Assembly: GCA_027493875.1 (NCBI GenBank)
Contig: JAOSJX010000002.1
Location: forward strand, 229,349 to 293,348
Source of the DNA: Deltaproteobacteria bacterium
GTDB lineage: Bacteria; Lernaellota; Lernaellaia; JACKCT01
Reading direction: 5' to 3'
Length of the DNA stretch: 64,000 nt
Within the stretch, counting starts at the first letter, position 1. The number at the start of each line of letters is the position of its first letter. The translations under genes were made by a program, and so were the position numbers. Under the pieces are notes generated by a model. The model worked only from the letters and a program-made list of their open reading frames with translations. It was not told the DNA's origin and did no database searches. Positions 1-64,000 of this stretch are shown in pieces.

Positions 1-313
1 GTACGTGCTTACGTCCCGACCGCTTGGCGATGTCCCGCCCCGCGTGCACCGGTGGGAAGACGACGCCCCGTCACTCGTGGCGCATCTGCGCGGCGCGTCA
101 TTGGCGGGCGACGTGTGGCTGGTCGGCGGCGGGCTCGTCGTGGATGCGTTTCTCGCGATGGGCGCCATTGACGAGATCGAACTGTTCGTCATTCCCGTCT
201 TGCTGGGCGACGGTATCCCGCTGTTTCCAAAGAATGACCGATTCGCCGGTCTGCGTCTTACCGACTCGACCGTTTACAAAAACGGGGTTACGCGTCTCGT
301 TTACGCGCCCTAA
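1..313 (+). CDS. Dihydrofolate reductase/RibD C-terminal domain protein (5' end outside window)
   Basis: Motifs VWLVGGG, IDEIELFVIPVLLGDGIPLF and terminal 'NGVTRLVY' are typical of the RibD_C family. Confidence 0.75.
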   Translation, partial: YVLTSRPLGDVPPRVHRWEDDAPSLVAHLRGASLAGDVWLVGGGLVVDAFLAMGAIDEIELFVIPVLLGDGIPLFPKNDRFAGLRLTDSTVYKNGVTRLVYAP

Positions 314-1866
314 AACCCGCCGCCATCGTTCCACAGCGGCGGATAAAATCGGGCGGTCAACGCGTAATGCACATCGTCGTACCTTATTTTCCAGATCACC
401 TTTCCGTCCGAGGTTACATCCTCGGCCGTGGCGCCGGAACCCGTGGAAACGAGGGTATGGCCGTTTTCGCCGCGGTCGGCGCTTCCGAGAATCAGGGACA
501 CCGGCACGCGGTGTTCGAAGACGCGGCGGGCGGTCATGGCCTCTTCGTCCAGTTCGAGTTCCAGAGCACGCGACCATAATTCGTGCGGCGCGACGTCCGG
601 GAAAAAGGCATAGGCGTTGTCGAATAGCAGCACGCGGTTTCCGGGCAGAGATTGCGCATCGTGCTGAAAACCGAACCAACGTTCCGCGTCCGGCTCGTCG
701 CCGATCCACGTGAAGTCGAGACCGCGCCCGAGCTGCCATACGATGTCGCCGGTTTCGCCGTCGATCTTCACGACACGGCTGAGGTTGCGTAGCGAGACGA
801 GAAATGCGTTTTCGCCGGCGACCGGCGCCGCGGCGTTGCCGTGCGTCCAGTCGGTGGTGTCCGGGGCCCAATGATTTTCAAGGCAACTGAAGGGTACGGG
901 AACGCTTTGCGGAAACGCGTCGAGGTGATCGAAAATCGACCAGCGGAAAATCTCGGCGCCTTTATCGTCCACGACCGCGAGGCCGTCGCCGACGGCCGCC
1001 TCCGTCGGGGTGACGCCGTCGCATTTCAGCCCGTCGCCAAGTTCATTGAATAAAACGACGGCCCGCCACGGGCCGTGCGTCGCGTAATGAATTTGATGAT
1101 GCATCGGAAATAAATGAGGCGGCGAAACGCGCGGCCGGAGGAGGACCGACTGCGTTCCGTCCGGACGCACGCCGATGATATTGAATTGATCGTTGAGCAC
1201 GAGGGTGCCGTCGTCGGCGACCATCAACATCGAGGCGGTCTCGCCGGTTACGCGATGCGCGAAACGCAACCGCCCACGGCGATCGAAGATGACAACCCAG
1301 ATTTCCCTGGCGTCCAGCGTTAACGTGTACCAAGCGACCCACGCCGCGATCCACGGGGCGTCATCGGGTTGCGGGAACGCGCTTTCGAACCTATCCGGCA
1401 TGGGCACGCCCGCGGGCACGGCGGGCGTTTCGAAATCGCTTTCGGCCAGAATTTGTTCCGGGTCGCCCGCCACGTGAATGGCGACGTGGAACGCGCGTCC
1501 CGGAAGAAGCCCGAAGAACCACAGCTCATGAAACGCTGCCGGGCCGCTTGCCGACGGATTCGACGGACCGAATCCCGATTCCCCTTCGGTCGTCACAAAT
1601 CCGGAAATTTCGCAGTCACGATCGGTATGGACGGAGACCCGGCGGGCAAAAGGATTTCCTCCGGCGGACTCGACGTTGACGACGGTTCTTGCCGCGGTGC
1701 ATCTTTCGGCGTCGTCGGTGTCGTCATCATCTTCTTCAGCGGCGTCAGCCGTATCGTCATCGCCGTGCGGCGTGAAGTTATCGCCCGCGCAGGCAACCAA
1801 CATCGAACCCAAGAAGAGAACAAGAACTACCCGTCCGCAATGTAACGGCATCGCCAAACCCATCAA
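310..1866 (-). CDS. Aryl-sulfate sulfotransferase (ASST)-family lipoprotein with Asp-rich linker
   Basis: Lipobox LVAC, DDD-rich linker, ASST motifs DWTHGN, SLRNLSRVVKID..TGDIVWQLG, QHDA, LLFDN. Confidence 0.75.
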   Translation of the reverse strand: MMGLAMPLHCGRVVLVLFLGSMLVACAGDNFTPHGDDDTADAAEEDDDDTDDAERCTAARTVVNVESAGGNPFARRVSVHTDRDCEISGFVTTEGESGFGPSNPSASGPAAFHELWFFGLLPGRAFHVAIHVAGDPEQILAESDFETPAVPAGVPMPDRFESAFPQPDDAPWIAAWVAWYTLTLDAREIWVVIFDRRGRLRFAHRVTGETASMLMVADDGTLVLNDQFNIIGVRPDGTQSVLLRPRVSPPHLFPMHHQIHYATHGPWRAVVLFNELGDGLKCDGVTPTEAAVGDGLAVVDDKGAEIFRWSIFDHLDAFPQSVPVPFSCLENHWAPDTTDWTHGNAAAPVAGENAFLVSLRNLSRVVKIDGETGDIVWQLGRGLDFTWIGDEPDAERWFGFQHDAQSLPGNRVLLFDNAYAFFPDVAPHELWSRALELELDEEAMTARRVFEHRVPVSLILGSADRGENGHTLVSTGSGATAEDVTSDGKVIWKIRYDDVHYALTARFYPPLWNDGGGF

Positions 1867-1909
1867 GGGTCATTTGTTGTCGCGTATTATCGGGGATCGA
1901 ATTGCGAAA

Positions 1910-2000
1910 GGCTACAGGTTACAGGCTGCAGGCTGCGGGCGACATGCTTCAGGCTACAGGCTTCAGGCTACAGGCTGCAGGCTACAGGCTGCAGGTTACC
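1910..2000. repeat. Heptamer tandem repeat, 13 units, consensus GGCT(A/G)CA
   Basis: GGCTACA GGTTACA GGCTGCA GGCTGCG GGCGACA TGCTTCA GGCTACA GGCTTCA GGCTACA GGCTGCA GGCTACA GGCTGCA GGTTACC read directly. Confidence 0.9.
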
Positions 2001-2016
2001 GGTTGCGGTGGAGCAA

Positions 2017-3416
2017 TCAGGACATGGGTAACGGATCTGGGTCAGGACATGGGTAACACTTTTCGGCTTGGGGATCACGCGTTGGGGGCGGAGGGAGGCG
2101 GAGCCTCCCGGAGGCCCCCAACGCGTTGCGCGTTCGCCGACGGGCGGCAGGTTACCCGTCGCATCGCAGGTCCTCGTTTGTCGCGGGGTGGAACGACTCG
2201 GTGCTCAGGTCGACCCGTCCCAAACAAAGCCGCGCGAAGTAAAGCGCGTACTCCCGTCCGCCCCGCGGCTTCAGGCCGACGTTCCAACCGCGCAGCGCCG
2301 TGCTGATGGCGATCGCCATGCCGTGGAGCTTGATTTGTCCGGCGGCGTTGACACGGCGGTCGAGGAGATCGTCGGGGTAATCGAGTTGATCCGGCGTCCC
2401 CTCGTAACGCCGCGAGGACGGGCTGTAGATCTCCGCCGGGCACCGCATGCCCAGCGCCTCGTGAGGCCGTTCGTCATTAAAGGTATGGCGCCATGTCTCC
2501 AACGCCGCTTGGTGGCGGGCCAGATCGCCGTTGATGCGTCGTTCGAGGTCCCGGGCCAAGTCGCCGTGCATCCGCTCGTGCGCGCCGTTCTGATAGGGGC
2601 AGCCGGGGTCGATGCGGTCCAGGTCGATCCCCAGGGCCAGCCACCACGCTGACAGGCGGCTCAACCCCAAGGAGCGGTCGTCGCGGCGAAAGGACGCCCG
2701 TTGTCGCTGCGGATCGTGCCGGGTAATCCGTAGCGCTCGAACAGACCTTCGCAGGCCTGCTGCACCGTCTCGGTGCGGGCGTCGGGGAGAATCGCCGAAG
2801 CCAGCACATACCGGCTGTAGGCGTCGCGGACGGTGAACGGTTCGCACCGCTCGTGGGTGGGCGTGTACCACCAGCCCTTGAAATCCACCGTCCAGACGTC
2901 GTTGGGGGCTTGGGCGTCGACCCGGCTTTGAAGCCGGCCCGTGTCGCGGGACCGGCGCGAACGGCGCTTCTCGACTAGACCCGCTTTGTCCAGAACGCGC
3001 TTCACGGAACTCTCCGACGGAAGAGGTTGAGCGCGGTGGCGGCGCGCGTAGAGTTCCCGGATTTTCCGCGGCCCCCAGGTCCGGTGCGCCTGTTTCAGCC
3101 GGACGATCTCGCAGACGACCTGTTCCGGCAGCGCCGCGGGGCTCGCGGCGGGACGACGCGACTGATCGTGAAGACCGGAGGACCCCTCTTGGAAAAAACG
3201 CTGTTTCCACTTATAGCCGGTCTTGGGGCTGACACCGTATTCGGCGCAAAGCGTTCGAAACGGCGTGGGCTCGGTCAGACTGCGCAACACGAATTCCAGG
3301 CGAAGACTCATGGCATCACGCTCCTTCCAGGGCATCGGCGGACCTCCTCCAAGCGGAAGTCCAACCGATTAAACCGTTACCTAGGTCCTGAACCAGAAGT
3401 GTTACCCATGTCCTGA
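2017..3416 (-). mobile_element. IS481-family insertion sequence (outer ends approximate, about 2009-3425)
   Basis: TCAGGACATGGGTAAC at 2017 and 2042; inverted copies at 3376 (2 mismatches) and 3401; 20-bp perfect inverted match 2042-2061 / 3397-3416; encloses transposase. Confidence 0.85.
2152..3335 (-). CDS. IS481-family transposase (HTH + rve integrase core), one frameshift near 2665
   Basis: MPWKE..MSLRLEFV N-terminus, WTVDFKGW, IRSDNGRPF, then LGLSRLSAWW, PYQNGAHERMH, FNDERPHEAL in the second frame. Confidence 0.9.
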
Positions 3417-3473
3417 ACCTGGACCCGGTGCGGAAGACCCGCACGCCATTTCGTGGAACGATGAAACGGATTG

Positions 3474-3926
3474 TTATCGGCCCGAAGATTCTTCGTCGGC
3501 GAATGCGATAAGGCCGTCGAGGCAGCCGTTCCACCCCTGCTCGTGATTGTCGCGAATCGCGTCGCTCGCGATCCGCTCGTGGATCACGATGACCTCGGTG
3601 CCCTCGGCGTGCGTTTCGAACCGCACGGTCACGCGCGACGGCGCGGGGATGCCGGGATCGACACGCCAACTGTAAACGAGCTTCGTGGGCGGTTCGATCA
3701 ACTCGAACTCGCCGTGGATGACGACGATGTTGCCGTCGGGCAGTTTGTTGGCGATGCGGTAATGCCCTCCGACGCGCAAATCGACGTCGGCCTCCGGGCA
3801 GGTGACGCCTTCGGGGCCCCACCACCGCTTGAGAAATTCGGACTTGGTCCAGGCGTCGAAAACGCGCTCGACCGGCGCGCGCACGGTGCGCCGTACGACC
3901 AAGCTGAGATTCGCCGCTTCGGTCAT
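3474..3926 (-). CDS. SRPBCC/AHSA1 (Hsp90 ATPase activator homolog 1-like) domain protein
   Basis: RTVRAPVERVFDAWT..WWGP, DLRVGG.YRI, HEQGWNGCLDGL. Confidence 0.85.
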   Translation of the reverse strand: MTEAANLSLVVRRTVRAPVERVFDAWTKSEFLKRWWGPEGVTCPEADVDLRVGGHYRIANKLPDGNIVVIHGEFELIEPPTKLVYSWRVDPGIPAPSRVTVRFETHAEGTEVIVIHERIASDAIRDNHEQGWNGCLDGLIAFADEESSGR

Positions 3927-4300
3927 TTTTTTGAGCCTTTTCCCTTTGGTTGTCTGTTTGCTTTCGGTTCCACGTAAACGGCGAGCCGGTCAAGGGTGCT
4001 TTCCCAGAAGTACCGGTAGTGATCGAGCCAGGCTCTCGCGTCGGCGAGCGGCTCGGGCCCAAGAGAGCAGCGGTGAATGCGGCCCTCCACATCCCGTCGG
4101 ATCAGGCCGGCGCGCTCTAAAACTTTGAGGTGTTTCGAGACAGCCGGCAGGGACATGGTGAAGGGTTCGGCGAGGTCGGTCACCCGTTCGGGACCCACCG
4201 CGAGACGCGCGAGGATGCGGCGGCGCGTCCGGTCGGCCAGCGCGCCGAACACGACGTCGAGCGCCTCGTCATCCTCATATTTCAGCGCCGTTGACACCAT
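3923..4300 (-). CDS. ArsR/SmtB-family transcriptional regulator
   Basis: VFGALADRTRRRILARL, MSLPAVSKHLKVLERAGLI; overlaps the downstream SRPBCC gene by 4 nt. Confidence 0.9.
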   Translation of the reverse strand: MVSTALKYEDDEALDVVFGALADRTRRRILARLAVGPERVTDLAEPFTMSLPAVSKHLKVLERAGLIRRDVEGRIHRCSLGPEPLADARAWLDHYRYFWESTLDRLAVYVEPKANRQPKGKGSKK

Positions 4301-4311
4301 CGGCAAAAATT

Positions 4312-4329
4312 GTTAACCGTTTGGTTAAC
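4312..4329. promoter_or_regulatory. Palindromic operator, probable ArsR site between divergent genes
   Basis: GTTAACC-GTTT-GGTTAAC perfect 7-4-7 inverted repeat, 11 bp upstream of the ArsR ATG. Confidence 0.7.
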
Positions 4330-4371
4330 TTTTGTCAATCCCGACGCACGCTATTCATCAAGGAGCACCGC

Positions 4372-4758
4372 ATGCCGAAAATTCGCCAAGAAGTGACATT
4401 TGCCGCGCCGCCGGCCCGGATTTACCGCGCGCTCATGGATTCCGCGGAGCACGCGGCGTTTACCGGCGGTCCCGCGGAAATCAGCCCGGACGAGGGCGGC
4501 TCGTTCTCGTGCCACGGCGGAAAGGTCGTCGGGCGCAACGTGGAACTCGTTCCCGACAAGCGCATCGTCCAGGCGTGGCGCCCGGCGGATTGGCCGGAGG
4601 GGCTTTATTCCATGGTCCGGTTCGAGCTGAACGACGAGGGCGCCAAGACGCGTCTGGTACTGGATCACGACGGCCTGCCGGAGGACGCGGTCGAACACAT
4701 TTCGGGCGGATGGAAGATGATGTATTGGGAGCCGCTCGAAAAATTCCTTAAAGATTAA
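4372..4758 (+). CDS. SRPBCC/AHSA1 domain protein
   Basis: AGGAG RBS then MPKIRQEVTFAAPPARIYRALMD, ELVPDKRIVQAWR, GWKMMYWEPL. Confidence 0.85.
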   Translation: MPKIRQEVTFAAPPARIYRALMDSAEHAAFTGGPAEISPDEGGSFSCHGGKVVGRNVELVPDKRIVQAWRPADWPEGLYSMVRFELNDEGAKTRLVLDHDGLPEDAVEHISGGWKMMYWEPLEKFLKD

Positions 4759-4883
4759 CGCCGGCCCGATCGGGGGCGCCGCGGCGCCTCCTCCTTCTCC
4801 TCCCTTCGCCAACTCCCCGATTTTGGAACGCCGTCCCGCGCTCGCGCGTATGTTAGAGTGAACGCACGAAAGGACGGCCCCCC

Positions 4884-5889
4884 ATGAGTACGACGGTAAA
4901 ATTTTTTGGCCCTGTTCGCTTTTATCCTCGCTTTCGCGTTGATCGCCATGCGCGGCAAGGCGGCTTCGAACAACGACGACGCGGACTCGCCGCCGACGGC
5001 GAAAAAATACCGCGAACTGACGCGCGAGGAAGCGCACGTGATTCTGGACAAGGGAACGGAACGCGCTTTTTCCGGCAAATACTGGAACAACCACGAAGAC
5101 GGCATCTACCGCTGCCGGCAATGCGGCGTGCAGCTCTTCTCGTCCGACGCGAAGTTCGATTCCCGCACCGGCTGGCCGAGCTTTGACGACGCTCTTCCCG
5201 GCGCCGTGAAGAGAATCAAAGACGCCGACGGCATGCGCACGGAAATCGTGTGCGCGAACTGCGGCGGGCATCTCGGGCACGTTTTCTACGGCGAGGGATT
5301 TACGCCGAAAAACGCGCGGTACTGCGTCAATTCCATTTCTCTGGACTTCGAGGCGGGCAATCCGTCCGGCGGCACCGAGGACGCGAAAACCGACGCGGCG
5401 TCCGCGTACGAAACCGCGTATTTCGCGGGTGGATGCTTCTGGGGCGTCGAGTATTACTTCGATAAAGAACCGGGCGTGATTTCCGCCGAGTCCGGGTTCA
5501 TGGGCGGGCACGTCGATCACGTCTCGTACCGGAAGGTCACGACGGGACGCACCGGGCACGCGGAGACGGTGAAGATCGTTTTCGACCCCGCCAAGACGTC
5601 ATACGAAAGACTCGCGCGGCTCTTTTTCGAGATTCACGATCCGACGCAGGTGAACCGGCAGGGCCCGGACCGCGGAACGCAATACCGGTCGGCGGTGTTC
5701 TACACGTCGGACGAGCAGCACGCGACGGCCGAGAAACTCATCGATCTTCTCCAGGCGAAGGGGTTCAAGGTTGCGACGGAGGTGTCGAAGGCCGGCGAAT
5801 TCTGGAAGGCCGAGGACTATCACCAGGACTACTACGAGCACAAAGGCAGCAAGCCCTACTGTCACTTCCGCACCAAACGTTTCGATTAA
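4884..5889 (+). CDS. msrAB: Bifunctional methionine sulfoxide reductase MsrB-MsrA with signal peptide (frameshift in T-run near 4900)
   Basis: MsrB motifs [38 protein letters not shown]; MsrA motifs [36 protein letters not shown]. Confidence 0.92.
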
Positions 5890-6798
5890 GCGAACGGCTG
5901 AATGACCGCCGCGTGCTTCTCCAGGAAGTCACCGAAGATTTCCGGGTGAACGCACGCGGCGAGTATTTCGAGAGACTCGACAAGACGAGGACCCGGCCGA
6001 TTGAAGTAGGCGTTGCCGTCGGTGACGTAAATGCGCGCCGTATCGCCCAGCGGGTCGAGAACCATCCTTTCAGCGCTTCCTTCTCCCGCAACGTGGTTTC
6101 GATCGGATAGCCGCACGGTTTGATCAGGACAATTTCCGGTCCCAACGCGGCCAGTTCCTCAGGCGCCACCGTCGGGGCGGGTCCTCCGGGCGTTGCGCCG
6201 ACCGGCAATCCCCGGCGAGCCGGATGAGTTCCGGCATCCACGTTCCGCCGAGCATCAGCGGCTCGATACATTCCACGGTGGCCACGCGCGGGCGCCACGA
6301 CAGTCCTGCGGCGCGTTCGGCCATCTCGTTCATGCGGCCTCGGAGTTCGGCGCGAACGACTTTGCCTTCCCCGCCCCGACCAATGGCCGATGCAATCCGC
6401 TCGATGTCGCCGAAAATGTCCGCGAGACGCGTCGGGCGTAGGCTGACGACGTTGACGGCGTCCCGATGGGCGAGACGCGCGACGGCGTTGCGAACGTCAT
6501 CGAGCGACACGGCGCACACGTCGCAAAGATCCTGCGTGACGATGACATCGGGTGCCAATTCGGCGAGCTTGTTCTCATCCACGATGTAGATACTGAGGGC
6601 ATCGCGAATTGCGTAACGCACCGCTTCGTCTATTTCGCGGCTGGCGCCGCCGAGATGCGTTCGAGGGGCGGTCAGAACCGTGCGATCCCGCACCGCGGCG
6701 GGAAAATCACATTCGTGGGAAATGCCGACGAGTTCGGCTTCGGCCCCGAGGGCGCAGACGATTTCCGTGGCGGACGGCAGAAGCGACACGATTCGCAC
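5886..6798 (-). CDS. BtuF-like cobalamin/Fe-siderophore periplasmic binding protein (at least 2 frameshifts)
   Basis: [29 protein letters not shown]; [14 protein letters not shown]; C-terminal [21 protein letters not shown]. Confidence 0.8.
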
Positions 6799-6919
6799 GG
6801 ACCTGAACCTCCTTCTGCCGCATGACCATTTTTGTAGCATGCAGAGCGATTGCGATCGGTGAATCAGTTCACACGAGATGATATTGACAGCGACATTTCT
6901 CTGGTGTCCCGTACACGGT

Positions 6920-8146
6920 ATGCATCACACGATTTGGCGTTCCGCCGGTTGGATCGCGGTTTTGGCGGGCGTCTTCGCTCTTTTATCGTGCGGCGGCAGC
7001 GGCGGCGACGACGATGACGATACCGCGTTGGGCGATGACGACACGTCCGGTGGCGACACAGACATCGACGATGACACCGCCGCGGATGACGATCAGGCCG
7101 ACGACGACGGATTTCCCGACGATGACGGCTTTCCCGATGACGACGGCGGCGGCGATGACGACATTTCCGACGACGATTCGATTGAACCTTTTTCTCTTGC
7201 CGATATTCAACCGAGCGAAGGCGGAGCTTCGGCCGTTACCGAGGTTACGCTGACGGGCAGCGGGTTTGACGGCGGATTGCGCGTTTTTGTGGGCGGCGTC
7301 GAGGCCACCGGCGTGAACGTTCTCTCGTCCAGCGAGGCGCGGGCCGCTTTCGGGCCGGTCGAGCTGACGGACCGCGGCGTCAAAGATGTGCGGATCGAAC
7401 TCGGCGACGAGCAATCGGCGTTACCGGGTGCGTTCACATTCTATTTTGACGAAGACCCGATCGTCTTCGTGCACGGCTACGTCGTCCCGGCGAGCGAATG
7501 GAACGAAATGAAAAACCGGTTCCGCGCCCTCGGCTATCCGGACGACGCCCTTTGGGCGGTACGGTTTTCGAGTGTCATTCAAAGCAGCCGCATCAACGGC
7601 CGCGACGAACTGCCGCCGTATGTCGACGATGTGCTCGCCTCAACGGGCGCGGACAAGGTCGACATCGTCGCGCACAGCATGGGTGGGCTTTCGACGCGTT
7701 TGTGGATCAAGTTCTACGGCGGCGAGGACAAGGTGCGCGACTACGTGTCACTGTCCGGAACGCATCACGGCACGATCATGTCCTGTCTGATTCCGTGGCT
7801 CGGCGAAGGCTCCGCGGAGACCTGTCCGGCCTATGCGGACGAAGCCGACAGCGTCAATGCGGTGCAATGGGATTTAAACGGCGATCCGGATTCGGCGGAC
7901 GTGGACGAGACGCCGTTCGGCGTGGAAGACGGAGGCGATATTTATTGGAGCGCGCTTCGGACGGATGCGGATATCATCGATGTTCCGTCGCATACGTGCT
8001 GCTTGAATCAAAGTTTTCGAGGTGACTGCTCCGACCCGATCAACATTGAAGTCCACGGCGTCGGGCATATTGAGATGGCCCGCGATCCCGGCGTCTTCGA
8101 GATCGTGCGCGATCTCGTACGCGCCCACAACGTAAGTCATCCGTAG
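6920..8146 (+). CDS. Lipoprotein: Asp-rich linker + IPT/TIG domain + class-2 lipase-like alpha/beta hydrolase
   Basis: Lipobox LLSC, DDD linker, GTEV-like VTLTGSGF IPT signature, PIVFVHG oxyanion motif, AHSMGG nucleophile elbow, GVGHIEM. Confidence 0.8.
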   Translation: MHHTIWRSAGWIAVLAGVFALLSCGGSGGDDDDDTALGDDDTSGGDTDIDDDTAADDDQADDDGFPDDDGFPDDDGGGDDDISDDDSIEPFSLADIQPSEGGASAVTEVTLTGSGFDGGLRVFVGGVEATGVNVLSSSEARAAFGPVELTDRGVKDVRIELGDEQSALPGAFTFYFDEDPIVFVHGYVVPASEWNEMKNRFRALGYPDDALWAVRFSSVIQSSRINGRDELPPYVDDVLASTGADKVDIVAHSMGGLSTRLWIKFYGGEDKVRDYVSLSGTHHGTIMSCLIPWLGEGSAETCPAYADEADSVNAVQWDLNGDPDSADVDETPFGVEDGGDIYWSALRTDADIIDVPSHTCCLNQSFRGDCSDPINIEVHGVGHIEMARDPGVFEIVRDLVRAHNVSHP

Positions 8147-8149
8147 ACG

Positions 8150-9224
8150 ATGAAAGCGCTTAAACCCACCCTCTGGTTCATTCTGTTCCTGTCGGCCGGT
8201 TATCTGGCGTTCTGGCCGGTTCCGATCGATCCGGAATCGTGGACGCCTCCCGCGCCCGCCGCTTGGAAACCGTCGGGAGATTTCGGCGGCGCGACGCGCG
8301 TCGACATTCCGGGCGGCGCGGGGCCGGAGGACGTCGACGTCGATTCGGAAGGCCGTGTTGTCGTCGGACTCGACGACGGACGCGTGATGCGGTGGCCCTT
8401 GGACGGCGGGCCGCCGGATGTTTTGGCGGATACCGGCGGGGAGGCCGCTCGGCCTCCACTGGGACGCGAACGGCAACCTGCTGATCGCGGATACGGAGAA
8501 GGGCCTGCTGCGGGTTTCGCCGGAGGGAGGCGTGGAGACGTTGACGGCGTCGTGCGGAGGCCGGCCACTCGTCTTTACCGACGATCTCGAAACGACGAGC
8601 GACGGACGCATCTGGTTTACCGACGCGTCGATCCGCTTCAAACGCGCGCATTGGAAGATGGATATTATCGAAAACCGCGGCAACGGGCGGCTTTGCGTCT
8701 ACGATCCGAAAGACGGAAGCACGCTTCAATACCGCGACGCGATGTACTTTGCGAATGGCGTCGCCATCGACCCGGACGAGCAATTCGTCCTCGTCAACGA
8801 AACCTCTCGCTACCGCGTCCGGCGGATATGGATCGCGGGGCCGCAGCAAGGCGAATCCGACATTTTCATCGGTAACCTGCCCGGTTTTCCGGACGGCATT
8901 TCGACGGGGACGGACGGTGTTTTCTGGATCGCGATGGCCAGCCCACGCAACGCGATCCTCGATGCGACATCGTCGTGGCCGCGCGTCCGCGCCATGATCC
9001 TGCGTCTGCCGGAGTTTGTGGTTCCGAAGCCCGAAAGTACCGCCCGCGTGATCGGCGTGAACCGGGACGGCCAGGTTGTGGCCGATCTCTTCGACCCGAC
9101 CGGCCACCCGATTTCCATGGTCACGAGCGTGCAGGAGCGCAACGGGAAATTGTATCTCGGCAGTTTGACGGACACGGCGTGGGGTTGGATTCCGCGGCCG
9201 ACGACAAGGAAGGAGACGCATTGA
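8150..9224 (+). CDS. Strictosidine synthase/SMP-30 gluconolactonase-like beta-propeller protein (frameshift near 8440)
   Basis: GPEDVDVD, GRPLGLHWD..GNLLIAD, IWFTDAS, YFANGVA, NLPGFPDGI. Confidence 0.85.
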
Positions 9225-9646
9225 AGCCGTACATCACGATGGTTACGTTGGGCGTTACCGATCTCGAACGGTCGCGGAAGTTTTATTGCGAGGGGCTTGG
9301 CTGGACGGCGTCGAGCGCAAGCCAGGAGGCGGTCGTCTTCATTCAGGCCGGACGCGTGGTGCTCGGCCTTTTCTCCCGCGAATCGCTGGCGGAGGACGCG
9401 GACGTATCCGCCGAGGGAAGTGGTTTCCGCGGAATCACGCTGGCGCATAACGTGGGCTCGCGCGAGGAAGTCGACGCCGTTTTCGACGATGTGCGCCGCG
9501 CAAGGGCGACGATCGTGAAAGAGCCGCAAGAGGTTTTTTGGGGCGGTTACTCAGGTTATTTCGCCGACCCGGACGGGCACCTCTGGGAAGTCGCGCACAA
9601 TCCGTTCTGGCCGCTGGGCGACGATGGAAGCGTCACCCTTCCCTAA
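9221..9646 (+). CDS. VOC/glyoxalase family protein
   Basis: TTG start after AGGAG; [49 protein letters not shown]. Confidence 0.88.
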
Positions 9647-9648
9647 CG

Positions 9649-10201
9649 ATGGCCGAAAAAACTCTTCGACAGCCGCGGCTATGCGATTCTGACGGACGGG
9701 CAAACCGTGTGGTTCGCGGACCGGAGGACGCGCGGACCGATCATCGCTTTGTGTGTTTCGGCGGGGATCGCCTTTATTGCCGCCGCGAACGCGTCGATTT
9801 GGATTGTTCAGGCGGTATCGTCGGACGGCTGGAGCCCAGAGGCGACCGCGGCGGTTACTTTGTCGGGGTTGTGCCTGGCTTCCGGCTTCTTCGCTTACGG
9901 GATGTTCCGGCTCTATAAGCGCCGGCGCGACCAAGATCCCATGACCGATTTGAGAACGCTTGTCGCCGACCGCGATAGCGGCTCGTTGCGGCGCCTTGGC
10001 GGGCAGCACCTCGCCGCGCTCGCCGAGATTAAGGTGTCGGTGCGGCTCGATCTGACGGACAGTACGGGTGGATGGATGCGCGTCGTGACGCTGCGCTGGC
10101 GCGGCGCGAAACGGCGTATCTTCAAGTCGGGCGACAAGCAGGCGGTGAAACGGTTGACCGCGTGGCTCAGCGAACGTGGAATCGGCGTTCCAAATACTTA
10201 G
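9649..10201 (+). CDS. Hypothetical membrane protein (2 TM helices + soluble C-terminus; probable frameshift in A-run near 9660)
   Basis: ORF 9707-10201 has two hydrophobic segments; upstream ATG at 9649 joins it after a one-base shift. Confidence 0.55.
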
Positions 10202-10589
10202 AACATCGTATTGTCGTTCGCGAGCGCGTCCGGAACTTTTTTGCAGCACATCCCAGTGCTCGACGATTTTTCCGTTCGCGTCGATGCGGAAAATATCGAT
10301 GCTCGCCCAGTCGGCGTCGCCGGGCCATTCCTGGCGCGTATGCACGGCGACGAGGTCGCCCTCGGCGATCGCGCGGATGAAGTGAACGCGCTTGCCGGGG
10401 TACTCGGCGGCGAGGCGCTTGAAGTAGGCGATAAACCCTTCTTTTTCCGCTCACGACCGTCGGGTTGTGCTGGATGTACTCGTCGCCGACGTATTGCGCG
10501 ACGGCTTCTTCGGGTTTGCCGTCGTTAAAAGCCATGGCGTAAAAAGCCATCACGTTTTTCTTGTTTTGCTCAAGCCGATCGTCGCTCAT
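10198..10589 (-). CDS. SnoaL-like (NTF2-fold) domain protein, 2 frameshifts
   Basis: [31 protein letters not shown]; AEGDLVAVH; [19 protein letters not shown]; ends ANDNTMF*. Confidence 0.85.
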
Positions 10590-10615
10590 TTCAAGATCCC
10601 TTCTCGTCCGACGCG

Positions 10616-12098
10616 TTAAATGAAGGAAACGTAGTTCGAGGTTTTCAAGGCCGGGCTTTTGACGTGAAGGAAATAGCGGAAGCCCGACAGCCAGCTCATG
10701 CCGAAGATGCGTTTTTCATTGACGAGCGCGACGAGAAAGCTCAGCGGCGCAAGGAGATTCGCCCAGCGCGTTTCGATGAGTTTTTTTACCCAGCGGTCCG
10801 GGACGCGCAGCACGTGCGCCAAATGCCAGAGGCGCAAAAGGCGCATCGTCCGAACAGGCTCGGTGCGTTTGAAGAGGCTTTCCGCGGGCCACGCGGGAAG
10901 ATCGGCGACTTCGTAAATTCGGTCCTCGAAATCGGGCGCGAGGTAACCGTCTTCGATCAGGCTGCGCGTCATCCGGCTTTTGGGAAACGGGGTGAGGACG
11001 GTGACGCGGGTGTGCGTTGCGCGGAGCTCGACGTTGAGCGAGAGGGTTTGGATGTCCTGCTCGACGGTCCCCCACGGCAATCCGAGCATGTTGAACGTGA
11101 CGAGTTTGATGCCGCGCCCGCGCAGGAGCTCGGCGATTTCGCGAAACCGCGCGGCGCGGATCGGTTTGTTGAGGCGCTCGCGCCGCAGCTCGTCGTCGGC
11201 GACTTCAAGCCCGACGGCGAGGACCTTGCATCCGGCGTCGGCGAGCAGCCCGACCGTTTCCTCGTTGGCGAACGTGGCATAAGTGTTGGCCGAAAAATCG
11301 ACGCCGACGTGCTTTCGATAGTAGGCGGAGAATTCGCGCAGCCATCCGACGCCGCTATTGAACAGGTCGTCGGAGAAATGCGCCATCGTCAGCGGATAGC
11401 GGCGGCGCACGTCGTTGATTTCCTCGGCGATGCGTTCGACGGACTTCCGCCGGTAAAAATGTTTGGGATCGCCGGCCATGGCGCGGAACGTGGGATTGAA
11501 ACAATAACCGCAGGCGTTGAGGCAGCCGCGCCCGGTGCCGAATTTTTTTCCATGGAAATCGGGCGATGAACGGGTAGCGATAGTAAAGATCGCGGTCGGG
11601 CATGGCGGTGGCGTCGAGATCTCCCAAGAGCGGCCGCGCGGGATTGACCCGATAGCCGACGCCGTCGCGCGCGATCAGGTTGGGGATGTTCGACGGGTCA
11701 TCGCCGTTCACGCACGCTTGCAGAAAATCGGCGACGACGCCTTCGGCTTCGCCCGAGAATGCGAAGTCGACGCCGTCTTGAAGAACGACGTTGGGAAAAA
11801 AGGTCGGATGCGTTCCGCCGAGAAGAACCGGCGCGCGGGTATGACGCTTTGCCGTGCGCGCCAGCCTCAGCGCGGTGTTGTGGCCGAGAAGGTCGGCGGG
11901 AATGACGACAAGGTCCGGGTTAAAGCCGCGCAGTTTTTTCCGGAAGCGCCGGCTCCTCGCGCTCCAGAAAAAGACGGCCAACGACTCCTTGCGCCTTCAG
12001 ATGACCAGCGAGTTCGGTCAGGCCGAGCGACTCGTTGATCGCGTTGCCTTGGAGAAACGCGACGCGCGCTCCGTCCAGGTTTTTGCGTTCTCCGCCAT
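10616..12098 (-). CDS. Cobalamin-binding radical SAM protein (class B methyltransferase-like), several frameshifts
   Basis: B12-binding region (PDLVV..PVLLGGTHPT, VDFAFSGEAE), RGCLNACGYCFNP CxxxCxxC near 11490-11530, FSDDLF, GLE, FNMLGLP. Confidence 0.8.
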
Positions 12099-12161
12099 CG
12101 CGTTCGCCCCTCACATAACGGACGACGTCAGAAATATCACAATTCTCGTTGCGGGGGAATG

Positions 12162-12961
12162 TCAGCGGTTCGAGGCGATCTCGTTTTCCAGAAACCGGAT
12201 CGCTTTGGCGTACTGATTTTGCGACAGGGCGTGCCCGACGCCGTGCTCGACGTGGTAGGTCATCGCGATGCCGAACCTCTGCGCCGTATCGGCGAGCCGC
12301 TGCGCGAGGCGTTCGCGGCCGCGATCGCGGCTGCCGACGGTGAGAAAGAAGCGCGTCGGCACGAACGACGAGGGCATGGTGTAGCCCTCGGCGGCGATGA
12401 GAACCGCCGCTTTGCAATCCTCGGGATAGAGCAGCAGAAGCGTTCGGCGAATTGGGCGCCCGCCGCGTAGCCCCAGAGATACAGGGCATGCGTGTCGACG
12501 GGATATTTCGCGGCCATCCGGAGGAGAATGCGGCGCGTGGCGGACCCGGACCACACCTCCGGAAATTGAAAGCTCGCCTTGGCCCGCAGCTCGCTCTTGG
12601 TGAACCGAAAGTGAATTCCCAACACGGCAACGTGATTCCGGTGCGCGAATTCACGCCAGCTCCCATCCTCCGGTCCGGCGACGCCGGTTCGGCCGCGCGG
12701 GTAGATCAGAACGGGAACGGACATCCCGTCTTCCACGGCCGGCATGTCGACGGTGTAGAGCAGCGGATTGTTGATGCGGCTTTCCGTCGGGATGCCGTCC
12801 GACAGCGTTTTTTCGACTGGCGCGGGTGTTGGTGCGGCGGACCGGCGCGGCGGCGTGGTGTACGCGATGAAGTAGAAGACAGAGGCCATGACGGACGCGA
12901 CGGGAACGGCCGCGAGCAGGACAATCAACCTGTCCCGCTCCCGCGACCGCCCTGGCGTCAT
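12162..12961 (-). CDS. Membrane-anchored alpha/beta-hydrolase-fold protein (esterase-like), frameshift near 12445
   Basis: N-terminal TM helix; LYLWGYAAGAQFAERF elbow-like motif; VGSRD and GVGH C-terminal acid/His positions. Confidence 0.55.
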
Positions 12962-13847
12962 TTTCTATCTCCGCGGAATCGGATGAGGCCTTCCTGCGCG
13001 GTGCAGGCGACGAGCCGGCCCTCGCGATCGTAGACGCGGCCGAGATTCAGACCGCGCGCGCGGCCGGCGCTGGGGCTGGCCATGGCGTGCAAGAGCCAAT
13101 CGTCCATGCGGAAGTCGCGGTAGAACCAGATGGAATGATCGAGGCTGGCGACCTGCATCGAGCGTTCGAAATAGCTGTGGCCGTGCGGGTTCATCGAGGT
13201 TTGGATGAGGCCGAAGTCGGAGGCGTAGGCCAGCAGGTAATGATGCACCATCGGATCGTCCGGCAACTTGTCGATGGACCGCATCCACGAGTAGCGGACC
13301 GGGTCGCGTTTATCCGGCGCGAAGGGATTGAACGGGTTGACCGGGCGGATTTCGATGGGACGCTCGGCGGTGAGCTTGGTGCGAATCGGCTCGGGGATCT
13401 TGTCTTCCATGAGGCGCGTCAATTCGGCTTCGGACGGCAGACCGTCCGGGCCGGGGACGTCGGGCATGTCGTCCTGATGCTCGAAGCCTTCCTCGCGCAC
13501 CTGAAAAGAGGTCGCCATGGAAAAAATCGCCGAGCCTCTTTGGATGGCGACGACGCGGCGCGTGGTGAAGCTTTTGCCGTCGCGGATGCAATCGACCTGA
13601 TAAATGATGGGGCGCGTGGGATCGCCGGGGCGAAGGAAGTTTAGCCGTGAAGGCTGTGGACGTGGCGGTCACCCGGCACCGTTCGGATCGCCGCGGAAAG
13701 GGATTGCCCGAGCACGTGCCCGCCGAAAAGATTTCCGAAACCGAGGTCGATGCTGCGGCCCCGAAAAATTGTCTCTTCGATGCGTTCGAGTTCCAGGGCG
13801 TCCAAGAGTTCCGCGAGCGCGGAGCGTTCCGCCGGGGCCTGCGTCAT
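12958..13847 (-). CDS. tesB: Acyl-CoA thioesterase II (frameshifted)
   Basis: LLDALELERIEE.IFRG, LFGGHVLGQ, HSLH, LAYASDF, ASLDHSIWF, DDWLL, GRGLNLG-like, AQEGLIR. Confidence 0.9.
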
Positions 13848-13942
13848 GGGTACCTTCCGTGCGAATTTTTGATCACGAATACCAACGCCGGATGGTTATC
13901 GTGAATGGGCGCCGAATGAACAGGCGACGAACGCATCGACTT

Positions 13943-15298
13943 TCAGGCCCCGCAACAGGCGGCGTCTGATTTTGTGACGTCGCTTTCCACGGCGTCATCG
14001 TCGCTCGGGACCGCGGAATCGTCGTCGGCGGACGCAACCGTATCGTCGTCGACCGGATCACCGTCGTCGTGATCGTCGTCGCCAAACCAGCAGTTCCCAC
14101 AACAGTTGTACTCTTCGTCGCACGATTCGGGGGCGCAGGGATCACCGGAGTGGTCGGCGCAGGCGCCGTCCCGGCAAAAATCGATGCCGGTGCAGAAGAG
14201 ACCGTCGTTACAGGCGATACCGTCGCGCGGCGTCCAGGCGTCCGACGATTGGTCCGGATCGCAAATCGCGCAAACGTTTCCAGGCTCGGGCTTGCCGGGC
14301 GGGTAGCAGATGTTGTCGATGAGACACCCGTCACAGGATCCTGAAAGATCTACTTTCGAAAGCCAGATATCCACACCGCCGGTTTCCGACACGCGTTGTC
14401 CGGCTAGATAAAACCCGCCGCCCGCGTCAGGAGCCACCGACGATCTGTAAGCCGTTACGGCATCGTCGACGTAGAATCCGCACTCTATCGCCCCCGTCCG
14501 GCCGATACGAAAGCATCAAGGCATCGTGCGCCGACGGATCGTCGGCCCGCTGCGAGCCTCCGGACACAACGATGCTGCCGTCCTCTTCGATCGCCAACCC
14601 GGTTGCTCCACTCTCGCTCTCACCAAATTCCTTGAATTCAGCCGTCCACCGCAAGTCGCCGTCGGGCGCGTATTTCGCGAGAAAGATATCGTTCGTCGCG
14701 TCGGAATATTCGTCCGCCGCCGCGATTTTGCCCGCGACGACGAGATCACCTGACGACTCCCACGCCATCATTTTCGCGGCCGCCCCCGCCGTCCCGACCG
14801 TCCAGAGGAGATCACCGTCCCCGCTGATTTTTTGAAGCAACATCGTGCCCGGGTATACCGTTCCGGCAAAATAAAAATTTCCGGCATCGTCGATCAACGA
14901 CGCCTCCGCAACATACGAATCTTCTGCTCGATCGTGTCTCAGCCAAAGAACGTTGCCGTCATTATCGATCTTCAGCGACAGCGCGTTCCAACCTTTGTGA
15001 AAAGAGTCACCGGCGGCGTACGTTGAACCGTCCGGCGCCGCACGGACGACACTTATCCAATCCGCCGCATTGGACGGACTATTGTATCGTACGGTCCACA
15101 TCCTCCGGCCGTCGGCGTCGTAGCGGACGAGATACGCGTCCGTATTGTCGGAATCGTCCCGCGTCAGCCCGGCGACGACAATGCTTCCGTCAGCATCGAC
15201 GTCGAGCGCTTTGGCATCGTTGGTGGTGCTCCAATCGCCATCATCCATCGCATACCAGAGCCGTGCTCCCGTCCCGTCATATTTGACCGTTAAAAATC
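13943..15298 (-). pseudogene. 3' part of a secreted SBBP-type beta-propeller + Cys-rich domain protein, interrupted by IS1595
   Basis: Repeats TVKYD, LVRYD, LAKYAPDG..WT; Cys-rich CNDGLFCTGIDFC; Asp-rich tail ending DAACCGA*; extra frameshift near 14480. Confidence 0.8.
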
Positions 15299-15348
15299 CG
15301 GAATTATCTACTTTACGCAGGGGCGTCTTCTAGGGTAGAATCCGGGGC

Positions 15349-16305
15349 ATGGCAGTCCGTTTCCCATCATTCAGACGGCTTTCCAGCTATCTCTTCTTTA
15401 TTCTGTTTTTGCTTTCTGGGTTTGGCGTCATGAACGACATATACGGAATATTGGACTTTTTAAGCGGCCCGATTGACTATGTCCTATTGGCAGAAATAGT
15501 CACGTTGGCATTGTTTTGGGGCGTATATCGCCAACAAAACCGGGATCATAATTCTATCAAGAGCAAGATGGAGTCGATGTTCTCTGAAAGCGCGATTCGT
15601 TCCGAACTCAAATCATTGGTAAGGCGGGGATATGAAATTAAACGTGCTATTGCGAATGGTGAATGGGTAGATGGTGGGGGCGGTCTTGAGCACTATAAAA
15701 TGGTTTCCGAGCATTGGAAAAATGATACACGTTCGTTCATTAGCCCCAGGGAATCCATTTTGAAAACAACGGCCGGAGCGTTTTTAGCTTGCACGGATAA
15801 ATTTATCGGACCGGACGGGAAAGCAAATTTGGATGTGCCGCAGTTTGTTGTTAGACATGCTTACGGGATTGATTACGCTACGGCTGAACAGTTGGTCATT
15901 CACCGTGAGAGATTGTGGCATTTAGAAATCGTTCTAAAAGCATGGGAAAACGACGTGGATCAGGGCGTCATTAGGAATTATCGTCTAGATATTCTCCGCT
16001 CGCAGATAATGGAGCACGTAAATAATGGCAGCAAGATAAAATTAGAAAAAGACAAAAACGGAGATTCTAACGAGTCTGAATATTTAGATCTCTCTCTCCG
16101 ATGGAAATGGGAATTATTTGTTTTGCTAAAATCTTTTAAGGATATCTCTCCATTTAGCTACAACGATGTTGGCTATGTCCCTGATCATAATCTTCCGTTA
16201 GATGTCCAAGCTGTATTACATTTAATTAGCTCAGAAGAAATCAAACATTATAGGGCGGTTCATCAGCTTGACTATTTGCGAAGAAGGCATTTCAAAGATG
16301 CCTAA
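15349..16305 (+). CDS. IS1595 passenger gene: 2 TM helices + two tandem helical domains, function unknown
   Basis: Intact 318-aa ORF, visibly AT-richer than the host, entirely inside the IS ends. Confidence 0.8.
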   Translation: MAVRFPSFRRLSSYLFFILFLLSGFGVMNDIYGILDFLSGPIDYVLLAEIVTLALFWGVYRQQNRDHNSIKSKMESMFSESAIRSELKSLVRRGYEIKRAIANGEWVDGGGGLEHYKMVSEHWKNDTRSFISPRESILKTTAGAFLACTDKFIGPDGKANLDVPQFVVRHAYGIDYATAEQLVIHRERLWHLEIVLKAWENDVDQGVIRNYRLDILRSQIMEHVNNGSKIKLEKDKNGDSNESEYLDLSLRWKWELFVLLKSFKDISPFSYNDVGYVPDHNLPLDVQAVLHLISSEEIKHYRAVHQLDYLRRRHFKDA

Positions 16306-16306
16306 C

Positions 16307-17203
16307 CTACGCCGTCAACTCCCGGTACTCCATGTTCCCCGCGCCGACGATCTCCCGCATTGCGTCCCGGAAGATGTAGCGGTTTTTCCGGTTGTTGTAC
16401 CGGAACTCGAACTCATCGAGATAGGCCGCCAAGTGCTTCTTGCTGACCTTGTGGTAGGAACCCACGAGCGACCGCTTGAACAGCGCCCACGCGCCTTCGA
16501 TGGTGTTGGTGTGAACGTCGCCCCGTACCCACTCGTCGGCGGAATGGTTCACTGTCTCGTGCTTCGTGTTCCCGTCGCCGAGATTGCCATACGCGGGCCA
16601 GTCGTCCGTGTAGATGGCTTCGGCTTCGCCCGACACGTTATCGCCCACGAACTTGTGAAGGTCTTTGCGGGAACGGGTCTTGCCCTTCTTGATCTGGACG
16701 TTTCCGCCACGCTGGGCCGCGCCGATCACGAGGGCTTTGTTGCCCTTGTAACCGTGTCCCACGTCCTTGCGCTTTCCACCGATCCACGTTTCGTCGATTT
16801 CGATGATGCCGGAGAGCAAACCATCGGGCGTCTCAAGGGCCTTACGGATACGATGGCACAGGAACCACGCGGTCTTGTACGCGACTTTCAGGGTGCGCTT
16901 GAGTTGGTTTGCGCTCACGCCCTTCTTGGATTCGACCATCATATAAACGGCGAGAAACCACTTCCACAGCGGCAAGTGGGTGTCGTGCATGATCGTGCCG
17001 GACGTGACGGAGAACTGGTAGCGGCAAGCATCGCACTCGTACTGATTGCGCTCGCGAATGCGGGAAACCGTCGTTTCTTCGTTGCAGCGGGGGCACGTCA
17101 CGCCGTCCGGCCAGCGAAGCTGCTCAAGGTACTCACGGCACTTGTCTTCGCTGTTGAACTGTTCCACCAGAGAAACGAGGTTCATTTCGTATGACTGAGC
17201 CAT
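16307..17203 (-). CDS. IS1595-family DDE transposase
   Basis: Zn-ribbon CPRC..YECDAC, LPLWKWF, EIDETWIGG, IYTDDW..Y, HETVNHS, HTNTIEG.W, YLDEFEFRYN. Confidence 0.93.
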   Translation of the reverse strand: MAQSYEMNLVSLVEQFNSEDKCREYLEQLRWPDGVTCPRCNEETTVSRIRERNQYECDACRYQFSVTSGTIMHDTHLPLWKWFLAVYMMVESKKGVSANQLKRTLKVAYKTAWFLCHRIRKALETPDGLLSGIIEIDETWIGGKRKDVGHGYKGNKALVIGAAQRGGNVQIKKGKTRSRKDLHKFVGDNVSGEAEAIYTDDWPAYGNLGDGNTKHETVNHSADEWVRGDVHTNTIEGAWALFKRSLVGSYHKVSKKHLAAYLDEFEFRYNNRKNRYIFRDAMREIVGAGNMEYRELTA

Positions 17204-17352
17204 CAAAGACCCCCAAGAAGAAAAAGAAGCTGACCGAACTGACCGACAAGGCGGCGATCCGCCGACTGTTCCCCAAGGAGGTTGTTCGGAAGGTTGAAGC
17301 GGAAATCGGTCATGGAAAGAAGCCTCCTAAGCGATCACAGGAGGCAGATTAG
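17191..17352 (+). CDS. Small basic 53-aa ORF inside IS1595, divergent from the transposase (not in ORF track)
   Basis: MTEPSKTPKKKKKLTELTDKAAIRRLFPKEVVRKVEAEIGHGKKPPKRSQEAD*, GAGG upstream, ends 11 bp inside the right IR. Confidence 0.5.
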   Translation: MTEPSKTPKKKKKLTELTDKAAIRRLFPKEVVRKVEAEIGHGKKPPKRSQEAD

Positions 17353-17387
17353 CATGGGGAGAGCCCTGTGTCAAGTAGATAATTCCG

Positions 17388-17769
17388 AAAAATCTTTCTG
17401 GCCGAAGTAGCGGTATGTTGTTCCCGTGACGATCACGTTTCCCGCGCCGTCCATCGCCGCGGCGACGATTTCGTCCCAATAGTTTCCGGCGAGATCCGTT
17501 GCCTCCCAAAGCAAATCGCCGCCCGGCGAATAGCGCAACGTTACAAAGTTGCCCGGCGTTCCCCAAAGGGTCGTTTCGGAAGAGTACCCCGCAAGCACAA
17601 CACCGTCTTCGCCGTCGCCAATCGCCGCAACGGAATAATCGTACCGATGGTCCGGTCCGTCGTACGTCCGTTCCCAGGCGATATTTCCGGCGCGCGCGAC
17701 CGCCGGCGCCGCGCTCTCGATCAGCAGCATCGCCGCGAAGAAATACGGCCATCGCCAACGCGTTCTCAT
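17388..17769 (-). pseudogene. 5' part of the SBBP beta-propeller gene disrupted by IS1595
   Basis: Signal peptide, IAWERTYDG, NFVTLRYSPGGDLLW; reading ...FGQKDF continues as (L)TVKYDG on the far side of the IS. Confidence 0.8.
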
Positions 17770-17894
17770 GGTCGGTCTCCCAAGTCAACAACGCAAATCA
17801 CAAAATCGCCGCCGTCATGATACGTCCGCATTTCCCTCTTCGAAAAGCCGACGGCGGCCCCGGCTGGGCCGGGGCCGCCGTCGGTTCGCCTCGG

Positions 17895-20285
17895 TCACAT
17901 GTCGTCGAAGTAGAGGGGAACCACGTTCAGATTCACCCAGTATCGCGTATCGGTGACGACAATCCCGTACTCCGACAAGGTGAAAAGCGCGTCTTCGATC
18001 ACCGCGGACCTCAGCGGCATCGGGCGGCCGGCCACGGGTCCGCCCACCGGATCGATGCGCGTGTGCTCGATCGGACGCACGTAGCTGAATCCGTCCTCGG
18101 GCGTGACGTAGAACTCGAGGAAGCCGGTGAACGGGCGCGGGACCCAGCCGCCGCCGAACCAGCGGTCGCTGGAGATCGGAACCGACAAAAGGTCCATCGG
18201 CTCGTAATAGAAAAACGCGTGATGCTCGAACTTCGCCTCGGAGGCGAGTCCCTCCTCGCCGAGATCCAGAAAATACCGGCGCGTGGGATGGGCGAAATCG
18301 GAAATGTCGAAGATCGACAGCGCGACGCCGCCGTGCGCGCCGGCGTCCGTTCCGCCCTCGCCGATCGTCAGCAGGTGATCGTCGCCGAGCGGATGGATGT
18401 ACGTGGAGAAGCCGGGAATCTGCAATTCGCCGACGACCGCCGGGTTGTACGGGTCCGACAGGTCGAGGGTGAACAGCGGATCGCATTGACAATCGTCGCC
18501 GTCGTCATCCTCTTCCCAGGGATCGTCCCAATCGTTCCAGGGATCGTCGTCGAACTGCGACGGATAGGTGACGAGGTAGCCCCTGGGCCCCATGAAACGC
18601 GCGGTGTAAATTTCCTCGGTCGGCGCGATTTCATCGACGAATCCCGCCAAGGCTGGCGTGCCGCCGGCGACGTCGTACACGTACACGCCGCTGGCGATCG
18701 AGCTCGTCGGGTCGCCGTATGAGGCCGCCACGCGCAGGAAGCCGTCGGACTCGCTCATGCTCCACTGATTGAGCACGAAACCCGGCACGAGCGCGGACGC
18801 CGTATAAACCGCGCGGCCCGGTTCGGTCGCCACGTCGAAGACGTGGATCTCGTTGCCGTCGGGAAAGACCGAGGGATCGTCGCCGAAGAGATTGCGCGCG
18901 CCGTCGATGCTGCTCGCGACGTACACGCGCTCGCGGCTCGCATAGACCACCAGGCCCGACGCGAGAACGCCGATGGATTCCATCGTGTCCTCCTGGCCGT
19001 CGAAATTGAGCGTGAGGACCGAGACGACGTCGCCGCCGGCCCGCGTCTGGGGATGGTAGTAGTCGGCGCACGGCGAGAGGTACCCCTCGTCGGCGATTCC
19101 CTCGGCGCCGTCCCGGACGGAGGAGCGCGGCAGCCATTGATCCAACGTTCCTTCCTCGATCAGGCCGCGGTTACGCTCCATCAATTCCTCCACCGCCCGT
19201 TCGAACGCGTCCCGGCTCGGGAAATCCCACGGGTCGAGCCGGTAGATCAGCGCGGGGCCGCCCTTCGTCGTATGAAGCACGATGTGGATGCGGCGGTCGA
19301 TGCGCCGCGTGCCCGCGACGGTTCCCTCCGCATACCGTTCGCGCAAGACCAAGGGAGCCGACGGGTCGGTCACATCGATCACGGTGATTTTCAGAATCTC
19401 GTCGTCGATGGAATCGAAGGGGGCATCGGCCCAGAGCCCGTCCGGCCGGCGGTCCCGCGCGATCGCCGTGAGCGTCACGACCAGGTCGTCGAAGAAGTGC
19501 ATCCCGAGCGGACGTCCCTCGACGGCCATCGCGCTGCGGATGCGCGTGGCCCAGGGGGGATTGGCGTCGAGAATATGAAGACGGCCGCCGCTCAAGACGT
19601 AGAGGAATTGGCCGTCCGTCTTGATGATGTCGTCCTCGTCCACGCCGGGTTCCTGGACGTTCGTTTCGCTGTGTTCCGGATCGGCGCTGTCGGCGTCGTC
19701 GTCATCGCCGCCGTCCGCGTCGTCATCCGAATAGTCGTTGTCGTCATCGCCGTCATCGTCGTAATAATCGTCGTCGCCGCCGAAGTCGTCGTCGCCCGCG
19801 GCCGCGCCCTCGCCGTCGTCGTCGTCGTCGCCGGCGTCATCGTCTCCGCCGCCGCTTTTCGCGGACATCCCGCAACCGCCTCCCCCGCTATCGCCGTCGG
19901 CGCCGGATTCGGCGCCCGTCGGCGCGCAACCGCAACAGGCCCCGCCATCCTCGTCATCGGTCGCTTCGAAAACATCGCTTTCGCTTCCGGCACCGCCGCC
20001 TCCCCAATCATCGTCGTCGCCGCGATCATCGTCCCAATCGTCGTCCCAACCGCCGCCGTCGTCGGATCCCCAATCGTCGGGAACGGTGTTTTCGCGCGTT
20101 ACGCGGTCTTCCATGGAGGCAATGGTCGCCTGCTTCAACCATTGCTCAACATCGAGACAGTCTTCGCATGTGATCAGCAACGGCTCGCTCTGAGCGCTTG
20201 CGCTTGCGGCCCACGCCGCCACCATCACGAGCGCAAGAGCGATACACGCACCCTTCGATCCACGCCGAACATCATCAACCTGCAT
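17895..20285 (-). CDS. Secreted Beta_propel-family protein with long Asp/Gly-rich linker
   Basis: HSETNVQEPGVDEDDIIKTDG, VPG.VLNQWSMSE.DGFLRVA, EEIYTARFMG.RGYLVT, DPLFTLDLSDP.NP.VVGELQIPGFSTYIHP. Confidence 0.85.
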   Translation of the reverse strand: MQVDDVRRGSKGACIALALVMVAAWAASASAQSEPLLITCEDCLDVEQWLKQATIASMEDRVTRENTVPDDWGSDDGGGWDDDWDDDRGDDDDWGGGGAGSESDVFEATDDEDGGACCGCAPTGAESGADGDSGGGGCGMSAKSGGGDDDAGDDDDDGEGAAAGDDDFGGDDDYYDDDGDDDNDYSDDDADGGDDDDADSADPEHSETNVQEPGVDEDDIIKTDGQFLYVLSGGRLHILDANPPWATRIRSAMAVEGRPLGMHFFDDLVVTLTAIARDRRPDGLWADAPFDSIDDEILKITVIDVTDPSAPLVLRERYAEGTVAGTRRIDRRIHIVLHTTKGGPALIYRLDPWDFPSRDAFERAVEELMERNRGLIEEGTLDQWLPRSSVRDGAEGIADEGYLSPCADYYHPQTRAGGDVVSVLTLNFDGQEDTMESIGVLASGLVVYASRERVYVASSIDGARNLFGDDPSVFPDGNEIHVFDVATEPGRAVYTASALVPGFVLNQWSMSESDGFLRVAASYGDPTSSIASGVYVYDVAGGTPALAGFVDEIAPTEEIYTARFMGPRGYLVTYPSQFDDDPWNDWDDPWEEDDDGDDCQCDPLFTLDLSDPYNPAVVGELQIPGFSTYIHPLGDDHLLTIGEGGTDAGAHGGVALSIFDISDFAHPTRRYFLDLGEEGLASEAKFEHHAFFYYEPMDLLSVPISSDRWFGGGWVPRPFTGFLEFYVTPEDGFSYVRPIEHTRIDPVGGPVAGRPMPLRSAVIEDALFTLSEYGIVVTDTRYWVNLNVVPLYFDDM

Positions 20286-20439
20286 GAGAACCTCCGTTGA
20301 AAATAACGACAGGCCCCTGGGCAAACGGCATGCGGGCGCGCGCCGATCTCAAACCCCGGCTCACCGCCTTTTGGTTTTGGGAGAATCAGCATGGGGCGCG
20401 CCCCGAATGATGAATTGAAAGAAACCGGCGAGGCGTTAC

Positions 20440-20454
20440 GCATATCCCGTGCCA
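20440..20454 (-). promoter_or_regulatory. Sigma-54 (-24/-12) promoter upstream of the Beta_propel gene
   Basis: Minus strand CTGGCACGGGATATGC matches YTGGCACG-N4-TTGC with exact GG-N10-GC spacing. Confidence 0.6.
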
Positions 20455-20567
20455 GATGACAAACCCATTGAAATTACGGGCGGATCGTATTTTCGCCGCC
20501 GCGATATCATGCCTTATCGCGACAAAATATCACGACAAACTTCGAAAATCTGATACCAAACAGATGT

Positions 20568-21269
20568 TCACGACATCGCGTTGATGCGGCCGACGCCATG
20601 CAGGCCGAGCCCGCCGAGGGCCGGCGTGCAGGAGGCGGAATCGAAACCCGCCTCGCGGATCAGCGTTTCGAGAGCGGCGTCCGTGATGCGTCCGGCGCGG
20701 GCGGCGACGAATCTCCACGAGACCATCGACGACGCAAACCGGAGCGACGCGAAGGGCGTGCGCAGGTGCGCCGGGATCGCCGGTACGGCGGCGAGCGCGG
20801 ACCGCCAAAGGGAGCCGTTTTCGTTGGGCTCCATGACGATCAACGATCCTCCCGGCGCGAGCACCCGGCGCATCTCCGCCAGAACTTTTTTTCGATTGCC
20901 GGTCAGATAAAGAACGCTGTGGCCGACGACAAGGTCGAACGACGCGTCCGAAAAAGGCACGGCCGCGGCGTCGGCCTGGATAAAGTCGACATTCGCCAGC
21001 GAAGCGTACCGCGCGCGATGACGCTCCCGGGCGATCGCGATCATTTTTTCGGAGAAATCGACGCCGGTGACGCGGGCCGCCGGCCCAAGCCGGGACGCCA
21101 GCACGAACGCGCTGACGCCGGGACCGGTGCCCAGGTCGAGCACGCGGACGTTCGGCGGCAACGGCCCGACGCGATCCATTGTCGACGCGATCTGCCGTCG
21201 CCAGTGGTCCTGGTCCGTCAGGCGATCGTAGACGGACACAACAAAGCTGTTCAGCCAGATGGTCTGCAC
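20568..21269 (-). CDS. Class I SAM-dependent methyltransferase (UbiE/MenG-like fold)
   Basis: VLDLGTGPG, VTGVDFSEKMI, QADAAAVPFSDASFDLV, EMRRVLAPGG; GTG start chosen, ORF open to 21338. Confidence 0.85.
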   Translation of the reverse strand: MQTIWLNSFVVSVYDRLTDQDHWRRQIASTMDRVGPLPPNVRVLDLGTGPGVSAFVLASRLGPAARVTGVDFSEKMIAIARERHRARYASLANVDFIQADAAAVPFSDASFDLVVGHSVLYLTGNRKKVLAEMRRVLAPGGSLIVMEPNENGSLWRSALAAVPAIPAHLRTPFASLRFASSMVSWRFVAARAGRITDAALETLIREAGFDSASCTPALGGLGLHGVGRINAMS

Positions 21270-21401
21270 GGGTGGTCTCGTTTTCTCTTGGCAATATAGA
21301 TCGCCGAAGAGCCTCCACCGCGCTGTCACCAAGCTCACAGACTCAAATAATCGGGCACTCTAAGACGATCCATCCGACATCCGTCGCAGGAAACGCACGA
21401 C

Positions 21402-22215
21402 ATGACCGCGAAGAAAGCCCTCGAAAATCCGACACGACCAACACCGCCAAACCGGTGGAGCCGCCTTCCGATTCGCCAACGCGGCGCTGGTTTGTCGCCG
21501 GGCTGCTCGGCGCCCTTCCCGCCGCGAAGCTGATCACGGCCTGCGCGGGCGGCGACGATGACGATTCGAGCGGCACCGGTCAGCTTTCCGATGACGACGA
21601 CGCGACGGACGACGACGCTTCGTTCGACGACGACGATACGACGATCGATTGCACGCTCTATCCCCAGCAAACCGCGGGGGCCTTTTTATCTCGATCTCGA
21701 TCTGGTCCGCCGCGACGTCACGGAGGGTAAAGCGGGGACGGCGTTGGTCCTGACGGTCACGGTCGTGCGGGCGTCGGACTGCTCGCCGATCAAGGATGCG
21801 GCCGTCGACATCTGGCATTGCGACGCGGGCGGGCTTTACTCGGGTTATCCGGGCCAGCTCGGCGGCGTCGATACGACGGGCGAGACGTTTCTGCGCGGGA
21901 CGCAAATCACGGACGACGCGGGAATCGCGCGGTTCGACTCTATTTATCCCGGCTGGTATCCAGGGCGAACGACGCACATTCATTTCAAGGTGCATTTGTC
22001 GTCGAATCTCGAAGCGACGTCGCAGATGTATTTTCCCGAGGACGTGACGACCGCGGTTTATGGGACGGCGCCGTATGATGCGCGCGGCCAGAAAGACACG
22101 GCGAATACCGCGGACGGCATCGCCGGCGATCCGCCGCCGCCGCTGTTGAACGTCTCGAAAGACGGGTCGAGCTATCAGGCCGGCCTGACGGTCGGGGGTG
22201 GCCGACCCTTCCTGA
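21402..22215 (+). CDS. Intradiol ring-cleavage dioxygenase-like lipoprotein (Tat-type RR signal, Asp-rich linker), frameshifted
   Basis: TRRWF..LITAC, GPFY..RRDVTEG, VDIWHCDAGGLYS, FLRGTQITD, IYPGWYPGRTTHIHFKV. Confidence 0.8.
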
Positions 22216-22277
22216 ACAAACGGGAAGCAATCTCACCGACGCGAGAAAAACCGTTGACGCGTTGACCCGGCCGGTGT

Positions 22278-22313
22278 ATTTAACCGATAAGCTAATTAAC
22301 TGATTGGTGAATT
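22278..22313. promoter_or_regulatory. Tandem imperfect ArsR-type operators
   Basis: ATTTAACCGATAAGCTAAT and AATTAACTGATTGGTGAATT directly before the ArsR ATG; resemble the 4312-4329 palindrome. Confidence 0.5.
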
Positions 22314-22317
22314 ACAA

Positions 22318-22672
22318 ATGCAAACCGACCACCTCAGCGCCACGTTCGCGGCTCTCGCCGACCCGACCCGCCGGGCGATTCTGGCGCGCCTGGCGTCGGG
22401 CGAGGTTTCGGTGACGGAACTGGCGAAGCCCTTTGAAATAAGCCTTCCCGCCGTTTCCAAACATCTCAAAGTTCTCGAACGCGCGGGCCTCATCGAACGG
22501 GGCCGCGAGGCGCAATGGCGCCCCCTGCCGGCTGGAGGCCGGGCCCCTCAAGGACGTGGATAAGTGGCTCGGGCGCTACCGGCGCTTCTGGGACGAAAGT
22601 TTCGACCGGCTCGACGACTATCTTCGCGAACTCCAATCCAAGGGGACAAAAAAACATGGCCGCGGCAAGTAA
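22318..22672 (+). CDS. ArsR/SmtB-family regulator (frameshift near 22530)
   Basis: LSATFAALADPTRRAILARL, SLPAVSKHLKVLERAGLI, WRP-CRLEA.PL..V..W, ends HGRGK*. Confidence 0.88.
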
Positions 22673-23159
22673 GACCGGTGTGACGACGTTTACGACGCCG
22701 TCCGACCGGGAAATCACGGCGACGCGCGTGGTGGACGCGCCGCGCACGCTCGTCTGGGAGATGTGGACGAATCCCAAGCACGTCCCGCGGTGGCTGCTCG
22801 GCCCGGACGGCTGGACGATGCCCGTTTGCGAAATTGATCTTCGGCCCGGCGGCGCGTGGCGCTACGTCTGGCGAAACAGCCAACGCGAAGAGTTCGAGAT
22901 GAACGGAACCTATACCGAGATCTCGCCGCCGGAGCGGCTTGTGCATACCGAATCGTGGGGCCCCGAATGGCCGGAGACAACCAACACGCTGACGCTGACC
23001 GAGGAGGAAGGTCAAACGACGATGGTTTGTACCGTTCTCTATCCTTCGGCGGAGGCTCTGGAAGCCGCGACGAAGACGGGCATGACGGACGGTTGGTCAC
23101 AGAGCTACGACCGACTCGATGCGTATCTCGCTACCTTGCCGGAAGGAGAATGGTCATGA
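22656..23159 (+). CDS. SRPBCC/AHSA1 domain protein
   Basis: FTTPSDREITATRVVDAPRTLVW, CEIDLRPGG.WRYVW, GMTDGWSQSYDRLD. Confidence 0.88.
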   Translation: MAAASKTGVTTFTTPSDREITATRVVDAPRTLVWEMWTNPKHVPRWLLGPDGWTMPVCEIDLRPGGAWRYVWRNSQREEFEMNGTYTEISPPERLVHTESWGPEWPETTNTLTLTEEEGQTTMVCTVLYPSAEALEAATKTGMTDGWSQSYDRLDAYLATLPEGEWS

Positions 23160-24095
23160 CCGCACCGGAACTGGTTGTCACGCGCGTTTTCGATGCGCCG
23201 CGCGAGCTCGTTTTCGACATGTGGGCCAAGCCTGAACACGTGACGCGGTGGTTCGGCCCGAAACGTTTCGCCCTCCTCGTCCAGCGCATGGATTTCCGCG
23301 TTGGCGGGACATACCGGTTTTTGATGCGCGCTCCGGACGGCTCGGATTTTCCGTTCAGCGGCACTTACCGCGAGATCGTTGCGCCCGAGCGCCTCGTTTA
23401 CACCGCCGTCCTCGACGTGGAACCCGATCACGAGATGTTGACGACCGTCGTCCTGGAAGAATCCGGCGGGAAAACGAGAATGACGGTCCGTCAAACGCGG
23501 CCGCGCTCCGAGGAACTTGGCCGCGGGCAGGAACAAGGACTGAACGAAACGGTGGATCACCTCGTGGCCTGCGTCGCGGGACCGGCCGAGGAGTATTCCA
23601 TTCGGCGTGCTTTTGACGCGCCGCCGGCGGTTGTTTTCAAGGCGTGGACCGACGCCGGGCATTTCGCCCGATGGTTCCGGTCCCCACAACGTGGACACGA
23701 CCGATTGCCGCCTCGACCCGCGCCCCGGGGGAGAAATTCGTTTTGCCATCGAAGTTCGGACGCCGCATCGACATGGATCAAGGGATTTTATGGCGAGATC
23801 GTCGCGCCGACGCGCCTGGTTTTGACGTTTTATTTTTCCGACGCCGACGGACGACCCGCGCGCCATCCGATCCTGCCCGAGGGGCCGCTCAACCTCCTTC
23901 TGACGACGGCGGTCGGACTTTCCGGGTGACGGCGACCGAACGGATCTCACCCTGCGTCAATTCGTCGCGCCTTTCGAGGCCGCGGCGAGCGAAAGCGTCC
24001 GGCACCACCTCGAGCTGACGAAACTGGGTTGGGGCGAAACCCTCGACCGCCTTGGAGAATTCATCAATAAGGGAAAAGAATCTGCTTCCTCATGA
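23156..24095 (+). CDS. Tandem two-domain SRPBCC/AHSA1 protein (frameshifts in second domain)
   Basis: ELVVTRVFDAPRELVF..W; second domain SIRRAFDAPPAVVFKAWTD..; ends ETLDRLGEF. Confidence 0.75.
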
Positions 24096-24152
24096 CGAAC
24101 AGGCCGGTTTCCATCGAAGAATCCGATCGCGCCGGACAGGAGAAAACCGATC

Positions 24153-24572
24153 ATGCTAACGCGACTGCTCAAACCCGTCACCGATCACGCTTACGCGCTC
24201 CTCCGCATCGTTGCCGGACTGATGTTCGGCTTTCACGGACTGCAAAAGCTCTTCGGCGTCCTGACGGAGCATCAACCGGACTTCGGCACGCAGATCTGGA
24301 TCGGGGGAGTCATCGAGTTCGTCACGGGAATTGCGATCGCGCTCGGCGCGGCGACGGCGTGGGCGGCTTTTCTCGCGAGCGGAACGATGGCGGTCGCGTA
24401 TATTCAGTTTCACTGGAAATTCGGCCTCGGCGAGCAATTTCTTCCGGCAGTCAACAAAGGCGAATTGGCGCTGCTGTATTCGTTTCTCTTTTTGTACATG
24501 GCGTGCCGCGGCGGCGGGCGTGGAGCGTGGACCGTGTCGTTCAAAAAGAGCGTTGATTTGTCGAATCAGTGA
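24153..24572 (+). CDS. DoxX family membrane protein
   Basis: ALLRIVAGLMF.FHGLQKLFG, AAFLASGTMAVAY, NKGELALLY. Confidence 0.88.
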   Translation: MLTRLLKPVTDHAYALLRIVAGLMFGFHGLQKLFGVLTEHQPDFGTQIWIGGVIEFVTGIAIALGAATAWAAFLASGTMAVAYIQFHWKFGLGEQFLPAVNKGELALLYSFLFLYMACRGGGRGAWTVSFKKSVDLSNQ

Positions 24573-24663
24573 TCTGTTTTTCGTTAAAATAGTTGTCGCG
24601 GGCCTCACCAATATCTCATGCGGCTCTACTCCGCCGCCGGCCCATGCCTATAATCACCCTATT

Positions 24664-24891
24664 GTGAAAGTACGTAGGCTTGATGTGCGTGGCCACGTCT
24701 GTCCCGATCCAACGCTGGACACACGCCGTGCCTTGCTTGAATCGGCCCCCTGGGAAACGCTGGAAGTACTCTCGGATTATTATCCGGCGAAACAAACGAT
24801 TCCACGTCTCGCCGCTCGCGAAGGATTTAAAAGCGAAGTCATCGCCATCGACGATACAACGTTCAAAGTTCTCATCCATAGGAGGCCCTAA
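24664..24891 (+). CDS. TusA/SirA-family sulfurtransferase (sulfur carrier)
   Basis: GTG start, LDVRGHVCPDP (CPxP motif), LEVLSD; 75 aa; stop overlaps the next ATG (TAATG). Confidence 0.85.
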   Translation: MKVRRLDVRGHVCPDPTLDTRRALLESAPWETLEVLSDYYPAKQTIPRLAAREGFKSEVIAIDDTTFKVLIHRRP

Positions 24892-25253
24892 TGGCACCGA
24901 TTTTGATCGCGACCACGCACGCAACCGACGATCCGACGAAAGCGTCGCTCGCCTTCGTCACCGCCGCCGGCTGTATCGGAACGGATCGCGCGTGCAGAGT
25001 TGTTTTGATCGGGGAAGGCGCTTCTCTGGCGCGCAAGGAAACGGCGGCGGCGGTGCACGGCGTCGGATTCCCTCCCCTTTCCGAACTGATTGAAAAGGTG
25101 GTGACGGCCAAAGTTCCCGTCTTCGTTTGAGGGGCTTGCGCCGTCGCCCGTGGGGTGACTGAAGAAGACCTGAAGAGCCTCAACGCTACTTTCGTGGACC
25201 CGATTTCGTGGGCCGATCTCATCGCCGAATCGTCGCACGTGGTGATGTTCTAG
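24891..25253 (+). CDS. DsrE-family selenoprotein (in-frame UGA at 25128-25130 read as Sec, UxxC motif), 120 aa
   Basis: DsrE N-terminus (THATDDPTKASLAF, LIGEG); ...VPVFV-TGA-GACAVARGVTEEDL...WADLIAESSHVVMF* in the same frame; hairpin 3' of UGA. Confidence 0.8.
25131..25165 (+). promoter_or_regulatory. Candidate bacterial SECIS element
   Basis: Stem GTCGCCC (25143-25149) / GGGTGAC (25153-25159) with G-containing apical loop 19 nt after UGA. Confidence 0.55.
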
Positions 25254-25339
25254 CGGCCTGTATTTTTGGCAGCACAGACCAGAAGAAAACGGTCGCGGCT
25301 TGCCCCCGCGACCGCTCCCCAAAAGCGCGCCGCTCACTC

Positions 25340-25368
25340 TTGACAACCCCTGCCCCGATCTTGATATT
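25340..25368 (+). promoter_or_regulatory. Sigma-70-like promoter for tRNA-Asn
   Basis: TTGACA-N17-GATATT, 16 bp upstream of the tRNA. Confidence 0.5.
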
Positions 25369-25384
25369 ACGGCCCGGTTCCTGG

Positions 25385-25457
25385 TCCTGGGTAGCTCAGT
25401 CGGTAGAGCGGGTGGCTGTTAACCACCATGTCGGGGGTTCGAGTCCCTCCCCAGGAG
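25385..25457 (+). tRNA. tRNA-Asn (GTT), CCA not encoded
   Basis: Acceptor stem TCCTGGG/CCCAGGA, D-arm TAGCTCAGTCGGTAGAGC, anticodon loop CTGTTAA, T-loop GTTCGAGT. Confidence 0.95.
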
Positions 25458-25485
25458 TTTTTCCAAAAGCAAGAAGGAACAACCT

Positions 25486-25515
25486 CTTCCGGGCCCGGTA
25501 GTCCGGGCCCGGAAG
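25486..25515. terminator. Strong hairpin, probable bidirectional terminator
   Basis: CTTCCGGGCCCGG-TAGT-CCGGGCCCGGAAG 13-bp perfect stem between the tRNA and a convergent gene. Confidence 0.7.
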
Positions 25516-25528
25516 AACGCCTGCGTTT

Positions 25529-27507
25529 TTAATCAGTGCTCGGGCAGTAGGCGTTGTCGAAGACGTCCTCGCCGATGTTCCAGTCGCCGCTGAAATCGTT
25601 GCTGAAGGTCATCTCGTGTCCCCAGCCGCTGACCTGGAAATTGATGACAAAGTTGTTCGGCAGCATATCCACGAGGACTCGGATAAGCCGTACCGGCACT
25701 TTGAACAACGTCCCGATTTCCGTGTCGCACTGGCTGGGGATATCGCCGAATTCCAACGTCTCCCCGGTGCATGCCGCCGTGTCGCCGTTGGCCGCGGGGC
25801 TGCAGCCGTTTTGGGGCATCAGCACCGACCCGCCATTGCAGTCGTCGTTGGCGCAGTACGAATCCACCAGGAATTGCTCGACGGTCTCCATCACATCCGC
25901 TTTTTCGAGGGACACGGCGAAGTGTCCGTCTACAAACGACAGATTGGCGTCCAGGTCGTTACCCATTTTAAACTCGAATAAGACGTCCGCCGTATAGTTC
26001 AGCCCCACCCCGCAATCGGCGTGGTCTCCGACCGGGTCGAGAAATTGGAGCAGGTCATAGGTCAGCGAAGCGCCCTCCGTGGAAATACAGGGATCGTTGT
26101 AGTTCCAACTGTAAATTTCGCAAGGCGCGTCCCCGCCGAAGTTATATTGGGGGTGACTCCCCACTCGCCGCCCTGCCAATGGGTCTCCTCCAGATAGCCG
26201 TGCGTCATCATGATGTCGTACGGCTGGGTGGTGGTGTTCAGGACCCACATCGGGAGCGGCGAGTTGCCCGGATTGATGCTGGCGATCAGCAGGTTGATCA
26301 GCCAATTGTCCGAGGTCAGCCCGGAGATAAACATGGAATGGTAGGTATCCTCCAGTCCGGACAGCGAGCCGACGGTATCCACGCCGGGGGTACAGGAAAA
26401 GTCCTCCCACTCGGGGAGGTACGGAAGGTCGCCTTTGTTGACCACCGAGACCTCGCCGGTCGCCGGAACGACGTCCACCACGGCGTAGTAACTCTCGTCT
26501 TTGTTCACGGCGCCGAATCCGAATCCGCCTGTGCCGGCCAGTTCGTATTCGCTGTAGGAGAGCAAGTGACCGTTAAACAGCGCCAAGACGTTGTCGGCTT
26601 TTGACGCCAAGACTTGCGGAAGCGTCGGGTCGCCCGAGTCCTCGAGCGCCATGGGACCCGGATGGTGGCTCATGAAGATCAACTGATCGCTGGTGCCGAG
26701 GGCGTTTTCCAGGGCGGCGAGCTGGTCCTCTCCAAAGGACCCCGTGATGCCGTTTCCTTCCTGCCACCTCGGACCGGCCATGGAGTCGGCGGCAAAAAAC
26801 GTCACGCCGTTGAATTCAAACGTGTACCAGGGATCGTCCCCCGGATACATGTCTCCCCAAAGATCCTTTAGGTCGGCGCGCCTCTCGGCGCGATCGGCCC
26901 AGGTCAGCGCGGCCGTCGAATCGATGTAGCGAACCATGAAGTCCTTTTCGCCGGGGAGGATGTAGAGCGGGACGTTCAGGTCGTCGAGCATGCCCAAGGC
27001 AATCCCCGCGGCCTCCTCCCAGCCGTCCTCGACCTCGTCCTCCCAATCCGACCGCATGTACACCGCCACGTCGCCCAGCAGGACGGCGAAGTCGACGTTT
27101 GACTCGTTGTTGATGGCCGTCACGACGGCTTCCAGCTTGTCGTTCCAGCCGTAATTCTCATCGTTGATGGCCTGGGGAACGATCGTGGTGTCGCTGATAA
27201 CCACCATGCGAAACGGATCGCCGGGAGGGGTCGTATCGTCGTCGTCCCCGGTGTCGTCGTCCCCCGTGTCGTCATCGGCCGTATCGTCGTCGGACGTTGT
27301 ATCGTCGTCCCCCGTGTCGTCATCGGGAGTCGTGTCGTCGTCGGGTGTTGTATCGTCGTCGCCAGGCGTTGTGTCGTCGTCACCGACCGTGTCGTCGTCA
27401 CTGCCGCCGCTGTCATCATCGTCATCGTCGCCGCAACCGCAACCGACCGCCAAGGCAAGGGCGCCAACCAAACCGAAAAAAGCGATAAGCATGGGTATCC
27501 GCTTCAT
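25529..27507 (-). CDS. Lipoprotein: Asp/Thr-rich linker + calcineurin-like metallophosphoesterase + Cys-containing C-terminal domain (frameshift near 26170)
   Basis: Lipobox LAVGC; VVISDT, VLLGDV, LPGEKD, FMSHHP, FNGH metallophosphoesterase-like motifs; ORF 25529-26410 supplies the C-terminus. Confidence 0.7.
27230..27430 (-). repeat. Coding tandem repeat encoding (G/P/S)DDDT(T/G/A) units
   Basis: About 11 DDDT-type units; repeated GTCGTCGTCCCCCGTGTCGTCATC blocks. Confidence 0.8.
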
Positions 27508-27643
27508 TGTTTTTCTCCTTGCCTCCGTAAAATAGGATTGACGCTCACTATTGCACCGGAATTCTCTTTACTCAAGAATCGACGGCTGCCAGCCAAGCGA
27601 TATTCGACGTTTTTTTGAGATAGCCGCAAAAAGGACTTACAAA

Positions 27644-28025
27644 ATGAGCGCATCGAAGGAGATCGACGCGAGAATCAAAGAGATGGACGACTGGCGCGGC
27701 AAGACGCTCAGCGCGCGTCCGCGCGCTGATTAAGCAGGCCGATCCGGAGGTGGTCGAGGAGGTGAAGTGGCGAAAGCCGTCGAATCCGGCGGGCGTCGCG
27801 GTGTGGTCCCACGACGGGATCATCTGCACCGGCGAGACCTACAAGGACAAAGTGAAACTCACTTTTATGAACGGCGCCGCGCTCGACGATGCGGCGGGTC
27901 TGTTCAATGCCGGTTTCGGCGGCAATACGCGACGAGCGATCGACATTTACGAAGGGGAAAAGATCGACGCCGGCGCGTTCAAGGCGTTGTGGCGCGAGGC
28001 CGTGGCTTACAACGCCAAACGTTAG
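27644..28025 (+). CDS. DUF1801 (YdhG-like) protein, frameshift near 27715
   Basis: IDARIKEMDDWRGKTLS, VVEEVKWRKPSNPAGV.VWSHDGIICTGETYKDKVKLTF, GNTRRAID. Confidence 0.85.
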
Positions 28026-28050
28026 CGAAATCACCGCGGAGCGTTCGTCC

Positions 28051-28635
28051 ATGGGAAGCCGTATTTCAAAAGGTTCCGCAATTGTCGGGGTGGCCGATCA
28101 CGCCGGTTGGGCCGTGCTGATGACGGTCGCGTCTGACGGGACGCTGCTCGACCGCCGACGCGTTGAACTGGTGGATGATGCGTTGCCCAAACTCCCCTAC
28201 CATCATGATGCCCAAGGGCTTCCGATTGACGAAGCCGTTGCCCTCATCGCGCGCGTGCGTCTGTCGGCGGAGACGCACGCGGCGGCGTGCCTCGATGCGC
28301 TAACGGCGGCGGTGCCGATTAAGATCGCCGGCATCGCCATACGCGCTTGCCCGCCGCTGCCTGATACGGACGCCGAGAGGATTTCCGATTACCGGTCGCA
28401 GAACGTGGCCGACACCGTCATGTACCGCGCGGCGCTTGCGCAGGCGGCCGAGGCCCGCGGTTGGGCTGTTCACTGGTACGAAGCAAAACGCGTCTTCGAC
28501 GAGGCGGCGCGCGTACTCCGTCTCGAAACCATCGACAAGTTTCTCAAGAAAACCGGCGACGCGCTCGGGCCGCCGTGGCGGAAGGATCACCGAACGGCGA
28601 TGGCGGCGGCGATCGCGGCGACGCCGGAACGCTGA
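28051..28635 (+). CDS. Hypothetical protein (possible RNase H-like fold)
   Basis: 194-aa ORF; N-terminal IVGVADHAGWAVLMTV beta-strand pattern. Confidence 0.6.
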   Translation: MGSRISKGSAIVGVADHAGWAVLMTVASDGTLLDRRRVELVDDALPKLPYHHDAQGLPIDEAVALIARVRLSAETHAAACLDALTAAVPIKIAGIAIRACPPLPDTDAERISDYRSQNVADTVMYRAALAQAAEARGWAVHWYEAKRVFDEAARVLRLETIDKFLKKTGDALGPPWRKDHRTAMAAAIAATPER

Positions 28636-28651
28636 TCGCTCTCCTCTCTTA

Positions 28652-31027
28652 CTATCCCTTTTGCCGCAGATTGAGAAACGCGGGGATGACGCACAGCGCC
28701 GCCAAAGCGTTGACCACCATGACCAGCGGCAACAAAACGCCGAGATAAACCAAGGGTAAGAACGAACTCGCCAAAAGGATAGCGAAGCCGCCGCCGACGG
28801 AAAACGCATTGAAAAAGATCGCGCGGCCGGAGGTGGCCATGGTCGCGTCGACGGTCGCGGCGAGCGAGTCCTTTCTCTCGCTTTCCAGGCGATAGCGATG
28901 GATGAAGTGGATGGAGTAGTCCACGCCGACACCGATTATGACGCTGGCGATCAGCGCCGTTCCCATGTTCAGCGGAATGCCGGTGATGACCATGACGGCG
29001 AAGTTCGTCGTCACGGTGACGGCCAGCGGAATCATACCCAAAGAGGCGTATCCCAACGACCGGAAGAGAATTATCAGCATCAACAAAACGCCGACGAAGC
29101 TGAGCGACAGGCTCGCGATCTGCCCTTTCACCAGATAGTCCACGACCTTGAGGTTGATCGCTCCGGCGCCCGTAAAGCCGAGCTTGCATTGCCCTTCCTT
29201 GAATACCCTGGCGGCCGATTCTTCGATTCTGCTCATGACTTGCTGGTAGTCGTTTGAGTCGTTGGATTTGATCTGGATATGGACGTGCGCGCGTTGATAG
29301 GAGAAATCGACGGCCTGCGCCATGTCCTCGCCGCCGGTTCCTTCGTAAAGAAGATAGTACTGCGCGACTTTCGCGCGCCCTTTTTCCGGGGTCAATCGGG
29401 CCCAATATCCTCCCGCGTGCCGGGCACACGATTAAACACCGGATCATCATCGTTAAGCACGACGTTCATCCGCTTTAGAAATTCGACGACCGACGTCGTT
29501 CGGCCGACGACCGGCAACTCTTCGATGCTCTGTTGAAATTCATCGATGGCCGTAAGAAGTTCCGGATCCTTCAACGCGCCCGGCTCCAAGCCGTCCACCT
29601 GGATCGAGATTTCGCCGGTGCCGCCGAAATGCCCGTTGAGAAACGCGTCGGAAACCCGGATGTTCGATTCTTCGTCGAAATAGGCCACGGGGTTGTTGCG
29701 GACCCGCAGCAACGTCGACAGCGCGCCGGTGACGATCAGCACCAGAATAAACGTCGCGAGAATGGTTCTGGGACGCCGCATACTGAAACGCCCTAAAGCT
29801 CTGCTCACGTCGTTCCAGAAGCCGTCTTTGTTTTCGTGCGCGGCGGCGAGCCTTCTCGGCTTTCCCAGAATCGCCAACATGGCCGGAATAAACGTCATGG
29901 AAAAAATCATCGCGCACATGACGCCGAGGGCCACGGCGTAGCCGTACTCGCGAATGGGTCCGACTTTCGATGACGCCAGCGCCAAAAACCCCACCGCCGT
30001 GGTCACGGAGGTCATGACCACGGGGCTGTTCATCTCTTTCATCGTCCGGTGAATCGCGTCGAGATTTTCGCTGCCGCGCCGCAAGTGGTGGTAGTACTCG
30101 TGAAGGATGTGAATGCCGTCGGCGATGCCCATCGACACCAGAACGATCGGAATGCTGGCGCAGATGATGGTGGTCTTCATTCCGACCAAGCCGATGAATC
30201 CGTAGGTCCAGACGACCGCGACGACCACCACGGCCAGAGGAATCCAAACACCGCGCAACGTTCGAAAGGACACCCAGAGAAGAAAAATCAGCAGCAGCGC
30301 GACCAGCGGAAGCATGACTTTGTTGTCGCGGTCCATCATCCGGTTACTTGTCGCGAAAACGGCATGCACGCCCGTCACGTAGATTTTTCCGGGGCCCGGA
30401 TCGTCGGCCACGATCTCCTCGATCCGCTCCACGCACGCGATCGCTTTTTCCGTTTCGTCGATTTCAAAATCCGGCTGCACAAAAAGAACGGTGCTGGTTT
30501 CGTCGCCGGACACGAGCCCGTCGTTGATCATCGGATTGCTTCGCGCGGCGGCCGCATACCGCTCGACTTCTTCCGGGGTTTCGGGGGTTTTCGGCGATCG
30601 GGTCCACGACGATCATCCCGTCGTCGGCGACGATGTTTTCGATCGAAGACAACGACTGGACGCTATGGACAAGGTCGAGCGCCTCAATATTATTGGTGAG
30701 GCGATCAATCTGAGCCAGCGTTTTGGGCGTATAAATTCCGTCCGGATGGTAAACGGCGAGAATGATCTTGCTCTGGATATTGAAGTGCTCGCGAAACTCG
30801 TCGTAGAAAATCTTGATCGGCTCGTCGCGCGGCACGAGCCGTTCCATGCTGTGATCTCTTTCAATAAATTGCGTGAAATAACTGAGAAAGACCGTCAGGA
30901 CCAAGGTCAACCCGATCACGACACACGGACGACCGGTACAGAACGTCGTGAGGCGAAACATGGCGTTATTGACCTTGGACACTGGATTAATCCGCCGGGA
31001 ATTCCCGTTAAAGACGGTTTGGGGCAT
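28652..31027 (-). CDS. MMPL/RND-family transporter (three fragments, frameshifts near 30500 and 29395)
   Basis: Two TM bundles with MGIADGIHI and GVGVDYSIHF motifs; TSVTTAVGF; GRAIFFNAFSV..GF. Confidence 0.88.
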
Positions 31028-31818
31028 CGGCGACGATCTCGTTGACCGTTCGGGTAAACGCGTTCACGTGCGAGCCGTCAATCAAGCGGTGATCCAGGAC
31101 CATTGTCACGCGCACGATCGGCTTGGCGACCCACTGGCCGTCGATCCACTTGGGCTCGACGACCGGCGCATGCAGAAAGAAGCGCGCGAACGTCCGTAAG
31201 ATGTGCGTCGCGCCTTTGACGGCCAGAAAATTGTTGGTCTCCGCGGTATTGGCCTTCGACAGCAGCACGTTCGTCGTCAGGCCGCGTTCGTACACCATTC
31301 TGAATTGGAATTTCTCGCTGACGATTTTGTACAACTCCGCTCCGAATGTACAACTTTGGAAGCAGCGCGTTGCTATGCAGTCCCCGTTCCTGAATCTCCG
31401 TGATCTTCCTTTCCCGTTCCGCCACAAAAAAATCGCAGATTTCCTCGAGGGACTTGTCCTGCGGATCTTCCATCAGCAACATGGTCAGCGCGCCGGCGCC
31501 GCCGGGCAACAGGTACGGATTGGAGACCGTGACATTCTCCAATTCGAAGATGCGGCGGTCCAGCACGACGCTGTTGTATTCCGGGTGCGTCTTGAGCGCC
31601 AATCCAAGAAGTTTGTTGAAAGCGTGAACCGCGGTGATCGGTTTGCCGGTTTGTTCCCGTTTCTGAGCGATCGCCTCGAACATCGGTTGCGCGTCGATAC
31701 TCAATATCGCCGTGACGTAGGGGTCCGGCGACGGCGAGAAAACATACATTTGGGCCTGGCGGGCGTTGCCGAGTTCCGCTTTGCCCAGCCGGCGCATTCG
31801 AAGCTTTCGTTGTCCCAA
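31008..31818 (-). CDS. Stand-alone 2-oxoacid dehydrogenase E2 catalytic-domain-like acyltransferase (frameshift near 31370)
   Basis: ILSIDAQPMF, ITAVHAFNKLLGLAL, C-terminal VTMVLDHRLIDG (HxxxDG); no lipoyl or E3-binding domain. Confidence 0.75.
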
Positions 31819-32005
31819 GGAAATTTCCTTTTCTTTTATTCAAGGCCGGCCCATCCGGCCGGCAGCCGTTGATCGTTTGTAGCACGGATTCTCCAGATCA
31901 AAAAACGAATCCATTTCGTCTCGGACCTCCGTCGCGCTCGCGGGTTCGTCGTGAATGAAGGGCGTCGCGCTTCGTCCATGGGCAACGGGGCACAGGGTAT
32001 GATAA

Positions 32006-32611
32006 ATGTCTATTCGGCTCCGTCCGACAGGTCGTCGCCGCGTCCCGTTTCGGCGGCGACAGAGGAGCGCCAATTTGAATTGGAAGTTCACCCCCATCAT
32101 TTTCGCCGCATTCCTCGCGGTCGGCTCATCCTTTGCCTGCGTCTCCGATAACGACAGCCATCACGAGGATGCCTCCGTTTGGACCGATCCGGTGACGGGC
32201 CTGATGTGGGAGGTCACGCCGTCCAGCGGGTTCGTCAATTGGGATGAGGCGCGGGATCACTGCGATACCCTGGCGTCCGACGGCCACAATGATTGGCGGC
32301 TTCCGACGATTTCCGAACTGCGTTCGCTGGTGCGCGGATGCGACCGGACGGACTTCGACGGTCCCTGCCCCGTATCGGAAGAGTGCGCCGAGCGTGCGTG
32401 CCAGACCGGTGATTGCTTCGCGTGCAATTTTGGCGGCGGCCCGAACGACGGCTGCTTCGCTCCGCCGGAACTCGAGGACGCCTGTGACTATTTCTGGTCG
32501 TCAACCCTCGTCCCCGACGGCGACGCGCGCGCTTGGGCGATCGGATTCAGCAGCGCGTTCATCTATAAACCGCGCACGCATTTCGCGTTTCACGCGCGAT
32601 GCGTTCGGTAA
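32006..32611 (+). CDS. DUF1566 (Lcl C-terminal) domain lipoprotein
   Basis: Lipobox SFAC, WTDPVTGLMWE, W.EARDHC, DWRLPTISELRSL, FWSST; true start may be slightly downstream. Confidence 0.8.
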   Translation: MSIRLRPTGRRRVPFRRRQRSANLNWKFTPIIFAAFLAVGSSFACVSDNDSHHEDASVWTDPVTGLMWEVTPSSGFVNWDEARDHCDTLASDGHNDWRLPTISELRSLVRGCDRTDFDGPCPVSEECAERACQTGDCFACNFGGGPNDGCFAPPELEDACDYFWSSTLVPDGDARAWAIGFSSAFIYKPRTHFAFHARCVR

Positions 32612-32707
32612 CGGCGGCTCTTTACAACCTCTTTACAAAATTTTGCCGCCCCGTTGATTTTTTCCTTACATTGCCGCGCTACGGTGGGGACAACAAAGGA
32701 GGCCGCC

Positions 32708-34135
32708 ATGAAATACGATGTTTTCCTTCTGACGGTGCTGGTGTGTCTTTCGTTCGCTTTGGCGTTTTCGGCCGCGTGCGAACCGGGGGACGACGACGAC
32801 GATGACGACGACGCCGCGGGCGACGGCACCTACACCGTCGTCGATACAAATCAAACGACGTGCTACGGCGAGGTCGAGCCCCTGGGTTGTCCCGCTTCGG
32901 GGAGCGACTACCACGGCCAGGACGCGCAGTACGCCGGCAGCCAACCCAGCTACGCCGACAACGGCGACGGCACGGTGACCGACGAGCGCACCGGCTTGAT
33001 GTGGCAGCAGGATCCCGGCGACAAGCAGTCGTATGACGAGGCCGTGGCGGGCGCGGAGGGTTTCGATCTCGCCGGATATACCGATTGGCGTTTGCCGACG
33101 GTCAAAGAACTCTACTCGCTGATCTTGTTCTCCGGCGAAGACCCGAGTTCCGAAGATGACACCGCGGAGACGCTGACACCGTTTATCGACGCCGACATTT
33201 TTGGGTTCGAGTACGGTGACCCGGACGTGGAACGCGTCATCGATTCGCAGTGGGCAACGCGGAGCATTTATACGTCGACCGTCTTCGGCGGCGATGAGTG
33301 CTTCTTCGGGGTCAACTTCGCGGACGGACGCATCAAGTGTTATCCAACGTCCGTCGGGAAAGCCTATTTCGTCCTCTACGTCCGTGACCAAACGAGCTAC
33401 GGAAAAAACGATTTCACCGACAACGGCGACGGCACGGTCAACGACGCGGCGACCGGCCTCATGTGGCAGCACGACGACAACGGTACGGGCGTCGAATGGG
33501 ACCAAGCGCTCGCCTATTGCGAGGACTTCGACGGGGCGGGTTACGACGATTGGCGGCTACCCAACGCCAAGGAATTGGAGAGCCTCGTCGACTACAGCCG
33601 GTCGCCCGATGCAACGGGGACGGCGGCGATCGACCCGGTTTTCGAGACGAGCGCGATCGTGAACGAAGCGGGGCTAGACGACTTCCCGTATTTCTGGACC
33701 AGTACCACGCACGTGAAATCGACGGGGGCCGCCGATTCCGCCGCCTATGTTTCTTTCGGACGCGCTCTCGGGTTGATGAACGGCACCTGGATGGATGTTC
33801 ACGGGGCGGGCGCCCAACGTAGCGATCCGAAGTCCGGCGACCCCAACGACTATCCCGTGGGCCATGGGCCGCAGGGCGACGCGATACGCATCTTCAATTA
33901 TGTGCGGTGCGTTCGCGACGGCGGGACCGGCTTCGATAATACGGACGGCGACGACGGCAACGCCGGCGACGACGATGCCGGCCCACCGCAGGAAGCGGTG
34001 GACGCGTGCGACGGCAATAGCGAAAGCGACGAATGCGCGTTCGAGGGCGCCGGCGGTGAAACCGTCACCGGCACGTGCGAGTTTATCGGCGAGGAACTCG
34101 CGTGCGTGCCGGAGGGCGGTCCGCCCACCGACTAA
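32708..34135 (+). CDS. Lipoprotein with two DUF1566 domains and Cys-rich C-terminal module
   Basis: AAAGGAGG RBS, lipobox SAAC + DDD linker, two DNGDGTV.D..TGLMWQ...DWRLP repeats, SDPKSG, RIFNYVRCVR. Confidence 0.88.
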   Translation: MKYDVFLLTVLVCLSFALAFSAACEPGDDDDDDDDAAGDGTYTVVDTNQTTCYGEVEPLGCPASGSDYHGQDAQYAGSQPSYADNGDGTVTDERTGLMWQQDPGDKQSYDEAVAGAEGFDLAGYTDWRLPTVKELYSLILFSGEDPSSEDDTAETLTPFIDADIFGFEYGDPDVERVIDSQWATRSIYTSTVFGGDECFFGVNFADGRIKCYPTSVGKAYFVLYVRDQTSYGKNDFTDNGDGTVNDAATGLMWQHDDNGTGVEWDQALAYCEDFDGAGYDDWRLPNAKELESLVDYSRSPDATGTAAIDPVFETSAIVNEAGLDDFPYFWTSTTHVKSTGAADSAAYVSFGRALGLMNGTWMDVHGAGAQRSDPKSGDPNDYPVGHGPQGDAIRIFNYVRCVRDGGTGFDNTDGDDGNAGDDDAGPPQEAVDACDGNSESDECAFEGAGGETVTGTCEFIGEELACVPEGGPPTD

Positions 34136-34342
34136 TTCGATCGCATCCTTCTCTTTGACGCGCGCTTCGCGTTTCGTGTGACGCGAGGCGCGTTTTTCCT
34201 TTCCTCTCTCCGTCAACAAACCGGCTTGACTTTGCGCCGCAAGGTTTGGATTATCGTGACGATTTCAGCGGTTCGCCCCGACGTGTCGGCGCCAGGTCAC
34301 GCGGACGGGATGACTTTTTTATCGACTCTTTAGGGAGGACGA

Positions 34343-35291
34343 ATGATCCCGCGCACGGAGAAGGGCGTCCTGCGGTATCTCGGCAAACTCGCGGACGCGG
34401 CGACCGATTCCAAGACCGGTCTTCTCTTCAAACACGTTGCGAAGCAAAAGAACGGACAGACGTCCGTGGCGGCGACGGGATATTTCATCTCCACCTGCTA
34501 CTACTACCGCAAACTCTTCGACATGAAGGATTTTCAAAAGCTGGCGCAACGGTTTGCGGACCCTTTGAAAACGTCTCTTTTTCTCAATGCCGGGGCCGCG
34601 GACGGTGCGACCGTCTACCTCTTTGACACGCAGGTCGCGCTGGCGGCGTTCTGGCAGTTATGCGTTCAATCGGGAAAAACGAGCGACTGGAAATTATATT
34701 TCGACATCTCCGACCGGTCGCGCGAAATGATCCGCGACTTCATCGCGACCGGCGGCGATGCGGCACCGGACGATTGGACGGCTCCAGATGGGGGCGCACC
34801 TCCTCCGCTTTCACGCCAACCTTCCGCACGAAGAGTCCGAAATACTGCACCGTTTAACGGCCCTGCCGTCGATGCGGCGTTTCATGGACGGGCTCGAGCC
34901 GGAAACGCCGCTGCCCACGCGGCAAGCGCTTCACGGCCTCGAAGGACTCCTGCTCGTGCCGACGGTTCAGCATTGGCAGCTTCTGAACGCCGCGATGCTC
35001 CTGGGCCGCCATCAAAACGGCGACGGCGGCGTGTGGGCCTATCTTTCCACCGATGCCAAGGACACGGTTGCGGTGGACGCCACGGCGCAGGCCGTGCGGG
35101 TGTGGAGCATCGTGGACGCGAAGCGGTTCTACGGCGAGATCAAAAAGGCGCTCGGCTACCTCGACGACCAGTTTGAGGACGCGGGGCTGAAAGATCCCAC
35201 CGACGGCAAGCGCGCCACGCACGCGTCGCTCTTCGCGCTTCAAGCGGCGAGCTTCGCCGAACGCGGCGGCAATCCTTCCGAGCTTATCTGA
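34343..35291 (+). CDS. Hypothetical alpha-helical protein (frameshift near 34780), possible alpha/alpha-toroid
   Basis: GGGAGG RBS; two overlapping ORFs join into about 315 aa; QNGDGGVW resembles the QW repeat of prenyltransferase/cyclase folds. Confidence 0.55.
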
Positions 35292-35295
35292 AAAA

Positions 35296-36495
35296 TCAAA
35301 CGGCGGCTTGATCGGCGTTGTAGCGTCGGACCTTCGGGCATCCGGGGTCCGGGGCGTAGATGTCGCCCGACTCGTGTTTCGACACGACGTGACATCCGCC
35401 GCGGCAGAGTTTGAGGAAGTCGCAACTCGCGCATGGCTGCGGCGCGGCGTCCACCCATTTTCGAAACGCGAAGAATGTGTCCTCGCGGCCCCACCAATCC
35501 TGAATATTGAAGACCGTCCGATTTTCCGAGGAAGCGAACGAGCAGGCCGACGCGGCGCCGTCGGCGCCGACCCCGCACAGCATATTGCCTCCGTGGCATC
35601 CGGTGACGCCGTAGAACTCCAATTTTTCCTGATCGGGGTTATGACAATAAAGATAAGGCGTCAGCGAGCAGTCGATCGCGAGCGGCGTATCGTACTCCTT
35701 GGCGAGGTCCATCACCTTCGGGAAGAACCGCCACGCCTGATCGTCGTCCAAATCGTGCGCGAGAAACGCGTCGATGTCCGCGGCACGTCCGGCGGGTTTG
35801 TACCGCAGCAGTTCGAGCTGCTGAATGCCCACGTCTTCGCCGAGCGCGAAGATCTCCTCGAGATACTCGAAGTTGTGGCGGCTGACGACGCAATTGATGC
35901 CGGTGCGGACGCTCTTCCGCTTCAGGGCGCGCAACGCCCGGAAGGCGCGGTCGAAGCCGTTAATGCCCCGGTGCGTCGCGTAGCGGTCGCCGACGCCGTC
36001 GATGCTGATGTTGACCTGGCCGAACACCGCGAATTCCGCCGCGTTCTCGCCGGTAATATGAAATCCATTGGTCGTCAGATTCGGAATCATGCCCAACCCG
36101 CGGGCGACGTGCGCCACTTCGAAGAGCCAGGGCAATTCGGTGCTCTCACCGCCGCCGAGAGCCAGATGAAACACGCGCATCTTGGCGAGCCTTGCGAGCG
36201 CCGCGAAAACGCCCTCGCGCCCCATCTCCCCGTCACCCGCACCGTCCGGCGCGCTGTCCATGTAACACATGCGGCAGCCGGCCGAGCATTTCTTGGTGAG
36301 CGCGAGATGCACCTCGGTGGGCGCGGACAAAACCGACAGCACCGATCCGTCCTCGTCCCAGAGCGGACTGTCCGGGTAGCCCAGGTCGCGCATGTAATCG
36401 CGGTCGACATAGATCAGCGCGTTGGGGCGTTCCAATTGAAGGATGCCGCCGAATCTCTCGTAACGAAATTTGAACGGTTCGTATTTAGGCGTCAT
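35296..36495 (-). CDS. Radical SAM enzyme with C-terminal SPASM domain
   Basis: CSAGCRMC, ALGGGE, NLTTNG, ISIDG; SPASM CHGGNMLC..C..CASCDFLKLCRGGC..PDPGC. Confidence 0.92.
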   Translation of the reverse strand: MTPKYEPFKFRYERFGGILQLERPNALIYVDRDYMRDLGYPDSPLWDEDGSVLSVLSAPTEVHLALTKKCSAGCRMCYMDSAPDGAGDGEMGREGVFAALARLAKMRVFHLALGGGESTELPWLFEVAHVARGLGMIPNLTTNGFHITGENAAEFAVFGQVNISIDGVGDRYATHRGINGFDRAFRALRALKRKSVRTGINCVVSRHNFEYLEEIFALGEDVGIQQLELLRYKPAGRAADIDAFLAHDLDDDQAWRFFPKVMDLAKEYDTPLAIDCSLTPYLYCHNPDQEKLEFYGVTGCHGGNMLCGVGADGAASACSFASSENRTVFNIQDWWGREDTFFAFRKWVDAAPQPCASCDFLKLCRGGCHVVSKHESGDIYAPDPGCPKVRRYNADQAAV

Positions 36496-36679
36496 GTCCG
36501 TTTCCTCTCCATCGCCGAAAAACCCTCAACATGGCGGAGAGAAAAATCGTCGCGACACTCGCGAACGCGGCGCCCCAGATGAGCACCTGAACGTCGGCTC
36601 CCAGACTCGAACTGTTGGGATTGATCCCGTAACGAATCTGGAGAATTTTTCCTTTGCCACGACCTTTCTTAATCGCCAT
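36485..36679 (-). CDS. 64-aa peptide with GINPNSSS motif and C-terminal TM helix; candidate radical SAM substrate
   Basis: MAIKKGRGKGKILQIRYGINPNSSSLGADVQVLIWGAAFASVATIFLSAMLRVFRRWRGNGHDA; 11-nt overlaps with both neighbours. Confidence 0.75.
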   Translation of the reverse strand: MAIKKGRGKGKILQIRYGINPNSSSLGADVQVLIWGAAFASVATIFLSAMLRVFRRWRGNGHDA

Positions 36680-37805
36680 ATTCCATCTCGTACGCGAGAG
36701 AATCCCACAACAAATTCGCCAGGTCGGTTAGGTAAAACACCGCGTAGAGCATTGCCGCTCCGACAACTAACGCGGCGAGCGCGAAAACCCACAAACCTCT
36801 CCTCGACGCCGGGCGTAATTGAACGAACAATCCGTTGCAGACGACGACCGCGACGGCCGCCGGCCAGAGTATCAACAGGCTTCTCACGAATATTTGACCG
36901 CGATCACGCAACCCCGTGATCGCCCCAAAGATAATGAGCGACAGCACGAGGGTTTCCGGCCACGCCTGCCACAATCCGCTCCACGACACGCGCCGCCATG
37001 GGATGCCGGCGAGCATCGCCACAAGGTACGCCGCCACCACCGCGGCCGATGCGTAGAACCCGCCGCGCATGACCGTGAAATCGCGGACGCGGCGCAAGCC
37101 CTTCTCCGCGGCCAGCACCGCGAACCGGTTGTCCGCCGCTTCGGCGGCGAGCCGTCGGTAGGCCGCCCGTGCTTCCGCGATATTTCGCGTTTCGATGTGC
37201 GCGTTGCCGATGGCGACCAGCGCCGTGACGAAATTTCGATCGGAATCGTAGGATTCGATGATGCGCTCGTAGGCGGCGATCCCGTCGGCGTAACGCTCCA
37301 GGCGCATGCGTTCCTGAGCGATGAAAAGCCACGCCTTTTCCGCGAGCGAAAAGTCCGGGTGCGCTTCCATCAGCTTTTCCATCCGAGCCAGCGCCTCGGC
37401 GCCGCCGATGCGGTAATACTCCAACAGGATGGCCTGATATTCCCTGAACGCCACGTCGCCGCTGGCGCGCGACTTATTGAGCCGGCGGATCGTGGCCTCC
37501 GCGCGGCGCGCGTTTTTGCTCTCCGGAAACTCCTCGACGAGGCGCGCGTAAAACGCGACGGCGCGGTTGTAATCGTAGATTTCGCGCTCGTAAATCCAGC
37601 CGATTTTGTAAAGGATGTCATCGGCGAGACGATGATTCGGTTGCTCTTTCAACAGCGCTTCGAGATCGGCCACGGCCTTTTGGGGTTCGCCCGCCCGGCC
37701 GGCTTTCACGGCGGCCGTGTAGCGCTCGATCACGTCATCGGCCGACGCCGGAACGACCGCGGCGGCCAACAAAAGGGCGACGATGATGCAGACGACTTCA
37801 CGCAC
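36669..37805 (-). CDS. Exported TPR-repeat (BamD/CpoB-like) protein with C-terminal multi-TM anchor
   Basis: Signal peptide, TPR helices (ADDILYKIGWIY, YARLVEEFPES, AEKAWLFIA), about 4 C-terminal hydrophobic helices. Confidence 0.8.
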   Translation of the reverse strand: MREVVCIIVALLLAAAVVPASADDVIERYTAAVKAGRAGEPQKAVADLEALLKEQPNHRLADDILYKIGWIYEREIYDYNRAVAFYARLVEEFPESKNARRAEATIRRLNKSRASGDVAFREYQAILLEYYRIGGAEALARMEKLMEAHPDFSLAEKAWLFIAQERMRLERYADGIAAYERIIESYDSDRNFVTALVAIGNAHIETRNIAEARAAYRRLAAEAADNRFAVLAAEKGLRRVRDFTVMRGGFYASAAVVAAYLVAMLAGIPWRRVSWSGLWQAWPETLVLSLIIFGAITGLRDRGQIFVRSLLILWPAAVAVVVCNGLFVQLRPASRRGLWVFALAALVVGAAMLYAVFYLTDLANLLWDSLAYEMEYGD

Positions 37806-37876
37806 GCGGCGATACTAACACAGGACGGGGCCGCGCCGTCTTGACGAGCGTCAGGGCCGCCGACAAACTCGGCACC

Positions 37877-38520
37877 ATGAACGGGCGCCACGCGGTTCTC
37901 GAGGTTGTTTTTGTTGTCTGCGCCGTGCTTCTCACGCTCAAAGTCGTCCAACTGATCCCACCGGCGCTCGGGTTCTCCGCGCCGATCCAGGAATCGCCGC
38001 CGTGATCTGGCTTGCGGTTTCTTTCGATATGGCGCGCCGGATCGGAGCCAGGCCGTCGGGTTTAGGCCTCGGAACCGGCCAGGCCCGGACCGCGGCTCGG
38101 CTGACCGCCGTCGTTGCCCTTCCCGCGCTGGTCGTTTTCACGGCCGCGCACCTCGCACTACACGGCTTTCATCCGGTGAAAAGCTTTACCGACGTGGTGA
38201 TTCAGGTACCGGTCCAACTGCTGGCCGTCGCGTTTCCGGAGGAAATCTTCTTTCGCGGCTATCTGCAAAGCCGTTTGACGGCCGCGCTGCCGTCCGGACC
38301 GCGCTATCTCGGTGTCGGCCTCGGCGTTCCGCTCGTCCTTCCCGCCTTTCTTTTCGCCGCGGCGCATTTTTTTATGGACCCGGCCCCCGCGCGCCTCGCG
38401 ACGTTTTTTCCCGGTCTTCTTTTCGGTTATCTCCGCGAGCGAACGGGCGCCGTGTGGGCCGGCGTCGCGGTTCACGCAGCGGCCAACGTCGTCGTCTTCG
38501 CGTTGGAGGGACAGCTATAA
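37877..38520 (+). CDS. CPBP (Abi/CAAX type II) glutamic intramembrane protease, myxosortase-like (frameshift near 37990)
   Basis: FPEEIFFRGYLQ (EExxxR), FAAAH, RLATFFPGLLFGYLRERTG, HAAAN; upstream ATG 37877 MNGRHAVLEV. Confidence 0.8.
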
Positions 38521-38526
38521 GCGGGC

Positions 38527-39274
38527 TTAATCGGCCGGCGCGAGCGGCGGGCCGAGGCGAACCGTCAACGACGGGGTCTTGAGAAGCTTTTCCCTCGTGT
38601 GGAAGTAGGAGACGGCGTTCAGCGGCTCATCCGGCGCGACAGGACCCGCATCAATATTCAGAGTGACGTTGTCTCCCGGCTTCAGCGTCCGCGGCAGGCC
38701 TTTGCCGTCGCCGAAGCGGGAGGCGGACGGGCTGTTCGCCGGTTTCGATCGACTCGATCGTCACCGGGGCCTTTCCAAGATTCATGGCTTGCGCGGTGTG
38801 CCGGACGGCTTTTTCGGTCGGCGCCTCCCGGATGACGATCAAGCTCGGATCGATCAGCAGCCACGGTTGGACGTTGCCTCGAAGCTGAACGATCTCGTCC
38901 GGCGTCCGGGAGTCGTCGATGCGGACCGTGACATACTGCGTTCTCTGGCCGGGATAGCCGTCGGAGTTGAAGCTAAGGCGGACGGCGGTCTCCTCGCCGG
39001 GAGCGAGGAAGGGGTTTATCGCCTCGCCCGTCGTGCACGGGCAACCGGCCAGGATGTCGGTAATGACGAACGCCGCGGCGCCGACGTTACGGACGGTGAA
39101 TTCTTTTTTCACGACCGCACCCTCTTCGACCTCGCCGAACTCCATCACGCGCGGTTCGACGGCGAGGCGGGCCACCGGCGTCTCGGCGGGCGGTTCCTCC
39201 GGCTTTTTGCAGCCGGCGATCCCCGCGAGCGCCACGACGATCCCGATCGCCGCCAGGTTTCCGAAACGCGTCAA
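38527..39274 (-). CDS. DUF1573 (Ig-like) domain lipoprotein, frameshifted
   Basis: Lipobox IAGC; MEFGEV, FTVRNVG, AGCPCT, LAPGEETAV. Confidence 0.75.
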
Positions 39275-39354
39275 ATCGGCCGAATCCTCCCGCCGCGCAT
39301 CAAACAGGATTTTGGGACCCGGCGCAATCCGGCTTTGTTCGTGGGCAAATTTCG

Positions 39355-39382
39355 TTGACAGTGTTCGGCTTTCTGTTAGTGT
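39355..39382 (+). promoter_or_regulatory. Sigma-70-like promoter for the peptidase/ATP-grasp operon
   Basis: TTGACA-N16-TAGTGT with extended -10 TG. Confidence 0.5.
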
Positions 39383-39415
39383 TCCGCCGCGTCCTTCACT
39401 GGGGGTTCTCGGGCC

Positions 39416-40168
39416 ATGGGCCCGTCAAGCACGACGCCGCGCCGGCCGTTTTCCGTCACGCGTCAGCCCGACAACACGAGTTGCGGTCCGACCTGCCTTC
39501 ACGGCATCTATCGTTTTTTCGACCACGACATCTCCGTGGACCAGGTGATCGATGAGACGCCGGCGCTCAAGGACGGCGGAACGCTCGCCGTGTTTCTCGG
39601 CATCGACGCGCTCAAGCGCGGATTCCGCGCGACGATCTATACGTACAATCTCGAGGTCTTCGACCCCTCCTGGTTCACCACTCCGGACGTCGATCTTTCC
39701 GACCGGCTTCGGCGGCAGGCGGAATTTAAGCGCAACATGAAACTGCGCGAGGCGACGGCCGGCTATCTGGAATTTCTCCGCCTCGGCGGAACCATCCGTT
39801 TCGAGGACCTGACGCGCAAGCTTCTGCGCGATCAGCTCAAGGCCGGCCTTCCGATTCTGACGGGCCTTTCGTCTACGTACCTCTACCGCACACCACGCGA
39901 GTACGGCCCGAATCTTGACTACGACGATGTCCGCGGCGAGCCGTGCGGGCATTTCGTCGTGCTGTGCGCCTACGATCCGGAGCAGCGGCTCGTGACCGTC
40001 GCGGATCCGCTGACGCCGAATCCTCTGTCCAACGAACCCCTTTACGCCGTGGAGATCGACCGCGTCCTGGGCGCCATATTGCTCGGCGTTCTGACTTACG
40101 ACGCGAACCTGCTGGTCGTCTCTCCCGCGCAGGAGAAGCCTTTCCGTGCAGCACCTCGTGGTGGTTGA
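39416..40168 (+). CDS. Papain-like (C39-like) cysteine peptidase/transglutaminase
   Basis: QPDNTSCGPTCL (Q..C), GHFVVL (His), VADP (Asp). Confidence 0.8.
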   Translation: MGPSSTTPRRPFSVTRQPDNTSCGPTCLHGIYRFFDHDISVDQVIDETPALKDGGTLAVFLGIDALKRGFRATIYTYNLEVFDPSWFTTPDVDLSDRLRRQAEFKRNMKLREATAGYLEFLRLGGTIRFEDLTRKLLRDQLKAGLPILTGLSSTYLYRTPREYGPNLDYDDVRGEPCGHFVVLCAYDPEQRLVTVADPLTPNPLSNEPLYAVEIDRVLGAILLGVLTYDANLLVVSPAQEKPFRAAPRGG

Positions 40169-41618
40169 ACGTCTGTCCAACTGGCCGCTGAAGGTTCCCG
40201 ACGTGCACGTCGTCGAGGCGAAGAGTTACATCGGCCAAACCGAATTCACCGAGGGACGCGGCTTTCGCGTCGTCAATCTTTGCCGTTCGTACCGGTATCA
40301 AAGCGTCGGCTACTACGTTTCGCTGCTCGCCGAGGCGCGCGGCCACCGGCCCTTTCCGCGCGTCAACACCATTCAGGATATGAAATCGGTCACGCTGGTG
40401 CGGTACGCGTCGGAGGATCTCGAACGGCTGATCCAACGGAGTCTGGCACCGCTGCGTTCGCGGCGGTTCGTGCTCAGCATTTATTTCGGAAAAAACGTGG
40501 CCGCGCGCTATGATCGCCTGTGCTCTCAGCTTTTCTCGTTGTTTCACGCGCCGCTGCTTCAGGCGGTGTTCGTGCGCGGCGACAAGTGGCAGCTCCAGAG
40601 CGTCCGCCCGATGGACATCGGCGACGTGCCCGAATCGCACCGTCCTTTTCTCGTCGAGGCCACGGCGGCTTATCTTTCCAAACGGCCGCGCCGGGAACGG
40701 CGCGACGACCGCGCGCCGTACAACATGGCCATTCTTTACAACCCGGACGACCCGTCGTCGCCAAGCGACGACCGGGCGATCCGGCATTTCGCACACGCGG
40801 CCGAGGAACTCGATTTCGACGTCGAGATCATCGACAAGGACGATTACGGCCGCCTCGCGGAATTCGACGCGCTGTTCATCCGCGAGACGACGAGCGTCAA
40901 TCACCACACCTACCGTTTCGCGCGGCGCGCGGCGGCGGAAGGTCTGGTGGTGATCGACGATCCGGACTCGATTCTCCGTTGCACGAACAAGGTGTATCTC
41001 GCCGAGCTGATGAACCGCTACAAGATCCCGACGCCGAAAACGCTGATCCTCAGCGAGGACAATATCGGCGCGGCGCCGGAGTTGCTGGGACTTCCGTGTA
41101 TTCTCAAGCAGCCGGACAGCTCGTTTTCGCAGGGCGTCGTGAAAGCGTCGACGCCGGATGAATTGAGGGAGAAAGCCGAGAAGCTGCTCGAACGTTCCGA
41201 ATTCATCATCGCGCAGGAATTTCTGCCGACGCCGTTCGATTGGCGCGTCGGCGTGCTCGACGGCAAGCCGCTTTATGCGTGCAAGTACCACATGGCGGCG
41301 GGGCACTGGCAGATCGTCAAACACCGCGACTCGGGCCGCATCGGCTACGGCCGCGTGGAGACGATTCCCGTGGACGACGCGCCGGCGCGCGTGGTCCGCA
41401 CGGCGCTAAAGGCGGCGGCCCTCATCGGCAACGGTCTCTACGGGGTGGACCTCAAGGAAGTGGGACGGCGCGTCGTCGTTATCGAGGTCAACGACAATCC
41501 GACCATCGAGCACGGCGAGGAGGACGGCGTGCTCAAAGGTCACCTGTACGTGCGGATCATGCACTACTTTCTCCAAGCCATCGAGCGCCGCAAATCCTCT
41601 CCCGGACGAACCGAGTGA
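40146..41618 (+). CDS. RimK-family ATP-grasp ligase with N-terminal RLAN domain
   Basis: VVNLCRSYRYQSVGYYVSLLAEARGH, FDALFIRETT, RCTNKVYL, LKQPDSSFSQGV, QEFLPT.FDWRVGVL, YGVDLK, IEVNDNP. Confidence 0.9.
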   Translation: MQHLVVVERLSNWPLKVPDVHVVEAKSYIGQTEFTEGRGFRVVNLCRSYRYQSVGYYVSLLAEARGHRPFPRVNTIQDMKSVTLVRYASEDLERLIQRSLAPLRSRRFVLSIYFGKNVAARYDRLCSQLFSLFHAPLLQAVFVRGDKWQLQSVRPMDIGDVPESHRPFLVEATAAYLSKRPRRERRDDRAPYNMAILYNPDDPSSPSDDRAIRHFAHAAEELDFDVEIIDKDDYGRLAEFDALFIRETTSVNHHTYRFARRAAAEGLVVIDDPDSILRCTNKVYLAELMNRYKIPTPKTLILSEDNIGAAPELLGLPCILKQPDSSFSQGVVKASTPDELREKAEKLLERSEFIIAQEFLPTPFDWRVGVLDGKPLYACKYHMAAGHWQIVKHRDSGRIGYGRVETIPVDDAPARVVRTALKAAALIGNGLYGVDLKEVGRRVVVIEVNDNPTIEHGEEDGVLKGHLYVRIMHYFLQAIERRKSSPGRTE

Positions 41619-42854
41619 CGAAGCGGCTCGGCCTTTTCGAAGGGTTCGGCGTCGAAGTCGAATACGCGATCGTACGGCGGGAAGGGCTCGCGGTGTCACC
41701 CGTTTGCGACCGGCTGTTCGACCTCGCGGGCGCGGCGGGGGAATCCGACGTGGAACGCGGCGCGATGGAGTGGTCGAACGAATTGGCGCTTCACGTCGTC
41801 GAGGTCAAGACGAACGGGCCGGCCGCCGCTCTCGCGCCGCTTGCGGACCTGTTCCAGGGCGAAATTCGGGTGCTCAACACTCTTGCTCGAACGGTTGGAC
41901 GCGCGCCTGCTGCCCACGGGGATGCACCCGTTCATGGACCCGCTCACGGAAACGCGTTTGTGGACGAGCGGCTCTTCGGAGATCTACGCGGCGTACGACC
42001 GAATTTTCGATTGCCGAGGCCACGGATGGTCCAATCTCCAAAGCATGCATCTCAACCTCCCCTTTCGCGGCGAGGCGGAGTTCGGGCGGTTGCAGGCGGC
42101 TCTGCGTTTGGTATTGCCGATTCTCCCCGCGCTGGCGGCATCGTCGCCGATTGCCGACGGCCGACCGCAAGGCGCGCGGGATTTCCGGATCGTGAGCTAC
42201 AAGAAGAATCAGGCGTTGATTCCAATCATCACGGGACGTGTCGTGCCCGAACAATATTTCACTGAGCGCGACTACGAACGCGTCGTCAAGGAACCGATCG
42301 CGCGAGCGGTGGCGCCGCACGACCCGGACGGCGTGCTCCGCGGTCCGTGGCTCGATTCGCGCGGATTGTTGCCGCGCTTCGACCGCGGGAGCATCGAGAT
42401 CCGTCTCCTCGACACGCAAGAGTGCCCGCGCGCGGATCTCGCCGTTATCGCCCTGGTGGTCGCGGTCACTCGGGCGCTGGTCGAGGAGCGTTGGTCAACC
42501 CTCGCCGAACAACAAGCATGGGATGTCGATTCGCTGGCGCGCCTTCTGGATGCCTGCGTCGTTTCGGCGGAGGAAACGGTGATCGAGGACGAGCGATTTT
42601 GGGGGGTATTCGGTCTGGCGAAACCGGATGCGCCGCGGGCCGGCGTCTTATGGAACACGCTTTACGAGAGTGTTCACTCGGCCGAGCTCAAGCCGTTTAC
42701 CCGCGAGATTGAAGCGATTTTGAGCAACGGGACACTCGCGTCGCGAATCGTTCGGGCAACGGGCCACAATCCCGATCGCCACAGCATTGAACACGTTTAT
42801 CGCCGACTGGCCGACTGCCTGGATCATGGGCGGATGTTCATCGATGCGGTTTGA
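41615..42854 (+). CDS. Glutamate-cysteine ligase family 2 (GCS2/YbdK-like carboxylate-amine ligase), frameshift near 41890
   Basis: FGVEVEYAIV, NELALHVVEVKT, LLPTGMHP, HGWSNLQSMHLNL, RFDRGSIEIR. Confidence 0.85.
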
Positions 42855-43575
42855 GCGGATATTGCTGACATGCGAGCACGCGACGAACCGCATTCCAGCA
42901 CGCTACCGGACGCTCTTTCGCGACGCCGAAGAGATCCTGGAAAGCCACCGGGGTTATGATCCCGGGGCTCTGGCTTTGACGCGAGCGTTGTCGCGACATC
43001 TCGGCGTCCCCTATTTTGCGACGGACACGTCACGCCTGCTGGTCGAAGGCAACCGCTCGACCGGTCACCCGGCGCATTTTTCCGAATTCACGAAGACGCT
43101 GCCCGAAACCGAACGCGATTTCATTATTGAAAAATACTATCGGCCGTTTCGCCGCTCGTGCCGCCATGCGATCGACGCCATGATGCGGCGCGACGGTTTC
43201 GTCCTGCACCTGTCGGTCCACAGCTTCACGCCGGTCTGGCGCGGCGAAGAACGCCGCGTGGACGTCGCGCTGCTCTACGATCCGTCGCGCCGTCCTGAGC
43301 GCGAATTGTGCGACGCATGGATCGCCGCGCTACGCCGGGCGGACCCGACGCTGCGCATTCGTCGCAACAACCCCTATCGCGGCATCGCGAACGCGCACAC
43401 GACGGAATTGCGGCGGAGCTACGGCGCACCGAAATACGCGGGGATCGAGATCGAGGTCAATCAGCGGGTTTTAGCCGTACCGAACGCCCCCGGGACCATC
43501 GGGGCGCTGCTGACGTCCACGCTGCGCACCGCCGCGGCGGTCAAATCTCTTTCGGCCCACCGTCGTCGGTCATGA
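42844..43575 (+). CDS. N-formylglutamate amidohydrolase family protein
   Basis: [55 protein letters not shown]. Confidence 0.88.
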
Positions 43576-45124
43576 GAATACGATAAAGATCCTTCCGCCG
43601 GTCGGTCCAGTTGAGGGTGGTTCCGGTGTAGCGGTGACGCCGAAGCAGCTCGATATCCACGTCGTGCACGAGGATTGTTTCGATGTTCGGCGTGCATTCC
43701 GCCGCGATACCGTCGCGGTCGAACATCACGTCCGAGGGCGTGAAGATCGCCGATTGAGCGTAGTGGATGTCCGCATTGTCGACGTCGGGCAGGTTGCCGG
43801 TGCAGCCCGAGACGGCCACGTAAACGTGGTTTTCGATGCAGCGGGCTTGCGCGCAATACCGCACCCGCAGATAGCCGTAGCGGTCGTTCGTGTTGTAGGG
43901 GACGAAGATGATCTGCGCCCCCTTGGCGACGGCGACGCGGCACAGTTCGGGAAATTCGATGTCGTAGCAGACCAGAATCGCGACTTTGCCGCGGTCGGTA
44001 TCGAACACCAGGAGCGAGCCGCCGCTCTTGACCCCCCACCACCGCCGTTCCGCGGGCGTGATGTGCAGCTTGTATTGTTTGCCGACCGACCCGTCGCGCC
44101 CGAAGAGATAAGCGACGTTGTAGAGATCACCATCCTCCACCGAGAATTGCGTTCCGCCGATGATGTTGACGTTGTATTTGATGGCCAGGCTCTTAAAGAG
44201 ATCGATGTACTGGTCGGTGTATTCCGCGAGTTTGCGCGCCGCGAGGCTGGGCCGCTTGACGCGGTTGAACGAGAGGAGCTGCGTGGTGAACAGCTCGGGG
44301 AACAGCAGGAAGTCGGCGTGGTAATCGGATGCCGTGTCCACGAAGTACGTCACGTGGCGCGCGAATTCCTCGAACGACGCCACGGTGCGCATATGAAACT
44401 GCACCACCGCGAGCCGGACCTTCTGCACCGGCAGTACGCGGCGCGCGTCCTGCGCGCGATAATCGAGGTTGATCCATTCCAGGAACGTCGCATAGCCGCG
44501 CGACTCCTTATCGCCGGGCAGATATCCCGGAATGATCCGCCGCAGCTCGAAGCCGTTGGATAGTTGCGCCGTCAGCACGGGATCGAAATATTCCTTGGAC
44601 ACGACGCGCTCGACGTATTCTTCGGGGCTCATGCGGTCCGCGTGTTGCCCGTATCCCGGAATGCGCCCGCCGATGATGATGCGGGCTAGATTTTTCTTCC
44701 TCGCGAGCGCCTTGCGCGCTTCATAGAGGCGGCGCGAGAGGCGCATGCCGCGGTAGTCCGGCTCGACCATGATTTCGATGCCGTACAGCGTGTCGCCGTT
44801 ATCGTCGTGCGTGCCGATGTATCCGTTGTCGGCGATCGCGTGCCAGTCGTGCCAGTCGGAGTGCAGATCGAAGCTCACGATCAGGGAGCTGGACGAGGCG
44901 ACGATCCGTTCCCCGTCGACAACGCACAACTGCCCATCCCGAAACCGCTCGATCTGCGCCTGGAACTGGTCCGGTTTCCACGGCGGCATGCCGGGAAAGC
45001 ACCGGAGTTGGAGCGCGCGGACAACGTTATAATCCGACCCGCGCAGCCGCCGGACGTGCAGCCGGCCTTTCACTTTCAGTTCGGATTTCGGCTTGACGCG
45101 CACTTTTCCCTTCGAGCCCGGCAT
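43541..45124 (-). CDS. Bifunctional GNAT acetyltransferase / carbon-nitrogen (nitrilase-family) hydrolase
   Basis: [20 protein letters not shown]; nitrilase triad [22 protein letters not shown]. Confidence 0.92.
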
Positions 45125-45201
45125 CGCTCAATCCTCGTGGGGTCCTAACCAATTGAGATTACGCCAAAGCGGGAATTTGGAGAACAGGAGGCGAGGCAGA
45201 A

Positions 45202-45654
45202 TCAGTGCTTTCCCGTGTGCCCGAAACCGCCCTCGCCGCGGCCGGTGTCGGACAGGTCGTCCGTGACGTCGAGTTCGGCGCGTTCGACGCGCGCGAGGAC
45301 GAGTTGCGCGACGCGGTCACCGTGCTCGATAGTGAAGGGTTCCGCACCGAGGTTGGCGAGAATGACGCGGAGTTCGCCCCGGTAGTCCGAGTCGATCGTA
45401 CCGGGGGTGTTCAGGCAGGTCACGCCGTGCTTGAGCGCCAGCCCGCTACGCGGCCGGACCTGCACTTCGTAACCGCGCGGTACCTCGAGAATCAAGCCGG
45501 TCGGGACGGCCTCCCGCGCGCCGGGGTTCAGAACAAGCGGCTCATCGAGCGACGCGCGCACGTCCATGCCGGACGCACCGTCCGTCATATACGAAGGGAG
45601 CGGCGCTTCGGCCGCTCCCTCGATGCGTTTAATGCGCAGGCGAACCGCGGCCAT
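45202..45654 (-). CDS. dut: dUTP diphosphatase
   Basis: [42 protein letters not shown]. Confidence 0.95.
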
Positions 45655-45656
45655 CG

Positions 45657-47768
45657 CTAGTCCAACACGTCCTTGGGATCGACGCCGAGCGCTTCCTTGT
45701 GCGACAGGCGCACGCGGCCGGTCCGGTCAATTTCGAGCACCTTGACGAGAATCTCGTCGTTCTCGCTGACAACCTCACGGACGTCCTTGATGCGGCGATC
45801 GGCGAGCTGGAGAGATATGCACGAGGCCTTCCTGACCGGGCAGCACTTCGACGAAGCAGCCGAAGTCCGTGATCTTCACGACGCGGCCCATATAAAACTT
45901 GCCGACTTCCACGTCCTGCGTGTACCGGCGCACGAGGCGGACCGCTTCATCCGCCGCTTCCATGTCGGCGCTGGCGATGAGCACGCGGCCGTCGTCCTCG
46001 ACGTCGATTTTGACGCCGGTCTGCTCGACGATGGAGCGGATGATCTTTCCGCCCGGGCCGATGACGTCCTTGATGCGGTCCACGGGAATGCGGATGGTGA
46101 TGATGCGCGGTGCGTATTTGGAGATTTCCTCGACGGGCTTCGCGATCGCCTTGTTCATCTCGCCGAGAATGTGAATGCGCCCGACGCGGGCCTGCTCCAG
46201 CGCTTCCGTGAGGATTTCGCCGGTGATGCCGCCGACCTTGTTGTCCATCTGAATGGCGGACACGCCCTCCTCGCCGCCGACGACCTTGAAGTCCATGTCG
46301 CCGAGGTGATCCTCGTCGCCGAGAATGTCGGAGAGCACGGCGTACTTATCGCCTTCCTTGATGAGACCCATGGCGATGCCGCCCACGGCGCGGCTGACGG
46401 GAATGCCCGCCTGCATCATCGCGAGGGAGGAACCGCAAACCGTGGCCATCGAGGACGAACCATTCGACTCGAGAATGTCGGAGACAATGCGCACGGTGTA
46501 CGGGAAGGATTCCTGATCGGGCAACACGCCTTCGAGACCGCGCCGCGCGAGGGCGCCGTGGCCGATTTCGCGGCGGCCCGGGCCGCGAAGGAATTTAGTT
46601 TCGCCGACCGAAAACGGCGGGAAGTTATAGTGCAGCAGGAAGCGGCGCCACTCCTCTTCGTTGAGGCCTTCGATTTTCTGCTCGTCGTAACGCGTTCCGA
46701 GCGTCACGATGACCATGGCCTGCGTCTCGCCGCGCGTGAACAGAGCGCTGCCGTGCGGACGGGGCAGGATGCCGACTTCGCAGGAGATGTTCCGGATGTC
46801 CTTCGACCCGCGGCCGTCCACGCGGACGCCCTGGTCGAGGATCATTGAACGCATCTCGCGGTACTTCAGTTCCTCGTAAGCCTTCGTGAGATCCTTTTCC
46901 GCGTACTCGGCTTCCGGGTTGTCCGCGAGGATTTTTTCGACCGTGGCTTTTTTCACGCTCCGAAGCGTGTCGTAACGCTCCGCCTTGACCTTGGTGGTCA
47001 GCGCTTTTTTGAGGTCGTTCATGCAGACCGACGCGACCAAGTCGACGAGGTCGGTCCGCGGCGCGGGCGGCTCGAATTCGACTTTCGGCTCGCCGGCCTT
47101 CTCGCGCAACTCGTGCTGCATCTTAATGAGGGGCTGGAGGCTTTCGTGGCCGAAGACGAGGGCGTCGACGACCGCTTTTTCCGGGACGAAATTGGCACCG
47201 CCCTCGACCATGACGATGGCGTCCTCGGTGCCGACGACGATGATGTCCATGTCGCTGGCGTTCATCTGCTCATGGGTTGGGTTACAGATCAATTTTTCCG
47301 TCCACACGCCCGACGCGAACGCCCGCCAGCGGCCCGCCGAACGGGATGCGCGACAGGTGCAACGCCGCCGAGGCGGCCGTGATGGCGAGCGGTTCCGCGG
47401 GGTGGATCTCGTCCTTGGAGATGACGCTGACGATGACCTGAATCTCGCGCGTCCATCCCTCCGGAAAGAGCGGGCGCAGCGGCCGGTCGATCATCCGGCT
47501 CGTCAGCGTTTCTTTCTCGGTGGGACGGCCTTCGCGCTTAAAGAAACCGCCCGGAATGCGTCCGGCGGCCCACGTCTTTTCCTGGTAGTCGCAGGTGAGC
47601 GGGAGGGAAATCGACGCCCTCCCGTTCGGAGGAGGCGGTGACGGCGGTGGCCATAACGATGGTTTCGCCGACCGTGGCCACGACGGCGCCGTGCGCCTGT
47701 TTGGCGAGGTGCCCGGTTTCGAGCCGGAACGGAGCCCCGTGAAAATCGAGTTCAACAAACTGTTTCAT
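45657..47768 (-). CDS. pnp: Polyribonucleotide nucleotidyltransferase (several frameshifts)
   Basis: [63 protein letters not shown] and S1 domains. Confidence 0.95.
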
Positions 47769-47852
47769 CAACGTATTCCTTTTAATGAACGCCGAAACCC
47801 CGGACGCACGTGGACGTACCACGGCCCGCGGAGTGGGCGAGTGACATTGTTT

Positions 47853-48121
47853 TTACTTACGCAGGCCGAGGGTGCCGATCAGCTTTTGTAGCGCTCGACG
47901 TCCTTCTTGCGCAGATAGGACAACAGGGCGCGACGCTGGCTGACGATCTTCAACAGGCCGCGGCGGGAGTGATGGTCCTTGTCGTGGCTCTTGAAGTGGT
48001 CGGAAAGGTAGTCCAGCCGGGCCGACAGAAGGGCCACCTGGACTTCGGGAGAGCCGGTATCGCCGTCGTGCGTCTTGAATTTGTGCACGATCTCCCCTTT
48101 TTGTTCGCTGGTGAGACTCAT
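47853..48121 (-). CDS. rpsO: 30S ribosomal protein S15 (frameshift near 47885)
   Basis: [28 protein letters not shown], ends LIGTLGLRK. Confidence 0.95.
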
Positions 48122-48208
48122 TCTTTCTTTCTCCTGTATCTTCTTTTTTCCTACATCTTTTCTTCGGCGCCGATTTAGCACAGTTGGGATACGCCGACAA
48201 GCCTCCGG

Positions 48209-49145
48209 TTATTCATCCGCCTCACCCCCTTCCGGCGGAAAAACGCAGGCCAATCCGAGCTTTTGGGGCTCGGCCCGGGAGAGACGGCCGACGGCGAGCA
48301 GACGACCGTCCGGCCCCAGCAGGCGGACGGCACCGGATTCCGGAGGGTTGCCCGAGAGATCGTCCGGCGAAACGGCGCGGCCGTGGATGATATCGGCGGC
48401 CCGGCTCTCGTCCGCGGTCAGAGCCGGCAGATCGGGCAGCGCGTCTTCCATGGGGATCAACACCGACGCCAAAAGTTTTGAGCGCTCCGCGTGGCCTCGG
48501 CCTCATGAGCGATGAGATCGTCGAGGCGGCGCGCCCGGTCCACGGACCAGTTGCCCGAGCTCAGGCGCCGCAACGAGGACAGATGCGCGGCGCCTCCGAG
48601 ACGGCGGCCCAACTCGTCGGCGAGCGACCGGACGTAGGTCCCCTTGGAGCACCGGACGAACACGCGGAACGCGTCCCTGCGCCGTTCGATCAAGCGGAGC
48701 TCGTGCAGTTCCACGGCGACCGGTTTCCGTTCGATCTCCAAACCTTTCCGCGCCAGCCGGTACAACGCTCTGCCGCCGATTTTTTCGCCGAGTACATGGG
48801 CGGCACCTGGTGCCGCGCGCCCGTCATGGCGCGGAGGGCGCGTTCGATCGCGCGTTTGTCGGGAAGGCGTCCATCGTGCGTGGCGACGGTATCCCCCAGG
48901 CGATCCATCGTATCGGTGGCGGTACCCCACGCGATCTCGGCTTCGTAGCTCTTTTCATCGAGCACGAGAAACTGGGACAACCGTGTCGCCCGGCCGACCA
49001 GAACGACGAGCAGGCCGGTCGCCATCGGGTCGAGCGTTCCGGCGTGACCCACGCGCTTGATTCCGAAATAGCGGCGCGCGCGCGCGACGACGGCGTGACT
49101 GGACGGCCCCTCGTCCTTATCGACCAGCAGAATTCCGGAAGGCAT
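48209..49145 (-). CDS. truB: tRNA pseudouridine(55) synthase (frameshifts)
   Basis: GILLVDKDEGPSSH, VGHAGTLDPMATG, QVPPMYSA, CSKGTYVRSL. Confidence 0.93.
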
Positions 49146-50116
49146 CAGGACAAATGCGTTTTGAGGATGCCGACCAGATGCGCGCGAACGTCGGCCAGCG
49201 TGCCGTCCGTCGTGAAGCCCGCCGCGCGCCGGTGCCCGCCGCCGCCGAATTCGCCCGTGACCAACGTCGAATCCACCCGCTCGGTCGTCCGAACCGACCC
49301 TTTGATGCGCTTCCGGCCTTCGACGAAGACTTCGCGGATGAGATACGACGCCTCGACCCCGCGAATCGTGAGCGGAAAATCGACGAACCCCTCGAGTGTT
49401 TCCGAGGACACGCCCAATTTTTTCATGAGTTCGTTCGTTACGACCATCCCGGCGACCTGTCCGCCGACGTCGAGTTCGAGCGTCGCGAGCGCTTCGGCGA
49501 ACAGGCGCGCTTTTTCCGGCGGCTGCTCGACGAACAGCGCGCGCGCAATGGCCGCGGGGTCGGCGCCGTGCTCGACCATCGCGGCGCACGCGCGGAAGGA
49601 CGCGGGCGTCGCGTTCGTGTTGAAAAACGATCGCGTGTCCGAGATGACGCCGGTATAGAGGCAGGTCGCGACGGCGGCGTCGAACTCGAAATCCATGGCC
49701 GTCAGCACGCGGTAGACGATCTCGCTCGTCGAGCTCGCGTGCTCGTCCACGAGGTTGACGTGGCCGAAGTTCGGGTTCGAGGCGTGGTGATCCATATTGA
49801 CGATGAAGGAATGATCCTTGACGCGCGGCAGAACGCGGCCGACACGCTCGAAGTCGCCGCAATCGAGGACCAAGAGCGCGTCGAAATCCGCGACGTCCGG
49901 CAAGTCGTTCACGATCGCGTCCAAATCGGGCAGGTACGAAAGATAGCTCGGCGGCGTGTCCTGGCTGTAGAAGACCGCGCGCTTGCCCATTTTGCGAAGC
50001 GCCAGCGCGAGGCCGTGCGCGCCGCCGATGGCGTCGCCGTCCGGGTTGGTGTGCGTCATCAGGAGAAAAGACGCGTGTTCCCGTAGCGCCGCCGATGCGC
50101 GGGCCAAATCACTCAT
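49145..50116 (-). CDS. nrnA: DHH/DHHA1 phosphoesterase (NrnA-like oligoribonuclease/pAp phosphatase)
   Basis: HTNPDGDA, LVLDC, MDHH, LYTGVISDT.SF, FGGGGHRRAAG. Confidence 0.9.
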   Translation of the reverse strand: MSDLARASAALREHASFLLMTHTNPDGDAIGGAHGLALALRKMGKRAVFYSQDTPPSYLSYLPDLDAIVNDLPDVADFDALLVLDCGDFERVGRVLPRVKDHSFIVNMDHHASNPNFGHVNLVDEHASSTSEIVYRVLTAMDFEFDAAVATCLYTGVISDTRSFFNTNATPASFRACAAMVEHGADPAAIARALFVEQPPEKARLFAEALATLELDVGGQVAGMVVTNELMKKLGVSSETLEGFVDFPLTIRGVEASYLIREVFVEGRKRIKGSVRTTERVDSTLVTGEFGGGGHRRAAGFTTDGTLADVRAHLVGILKTHLS

Positions 50117-50517
50117 CGTCTTCCTCCTCGGGGTCGCCGTCCGGCCGCTCCGTCCGGATCTCTCGGAAAATCCGCTCCATCGCGTCGGCGTGCGCCGGCC
50201 CGGGATCGTAGAGAAAATGCAGTTCCGGCGTGTGCTGGAGCCGGAGCTGATCGGCCAACATCCGGCGCAGACGCCCCGACGCGGAGGCGAGTCCCTCGGC
50301 GGCGCCCTCGATGTCACCTTCGTCTCCGATCATGCTGAAACGGACTTTCGCATGGCGGTAATCCCGGCTGATTTCCACGGAGGTTACCTGCACGCCGACG
50401 AGGCGCGGGTCGGGAAAGATCCGTGACGACGGCGCTCGCGACGAGGCGCTGAATCTCGGCGTTGATCCGGTCGAGCCGGCTGAAGCCGACGTATTTTCGG
50501 GAGCGTTTTTTTCGCAT
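50109..50517 (-). CDS. rbfA: Ribosome-binding factor A (frameshift near 50415)
   Basis: RLDRINAEI, DPRL..VQVTSVEISRDYRHAKV, RLQHTPELHFLYD. Confidence 0.9.
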
Positions 50518-50519
50518 CG

Positions 50520-50808
50520 CTACACGTTCATGATCTCGATGTCGTGGTCGCCCACTTCGGCCAATTGCAGGCCGTCCACGTGGTTCAACACCTTATCCAA
50601 CACGGAGTTGATAAATCGCCGGTCGTTGCCGACCGCCACAAACGCGAGTTCGGCCTGGCCGAGCGCATCGTTTTCCCCGACCTCGGCGGCACTCACGTTA
50701 AACTCGTTGCGCGTGCGGTGAAGGATGCGTTTGACCACGCCGCGTTTGTCCTTGAGCGAAAACGCATCGTGGAGGTAGACGCGAAGGGTGAAGCACGCCG
50801 ATCACCAT
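50520..50808 (-). CDS. DUF503 (YlxP-like) protein (one indel)
   Basis: SLKDKRGVVKRILHRTRNEFNVSAAEVG..D; typical position between infB and rbfA. Confidence 0.85.
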
Positions 50809-50819
50809 GGAAACCCCGG

Positions 50820-53394
50820 TCAGGTCGCTTGCGCTTGCCCGAGCTTGGGCGCGGTCTCCTCAATGGTGTAGCACTCCAGGATATCGCCCTCCTGCACCTT
50901 GTCGAATCCGTCGACCTGCACGCCGCATTCGAGGCCCTTTTGTACCTCGCGCACGTCGTCCCCAAAGCGCTTGAGGGACGCGACGCGGCCGTTGAACACT
51001 TCCTCTTTCTCGCGGACGACGCGGATCATGCCGTTGCGGACCATCCGCCCCTCGAGGACGTAGCAGCCGGCGATCGTTCCGATGCGCGAAATCGAGAAGG
51101 TGTTGCGCACCTCCGCCTTGCCCTGGGGAACCTCTTCCTTGATGGGGTCGAGCATGCCTTCGAGCGCTTTCGTCACGTCGTCGAGCAACTCGTAAATGAC
51201 CGAATAGACCTTGATCTGGATGCCTTCCTGCTGGGCGAGATCGCGGATTTCCTGACTTGGGCGGACGTTGAAACCGATCACCAGCGCGTTGGAGGCGGAG
51301 GCGAAGTTAATGTCCGTTTCAGTGATGCCGCCGACGCCGGAATGCACGACGTTGACCTTGACCTGATCGGTGCCGATTTTCGACATGGCGTCGGTGACGG
51401 CTTCGACGGAACCGTGAACGTCGCCTTTCAGAATGATCTTCAATTCCTTGACCGACTCTTCCTGGATCTGCTCGAAGAGGTTTTCAAGACTGACCTTGGT
51501 CATGCGCATGTTCTTGGCTTCGCGCTCGCGGCCGGCCATGGTTTCGGCCACGACCTTCGCCTGCTTCTCGGTGACCGGCACGAAGAAGCGGTCGCCCGCG
51601 GAGGGAACGCCGGAAAGACCCACGACCTCCACCGGGTCGGCGGGGCCGGCCTGGTCCACCCGTTCCCCATGGTCGTCGTGCATGAACCGCACGCGCCCGG
51701 AGAACGACCCGGCGACGATCGGATCCCCGACGCGCAGCGTTCCTTCGCGCACGAGCATTGTGGCGACCGGGCCCTGGCCCTTCTCGAGCCGCGCTTCGAG
51801 GACGACCCCGGCGGCCCGCTTTTCGGGATTCGCCTTAAGTTCAAGAATGTCCGCCTGGAGGAGCACTTTTCGAGCAATTCCTCGATGCCCAGGCGCTTCT
51901 TCGCGGAGACCTGGGCAAACATCGTATCGCCGCCCCACCCCTCGGACACCAGACCGCGTTCCGACAGCTCGGCCATGATGCGGTCGAGGTTGGCGCCTTC
52001 CTTGTCGATCTTGTTGATGGCGACGACGATCGGCACTTCGGCGTCCTTCGCGTGGTTGATCGCTTCGACGGTCTGCGGCATCACCCCGTCGTCCGCCGCG
52101 ACGACCAAAATGACGACGTCGGTGACCTGCGCGCCGCGGGCCCGCATCGTGGTGAACGATTCGTGGCCCGGCGTGTCGATAAACGCGATGCTCCGTTCGC
52201 CGACGCTGACCTTATACGCGCCGATGTGCTGCGTGATGCCGCCGGCCTCGTCGTCGACCACGCTCGTCTTTCGGATCGCGTCAAGCAACGTCGTCTTTCC
52301 GTGGTCGACGTGGCCCATCACGGTCACCACCGGGTGACGCGGCTGGAGATCCTCTTCCTGATCCGGCTCCGAAGCGAAGAGTCCTCGACCTCGACGGCGG
52401 TGTCCTCAATTTCAAAGCCGTATTCGGACGCGATGATCGTGGCGGAATCGACGTCGAGCGCCTGATTGATCGTGACCATCTGGCCCATTTCGAACAGACG
52501 TTTGATGAGATCGCCCGCCTTGATGCCCATGCGGTGGGCGAGTTCACCGACGTTGATGGCGCTTTGATGCGGATCTTTCGTTTGATGGCCTTGGGGGTCG
52601 TGATTTCGGTGTGCTTAAAATCCTTGCGGCGGCGGCGCTGCGATTCCATGCGCGTCTCGTGCAGCGCCTGCTCTTTCGATTTGCGCCGCGATCCGTATTC
52701 GCGCACGCGGTTGATTTCCACGACGCGCCGGCCGCGGCGGGCCGGGTCCTGGACGCATCGGGCGCCGGTGCCGCCGCCGGTTGTTCCGCCCCGGGACGCC
52801 CCCTGGACGCGCCGGTCGCGCGGCGGGCCGCGCCGGACGAGCGGGTGCCGAGGGAGCCGGCGGACGCGCAACCACGCGCGCCGGCTCGGGCGTCCTCCCG
52901 CGCAAATCCAGGACCCGCACGGACCGCCGTCCGCGCGACATGACCATCGTTTGCTCCTCGCTGACCTCGCCGCGCGGCGCGAGCGTTTCCGCCGGCGGTT
53001 CCGGCGCCGGTTCTTCGGCCGCCGCAAGCGGCAATTCCTCCGGCTCTTCGGGTTCGGCCACGGTCTCTTCGCCGGTTTCCGCTTCTTCCGTCTCCTCGGC
53101 TTCCGGCGGCGCCTCGGCCTCTTCCGCGGCGACCTCCTCCGCGCTCTTGCGTTTTCTCGGACGGCTCCGCCGCCGGATGACGGTCGTACCGATCCGGCTC
53201 TCGACGAATCCCGCTTGCTCCTTCTCCCGCTTTTTCTCCTCGCGCAACAAGGCGCGAACGCGTGGGAGCGCGTCTTCGTCGATCGTGGCCTGCACGTCGT
53301 CCGCGTAAATCCCCAGTTCCTTGAGTTTCTTGAGAAACTCTTGGGGATGGAGATCGATTTCCTGGGCAGCGTCGAGAACCGAAATTTTAGCCAT
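50820..53394 (-). CDS. infB: Translation initiation factor IF-2 (multiple frameshifts)
   Basis: [69 protein letters not shown]. Confidence 0.95.
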
Positions 53395-53534
53395 GGGCCG
53401 TCTCTTCGCCTTTCTCATCCTAACAGGTTGTTGAAAAAGGCCGTCCTGGCCTTTTCCACCTCCGAAAACAAAAAGCGCGGGTTTTGTTTTCCTCCATTTT
53501 CCGCGGCCTTCGAAAGACCCCGGAAAATGCCGCG

Positions 53535-53842
53535 TCATCCATGACGCGGGGGCAAACCGTCTTTCAACGGCATGGTCGTGCTCTCCGCGCGTTCGAGAAG
53601 GAGACGCGTCTCCTTCTCGTCGATCTCCAGCCGAGGCTCGCGCAGCGTGCGCTCCAACGTGCGTTTTTTCAACGCCTTGGCGAAACACGCCGCGGACGGA
53701 CACAGATACGCGCCCCGTCCTCGGACCGCTGCGCCGGGTCCGCCGTCAACCGACGGTCCGTTCCGGCGTAAAACCGGACGAGCCGGGATTTGGCCGCGCG
53801 GCGCCGACATCCGCAACAGGTTCGGACCGGCTCGCGCCTCAC
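53535..53842 (-). CDS. ylxR: YlxR/DUF448 nucleic-acid-binding protein (frameshift near 53735)
   Basis: GTG start MRREPVRTCCGCRRRAAKSRLVRF, then GRGAYLC..ACF.KA; position between nusA and infB. Confidence 0.85.
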
Positions 53843-53848
53843 AAACCC

Positions 53849-55408
53849 CTAGCCCTTCGGCTTCGCCGCTTCCGCGACGCGCTGCGCGACGTCGACATCC
53901 AATCCCGGCACCGCCAGGAGAACGTCGATCGTCACGTTCTTGAGCGCCTCGCGATTCTTATACCCGGCGCGATACAAGGCGCGGGCGCTTTCCAAGCCCA
54001 CCCCGTCAAGCTTCAGAAGATCGAACAACATCTCCGGCGACACCCCGCCGTCCGCCGCGCCCTTTCCCTTGGCGAGCGCGCCCGGTGCCTTGGCTTCGGA
54101 CGCCCCATCGGCGCCCTCCTCCGCGTCGCCTTCCGCGGCCTTCGCCGGTTCCGGCTCGGGCAGCGGCCAATCGTTGAAATCCAGAATCCGATTGCAGATT
54201 TCGATGATTTCCTTGGCGCGCGCTTCGTCGATACCCGGATAGCGCATTAGATCCTCGGGCTTTGCGTCCGCGAGCTCTTCGACATCCATGTAGCCGGACT
54301 TGATGAGCAGATCGACCGCAACCTCCGGGATCTGCGGTACGCGGGCGAAGACGGACTTCGCGATTTCGGAAATCTCGTTCCATTTGGTTTCGGACTGGAT
54401 GTCGAGCTTCCATCCGGAGAGCTGCACCGCGAGGCGGACGTTCTGTCCCCGCTTGCCGATCGCCAGCGAGAGCTGGTCGTCGGCCACGATGATCTGCATG
54501 GCGCGGCTGTCCTCGTCGATGATGACCTTGGTGACTTCCGCCGGCGCCAGCGCGTTGCAAACGAACCTCGCGGGATTTTCCGAATACGGAACGATGTCGA
54601 TTTTCTCGCCGCGCAACTCGTTCACCACGCTCTGCACGCGGCTGCCCTTCATGCCGACGCACGCGCCAACCGGGTCCACGTTAGGGTCGCGGCTCGACAC
54701 GGCGATCTTGGCGCGCATGCCCGGCTCGCGCGCGGCGGACACGATGCTCACGATCCCCTCGGCGATTTCCGGAACTTCCAGTTCGAACAATTTGCGCAAA
54801 AAGTCCGCGCTCGTCCGCGAAAGGATGATCTGCGGGCTGACGGTGCTGCGCACGATGTCCTGAATAAAGGCGCGGACCCGGTCGCCGATGTTGTAGCTTT
54901 CGCGCGGAATCTGGTCCTTGGGATACATGATGCCCTCGGCCCGTCCCAGGTCCACGATCATCGCGCCCTTCTCGAACCGACGAAGGATGCCGTTGGCGAT
55001 TTCGCCTTTACGGTCCTTGTATTCGTTGAAAATGTTGTCCTTCTCGGCGTCGCGCACCTTTTGGATGATGACCTGCTTGGCCATCTGCGCGCTGATGCGT
55101 CCGAAGCCTTTGGCGTCGATCTTCTCGCCGAGCGAGTCGCCGATCGCAACTTCCGGATCGAGCTCCTTGGCCTTGCCGACTTCGATTTCGACGTTCTCGT
55201 CTTCGACGTCTTCAACCACTTCGCGGAAGCGAAAAAGTTCCACCTCGCCCAAATCCGAATTGAAGTGGGCTTCGATGTCATAGTCGATGCCGAGCTTTTT
55301 TCGCGCGGCCGTGAGCATCGCGGCCTCGAGGGCCTCGACGATGACATCGCGGGAAACGCCGCGCTCTTTAACGACGGTTTCGATCACTTGATTCAGATCC
55401 GAGACCAT
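53849..55408 (-). CDS. nusA: Transcription termination/antitermination factor NusA
   Basis: FGRISAQMAKQVI.QKVRDAE, FELEVPEI, AREPG.RAKIAV, VGACVGMKGSRVQ, LSLAIGKRGQNVRLA. Confidence 0.97.
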   Translation of the reverse strand: MVSDLNQVIETVVKERGVSRDVIVEALEAAMLTAARKKLGIDYDIEAHFNSDLGEVELFRFREVVEDVEDENVEIEVGKAKELDPEVAIGDSLGEKIDAKGFGRISAQMAKQVIIQKVRDAEKDNIFNEYKDRKGEIANGILRRFEKGAMIVDLGRAEGIMYPKDQIPRESYNIGDRVRAFIQDIVRSTVSPQIILSRTSADFLRKLFELEVPEIAEGIVSIVSAAREPGMRAKIAVSSRDPNVDPVGACVGMKGSRVQSVVNELRGEKIDIVPYSENPARFVCNALAPAEVTKVIIDEDSRAMQIIVADDQLSLAIGKRGQNVRLAVQLSGWKLDIQSETKWNEISEIAKSVFARVPQIPEVAVDLLIKSGYMDVEELADAKPEDLMRYPGIDEARAKEIIEICNRILDFNDWPLPEPEPAKAAEGDAEEGADGASEAKAPGALAKGKGAADGGVSPEMLFDLLKLDGVGLESARALYRAGYKNREALKNVTIDVLLAVPGLDVDVAQRVAEAAKPKG

Positions 55409-55451
55409 CTTTCTGCTCCTTGCGCACCGGCGGCCCCACCCGCCGAGCGGC

Positions 55452-55904
55452 TCAGAACTCGTACACCTGATGGGCCTTGTCGACGAGTTCTCTTGCTATC
55501 TCGAATTCCCGGCCGTCCACCTCGACGACCCAGGACGCGTTCTTCACTTCCTTAAGACGGCCTTTGAAACTTTTCCGACCGTCCACGTCGCGCTTCGTCT
55601 TCACTTTCACCATCTTGCCGACCGCCGCGCGCGCATCCGCGTCGTGACGAATCGGCCGGTCCAGCCCGGGGCTCGACACCTCCAGGTGGTACGCTCCGGC
55701 GATGACGTCCTCGACATCCAAATGCGTCGAGAGTTCGCGGCTGACCTTCGCGCAATCCTCAACCGTCACACCGGTCGGACAGTCGATCGTCACGCGCACA
55801 ATGCGCCGTTTGCCTCCGCCGAGCACTTCAACGTCGAAAAGATCGATGCCCGCATCACGGCAAACCGCGTCAGCGAGCTTACGTATCCGGCCTAGATCAT
55901 CCAT
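55452..55904 (-). CDS. rimP: Ribosome maturation factor RimP
   Basis: GVTVEDCAKVSR, YHLEVSSPGLDRP, DGRKSFKG. Confidence 0.95.
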   Translation of the reverse strand: MDDLGRIRKLADAVCRDAGIDLFDVEVLGGGKRRIVRVTIDCPTGVTVEDCAKVSRELSTHLDVEDVIAGAYHLEVSSPGLDRPIRHDADARAAVGKMVKVKTKRDVDGRKSFKGRLKEVKNASWVVEVDGREFEIARELVDKAHQVYEF

Positions 55905-55968
55905 TTAACCGGCTCCGCGAAAGGCCTGCAATTTCAATGAGATAGATAAAGCCGCTTCAATCTTTCCA

Positions 55969-56002
55969 ACAAAAAAGCGGGACCCCGGAGGGCTGCCCGC
56001 TT
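55969..56002 (-). terminator. Leader hairpin + U-tract upstream of rimP (attenuator-like)
   Basis: Minus strand AAGCGGG-N14-CCCGCTT followed by TTTTGTT, between the promoter and rimP. Confidence 0.6.
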
Positions 56003-56027
56003 CGTCAGCAGACTCTTTCGACGCCGC

Positions 56028-56056
56028 TATATATCACAGGCACTGAAAGTCCGCAA
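56028..56056 (-). promoter_or_regulatory. Sigma-70-like promoter of the rimP-nusA-infB operon
   Basis: Minus strand TTGCGG-N17-TATATA with extended -10 TG. Confidence 0.55.
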
Positions 56057-56185
56057 GTGACGCGCGTGACTGGATTTTTGTGGGAACGGAGGACGCGTTC
56101 TCGCACTAAATAAAACGCGAAACTATCTGTTTTCCAGCGTCTCACGCATAATGACCACGCCTTAAAAAAATTCGGAGCCGCCGAC

Positions 56186-56926
56186 ATGCGCGTTCAGTTT
56201 CTCGGCACCGGTTCGTGGTATCCGCATCGTGGGCGAATGGGGCCGTGCGTTCTGGTGGAGGCGGCCGGCGCACGGTGGCTCGTCGATTGCGGCGAGGGAG
56301 CCCTTCGCCGCCTTGCGGATGCCGGGGTCGACCCTGCTTCGGTTGCCGGTGTGCTTTTCACGCACACGCACCCCGACCACGTCGCCGGGCTCCTGTCGTT
56401 TCTCGAATATCTTCGCGTAATAAAACATCGAGACCAAATGGCGCTTATCGGCCCCCGCGGTATCCGCGCGTTGACCGAGGTCCTGCCGCGGCTCGGCGAT
56501 CCCGATTTATTCGACGTGGGACCGCCGCTACGTTTTGAGGAGTTCGACGCGCCCGCGGATTTCGATGCCGGGCCCTTTCGCGTCACGGCGCGGCCGGTCC
56601 GGCATCGCAAACCTTGCGTCGGGTATCGTATTGAAGCGGCAGGCCGCGTTCTCACGCTCAGCGGGGATACCGGCCCGTGCGACGCGATGGTCGACCTGGC
56701 CCGCGGCGCGGATTTATTCGTTTGCGAAGCCGGCGCGGCGCGGCCCTACGCGGGGCACATGACGCCGGAAGAAGCGGGAACGATCGCCGAGAGGGCGGAC
56801 GCGCGACGGCTCGCGCTCGTGCATCTCGCGCCGGGTGCGAAGGCCGAAGACTCCGTCGAACGATGCCGCAAGACGTTTCGCGGTGAGGTGTTCGCGCCGG
56901 ACGATTTAGCCGTTCGGGACTTATGA
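56186..56926 (+). CDS. MBL-fold metallo-hydrolase (RNase Z/AtsA-like)
   Basis: FLGTGS, LVDCGEG, THTHPDH (HxHxDH), SGDT, CEA, GHMT, LVHL. Confidence 0.88.
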   Translation: MRVQFLGTGSWYPHRGRMGPCVLVEAAGARWLVDCGEGALRRLADAGVDPASVAGVLFTHTHPDHVAGLLSFLEYLRVIKHRDQMALIGPRGIRALTEVLPRLGDPDLFDVGPPLRFEEFDAPADFDAGPFRVTARPVRHRKPCVGYRIEAAGRVLTLSGDTGPCDAMVDLARGADLFVCEAGAARPYAGHMTPEEAGTIAERADARRLALVHLAPGAKAEDSVERCRKTFRGEVFAPDDLAVRDL

Positions 56927-58511
56927 ATCGGCGGACGCGTTTTTCGGACGGCCGGGTTTGTGGCGCTGCTCGAGAAATTCCGCGATGACCTTGTCGCGGT
57001 CTCGATCGGTCTTTCCCGATTCCGCGGCGCGCATTTCGACCTTCGCGAAACGGCTGTCCGGATTGATCTGCAGCGCCTTGGCGAGATATTCCTTGGCGCG
57101 GTTCGGCTGGCCGTCGTGCCGGTGAAGCATGCCGCGGCAAATGTTGGTCAGCTCCGAATTGGGGTCGGCCGCGTAACCGCGCAGCAGCGTCTCCCGGCCG
57201 GATTCGCGGATATCGCGGTCGTGCTCCTGTTGTCCGTGGAGAAATCGCGCGAGCCCGAGAACGACGAGCGTTTCGCCATCCGGGTCCACGATTTCAGTGG
57301 ACGCCACCAACTCCTCGACCGCGCGGTCGTAAAGCTCTTTCGTGAGGAGATAACTCTCGCCTTTTTGGCGCAGCAATTCGGCGCCCGTCTCCAGGAACGT
57401 AGGGTCAAGCGTTTTCAGGCGGTATTTATGGCGGTCGGACCGATTCTTGACGGCGTGGAAGGCGTTCTCGTGATAAGTCCAGAGTTTTTGGAGCAGGCCG
57501 ACTTCGACTTCATTCGCGGCCCCGGTGACGCGCCGGTGGTGCTCCTCCTTTAGTCTTTCGTAAGCCGCCTGGATTTGTGCGTCGTTGGCGGACCAATGAA
57601 CACCGAGCAGTTCGAAGTGCGAATCCTTTTCGATGTGCTTGAGGCGCTCGGCCAGTTCCTGAAGGCGCGCTTCCGTCTTGTCCTCGCGCGTGTCGTCGAG
57701 AAATACGATCATGCCCAGCAAGTGCATCGCCCAAACGAAGCGCTTCGTTTCGTGCGCCTTGAACGGGGCGGTAATCAGGAGGCTGGTCATCTGGTGGTCT
57801 TTTTCCAGATGCTCCGACCAGAATTTCCAAAAGCGCGTGCCGAATCCGAGTTCCTCGGGCGGAAACGCGGGCGGATCGGCGCGGCCGACCCATCGGTTCG
57901 CAACGAATCGCATGCCGGCGTCGATCTGGTCCTCGGGGTAAAATTTCCAGAGCAAGCCGAAGAGAACGCGCGAGAGCTCCGCGCGCTCGCCGCCAAGCCG
58001 CGCGGGAACGTCGTCGAGCGGCGGTGATTTCGTAGACGCCCTCCCGCCATTCGAAAAGCGGCGCGAGTTTGACTTTGTGCTGGAGCCGCAGCGTGTCCCA
58101 GAGCTTCTCCGGACCGATGCAGCCCATGTTCACGAGAACCTCGCCTTGCGGCCGGCCGGTCTTTTTGCGCGTCGCGAGAGAAGACACGACCTGATCGGAC
58201 ACGAGGATGCCCTCCGCCTGAAGCAGGCGCCCGAGGCATTCCTTAGGGTCGAAGGGCACGGAGAGAACGTTGATCAGTTCTCCCCGGGCAAAATACAGGC
58301 TCTTGTAATGATCCTTGTCGAGAAAGAGGCGTAGCCGCGCGGTGCGCTTTTCGTTGTGGACGCGAACGATCAGCGGCACGACGTTGTCGATGTCCCAGGA
58401 GCCCGTTTCCGCGGCAACGCGCGGCGACTCGGAAACGGCGGCGGCGACCGGCGCCTCGACGGCTCGGTCATTCGGGGCGCCTTTTGGGCGGTTTTTGTCC
58501 TGCAAATTCAC
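56921..58511 (-). CDS. DUF4388(PATAN)-like + degenerate J-domain + TPR protein (frameshift near 58000)
   Basis: KSLYFARG, CLGRLLQAEG, GEVLVNMG, LFEWREGVY; HFELLGV..SANDAQIQAAY; C-terminal AKEYLAKALQINPD. Confidence 0.7.
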
Positions 58512-58517
58512 GGGCGT

Positions 58518-58545
58518 ATTATACTGAATGCCGGTTCAATCTCAA
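58518..58545 (-). promoter_or_regulatory. Sigma-70-like promoter for the DUF4388/J-domain gene
   Basis: Minus strand TTGAGA-N16-TATAAT just upstream of the ORF start. Confidence 0.55.
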
Positions 58546-58589
58546 CAAAAATCTTAATTCAAGGGGAAATAAACGCCCATCCCGCCGCG

Positions 58590-59623
58590 CTAGAGTAGAA
58601 AATCAGTCAAAACCAACGCGACCATGGCTTCGGCGACGGGGACGACGCGGGGGGCGATGCAGGGGTCGTGGCGGCCTTCGACGGCGACGGCGACCGGGTT
58701 GCCCTCAAGGTCGACGGTCTGTTGTTCCTTCCCGATGGAACTCGCTGGTTTGACGGCCAGACGGGCCACGACGGGCGCGCCCGTCGAGATGCCGCCGAGC
58801 ACGCCGCCGGCGTGGTTCGTGACGAAACCCTCGGGGCGCATGGAATCGTTGCTCTCGCTGCCGCGTTTGGCCGCCGCGGCGAATCCCTCGCCGATCTCCA
58901 CGCCCTTGATCGACCCGATGCTCATGAGCGCGTAGGCGAGGCGCGCGTCAAGTTTTTCGTAAACCGGATCGCCGAGACCGGCGGGCACGCCTTCCGCGAT
59001 GACCTCGACGACGGCGCCGACGCTGTCTTTGTCCGCGCGGGCGCGCTCGATTTCCTCGGCCATCGCCACCGCCGCGTCCGGGTCCGCGCAACGCACCGGA
59101 TTTTGTTCGATCGTCTCCGGTAAAAACCTTTCCGCACGGACACCGCCCACCTGCACGACGTGACCCGTGATCCGAATGCCTTTCGGTTCAAGGATCAGCC
59201 GCGCAAGCGCACCGGCGGCGACGCGCGCCGCCGTTTCGCGGCCGCTGGAGCGCCCTCCCCCCGCGGGTCGCGAATGCCGTATTTTACGTGATAGGTGTAG
59301 TCGGCGTGGCCCGGGCGGAACACCTTGGCGATGTCCGAGTAATCCTTCGGGCGCTGGTCGGTATTGCGGATGACCATCATGACCGGCGCGCCGGTGGTTT
59401 GCCCCTCGTACACGCCACTCCAGATTTCGACGCGGTCGGCCTCCTGCCGCTGCGTGGTGAGGGCCGATTGGCCGGGGCGCCGGCGGTCGAGTTGTTCCTG
59501 GATACGCGCTTCGTCGAGGCTGATTTTCGGCGGCACGCCGTCCACAACGACGCCGATGCCCACGCCGTGGCTCTCGCCGAACGTGGTGAACCGGAAATTG
59601 CGGCCGAAGCTATTGGATGCCAA
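58590..59623 (-). CDS. aroC: Chorismate synthase (frameshifts near 59130-59260)
   Basis: [54 protein letters not shown]. Confidence 0.95.
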
Positions 59624-59739
59624 GAACGACGCTCCTTTTATCCTTTAGCCGATCATAGTCGGGCGCGGCGTGCATGGAAAGCCCGCTTGCGTCCCGCGGC
59701 GCGGTGTGATTGCTTGACGGCGAACGACTTGGAGGGCTC

Positions 59740-60354
59740 ATGGCCCGCTCCCGCAAACCCGACCGGCGCAAATCCTCGGGCGACCCGCGCGCGGATCACT
59801 ATTTCTATAAAGCCAAGGACGAGGGCTTTGCCGCGCGTTCGGTCTACAAACTGGAAGAGATCGACCGCCGCGACGGGCTCCTGCGCGCCGGGATGCGCGT
59901 TCTCGATCTCGGCTGCGCGCCGGGATCGTGGACGCAATACGCCGCGCGCCGCGTGGGGCCGACGGGCTTCGTTCTCGGCATCGACCGAACGCCGTGCGCC
60001 CTTTCCCTCCCCAACGCACGCACCGTGACCGCCGATCTGCTGGAGGAGACGCCGGGGGGCGATGAGCCGTTCGACGTCGTTTTGTCGGATATGGCGCCCG
60101 CGACGTCCGGCATTCGCGACGTGGACGAGGCGCGCAGTTTGGAACTGGTCCGCGCGGCGGCGGCCGTGGCGGCGGCGCGGCTGGCACCCGGCGGGAGTTT
60201 CGTCGCCAAGATTTTTCAGGGGCCGGACACCAAGGCTTTGGTCGAGGAACTGCGTGCGGCGTATCGGGAGTGCGCGCTGCGCCGGCCGAAGGCGACGCGG
60301 TCGGAAAGCCGCGAAATCTTTCTGGTCTGCCGGGAATTTCGCGGGCGCGGATGA
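59740..60354 (+). CDS. rlmE: 23S rRNA (uridine2552-2'-O)-methyltransferase RlmE/FtsJ
   Basis: GGAGG RBS; RSVYKLEEID, DLGCAPGSW, VLSDMAP, FVAKIFQG, KATRSESREIF. Confidence 0.92.
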   Translation: MARSRKPDRRKSSGDPRADHYFYKAKDEGFAARSVYKLEEIDRRDGLLRAGMRVLDLGCAPGSWTQYAARRVGPTGFVLGIDRTPCALSLPNARTVTADLLEETPGGDEPFDVVLSDMAPATSGIRDVDEARSLELVRAAAAVAAARLAPGGSFVAKIFQGPDTKALVEELRAAYRECALRRPKATRSESREIFLVCREFRGRG

Positions 60355-61599
60355 TTGACATTTCGCGCCGATTCGGGCGTCATGCGCCGCGCAATTATCG
60401 CCCCGCGGCCTACGATTTTCGGAGTTCGGATTGGCGTTGGACAGGGCCTTCCTGACGGACAGGCGATTTCAAAAATCCGCATTGCGCTCATGGTGCTCGC
60501 CATTTTCGTGGCCGTCGAAGCGGTGGTCCGCGTCGTCACGGCGCGCCCGAATCTCGTCACGCGCAACGTCGGAACGGACGACCAAAACCTCCAATACCTT
60601 CTCGAACAGCTTCACCGGTCCAAGCGCCTCGGGACGCCGCGGATCGTCTTCATCGGCAGTTCGGTGATGCAGGGCTATCTCAACGCGTGGGACGACCGCG
60701 CCTTTCCGTTCATGGCACAGCAGATGTTGCGCAAGAAGCTACGGTTACAAGGGCCTCAAGGTGTTTAACCTCGCCGCCGCGGGCAACAGCTTCGCGGATC
60801 ATCTGTCGATCCTGAACCGCGTCCTGAGGACGAGCCCGACCTCGTTGTTCACGCGATTCACTTCAAGCTCTTTTCAACCTACAAGTCGGAACCGATCACG
60901 CGTCCCGAGGATTCGTATTATCTCGTCGGCCATCCCGAGTTGTGGCCGCACCTCGCGCGGTTCGGGATCTCGCCGAAAAAATTCGTCGGGATTTATCTGG
61001 ATAAAAAGATCGGCGAACTCTGGAAAACCTTCGGCCACCGCGATCTGCTCACGCACCTCGCCACCGGGGCGGACCGCGTGGCGATGCAGGTGGTCCGCAA
61101 GAAATTTCAAGAGACCTTCGGCTTTCTCACGGAGGAGGAATATCTCGCGCGCCTCAAGACGCCGGAAGAGCACAATCAGGATTATCTCTGGAAGATTCTG
61201 CCCGAACCGCTGCTGAAACAGAACTACGAGATCTGCGGCAACTTCAATTTTACCGAGTCCAATCCGCAATGGCAGAACTTTGAGGATGAAGCGAAGCTCG
61301 CGAGCGACAAGGGACAGCAAGTGATGTTCTACCTGACGCCTATGAACAAGTCGCTCATCATCGAGCGCGGGTTGTTCAACTGGGATACGGTGGTGCCCGC
61401 GTATAAGGAGAACGTGTATCACGTGACCCGGCGCTACGGGCATCGGCTGAAGGACTACACGCTCGCGGTCAACGACGCCTACTTCTCCGACACCGATCAC
61501 ATCAACATGAACGGCCACGAGCAGCTCGCGCAGCGCATCGCGGTCGACGTCCACCGCCAACTCAAGGCCAAACGCGCCCGGAGCGACCGTTGGAACTGA
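60351..61599 (+). CDS. Membrane-anchored SGNH-fold acyltransferase partner (DltD/AlgJ/PatB-like), at least 3 frameshifts
   Basis: TM anchor, block I IVFIGSSV, block II FNLAAAGN, block V FSDTDH.N..GH. Confidence 0.7.
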
Positions 61600-62800
61600 T
61601 CTCTTGGGCCACGCTTTTGTTTTTCCTCGCGGCGATCCCCGCCTACTGGGCGCTGCCGAAGCGCTGGCGCGCGGGTTTCTTCTGCGTCGCGGGTTTTACG
61701 TACTACTTTATTTCGTCGCCGCAGAGCGGCGTGCTCACGCTGATCTTCCTGTGGGTTATCCTTCTCTTTCAACGCATGATCCTCGCCGCGGAAACGGACC
61801 GCGGGCGTAAAAGACTTCTGATCGTCGCGGCCGTCATCTGCGCCGGTCCGATGGTGTTCTACAAGTACCGATTCTCGATCTTCGGCGGCCTTCCCGGATT
61901 CGGCTGGGCCGTGGATCTTCCACTGACGGTGCCGGTGGGCATCAGCTATTTTACGTTCCGCGCCCTGCATTTCTTGATTGAAACGCGCCGTGGTCACATC
62001 GGCCGCACGTCCGCCATCGATTTTTTCTATTACATTACGTTCATTCCCACCGTGGTCGCCGGGCCGATCGAACGGTTCGAGCCGTTCCAGACGCAGCAAA
62101 AAGCGCAGCCCGATTTCGACCCCGACATGTTCGGCGAAGGACTGCGGCGCATCGCGATCGGCGTCGTCAAGAAACTTGTGCTGGCCGACATGTTCTTCGG
62201 CTTCATTACGTCCTTCTTAAAACCCGGCACCAATCTGACGCTGGGCACCGCGCAAATCTGGATCTGCCTGCACTGCTATTACGCGTATCTTTATATGGAC
62301 TTTTCCGGGTATTCGGATATCGCCATCGGCGTCTCGCGCTTGTTCGGTTTCCGCATCATGGAAAATTTCAACTGGCCGATCTTCGCGCACAATATCCGCG
62401 AATTCTGGCGACGGTGGCACATCTCGCTCACCGGTTGGCTGACGGAATACCTGTACTTTTCCCTCGGCGGCAGCCGCAAGGGCGAGATCCGAGCCAACAT
62501 CAACACGATGATCACCATGATGGTCATCGCGCTATGGCACGGGTCGTTGCTTCTCCAACACTATTTTATCTGGGGCCTTTATCTCGGGCTGGGCCTTGTC
62601 GTGTTCCGCCAGTGGCTGCGCGTCAAAAACGCTTCTTCCCGCAGTTCGGCGATACACCGACGAGTTGGGGACGCGTGGTCGGCATCATCATGACGATCGA
62701 ATATATGAATCTTTCGTGGCCGATCTTCCTGTTCGATACGCCGGTCGCGGCCATTATGTACATCAAGATGTTCGGCATCGGCCTGCTCATGGGAGGATGA
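61590..62800 (+). CDS. MBOAT-family O-acyltransferase (AlgI/DltB/PatA-like), frameshift near 62660
   Basis: PVGISYFTF, AGPIER, YMDFSGYSDIAIG, ENFNWP, EFWRRWHISL..WL.EYLY, ALWHG catalytic His. Confidence 0.92.
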
Positions 62801-62801
62801 C

Positions 62802-62915
62802 GTGAAAGACGGCTTGGTCAAGGAATTCGGGTGGGCGCTGTTGTTTTCGGCGATGCTGCTGCTCGTCGTGTTCTTCGGCTCGTCCGGCCCCCAATTCATC
62901 TACGCCATGTTCTAA
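62802..62915 (+). CDS. 37-aa DltX/PatC-like single-TM microprotein ending FIYAMF (not in ORF track)
   Basis: GGAGG RBS, GTG start 1 nt after MBOAT stop; MKDGLVKEFGWALLFSAMLLLVVFFGSSGPQFIYAMF*. Confidence 0.8.
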   Translation: MKDGLVKEFGWALLFSAMLLLVVFFGSSGPQFIYAMF

Positions 62916-62926
62916 GGGACCGGCGC

Positions 62927-63510
62927 ATGACCCGCGGACGACTCGAAGCGTTCAGCGACGGCGTGATCGCCATCATCATCACGATCATGGTGCTCGAGCT
63001 TCGTCCGCCGCACGGCACGACGCTCGCCGATCTGGCGCCGCTTTGGCCGCGCTTTTTTGCTATCTCCTGAGTTTCGTGTTTCTCGCGATTTATTGGAACA
63101 ACCATCACCATCTGATGCACGTCGTCCATAAGGTGAACGGTCGCGTTCTCTGGGCCAACATTCATCTTCTCTTCTGGCTGTCGCTCGTTCCTTTTACGAC
63201 CGCGTGGATGGGCGAGCACGGAGCGTCTCCGGTTCCCGTGGCGCTCTACGGCGTGGTGTTGTTGCTCGCCGCGGTGGCGTATTTTCTTCTGACGCGCGCG
63301 CTTTTATCGATTCATGCGGGCGATTCGGATCTCGCCGTCGCCCTCGGACGCGACTTCAAGGGTAAGATTTCCGTCGTCGCCTATGCGGCGGCGATCGGCG
63401 GCGCCTTCGTCTCGCGGTGGATCGCCATCGCACTTTACCTCGCCGTGGCGATTCTGTGGCTCGTGCCGGACCGGCGCATCGAGCGGACAATCGACCGGCG
63501 CCCATCGTAA
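62927..63510 (+). CDS. TMEM175 (DUF1211) family potassium channel (frameshift near 63058)
   Basis: RLEAFSDGVIAIIITIMVLEL signature, YWNNHHH, LFWLSLVPF. Confidence 0.9.
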
Positions 63511-63515
63511 CCGGT

Positions 63516-63968
63516 TCAGCGGATCAGCCGCAGGACAACCTTATACGACAACGCGTAAATGTCCGCGTCCTTTGAAGCGCGCGGTCCGGCGACGTTGAGC
63601 GTTTGAATCGCGTGTTCGGCGAGCCAGGCCTGCGCGCGCGCCGGTGCGTCGGACGCGGCCGGATCGAGCACAATCCACGGCTTTCCGTGCTTGCGCGCCA
63701 TGTCGATGGTGTAGGCCGTTCCGCCCGTGGGTTCGCCTCGCGTGAGAATGAGCGTGCCGTCGGCATCGCGCGCGTTCCACTCGGTGCGTTGTTCGTAATT
63801 TTCCACCGGCGTTTCCGTCAGAGGATAGCGCGCATCGAGCACGCCGTCCTCGGCACGGCGGCCTTTCGGACACCAGCCGCCGCACGGAAATCCGGTGTCC
63901 AGCGCGGCGTCAAGGGCGGCGCGGTCCACGCCGGTCTGCCCGCCGGATACGATCTTCAACAGCGTCAT
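63516..63968 (-). CDS. Putative molybdenum carrier / SLOG-superfamily protein
   Basis: IVSGGQTGVDRAALD, GGWCPKGR.AEDG, RTEWNARDADGTL, LNVAGPRAS. Confidence 0.88.
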   Translation of the reverse strand: MTLLKIVSGGQTGVDRAALDAALDTGFPCGGWCPKGRRAEDGVLDARYPLTETPVENYEQRTEWNARDADGTLILTRGEPTGGTAYTIDMARKHGKPWIVLDPAASDAPARAQAWLAEHAIQTLNVAGPRASKDADIYALSYKVVLRLIR

Positions 63969-64000
63969 ACCGTGTTGTCCCGGCGACGGCGTCCGGCGTC

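Follow-up and report, generated by a model that had tools for sequence, protein, structure and literature searches.

A predicted DsrE-like selenoprotein, encoded beside a TusA-like sulfur carrier and cut short at its UGA codon in public annotation

A gene of the DsrE-like family at 24891..25253 on the forward strand of the window (the whole 64,000-nucleotide stretch of DNA analysed, from a deltaproteobacterial genome assembly) is, on comparative evidence, very probably a genuine selenoprotein gene with its own SECIS element. An in-frame UGA, predicted to encode selenocysteine (Sec), stands where the family carries its catalytic cysteine. A TusA-like gene lies directly upstream, and by analogy with characterised DsrE-type carriers the product is held, with moderate confidence, to act in a sulfur relay with the TusA-like protein.

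The dsrE frame opens with an ATG at 24891, 5 nt after a Shine-Dalgarno motif AGGAGG read from the sequence (24880..24885, +). It runs for 79 codons to the TGA at 25128..25130 (+), the predicted Sec codon for residue 80, and then for 40 more codons to a TAG stop at 25251-25253. The 40 in-frame codons past the TGA read GACAVARGVTEEDL...SHVVMF, and the full product of 120 aa contains Sec80 and Cys83 in the motif U-G-A-C. The gene is present in a single copy in the window's genome. In the list of open reading frames made for the window, the frame ends at 25130. The initial annotation had described this layout, a 79-aa open frame followed by 40 codons in the same frame with no frameshift needed, and the layout is as described: one frame spans 24891-25253, and the match to the Pfam DsrE family extends through residue 120.

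Homology does continue beyond the UGA. Against Pfam DsrE (PF02635), residues 5-120 of the 120-aa product align to positions 4-116 of the 116-position profile with 56.5 bits (cut-off 22.7) and E 3.8e-15. An AlphaFold model built from a 32-sequence family alignment has a pLDDT of 96.3 and a pTM of 0.89, and its 13 best Foldseek matches (E 4e-6 to 4e-3; TM 0.69-0.81) are without exception structures of the DsrE/TusBCD/YchN type. The best among them include DsrE of DsrEFH (2hy5_A), YchN, the Sulfolobus DsrE3A protein SSO1125 (3mc3; TM 0.81) and TusD (2d1p_A). The product is thus predicted, with high confidence in the modelled fold, to be a DsrE/TusD-type alpha/beta domain. In the model, residue 80 closes a strand (77-80) and opens a helix (81-86). 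Three helices (81-86, 91-96, 104-113) and two strands (99-102, 116-119) of the predicted domain lie beyond the UGA, so a product of 79 aa would be incomplete.

The UGA recurs at related loci. A word-indexed search of 5.8 billion proteins found 325 relatives (clusters at 90% identity), 120 of which were listed, and in nearly all of those 120 the annotated length is exactly 79 aa; the expectation that standard annotation truncates the gene is therefore borne out. A scan of one genome per species yielded 38 related loci. In 35 of these, from at least five bacterial phyla, TGA occupies the same codon and is followed by G-x-C-x-x-ARGVTEEDLK and a conserved C-terminus. The metagenome-assembled genomes (MAGs) with TGA loci are labelled Chloroflexota, Acidobacteriota, Rokubacteria, Deltaproteobacteria/Anaeromyxobacteraceae and Actinomycetota, and the closest copies of the window's gene are found in Chloroflexota. 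The 35 loci come from independent assemblies, which makes a sequencing error in the window implausible as the cause. In the part of the gene past the hairpin described below, the proportions of substituted sites are pS 0.64 and pN 0.37, with synonymous sites saturated, so that dN/dS is only roughly informative.

Residue 80 varies among relatives in a manner that fits this picture. Close relatives that appear at full length in the protein database are few; their residue 80 is W, L or R, and the W ('W80') comes from a TGA that was translated with genetic code 4. When 1.84 billion representative proteins were searched exhaustively with a profile, 1571 relatives emerged. The best 150 were classed by position 80: 53 of these representative clusters stop just short of that residue, CxxC is found in 44 and SxxS in 26, and a handful show R, G, W, L or S there. 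The codon set of each of these five residues includes a one-base neighbour of TGA. More distant relatives have a cysteine opposite the TGA, for instance in ...IYA[C]GACSKARGI, or else a serine (SxxS). The initial annotation had placed the TGA at the first Cys of 'CGAC' in homologues and proposed aligning them; this holds with respect to the more distant relatives, the close ones almost all having TGA, and both the CxxC forms and the catalytic Cys of 3mc3 align there. Such Sec/Cys correspondence at codon 80 is, as an alignment pattern, the classical selenoprotein signature.

Several other members of the family merit description. In a sizeable SxxS branch (26 of the best 150 representative clusters, Dyadobacter among them), both redox residues are missing although the fold and the ARGVT motif persist. 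One close homologue (L072:254-265) reads TTG AAG GGT TGC where TGA GGN NNN TGC is found elsewhere, with a TGA one base out of frame; either two indels that compensate each other or a genuine loss of Sec may account for this. An Actinomycetota MAG (L042; JASEGT010000008.1) carries two Sec-type dsrE copies about 2.3 kb apart on a single contig (L042:3202 and L042:5470), whose SECIS regions are near-identical. A 3.4-kb contig from a MAG labelled Candidatus Hermodarchaeota archaeon (L032) also contains a tusA/dsrE(Sec) pair. In protein sequence this pair is nearly identical to that of a Desulfatibia MAG (L026), and its SECIS is of the bacterial type, within the ORF; the contig is probably bacterial and mis-binned into the archaeal MAG.

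Downstream of the UGA lies a predicted bacterial SECIS upper stem-loop (25143..25159, +). The hairpin GUCGCCC-GUG-GGGUGAC has arms at 25143-25149 and 25153-25159, which form a 7-bp stem, and a GUG loop at 25150-25152; its predicted folding energy is -11.1 kcal/mol. The initial annotation had placed a GTCGCCC/GGGTGAC hairpin 19 nt after the TGA. The hairpin is there, but the distance needs correcting, as the stem begins 12 nt downstream of the UGA and it is the loop that lies at 19 nt. Folded alone, the 63 nt after the UGA are no more stable than shuffled sequences (z = -0.56). The case for a SECIS rests on comparative evidence for that reason, a single-sequence fold giving no signal above shuffles.

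Comparison of relatives supplies that evidence. The 7-bp stem persists across 36 sequences aligned without gaps, and compensatory changes occur at three pairs: CG and GC exchange at columns 18/30 in four sequences (where UG also occurs), CG and UA exchange at columns 21/27 in two, and UA becomes CG at columns 17/31 in one. The covariation test used a 10-pair structure, the 7-bp stem with three flanking pairs added; its score of 0.152 was reached by none of 500 shuffles (0.091) and by no slid register (maximum 0.081). Silent sites tell the same story. Across 21 genes, Ala86 is GCC in 20 of 21, Arg87 is CGT in 20 of 20, and Gly88 and Val89 are GGG and GTG in 21 of 21, giving a synonymous entropy of zero at Arg87 CGT, Gly88 GGG and Val89 GTG; at every other conserved position with four- or six-fold degeneracy, these genes use two to six synonymous codons (entropy 0.7-2.3 bits). 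The silent-site constraint over the top of the stem and the loop is, judged by this codon usage, a constraint on the RNA, with the caveat that the hairpin nucleotides also code for the family motif ARGV, where protein and RNA constraints overlap. The proposal that a hairpin with a G in its loop serves as a bacterial SECIS is accordingly upheld as a prediction, the element being conserved in 36 sequences, covarying and frozen at silent sites.

In the minimal SECIS of fdhF, the upper hairpin measures 17 nt, begins about 11-12 nt past the UGA and carries G and U in a small apical loop. Like this Escherichia coli element, the window's hairpin is a stem-loop within the coding sequence, at roughly the same distance from the UGA, 17 nt long and with a small G/U loop. 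It differs in having a loop of 3 nt (GUG) and no predicted bulged U. The published description of bacterial SECIS elements in general is of a stem-loop that follows the UGA immediately and bears guanosine in a small apical loop (PMC1088965); the hairpin, lying just 3′ of the UGA with a G in its small loop, agrees with that description.

The genome also encodes the machinery to read such a codon. The assembly (5.2 Mb in 28 contigs, 62% GC, 78% complete) contains selA (569 bits; cut-off 268), a tRNA-Sec (73 bits) that ARAGORN confirms with anticodon UCA, and selD (C22:327662-328582; 363 bits), which has an in-frame TGA in the active site GAGUACK and is itself a predicted selenoprotein. The selB gene (C5:75579-77456) is recovered in three pieces and frames (208, 66 and 28 bits), with at least two frameshifts and one TAG. 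Since rpoB and rpoC are broken likewise in the same assembly, into two and five pieces respectively (both within C13:57275-65702), the breaks in selB are most simply read as assembly artefacts; on the same ground a selB pseudogene was judged improbable. The assembly has many single-base indels; substitutions were not among the errors seen, and the indels probably lower its estimated completeness. The supposition that the organism uses Sec thus finds selA, selB, selC and selD all present, with selB frameshifted. A reading of TGA as Trp or Gly (codes 4 or 25) was also rejected, given that many homologous genes have TGA as their stop codon, the GC content is 62% and the Sec machinery is complete.

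What the Sec residue might do is suggested by its position. Searched as a single sequence against the PDB, the dsrE product gave chance matches only, and a family profile was needed. With that profile, 3mc3 is the best match among PDB sequences (E 4.8e-4), the first Cys of its 'MYVCVQS...C' falling at position 80; because the two cysteines have a +8 spacing, the aligned residue is taken as the equivalent of Cys93 in Metallosphaera cuprina DsrE3A. Cys93 is the residue that carries thiosulfonate (PMC4175335), and the cysteine at this site is the one conserved across all DsrE-like proteins (PMC11094781). Sec80 therefore stands in the column of the single conserved catalytic cysteine (DsrE Cys78, DsrE3A Cys93, DsrE3C Cys84), in a protein whose closest solved relative shares only 19% identity with it.

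The neighbouring gene points in the same direction. A TusA-like sulfur-carrier gene (24664..24891, +) precedes dsrE, with a match to Pfam TusA (PF01206; E 2.6e-16) and the active-site motif C-P-D-P; its best NCBIfam match, which falls below the cut-off, is to the N-terminal domain of YedF. Its start is uncertain, GTG at 24664 being likely (75 aa) within an open frame that reaches back to 24331. Its TAA stop overlaps the dsrE ATG (TAATG), an arrangement by which dsrE is, as far as the overlap can tell, translationally coupled to it. Among the 35 related loci, at least 15 have a tusA-like gene (LDLRGKVCPxPT...DYYPA[RK]QTIP) immediately before dsrE, as do two of three metagenome contexts. No other conserved neighbour was seen in the related-locus neighbourhoods inspected. 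The recurrent pairing suggests that tusA and dsrE(Sec) form a two-gene relay.

Further from the pair, the surroundings are less uniform. A gene for a DoxX-family membrane protein (24153..24572, +; Pfam DoxX E 1e-9) lies directly upstream of tusA in the window and may belong to the same transcription unit as the pair, while no DoxX gene adjoins the pair in the other neighbourhoods examined. DoxX proteins are linked to thiosulfate and thiol metabolism. In the window, a tRNA-Asn follows the pair. On the opposite strand, at 26062-27507 (-), is a metallophosphatase-family lipoprotein-like gene with an N-terminal 'GCGCGDDDDDD' and long Asp/Thr-rich repeats. Neither sHdr nor Dsr genes occur nearby, in the window or in the related neighbourhoods examined, and the hosts of Sec-type dsrE are mostly not known sulfur oxidisers. 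The distribution is patchy, as the Sec form occurs in only one of the 17 genomes examined from the window's class; one relative has a distant CxxC form.

A two-protein chalcogen relay is the most likely function because dsrE appears translationally coupled to the tusA-like gene. In the proposed mechanism, SelB with Sec-tRNA(Sec) would recognise the 25143-25159 hairpin and insert Sec at codon 80. The Sec80 selenolate, at the N-terminus of a helix, would be the nucleophile of a DsrE-type carrier, taking up sulfane sulfur or thiosulfonate as a Se-S adduct and exchanging it with the cysteine of TusA; Cys83 lies three residues further along and could then resolve the adduct by forming a selenenylsulfide. 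We infer Sec insertion from the sequence and the machinery, and substrate and direction of transfer by analogy. The model for the latter is the DsrE3A/B/C-TusA group, in which sulfur or thiosulfonate is transferred through the conserved DsrE cysteine, from DsrE3 to TusA (PMC4175335; PMC11094781). The functional assignment draws on that analogy and on one conserved neighbour, tusA.

The dsrE product shares several features with the M. cuprina DsrE3A/TusA pair: 3mc3 (SSO1125) is the best profile match among solved structures, superposes with the highest TM (0.81) and has the Cys93 equivalent at Sec80, and its gene, too, adjoins tusA. There are also differences. In the DsrE3A subgroup the second cysteine lies at +8 (Cys93/Cys101), whereas in the window it lies at +3 (U80/C83), and Sec takes the place of Cys. 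Unlike the DsrE3A/B/C-TusA relays, window-type loci have no sHdr, lipoate-binding-protein or dsrE2 genes nearby.

The same active site could belong to a thiol/selenol oxidoreductase in place of a carrier. The UxxC pair would then alternate between a selenol/thiol and a selenenylsulfide state, reducing for instance persulfides, polysulfides or peroxides, with TusA as its substrate or redox partner. UxxC or CxxC where a helix begins is the classic design of a redox-active site, and the selenoprotein catalogue puts the family with thiol-oxidoreductase-like proteins that have a UxxC redox motif (PMC1088965, Table 3); SxxS forms, however, account for 26 of the best 150 clusters, and these retain the fold while being incapable of redox chemistry. 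JGI labels many members 'predicted peroxiredoxin', but this name is an automatic COG label, and no member of the DsrE family is known to be a peroxidase or reductase. The DsrE4 group has been proposed to detoxify reactive sulfur species (PMC11094781), yet the DsrE proteins that have been characterised are carriers (PMC4175335; PMC11094781). An oxidoreductase is considered unlikely.

A rather less probable proposal takes the pair as a selenium module. The TusA-like protein and the DsrE-like protein with its UGxC motif would be a split, Sec-containing analogue of YedF that traffics or detoxifies selenide or perselenide. YedF consists of a SirA/TusA domain and a DsrE-like domain with CGXC and is linked to SelD (PMC5322559), so that the window has the same two domains in the same order, and in both systems the DsrE-like part has (C/U)-G-x-C after a beta-strand. 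A YedF of the same class, for example, contains ...VEIVSCGTCLD..., with CGxC after the strand as in the dsrE product. Two YedF models are the best NCBIfam matches of the TusA-like protein (E 5e-9 and 1.6e-8), ahead of TusA (E 0.0067), but the scores of 34.6 and 35.6 bits are far below the respective cut-offs of 110 and 79 (TIGR03527 / NF008242). In the window the domains are two overlapping genes and not a fusion, with Sec in place of Cys. Full-length YedF is found in eight relatives of the same class and is absent from the window's genome. Homology of the DsrE part to the C-terminal domain of YedF was examined and is unsupported: hhalign of the DsrE(Sec) family against that domain, taken from a relative's YedF, gives a probability of 2.4% over 18 columns, which is not significant, and the DsrE part yields no YedF match. 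Moreover, the role of YedF itself is unproven, and Cys and Ser forms of the dsrE family are widespread. On its fullest version, the pair would be a free-standing, Sec-using counterpart of YedF for Se (or Se/S) trafficking or detoxification, spread horizontally among soil and groundwater bacteria, and the truncation of almost all public copies at 79 aa would explain why the module has escaped notice. This version is likewise regarded as improbable, and the sulfur relay with TusA is retained as the preferred reading.

That the TGA is a true stop, leaving a 79-aa product or a pseudogene, or else an assembly error for TGC or TGT, is scarcely tenable: gene callers do give 79 aa and the assembly is noisy (rpoB in two pieces, rpoC in five, selB in three), but its errors are indels and not substitutions, the TGA stands in 35 independent assemblies with conserved protein after it, the predicted fold needs residues 81-120, the hairpin appears to be under RNA-level constraint and the genome has the Sec machinery.

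As a selenoprotein, the window's gene is of a known kind. Catalogues of prokaryotic selenoproteins have included a 'DsrE-like protein' family (PF02635, UxxC) since the 2005 Sargasso Sea analysis of Zhang, Fomenko and Gladyshev (PMC1088965). A member was described in Desulfovibrio vulgaris (Zhang et al., 2006; PMC1794560), and WP_014524487.1 is the DsrE-like entry in the 2022 and 2026 catalogues (PMC9312934; PMC13188914). The statement in the initial annotation that DsrE-like proteins are among the reported bacterial selenoprotein families is correct (PMC1088965; PMC1794560; PMC13188914). Compared by description, the window's gene resembles this catalogued family in its PF02635 domain, its UxxC motif, the UGA at the catalytic Cys, the SECIS downstream and the existence of Cys homologues, and it has all the family features that can be tested from sequence. 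The branch to which it belongs, of 119-120 aa, TusA-linked and found in Chloroflexota, Acidobacteriota, Rokubacteria and Actinomycetota, is likewise set beside the catalogued DsrE-like members by description only.

The finding of a Sec-type dsrE alters no concept. It is mainly a correction of annotation: a widespread DsrE-like branch is stored with the active site and the final 40 residues missing. The branch comprises 325 clusters (90% identity) and makes up roughly a third of the best 150 representative clusters. Surveys of sulfur relays and counts of selenoproteomes in Chloroflexota, Acidobacteriota, Rokubacteria and Actinomycetota therefore miss this branch. The predicted protein also adds one more case in which Sec replaces the single catalytic cysteine of a sulfur carrier, and the two-gene system with its TusA partner would lend itself to examining what Sec contributes when persulfide or thiosulfonate is transferred.

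Follow-up and report, generated by a model that had tools for sequence, protein, structure and literature searches.

The genome window analysed here (64,000 nt) carries, at positions 60355-62915 of its forward strand, three coupled genes that encode an SGNH protein, an MBOAT protein and, as a 37-codon open reading frame (ORF), a microprotein, in this order (Table 1). The stop codon of the SGNH gene overlaps the start of the MBOAT gene by 10 nt, and the microprotein gene starts 1 nt past the MBOAT stop with a GGAGG motif of its own. A sequence-only reading that preceded our analysis had listed the SGNH protein, the MBOAT with its WHG motif and the 37-aa ORF with its GGAGG, all of which are present when the sequence is read directly. 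Its observation that no dltA, dltC or polysaccharide genes lie nearby was likewise borne out: the cassette is flanked by rlmE (FtsJ), aroC, a TMEM175-like gene and cpYpsA, and inspection of the locus found no adjoining ligase, carrier-protein or polysaccharide gene. These neighbours vary between relatives, with no ligase or carrier gene among them. A narrow alignment search for related loci with the SGNH protein retrieved 11 loci, all of one lineage. The host, previously described as deltaproteobacterium-like, should rather be assigned to Candidatus Lernaellota (FEN-1099); the records of its relatives keep the old label 'Deltaproteobacteria bacterium'.

Table 1. Features of the SGNH-MBOAT-microprotein cassette, in window coordinates.
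Feature	Position	Strand	Basis or detail
DltD-like membrane-anchored SGNH gene	60355 (TTG) or 60382 (ATG)..61599	+	frames, tblastn to intact orthologue, orthologue model
Catalytic-type Ser codon TCG in FIGSSVMQGY (GSS)	60661-60663	+	
SGNH frame breaks	near 60736-60740 and 60824-60829	+	frames 1 to 2 to 1 (middle block in frame 2)
SGNH Asp and His codons (DTDH)	61489-61491 (Asp), 61498-61500 (His)	+	
MBOAT gene, first part (frame 0), TTG start, includes WRRWHIS and ALWHGS	61590..62629	+	Pfam, tblastn
Catalytic-type MBOAT His codon CAC (WHG of ALWHGS)	62538-62540	+	
MBOAT frame slip, 0 to 2, at A5 homopolymer	62625..62629	+	HSP junction at 62624-62627 in tblastn with the intact orthologue
MBOAT gene, last part (frame 2), RFFPQFGDTPTSWGR...IKMFGIGLLMGG, stop TGA 62798-62800	62630..62800	+	orthologue ends
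GGAGG ribosome-binding site, 5 nt before GTG	62792-62796	+	sequence read
37-codon microprotein gene, GTG start	62802..62915	+	sequence, conservation in short-MBOAT loci
Acyl-shuttle-type hexapeptide F32-I-Y34-A-M-F37	62895-62912	+	Tyr34 = TAC 62901-62903

Three frame breaks fall within 2.4 kb of the cassette, two in the SGNH gene and one in the MBOAT gene, and could indicate a decaying pseudogene cluster with real frameshifts, from which no product is made in this genome. However, the genes beside the cassette are split in like manner: chorismate synthase, whose gene (aroC) is normally indispensable, is divided between different ORFs, which match Pfam positions 1-116 and 155-327, and the TMEM175-like gene is broken too, which makes the frame breaks look like assembly indels. 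Two breaks lie at homopolymers, the A5 run in the MBOAT gene and a T6 run in the TMEM175-like gene, no stops occur outside the indels, and identity to orthologues is 56-72%. In addition, the genome scores 78% complete despite 28 contigs, a pattern commonly seen in long-read bins rich in indels. Decay thus appears unlikely. Faulty assembly is the most likely cause of the three frame breaks in the cassette, the A5 slip probably reflecting a one-base assembly deletion, and we therefore take the cassette to be functional; its function in the window's organism rests on this assumption.

The MBOAT (about 400 aa) ends in ...KMFGIGLLMGG and has no FxYxxF tail, as the sequence-only reading had pointed out. 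Its Pfam MBOAT match (PF03062; E 7.9e-28, 98.1 bits against a cut-off of 27) places it in the superfamily. Intact orthologues (396-402 aa, 73-50% identical) terminate at the same residue, three of them (P0002, P0003, P0005) with ...KMFGIVGG, and the group follows the pattern ...KMFG(I/L)xGG at about 400 aa. The protein does not have the fused AlgI/PatA-type architecture, with the motif as its own C-terminus on two extra helices. The best NCBIfam match is DltB (TIGR04091; 186.7 bits for the window fragment, 195.5 bits for an intact orthologue), at half the 375-bit equivalog cut-off, which leaves the protein outside that family. Among solved structures, an orthologue aligns end to end only with DltB (6bug/8jem; E 3.6e-34), and its WHG histidine aligns with that of DltB. 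We had considered the DltB HMM score as a means to discriminate DltB from AlgI-type proteins and rejected it: MBOATs with a split and with a fused motif score alike (148-209 bits), so that the match does not make this MBOAT specifically DltB-related.

The microprotein, MKDGLVKEFGWALLFSAMLLLVVFFGSSGPQFIYAMF, ends in GPQFIYAMF and consists of a short polar N-terminus (K2, K7), one transmembrane helix (about residues 9-26) and the tail SSGPQFIYAMF, which we infer to be extracytoplasmic. Across 15 peptides from several phyla, F32, Y34 and F37 are the sole invariant residues. Stop-to-stop segments of at least 30 aa that end in F.Y..F are rare (8 of 86,208 genome-wide, at least 3 of the 8 being MBOAT-linked), and this rarity, together with conservation of the ORF next to the MBOAT orthologue in every relative inspected, excludes a chance occurrence. 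The dN/dS ratio is about 0.2-0.3, with dS saturated (above 1). A database search with a peptide alignment headed by a 53-aa orthologue yielded 36 homologues, all named 'hypothetical protein' and without a Pfam family. On the contig of the closest relative, the peptide ORF is missing from the gene list.

Could these 37 codons instead be the tail end of an MBOAT of the fused AlgI/PatA type, severed by a frameshift near 62798-62802? This possibility was raised by the sequence-only reading itself. The assembly is rich in frameshifts (two in the SGNH gene, one in the MBOAT gene, aroC and the TMEM175-like gene split), the ORF begins one base past the MBOAT stop in a different frame, and in fused MBOATs, additional helices bear this motif (PMC12148441); one fused paralogue (C4, 493 aa, ending ...APFVYEKF) is present in the same genome. 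However, the intact orthologous MBOATs that stop alike, with the peptide ORF beyond, come from independent assemblies. The peptide ORF lies at varying distances from the MBOAT gene: at one extreme it overlaps the end of that gene, in locus L009, and at the other it follows the stop by 176 nt, in the closest relative. Each peptide ORF has its own start codon, and several gene callers already report a separate 37-aa protein. The C4 paralogue, moreover, adds about 85 residues and not 37. We thus regard a severed tail as extremely improbable; judging from its sequence and conservation, the microprotein is a separate conserved gene.

The same arrangement recurs far beyond the window. Among the best 120 MBOAT homologues, a terminal FxYxxF is found in 72 of 75 long proteins and in 0 of 45 short ones. 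Each of the 20 short-MBOAT loci that we inspected (12 from relatives, 7 from distant phyla and 1 paralogue) has a one-helix ORF ending in F-x-Y-x-x-F after or beside the MBOAT gene; a lack of conservation of ORF or motif, which the sequence-only reading had named as a refutation, is not what these loci show. Split loci outside Lernaellota occur in a Bacillaceae MAG, Magnetococcales, Opitutaceae and Planctomycetota, the in-genome paralogue lies on C28, and the peptide ORF was also found in further Lernaellota-type MAG contigs. An intact orthologous trio is present on contig JAIOHV010000010.1 of GCA_019912885.1 (SGNH gene L027:3078-4223, MBOAT gene L027:4226-5428, peptide of 36 aa). On a tree, the split/fused label requires 2 changes, compared to 35 with shuffled labels. 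Bacterial MBOATs of this group therefore follow a simple rule: every one carries the motif, either fused or on an adjoining free microprotein, and free versions are frequent far beyond the Dlt pathway of Gram-positive bacteria.

When intact, the SGNH protein comprises about 380 aa. Besides the serine motif, it contains the stretches NLAAAGNSFADH and, with the Asp and His residues, FSDTDHINMNGH; G73, S75, D351 and H354 are invariant. NCBI names an orthologue 'SGNH/GDSL hydrolase family protein'. Pfam DltD gave no sequence match in the Lernaellota-type lineage and a weak one for the Bacillaceae homologue alone. Because a profile search against PDB sequences also missed DltD and returned weak generic GDSL matches (best E 4e-4; PatB and AlgX very weak, E 0.06-0.14), a fold search was needed. 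The AF2 model of orthologue P0121 (pLDDT 88.8, pTM 0.87) shows an N-terminal transmembrane helix at residues 11-37, and in a Foldseek search of the PDB, DltD structures occupy ranks 1-12 with E 3e-7 to 2e-5 over about 380-400 aligned columns, at moderate TM-scores (0.41-0.51) and high rmsd. Many hydrolases follow from rank 13 onward. With its serine in block I, Asp-x-x-His in block V, an N-terminal anchor and a predicted DltD-type fold, the protein is DltD-like as far as the model goes.

The cassette thus resembles the Dlt system in each of its three components. Like DltB of Bacillota, the MBOAT is short (about 400 aa) and has no C-terminal motif; like DltX, the microprotein is a separate one-helix peptide with F-x-Y-x-x-F at its extreme C-terminus; and like DltD (structures 3bma, 6o93, 7dxm and 6pfx), the SGNH protein is membrane-anchored, about 380-390 aa long and equipped with a Ser/Asp/His triad on a DltD-type fold. 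The three genes are mutually adjacent as in a dlt cluster, although their order is SGNH-MBOAT-peptide instead of the X-A-B-C-D of dltXABCD. The claim of the sequence-only reading that the locus holds a complete split-type SGNH/MBOAT/Tyr-microprotein module has therefore stood, with a separate conserved peptide, a tail-less MBOAT and a DltD-like SGNH protein. Its description of the peptide as DltX-like has held in function and failed in sequence: the microprotein fits the functional definition of DltX (a single transmembrane helix with a C-terminal FxYxxF, beside a tail-less MBOAT and an SGNH gene), whereas none of 15 peptides, the window's and 14 homologues, gave an hmmscan match to Pfam DltX (PF12459, DUF3687), even with E values of up to 10 allowed. 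A peptide profile against the PDB returned spurious armadillo-repeat matches and no DltX chain. It is only in topology and in the C-terminal hexapeptide that the microprotein resembles DltX.

Two further Pfam families were considered for the peptide. DUF5989 (PF19451) comprises one-helix microproteins of 45-50 aa with a similar terminal motif, but the window peptide does not match the family profile. A true member (ending ...LPFIYGGF; 57.8 bits) is encoded on C12 of the same genome, where tblastn found no adjoining MBOAT. A match to 'Salyut' (E 0.083; 0.017 for an orthologue), a plant-virus replicase domain, was dismissed as a chance hydrophobic match.

Since a DltB-, DltD- and DltX-like trio represents the membrane half of the Dlt pathway, and DltB is the top NCBIfam match of the MBOAT, the cassette might belong to an ordinary D-alanylation system with dltA and dltC elsewhere in the genome. 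We consider this very unlikely. A profile search for DltC (TIGR01688) gave 0 matches in the window's genome and none above cut-off in 16 cassette-bearing relatives (14 of high quality), while the controls, B. subtilis and L. lactis, both gave matches. For DltA (TIGR01734), nothing in the window's genome exceeded the cut-off of 560; the best score, 45 bits, came from generic adenylating enzymes. With DltA and DltC both missing from these searches, the cassette does not belong to a dltXABCD pathway, and the DltB score of its MBOAT is no better than those of fused AlgI-type MBOATs. Furthermore, we know of no teichoic acids in the diderm-type Lernaellota. In an uncultured host phylum of this kind, neither the acyl group nor the acceptor can be that of Dlt.

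The tyrosine acyl-shuttle mechanism was worked out in 2023-2025. Both DltX and the tail of PatA have been shown to form an acyl-Tyr intermediate on FxYxxF (PMC12148441). The same paper summarises the work of Schultz, Snow & Walker 2023 on the DltX-DltB-DltD core. Non-Dlt MBOAT/SGNH pathways are said there to have no DltX-like peptide, the motif being fused to the MBOAT. The 'PatC' microprotein of peptidoglycan O-acetylation that the sequence-only reading had invoked is not known and finds no support, because PatA has the motif fused (PMC12148441).

Taken with these precedents, our data indicate that the cassette is probably a DltX/DltB/DltD-like tyrosine acyl relay across the envelope, which operates outside any Dlt pathway. 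The short MBOAT would take an acyl group from a cytoplasmic thioester and, via its conserved WHG histidine, esterify Tyr34 of the microprotein at the outer face of the inner membrane. The flexible FIYAMF hexapeptide could then swing the acyl-Tyr over to the membrane-anchored DltD-like SGNH protein, whose GSS serine would accept the acyl group and hand it to a hydroxyl of a periplasmic or envelope acceptor, such as peptidoglycan, LPS, another glycan or a lipid. We infer the chemical steps and topology of this relay as well as its donor and acceptor, of which the last two are guesses. DltB-type short MBOATs are known to use a carrier protein, and a housekeeping ACP or an unrecognised carrier may be the acyl source of this MBOAT; one distant split cassette (L024) does have an AMP-binding enzyme adjoining. 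Since no dedicated ligase or carrier gene exists, however, the likeliest donor would be an acyl-CoA such as acetyl-CoA, as in PatA/AlgI-type systems, which use acyl-CoA without a carrier protein.

The proposed relay would resemble PatA/PatB, AlgI/AlgJ/AlgX and WssH/WssI in that an MBOAT and an SGNH transferase act on an extracytoplasmic polymer, and PatA-type acyl-Tyr sits on the very hexapeptide motif that the window peptide shares (PMC12148441). It differs from them in two respects: PatA, AlgI and WssH (about 460-500 aa) carry the motif fused on two extra helices, whereas the cassette has a free peptide, and their SGNH partners PatB and AlgJ/AlgX are not DltD-like, unlike the SGNH protein described here. 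The three proteins might also cooperate without any acyl-Tyr shuttle, the peptide being a structural or assembly subunit or the SGNH protein an esterase. The peptide has no sequence-family link to DltX, and the SGNH fold includes many hydrolases. Yet invariance across phyla is limited to F-x-Y-x-x-F at the very end of the peptide, and in DltX and PatA this motif has been shown to bear the acyl group (PMC12148441). The motif is retained throughout, be it fused or free, which indicates a catalytic rather than a structural role. Cooperation without a shuttle is therefore improbable, if the least so of the alternatives, and the tyrosine relay is our preferred reading.

The triad was seen in Lernaellota, Planctomycetota, Verrucomicrobiota, Magnetococcales and some Bacillota, and our literature search found no published description of such a class without DltA and DltC. 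We lean towards the view that a short MBOAT, a free Tyr-shuttle microprotein and a DltD-like SGNH protein together constitute a class of machines for envelope acylation that is large and phylogenetically coherent, spans many phyla and dispenses with DltA and DltC. In Lernaellota, where it would be kept beside rlmE, the system may belong to the core of the whole lineage and draw directly on acyl-CoA to acylate a conserved envelope component. If so, this would contradict the published generalisation that a separate shuttle peptide occurs in the Dlt pathway only (PMC12148441). The locus and its relatives also point to an envelope modification in an uncultured phylum and supply an annotation rule for hundreds of 35-80-aa genes that are uncalled or labelled 'hypothetical'. 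Should adjuvant antibiotics that target DltB/DltX be developed, the breadth of the split architecture would bear on their spectrum. Finally, the split architecture would be uncoupled from carrier-protein donors, so that the donor of a tail-less MBOAT becomes directly testable.

We found three tightly coupled plus-strand genes right behind rlmE, and the sequence-only reading had described this locus accurately: an SGNH gene, an MBOAT gene and a small ORF with its GGAGG motif are all present. The MBOAT start precedes the SGNH stop by 10 nt, so that these genes overlap, and the GTG of the small ORF lies one base past the MBOAT TGA.

Genes of the cassette and its neighbourhood (window positions)
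Feature	Position	Strand	Remarks
Chorismate synthase	58590-59623	-	broken into two ORFs, one with Pfam positions 1-116, the other with 155-327
rlmE (FtsJ domain)	59710-60354	+	immediately upstream of cassette
SGNH-like gene	60355 or 60382 to 61599	+	N-terminal hydrophobic anchor; FIGSSVMQGY; NLAAAGNSFADH; FSDTDHINMNGH
MBOAT gene	TTG 61590 to TGA 62798-62800	+	Pfam MBOAT, E 7.9e-28; WRRWHIS and ALWHGS; end ...IKMFGIGLLMGG
37-codon small ORF	GTG 62802 to TAA 62913-62915	+	translation MKDGLVKEFGWALLFSAMLLLVVFFGSSGPQFIYAMF; GGAGG at 62792-62796 ahead
TMEM175-like gene	62927-63510	+	downstream of cassette
cpYpsA		-	downstream of cassette

Two frame changes interrupt the SGNH gene (near 60736-60740 and near 60824-60829) and a single one the MBOAT gene, at an A5 run (62625-62629), where tblastn with an intact orthologue gave two HSPs joining at 62624-62627. 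If the broken chorismate synthase gene is counted too, along with the TMEM175-like gene, whose T6 run (near 63054-63059) is the point of interruption, about 5 kb hold no fewer than six frame breaks, three of them in the cassette. As neighbouring genes are also broken, and the genome is just 78% 'complete' despite its assembly in 28 contigs, we read the cassette breaks as assembly indels rather than decay. The assembly appears indel-rich, and pseudogene calls in this genome need read support.

The small ORF is a gene in its own right and not a cut-off MBOAT tail, a possibility that the sequence-only reading had raised: the nearest homologous MBOATs (396-402 aa; P0002, P0003, P0005 and P0008 with 73, 69, 67 and 50% identity) are intact, and their C-termini, ...KMFG(I/L)VGG, coincide exactly with the end of the window MBOAT. 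The closest relative has the same order of rlmE, SGNH (381 aa) and MBOAT (400 aa), followed 176 nt past the MBOAT stop by a 36-codon ORF with an ATG start (MTNFPREFGLALLATGLLLLVLFFGSSGPQFIYAMF), which is uncalled in the gene list of its NCBI contig. The peptide ORF is present at 12/12 loci of family- and class-level relatives and in further MAG contigs retrieved via the SGNH protein. F32, Y34 and F37 are the sole invariant residues in an alignment of 15 peptides, and family members compared pairwise give dN/dS values of 0.2-0.3 at saturated synonymous divergence. Genome-wide (5.2 Mb), 86,208 ORF segments are 30 aa or longer, and just 8 of them terminate in F.Y..F. The peptide's 36 database homologues, one of them from Candidatus Lernaella stagnicola (phylum Candidatus Lernaellota), belong to no Pfam family and are all 'hypothetical protein' where named.

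This split architecture extends well beyond close relatives. Among the best 120 MBOAT homologues, the terminal motif is carried by 0/45 short proteins (450 aa or less), whereas 72/75 long ones end in a FIYFQF-like hexapeptide. A phylogeny of 116 such homologues requires two changes of the split/fused label, compared with 35 under shuffled labels (0/500 shuffles as low). All seven distant short MBOATs examined are adjoined by a one-helix ORF with the terminal motif, in an unnamed bacterium (...PQFVYVMF), a Bacillaceae MAG (...SQFIYTDF, uncalled), Magnetococcales (...VFRYAGF), Opitutaceae (...PFIYVAF), Planctomycetota (...SKFVYIDF) and two Logan contigs (...SQFIYTDF and ...TKFIYVDF), which brings the free peptide to 20/20 short-MBOAT loci in total. 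One genus of relatives (L028:10001-11353 and L006/L005; P0004, P0006, P0007) has a hydrophobic insertion of about 50 residues between GGNR and the WHG helix (MBOAT of 450 instead of 400 aa) and keeps the same 37-aa peptide gene downstream.

Both partner proteins resemble Dlt components. By sequence, the only solved relatives of the MBOAT orthologue are DltB structures (6bug, 8jem; E 3.6e-34), with an alignment that spans residues 13 to 380 and places WHG on WHG. With the DltB equivalog model (cut-off 375 bits), the window MBOAT and its orthologue score 187-196 bits, and fused MBOATs do equally well; judged from sequence, the protein is therefore DltB-like in length and ends, but no DltB orthologue. 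The SGNH protein, with invariant G73, S75, D351 and H354, reaches no Pfam family threshold (Lipase_GDSL_2, E 8e-4). An AlphaFold2 model of its orthologue P0121 (pLDDT 88.8, pTM 0.87) has a TM helix at 11-37 followed by an alpha/beta domain, and in a Foldseek search against the PDB ranks 1-12 were DltD of four species (E 3e-7 to 2e-5; TM 0.41-0.51, near full-length alignments), above all generic SGNH esterases.

The cassette does not, however, belong to a Dlt pathway. A search with the DltC model, which does match in B. subtilis and L. lactis, found nothing in this genome and nothing over cut-off in 16 cassette-bearing relatives (14 at least 90% complete), and DltA profile matches in this genome reach just 45 bits, to generic adenylating enzymes. 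Cassette flanks vary among relatives, with only the rlmE adjacency recurring, and hold no ligase or carrier gene. A distant split cassette in a Magnetococcales MAG (GCA_015234045.1, L024:2224-6203) encodes, in this order, an AMP-binding enzyme (490 aa), an SGNH-like protein (374 aa), a 47-aa peptide (...VFRYAGF) and an MBOAT; no carrier-protein gene is called there, and it may be a ligase-fed variant.

In the Dlt system, DltB loads an acyl group onto the Tyr of an FxYxxF motif in the microprotein DltX, from which it passes to DltD; in PatA this motif is part of the MBOAT polypeptide itself, and acetyl-Tyr was demonstrated there (PMC12148441). According to the same paper, MBOAT/SGNH pathways other than Dlt have no peptide of the DltX kind. 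The window system differs from PatA in carrying the motif on a free peptide. The most likely function, each chemical step of which we infer, is a DltX/DltB/DltD-like tyrosine acyl relay that modifies an envelope molecule and would take its acyl groups from a common thioester of the cytoplasm, probably an acyl-CoA. A split SGNH/MBOAT/peptide relay without dltA/dltC, as the sequence-only reading had proposed, thus stands in substance; its 'PatC' peptide does not, as no such peptide is known in peptidoglycan O-acetylation (PMC12148441). A full-text literature search turned up no account of free shuttle peptides beyond the Dlt pathway, and the cassette is apparently one member of a widespread class that is undescribed in the literature examined. 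Downstream of the cassette in class-level relatives (L029:11452-15265) lie two Lipase_GDSL_2-like genes of 430 aa and one for a polysaccharide deacetylase, which hints at a glycan acceptor.

The same genome encodes a second split MBOAT system (C28:292329-293680, +; peptide end ...PQFVYVMF) and a fused MBOAT paralogue (C4:74105-75586, -; 493-aa open frame ending ...SSALAPFVYEKF, ...APFVYEKF), and both system types therefore coexist in one genome. The C28 MBOAT is frameshifted in the assembly and followed by a 37-aa ORF (MKPSLALDVLAGLLLFLLIAAALLMGGNVPQFVYVMF) closely similar to the peptides at loci L021 and L040; the C4 protein extends about 85 residues beyond the split-MBOAT end point. Another MBOAT paralogue (C23:608437-609054, +) precedes MSRWREAAKDLGHAAFWYVLILLLILFSAGGAAEYVYMRF in an open frame, with Tyr at the first position of its motif YVYMRF; assembly indels blur its fused or split state. 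A true DUF5989 (PF19451) microprotein, a family to which the window peptide does not belong, is encoded at C12:228178-228711 (+; 57.8 bits, E 1e-15; end ...EGSAVLPFIYGGF). As tblastn found no MBOAT near it, the same Tyr motif is suggested to serve another, non-MBOAT partner. One-helix ORFs at C9:101096-101455 (+) and C22:262793-263125 (+), with no MBOAT match in the same contig regions, also end with the motif (...VSVKGAQFIYAMF and ...ASAGDLSFLYEAF), and the last seven residues of the C9 peptide are those of the window peptide.
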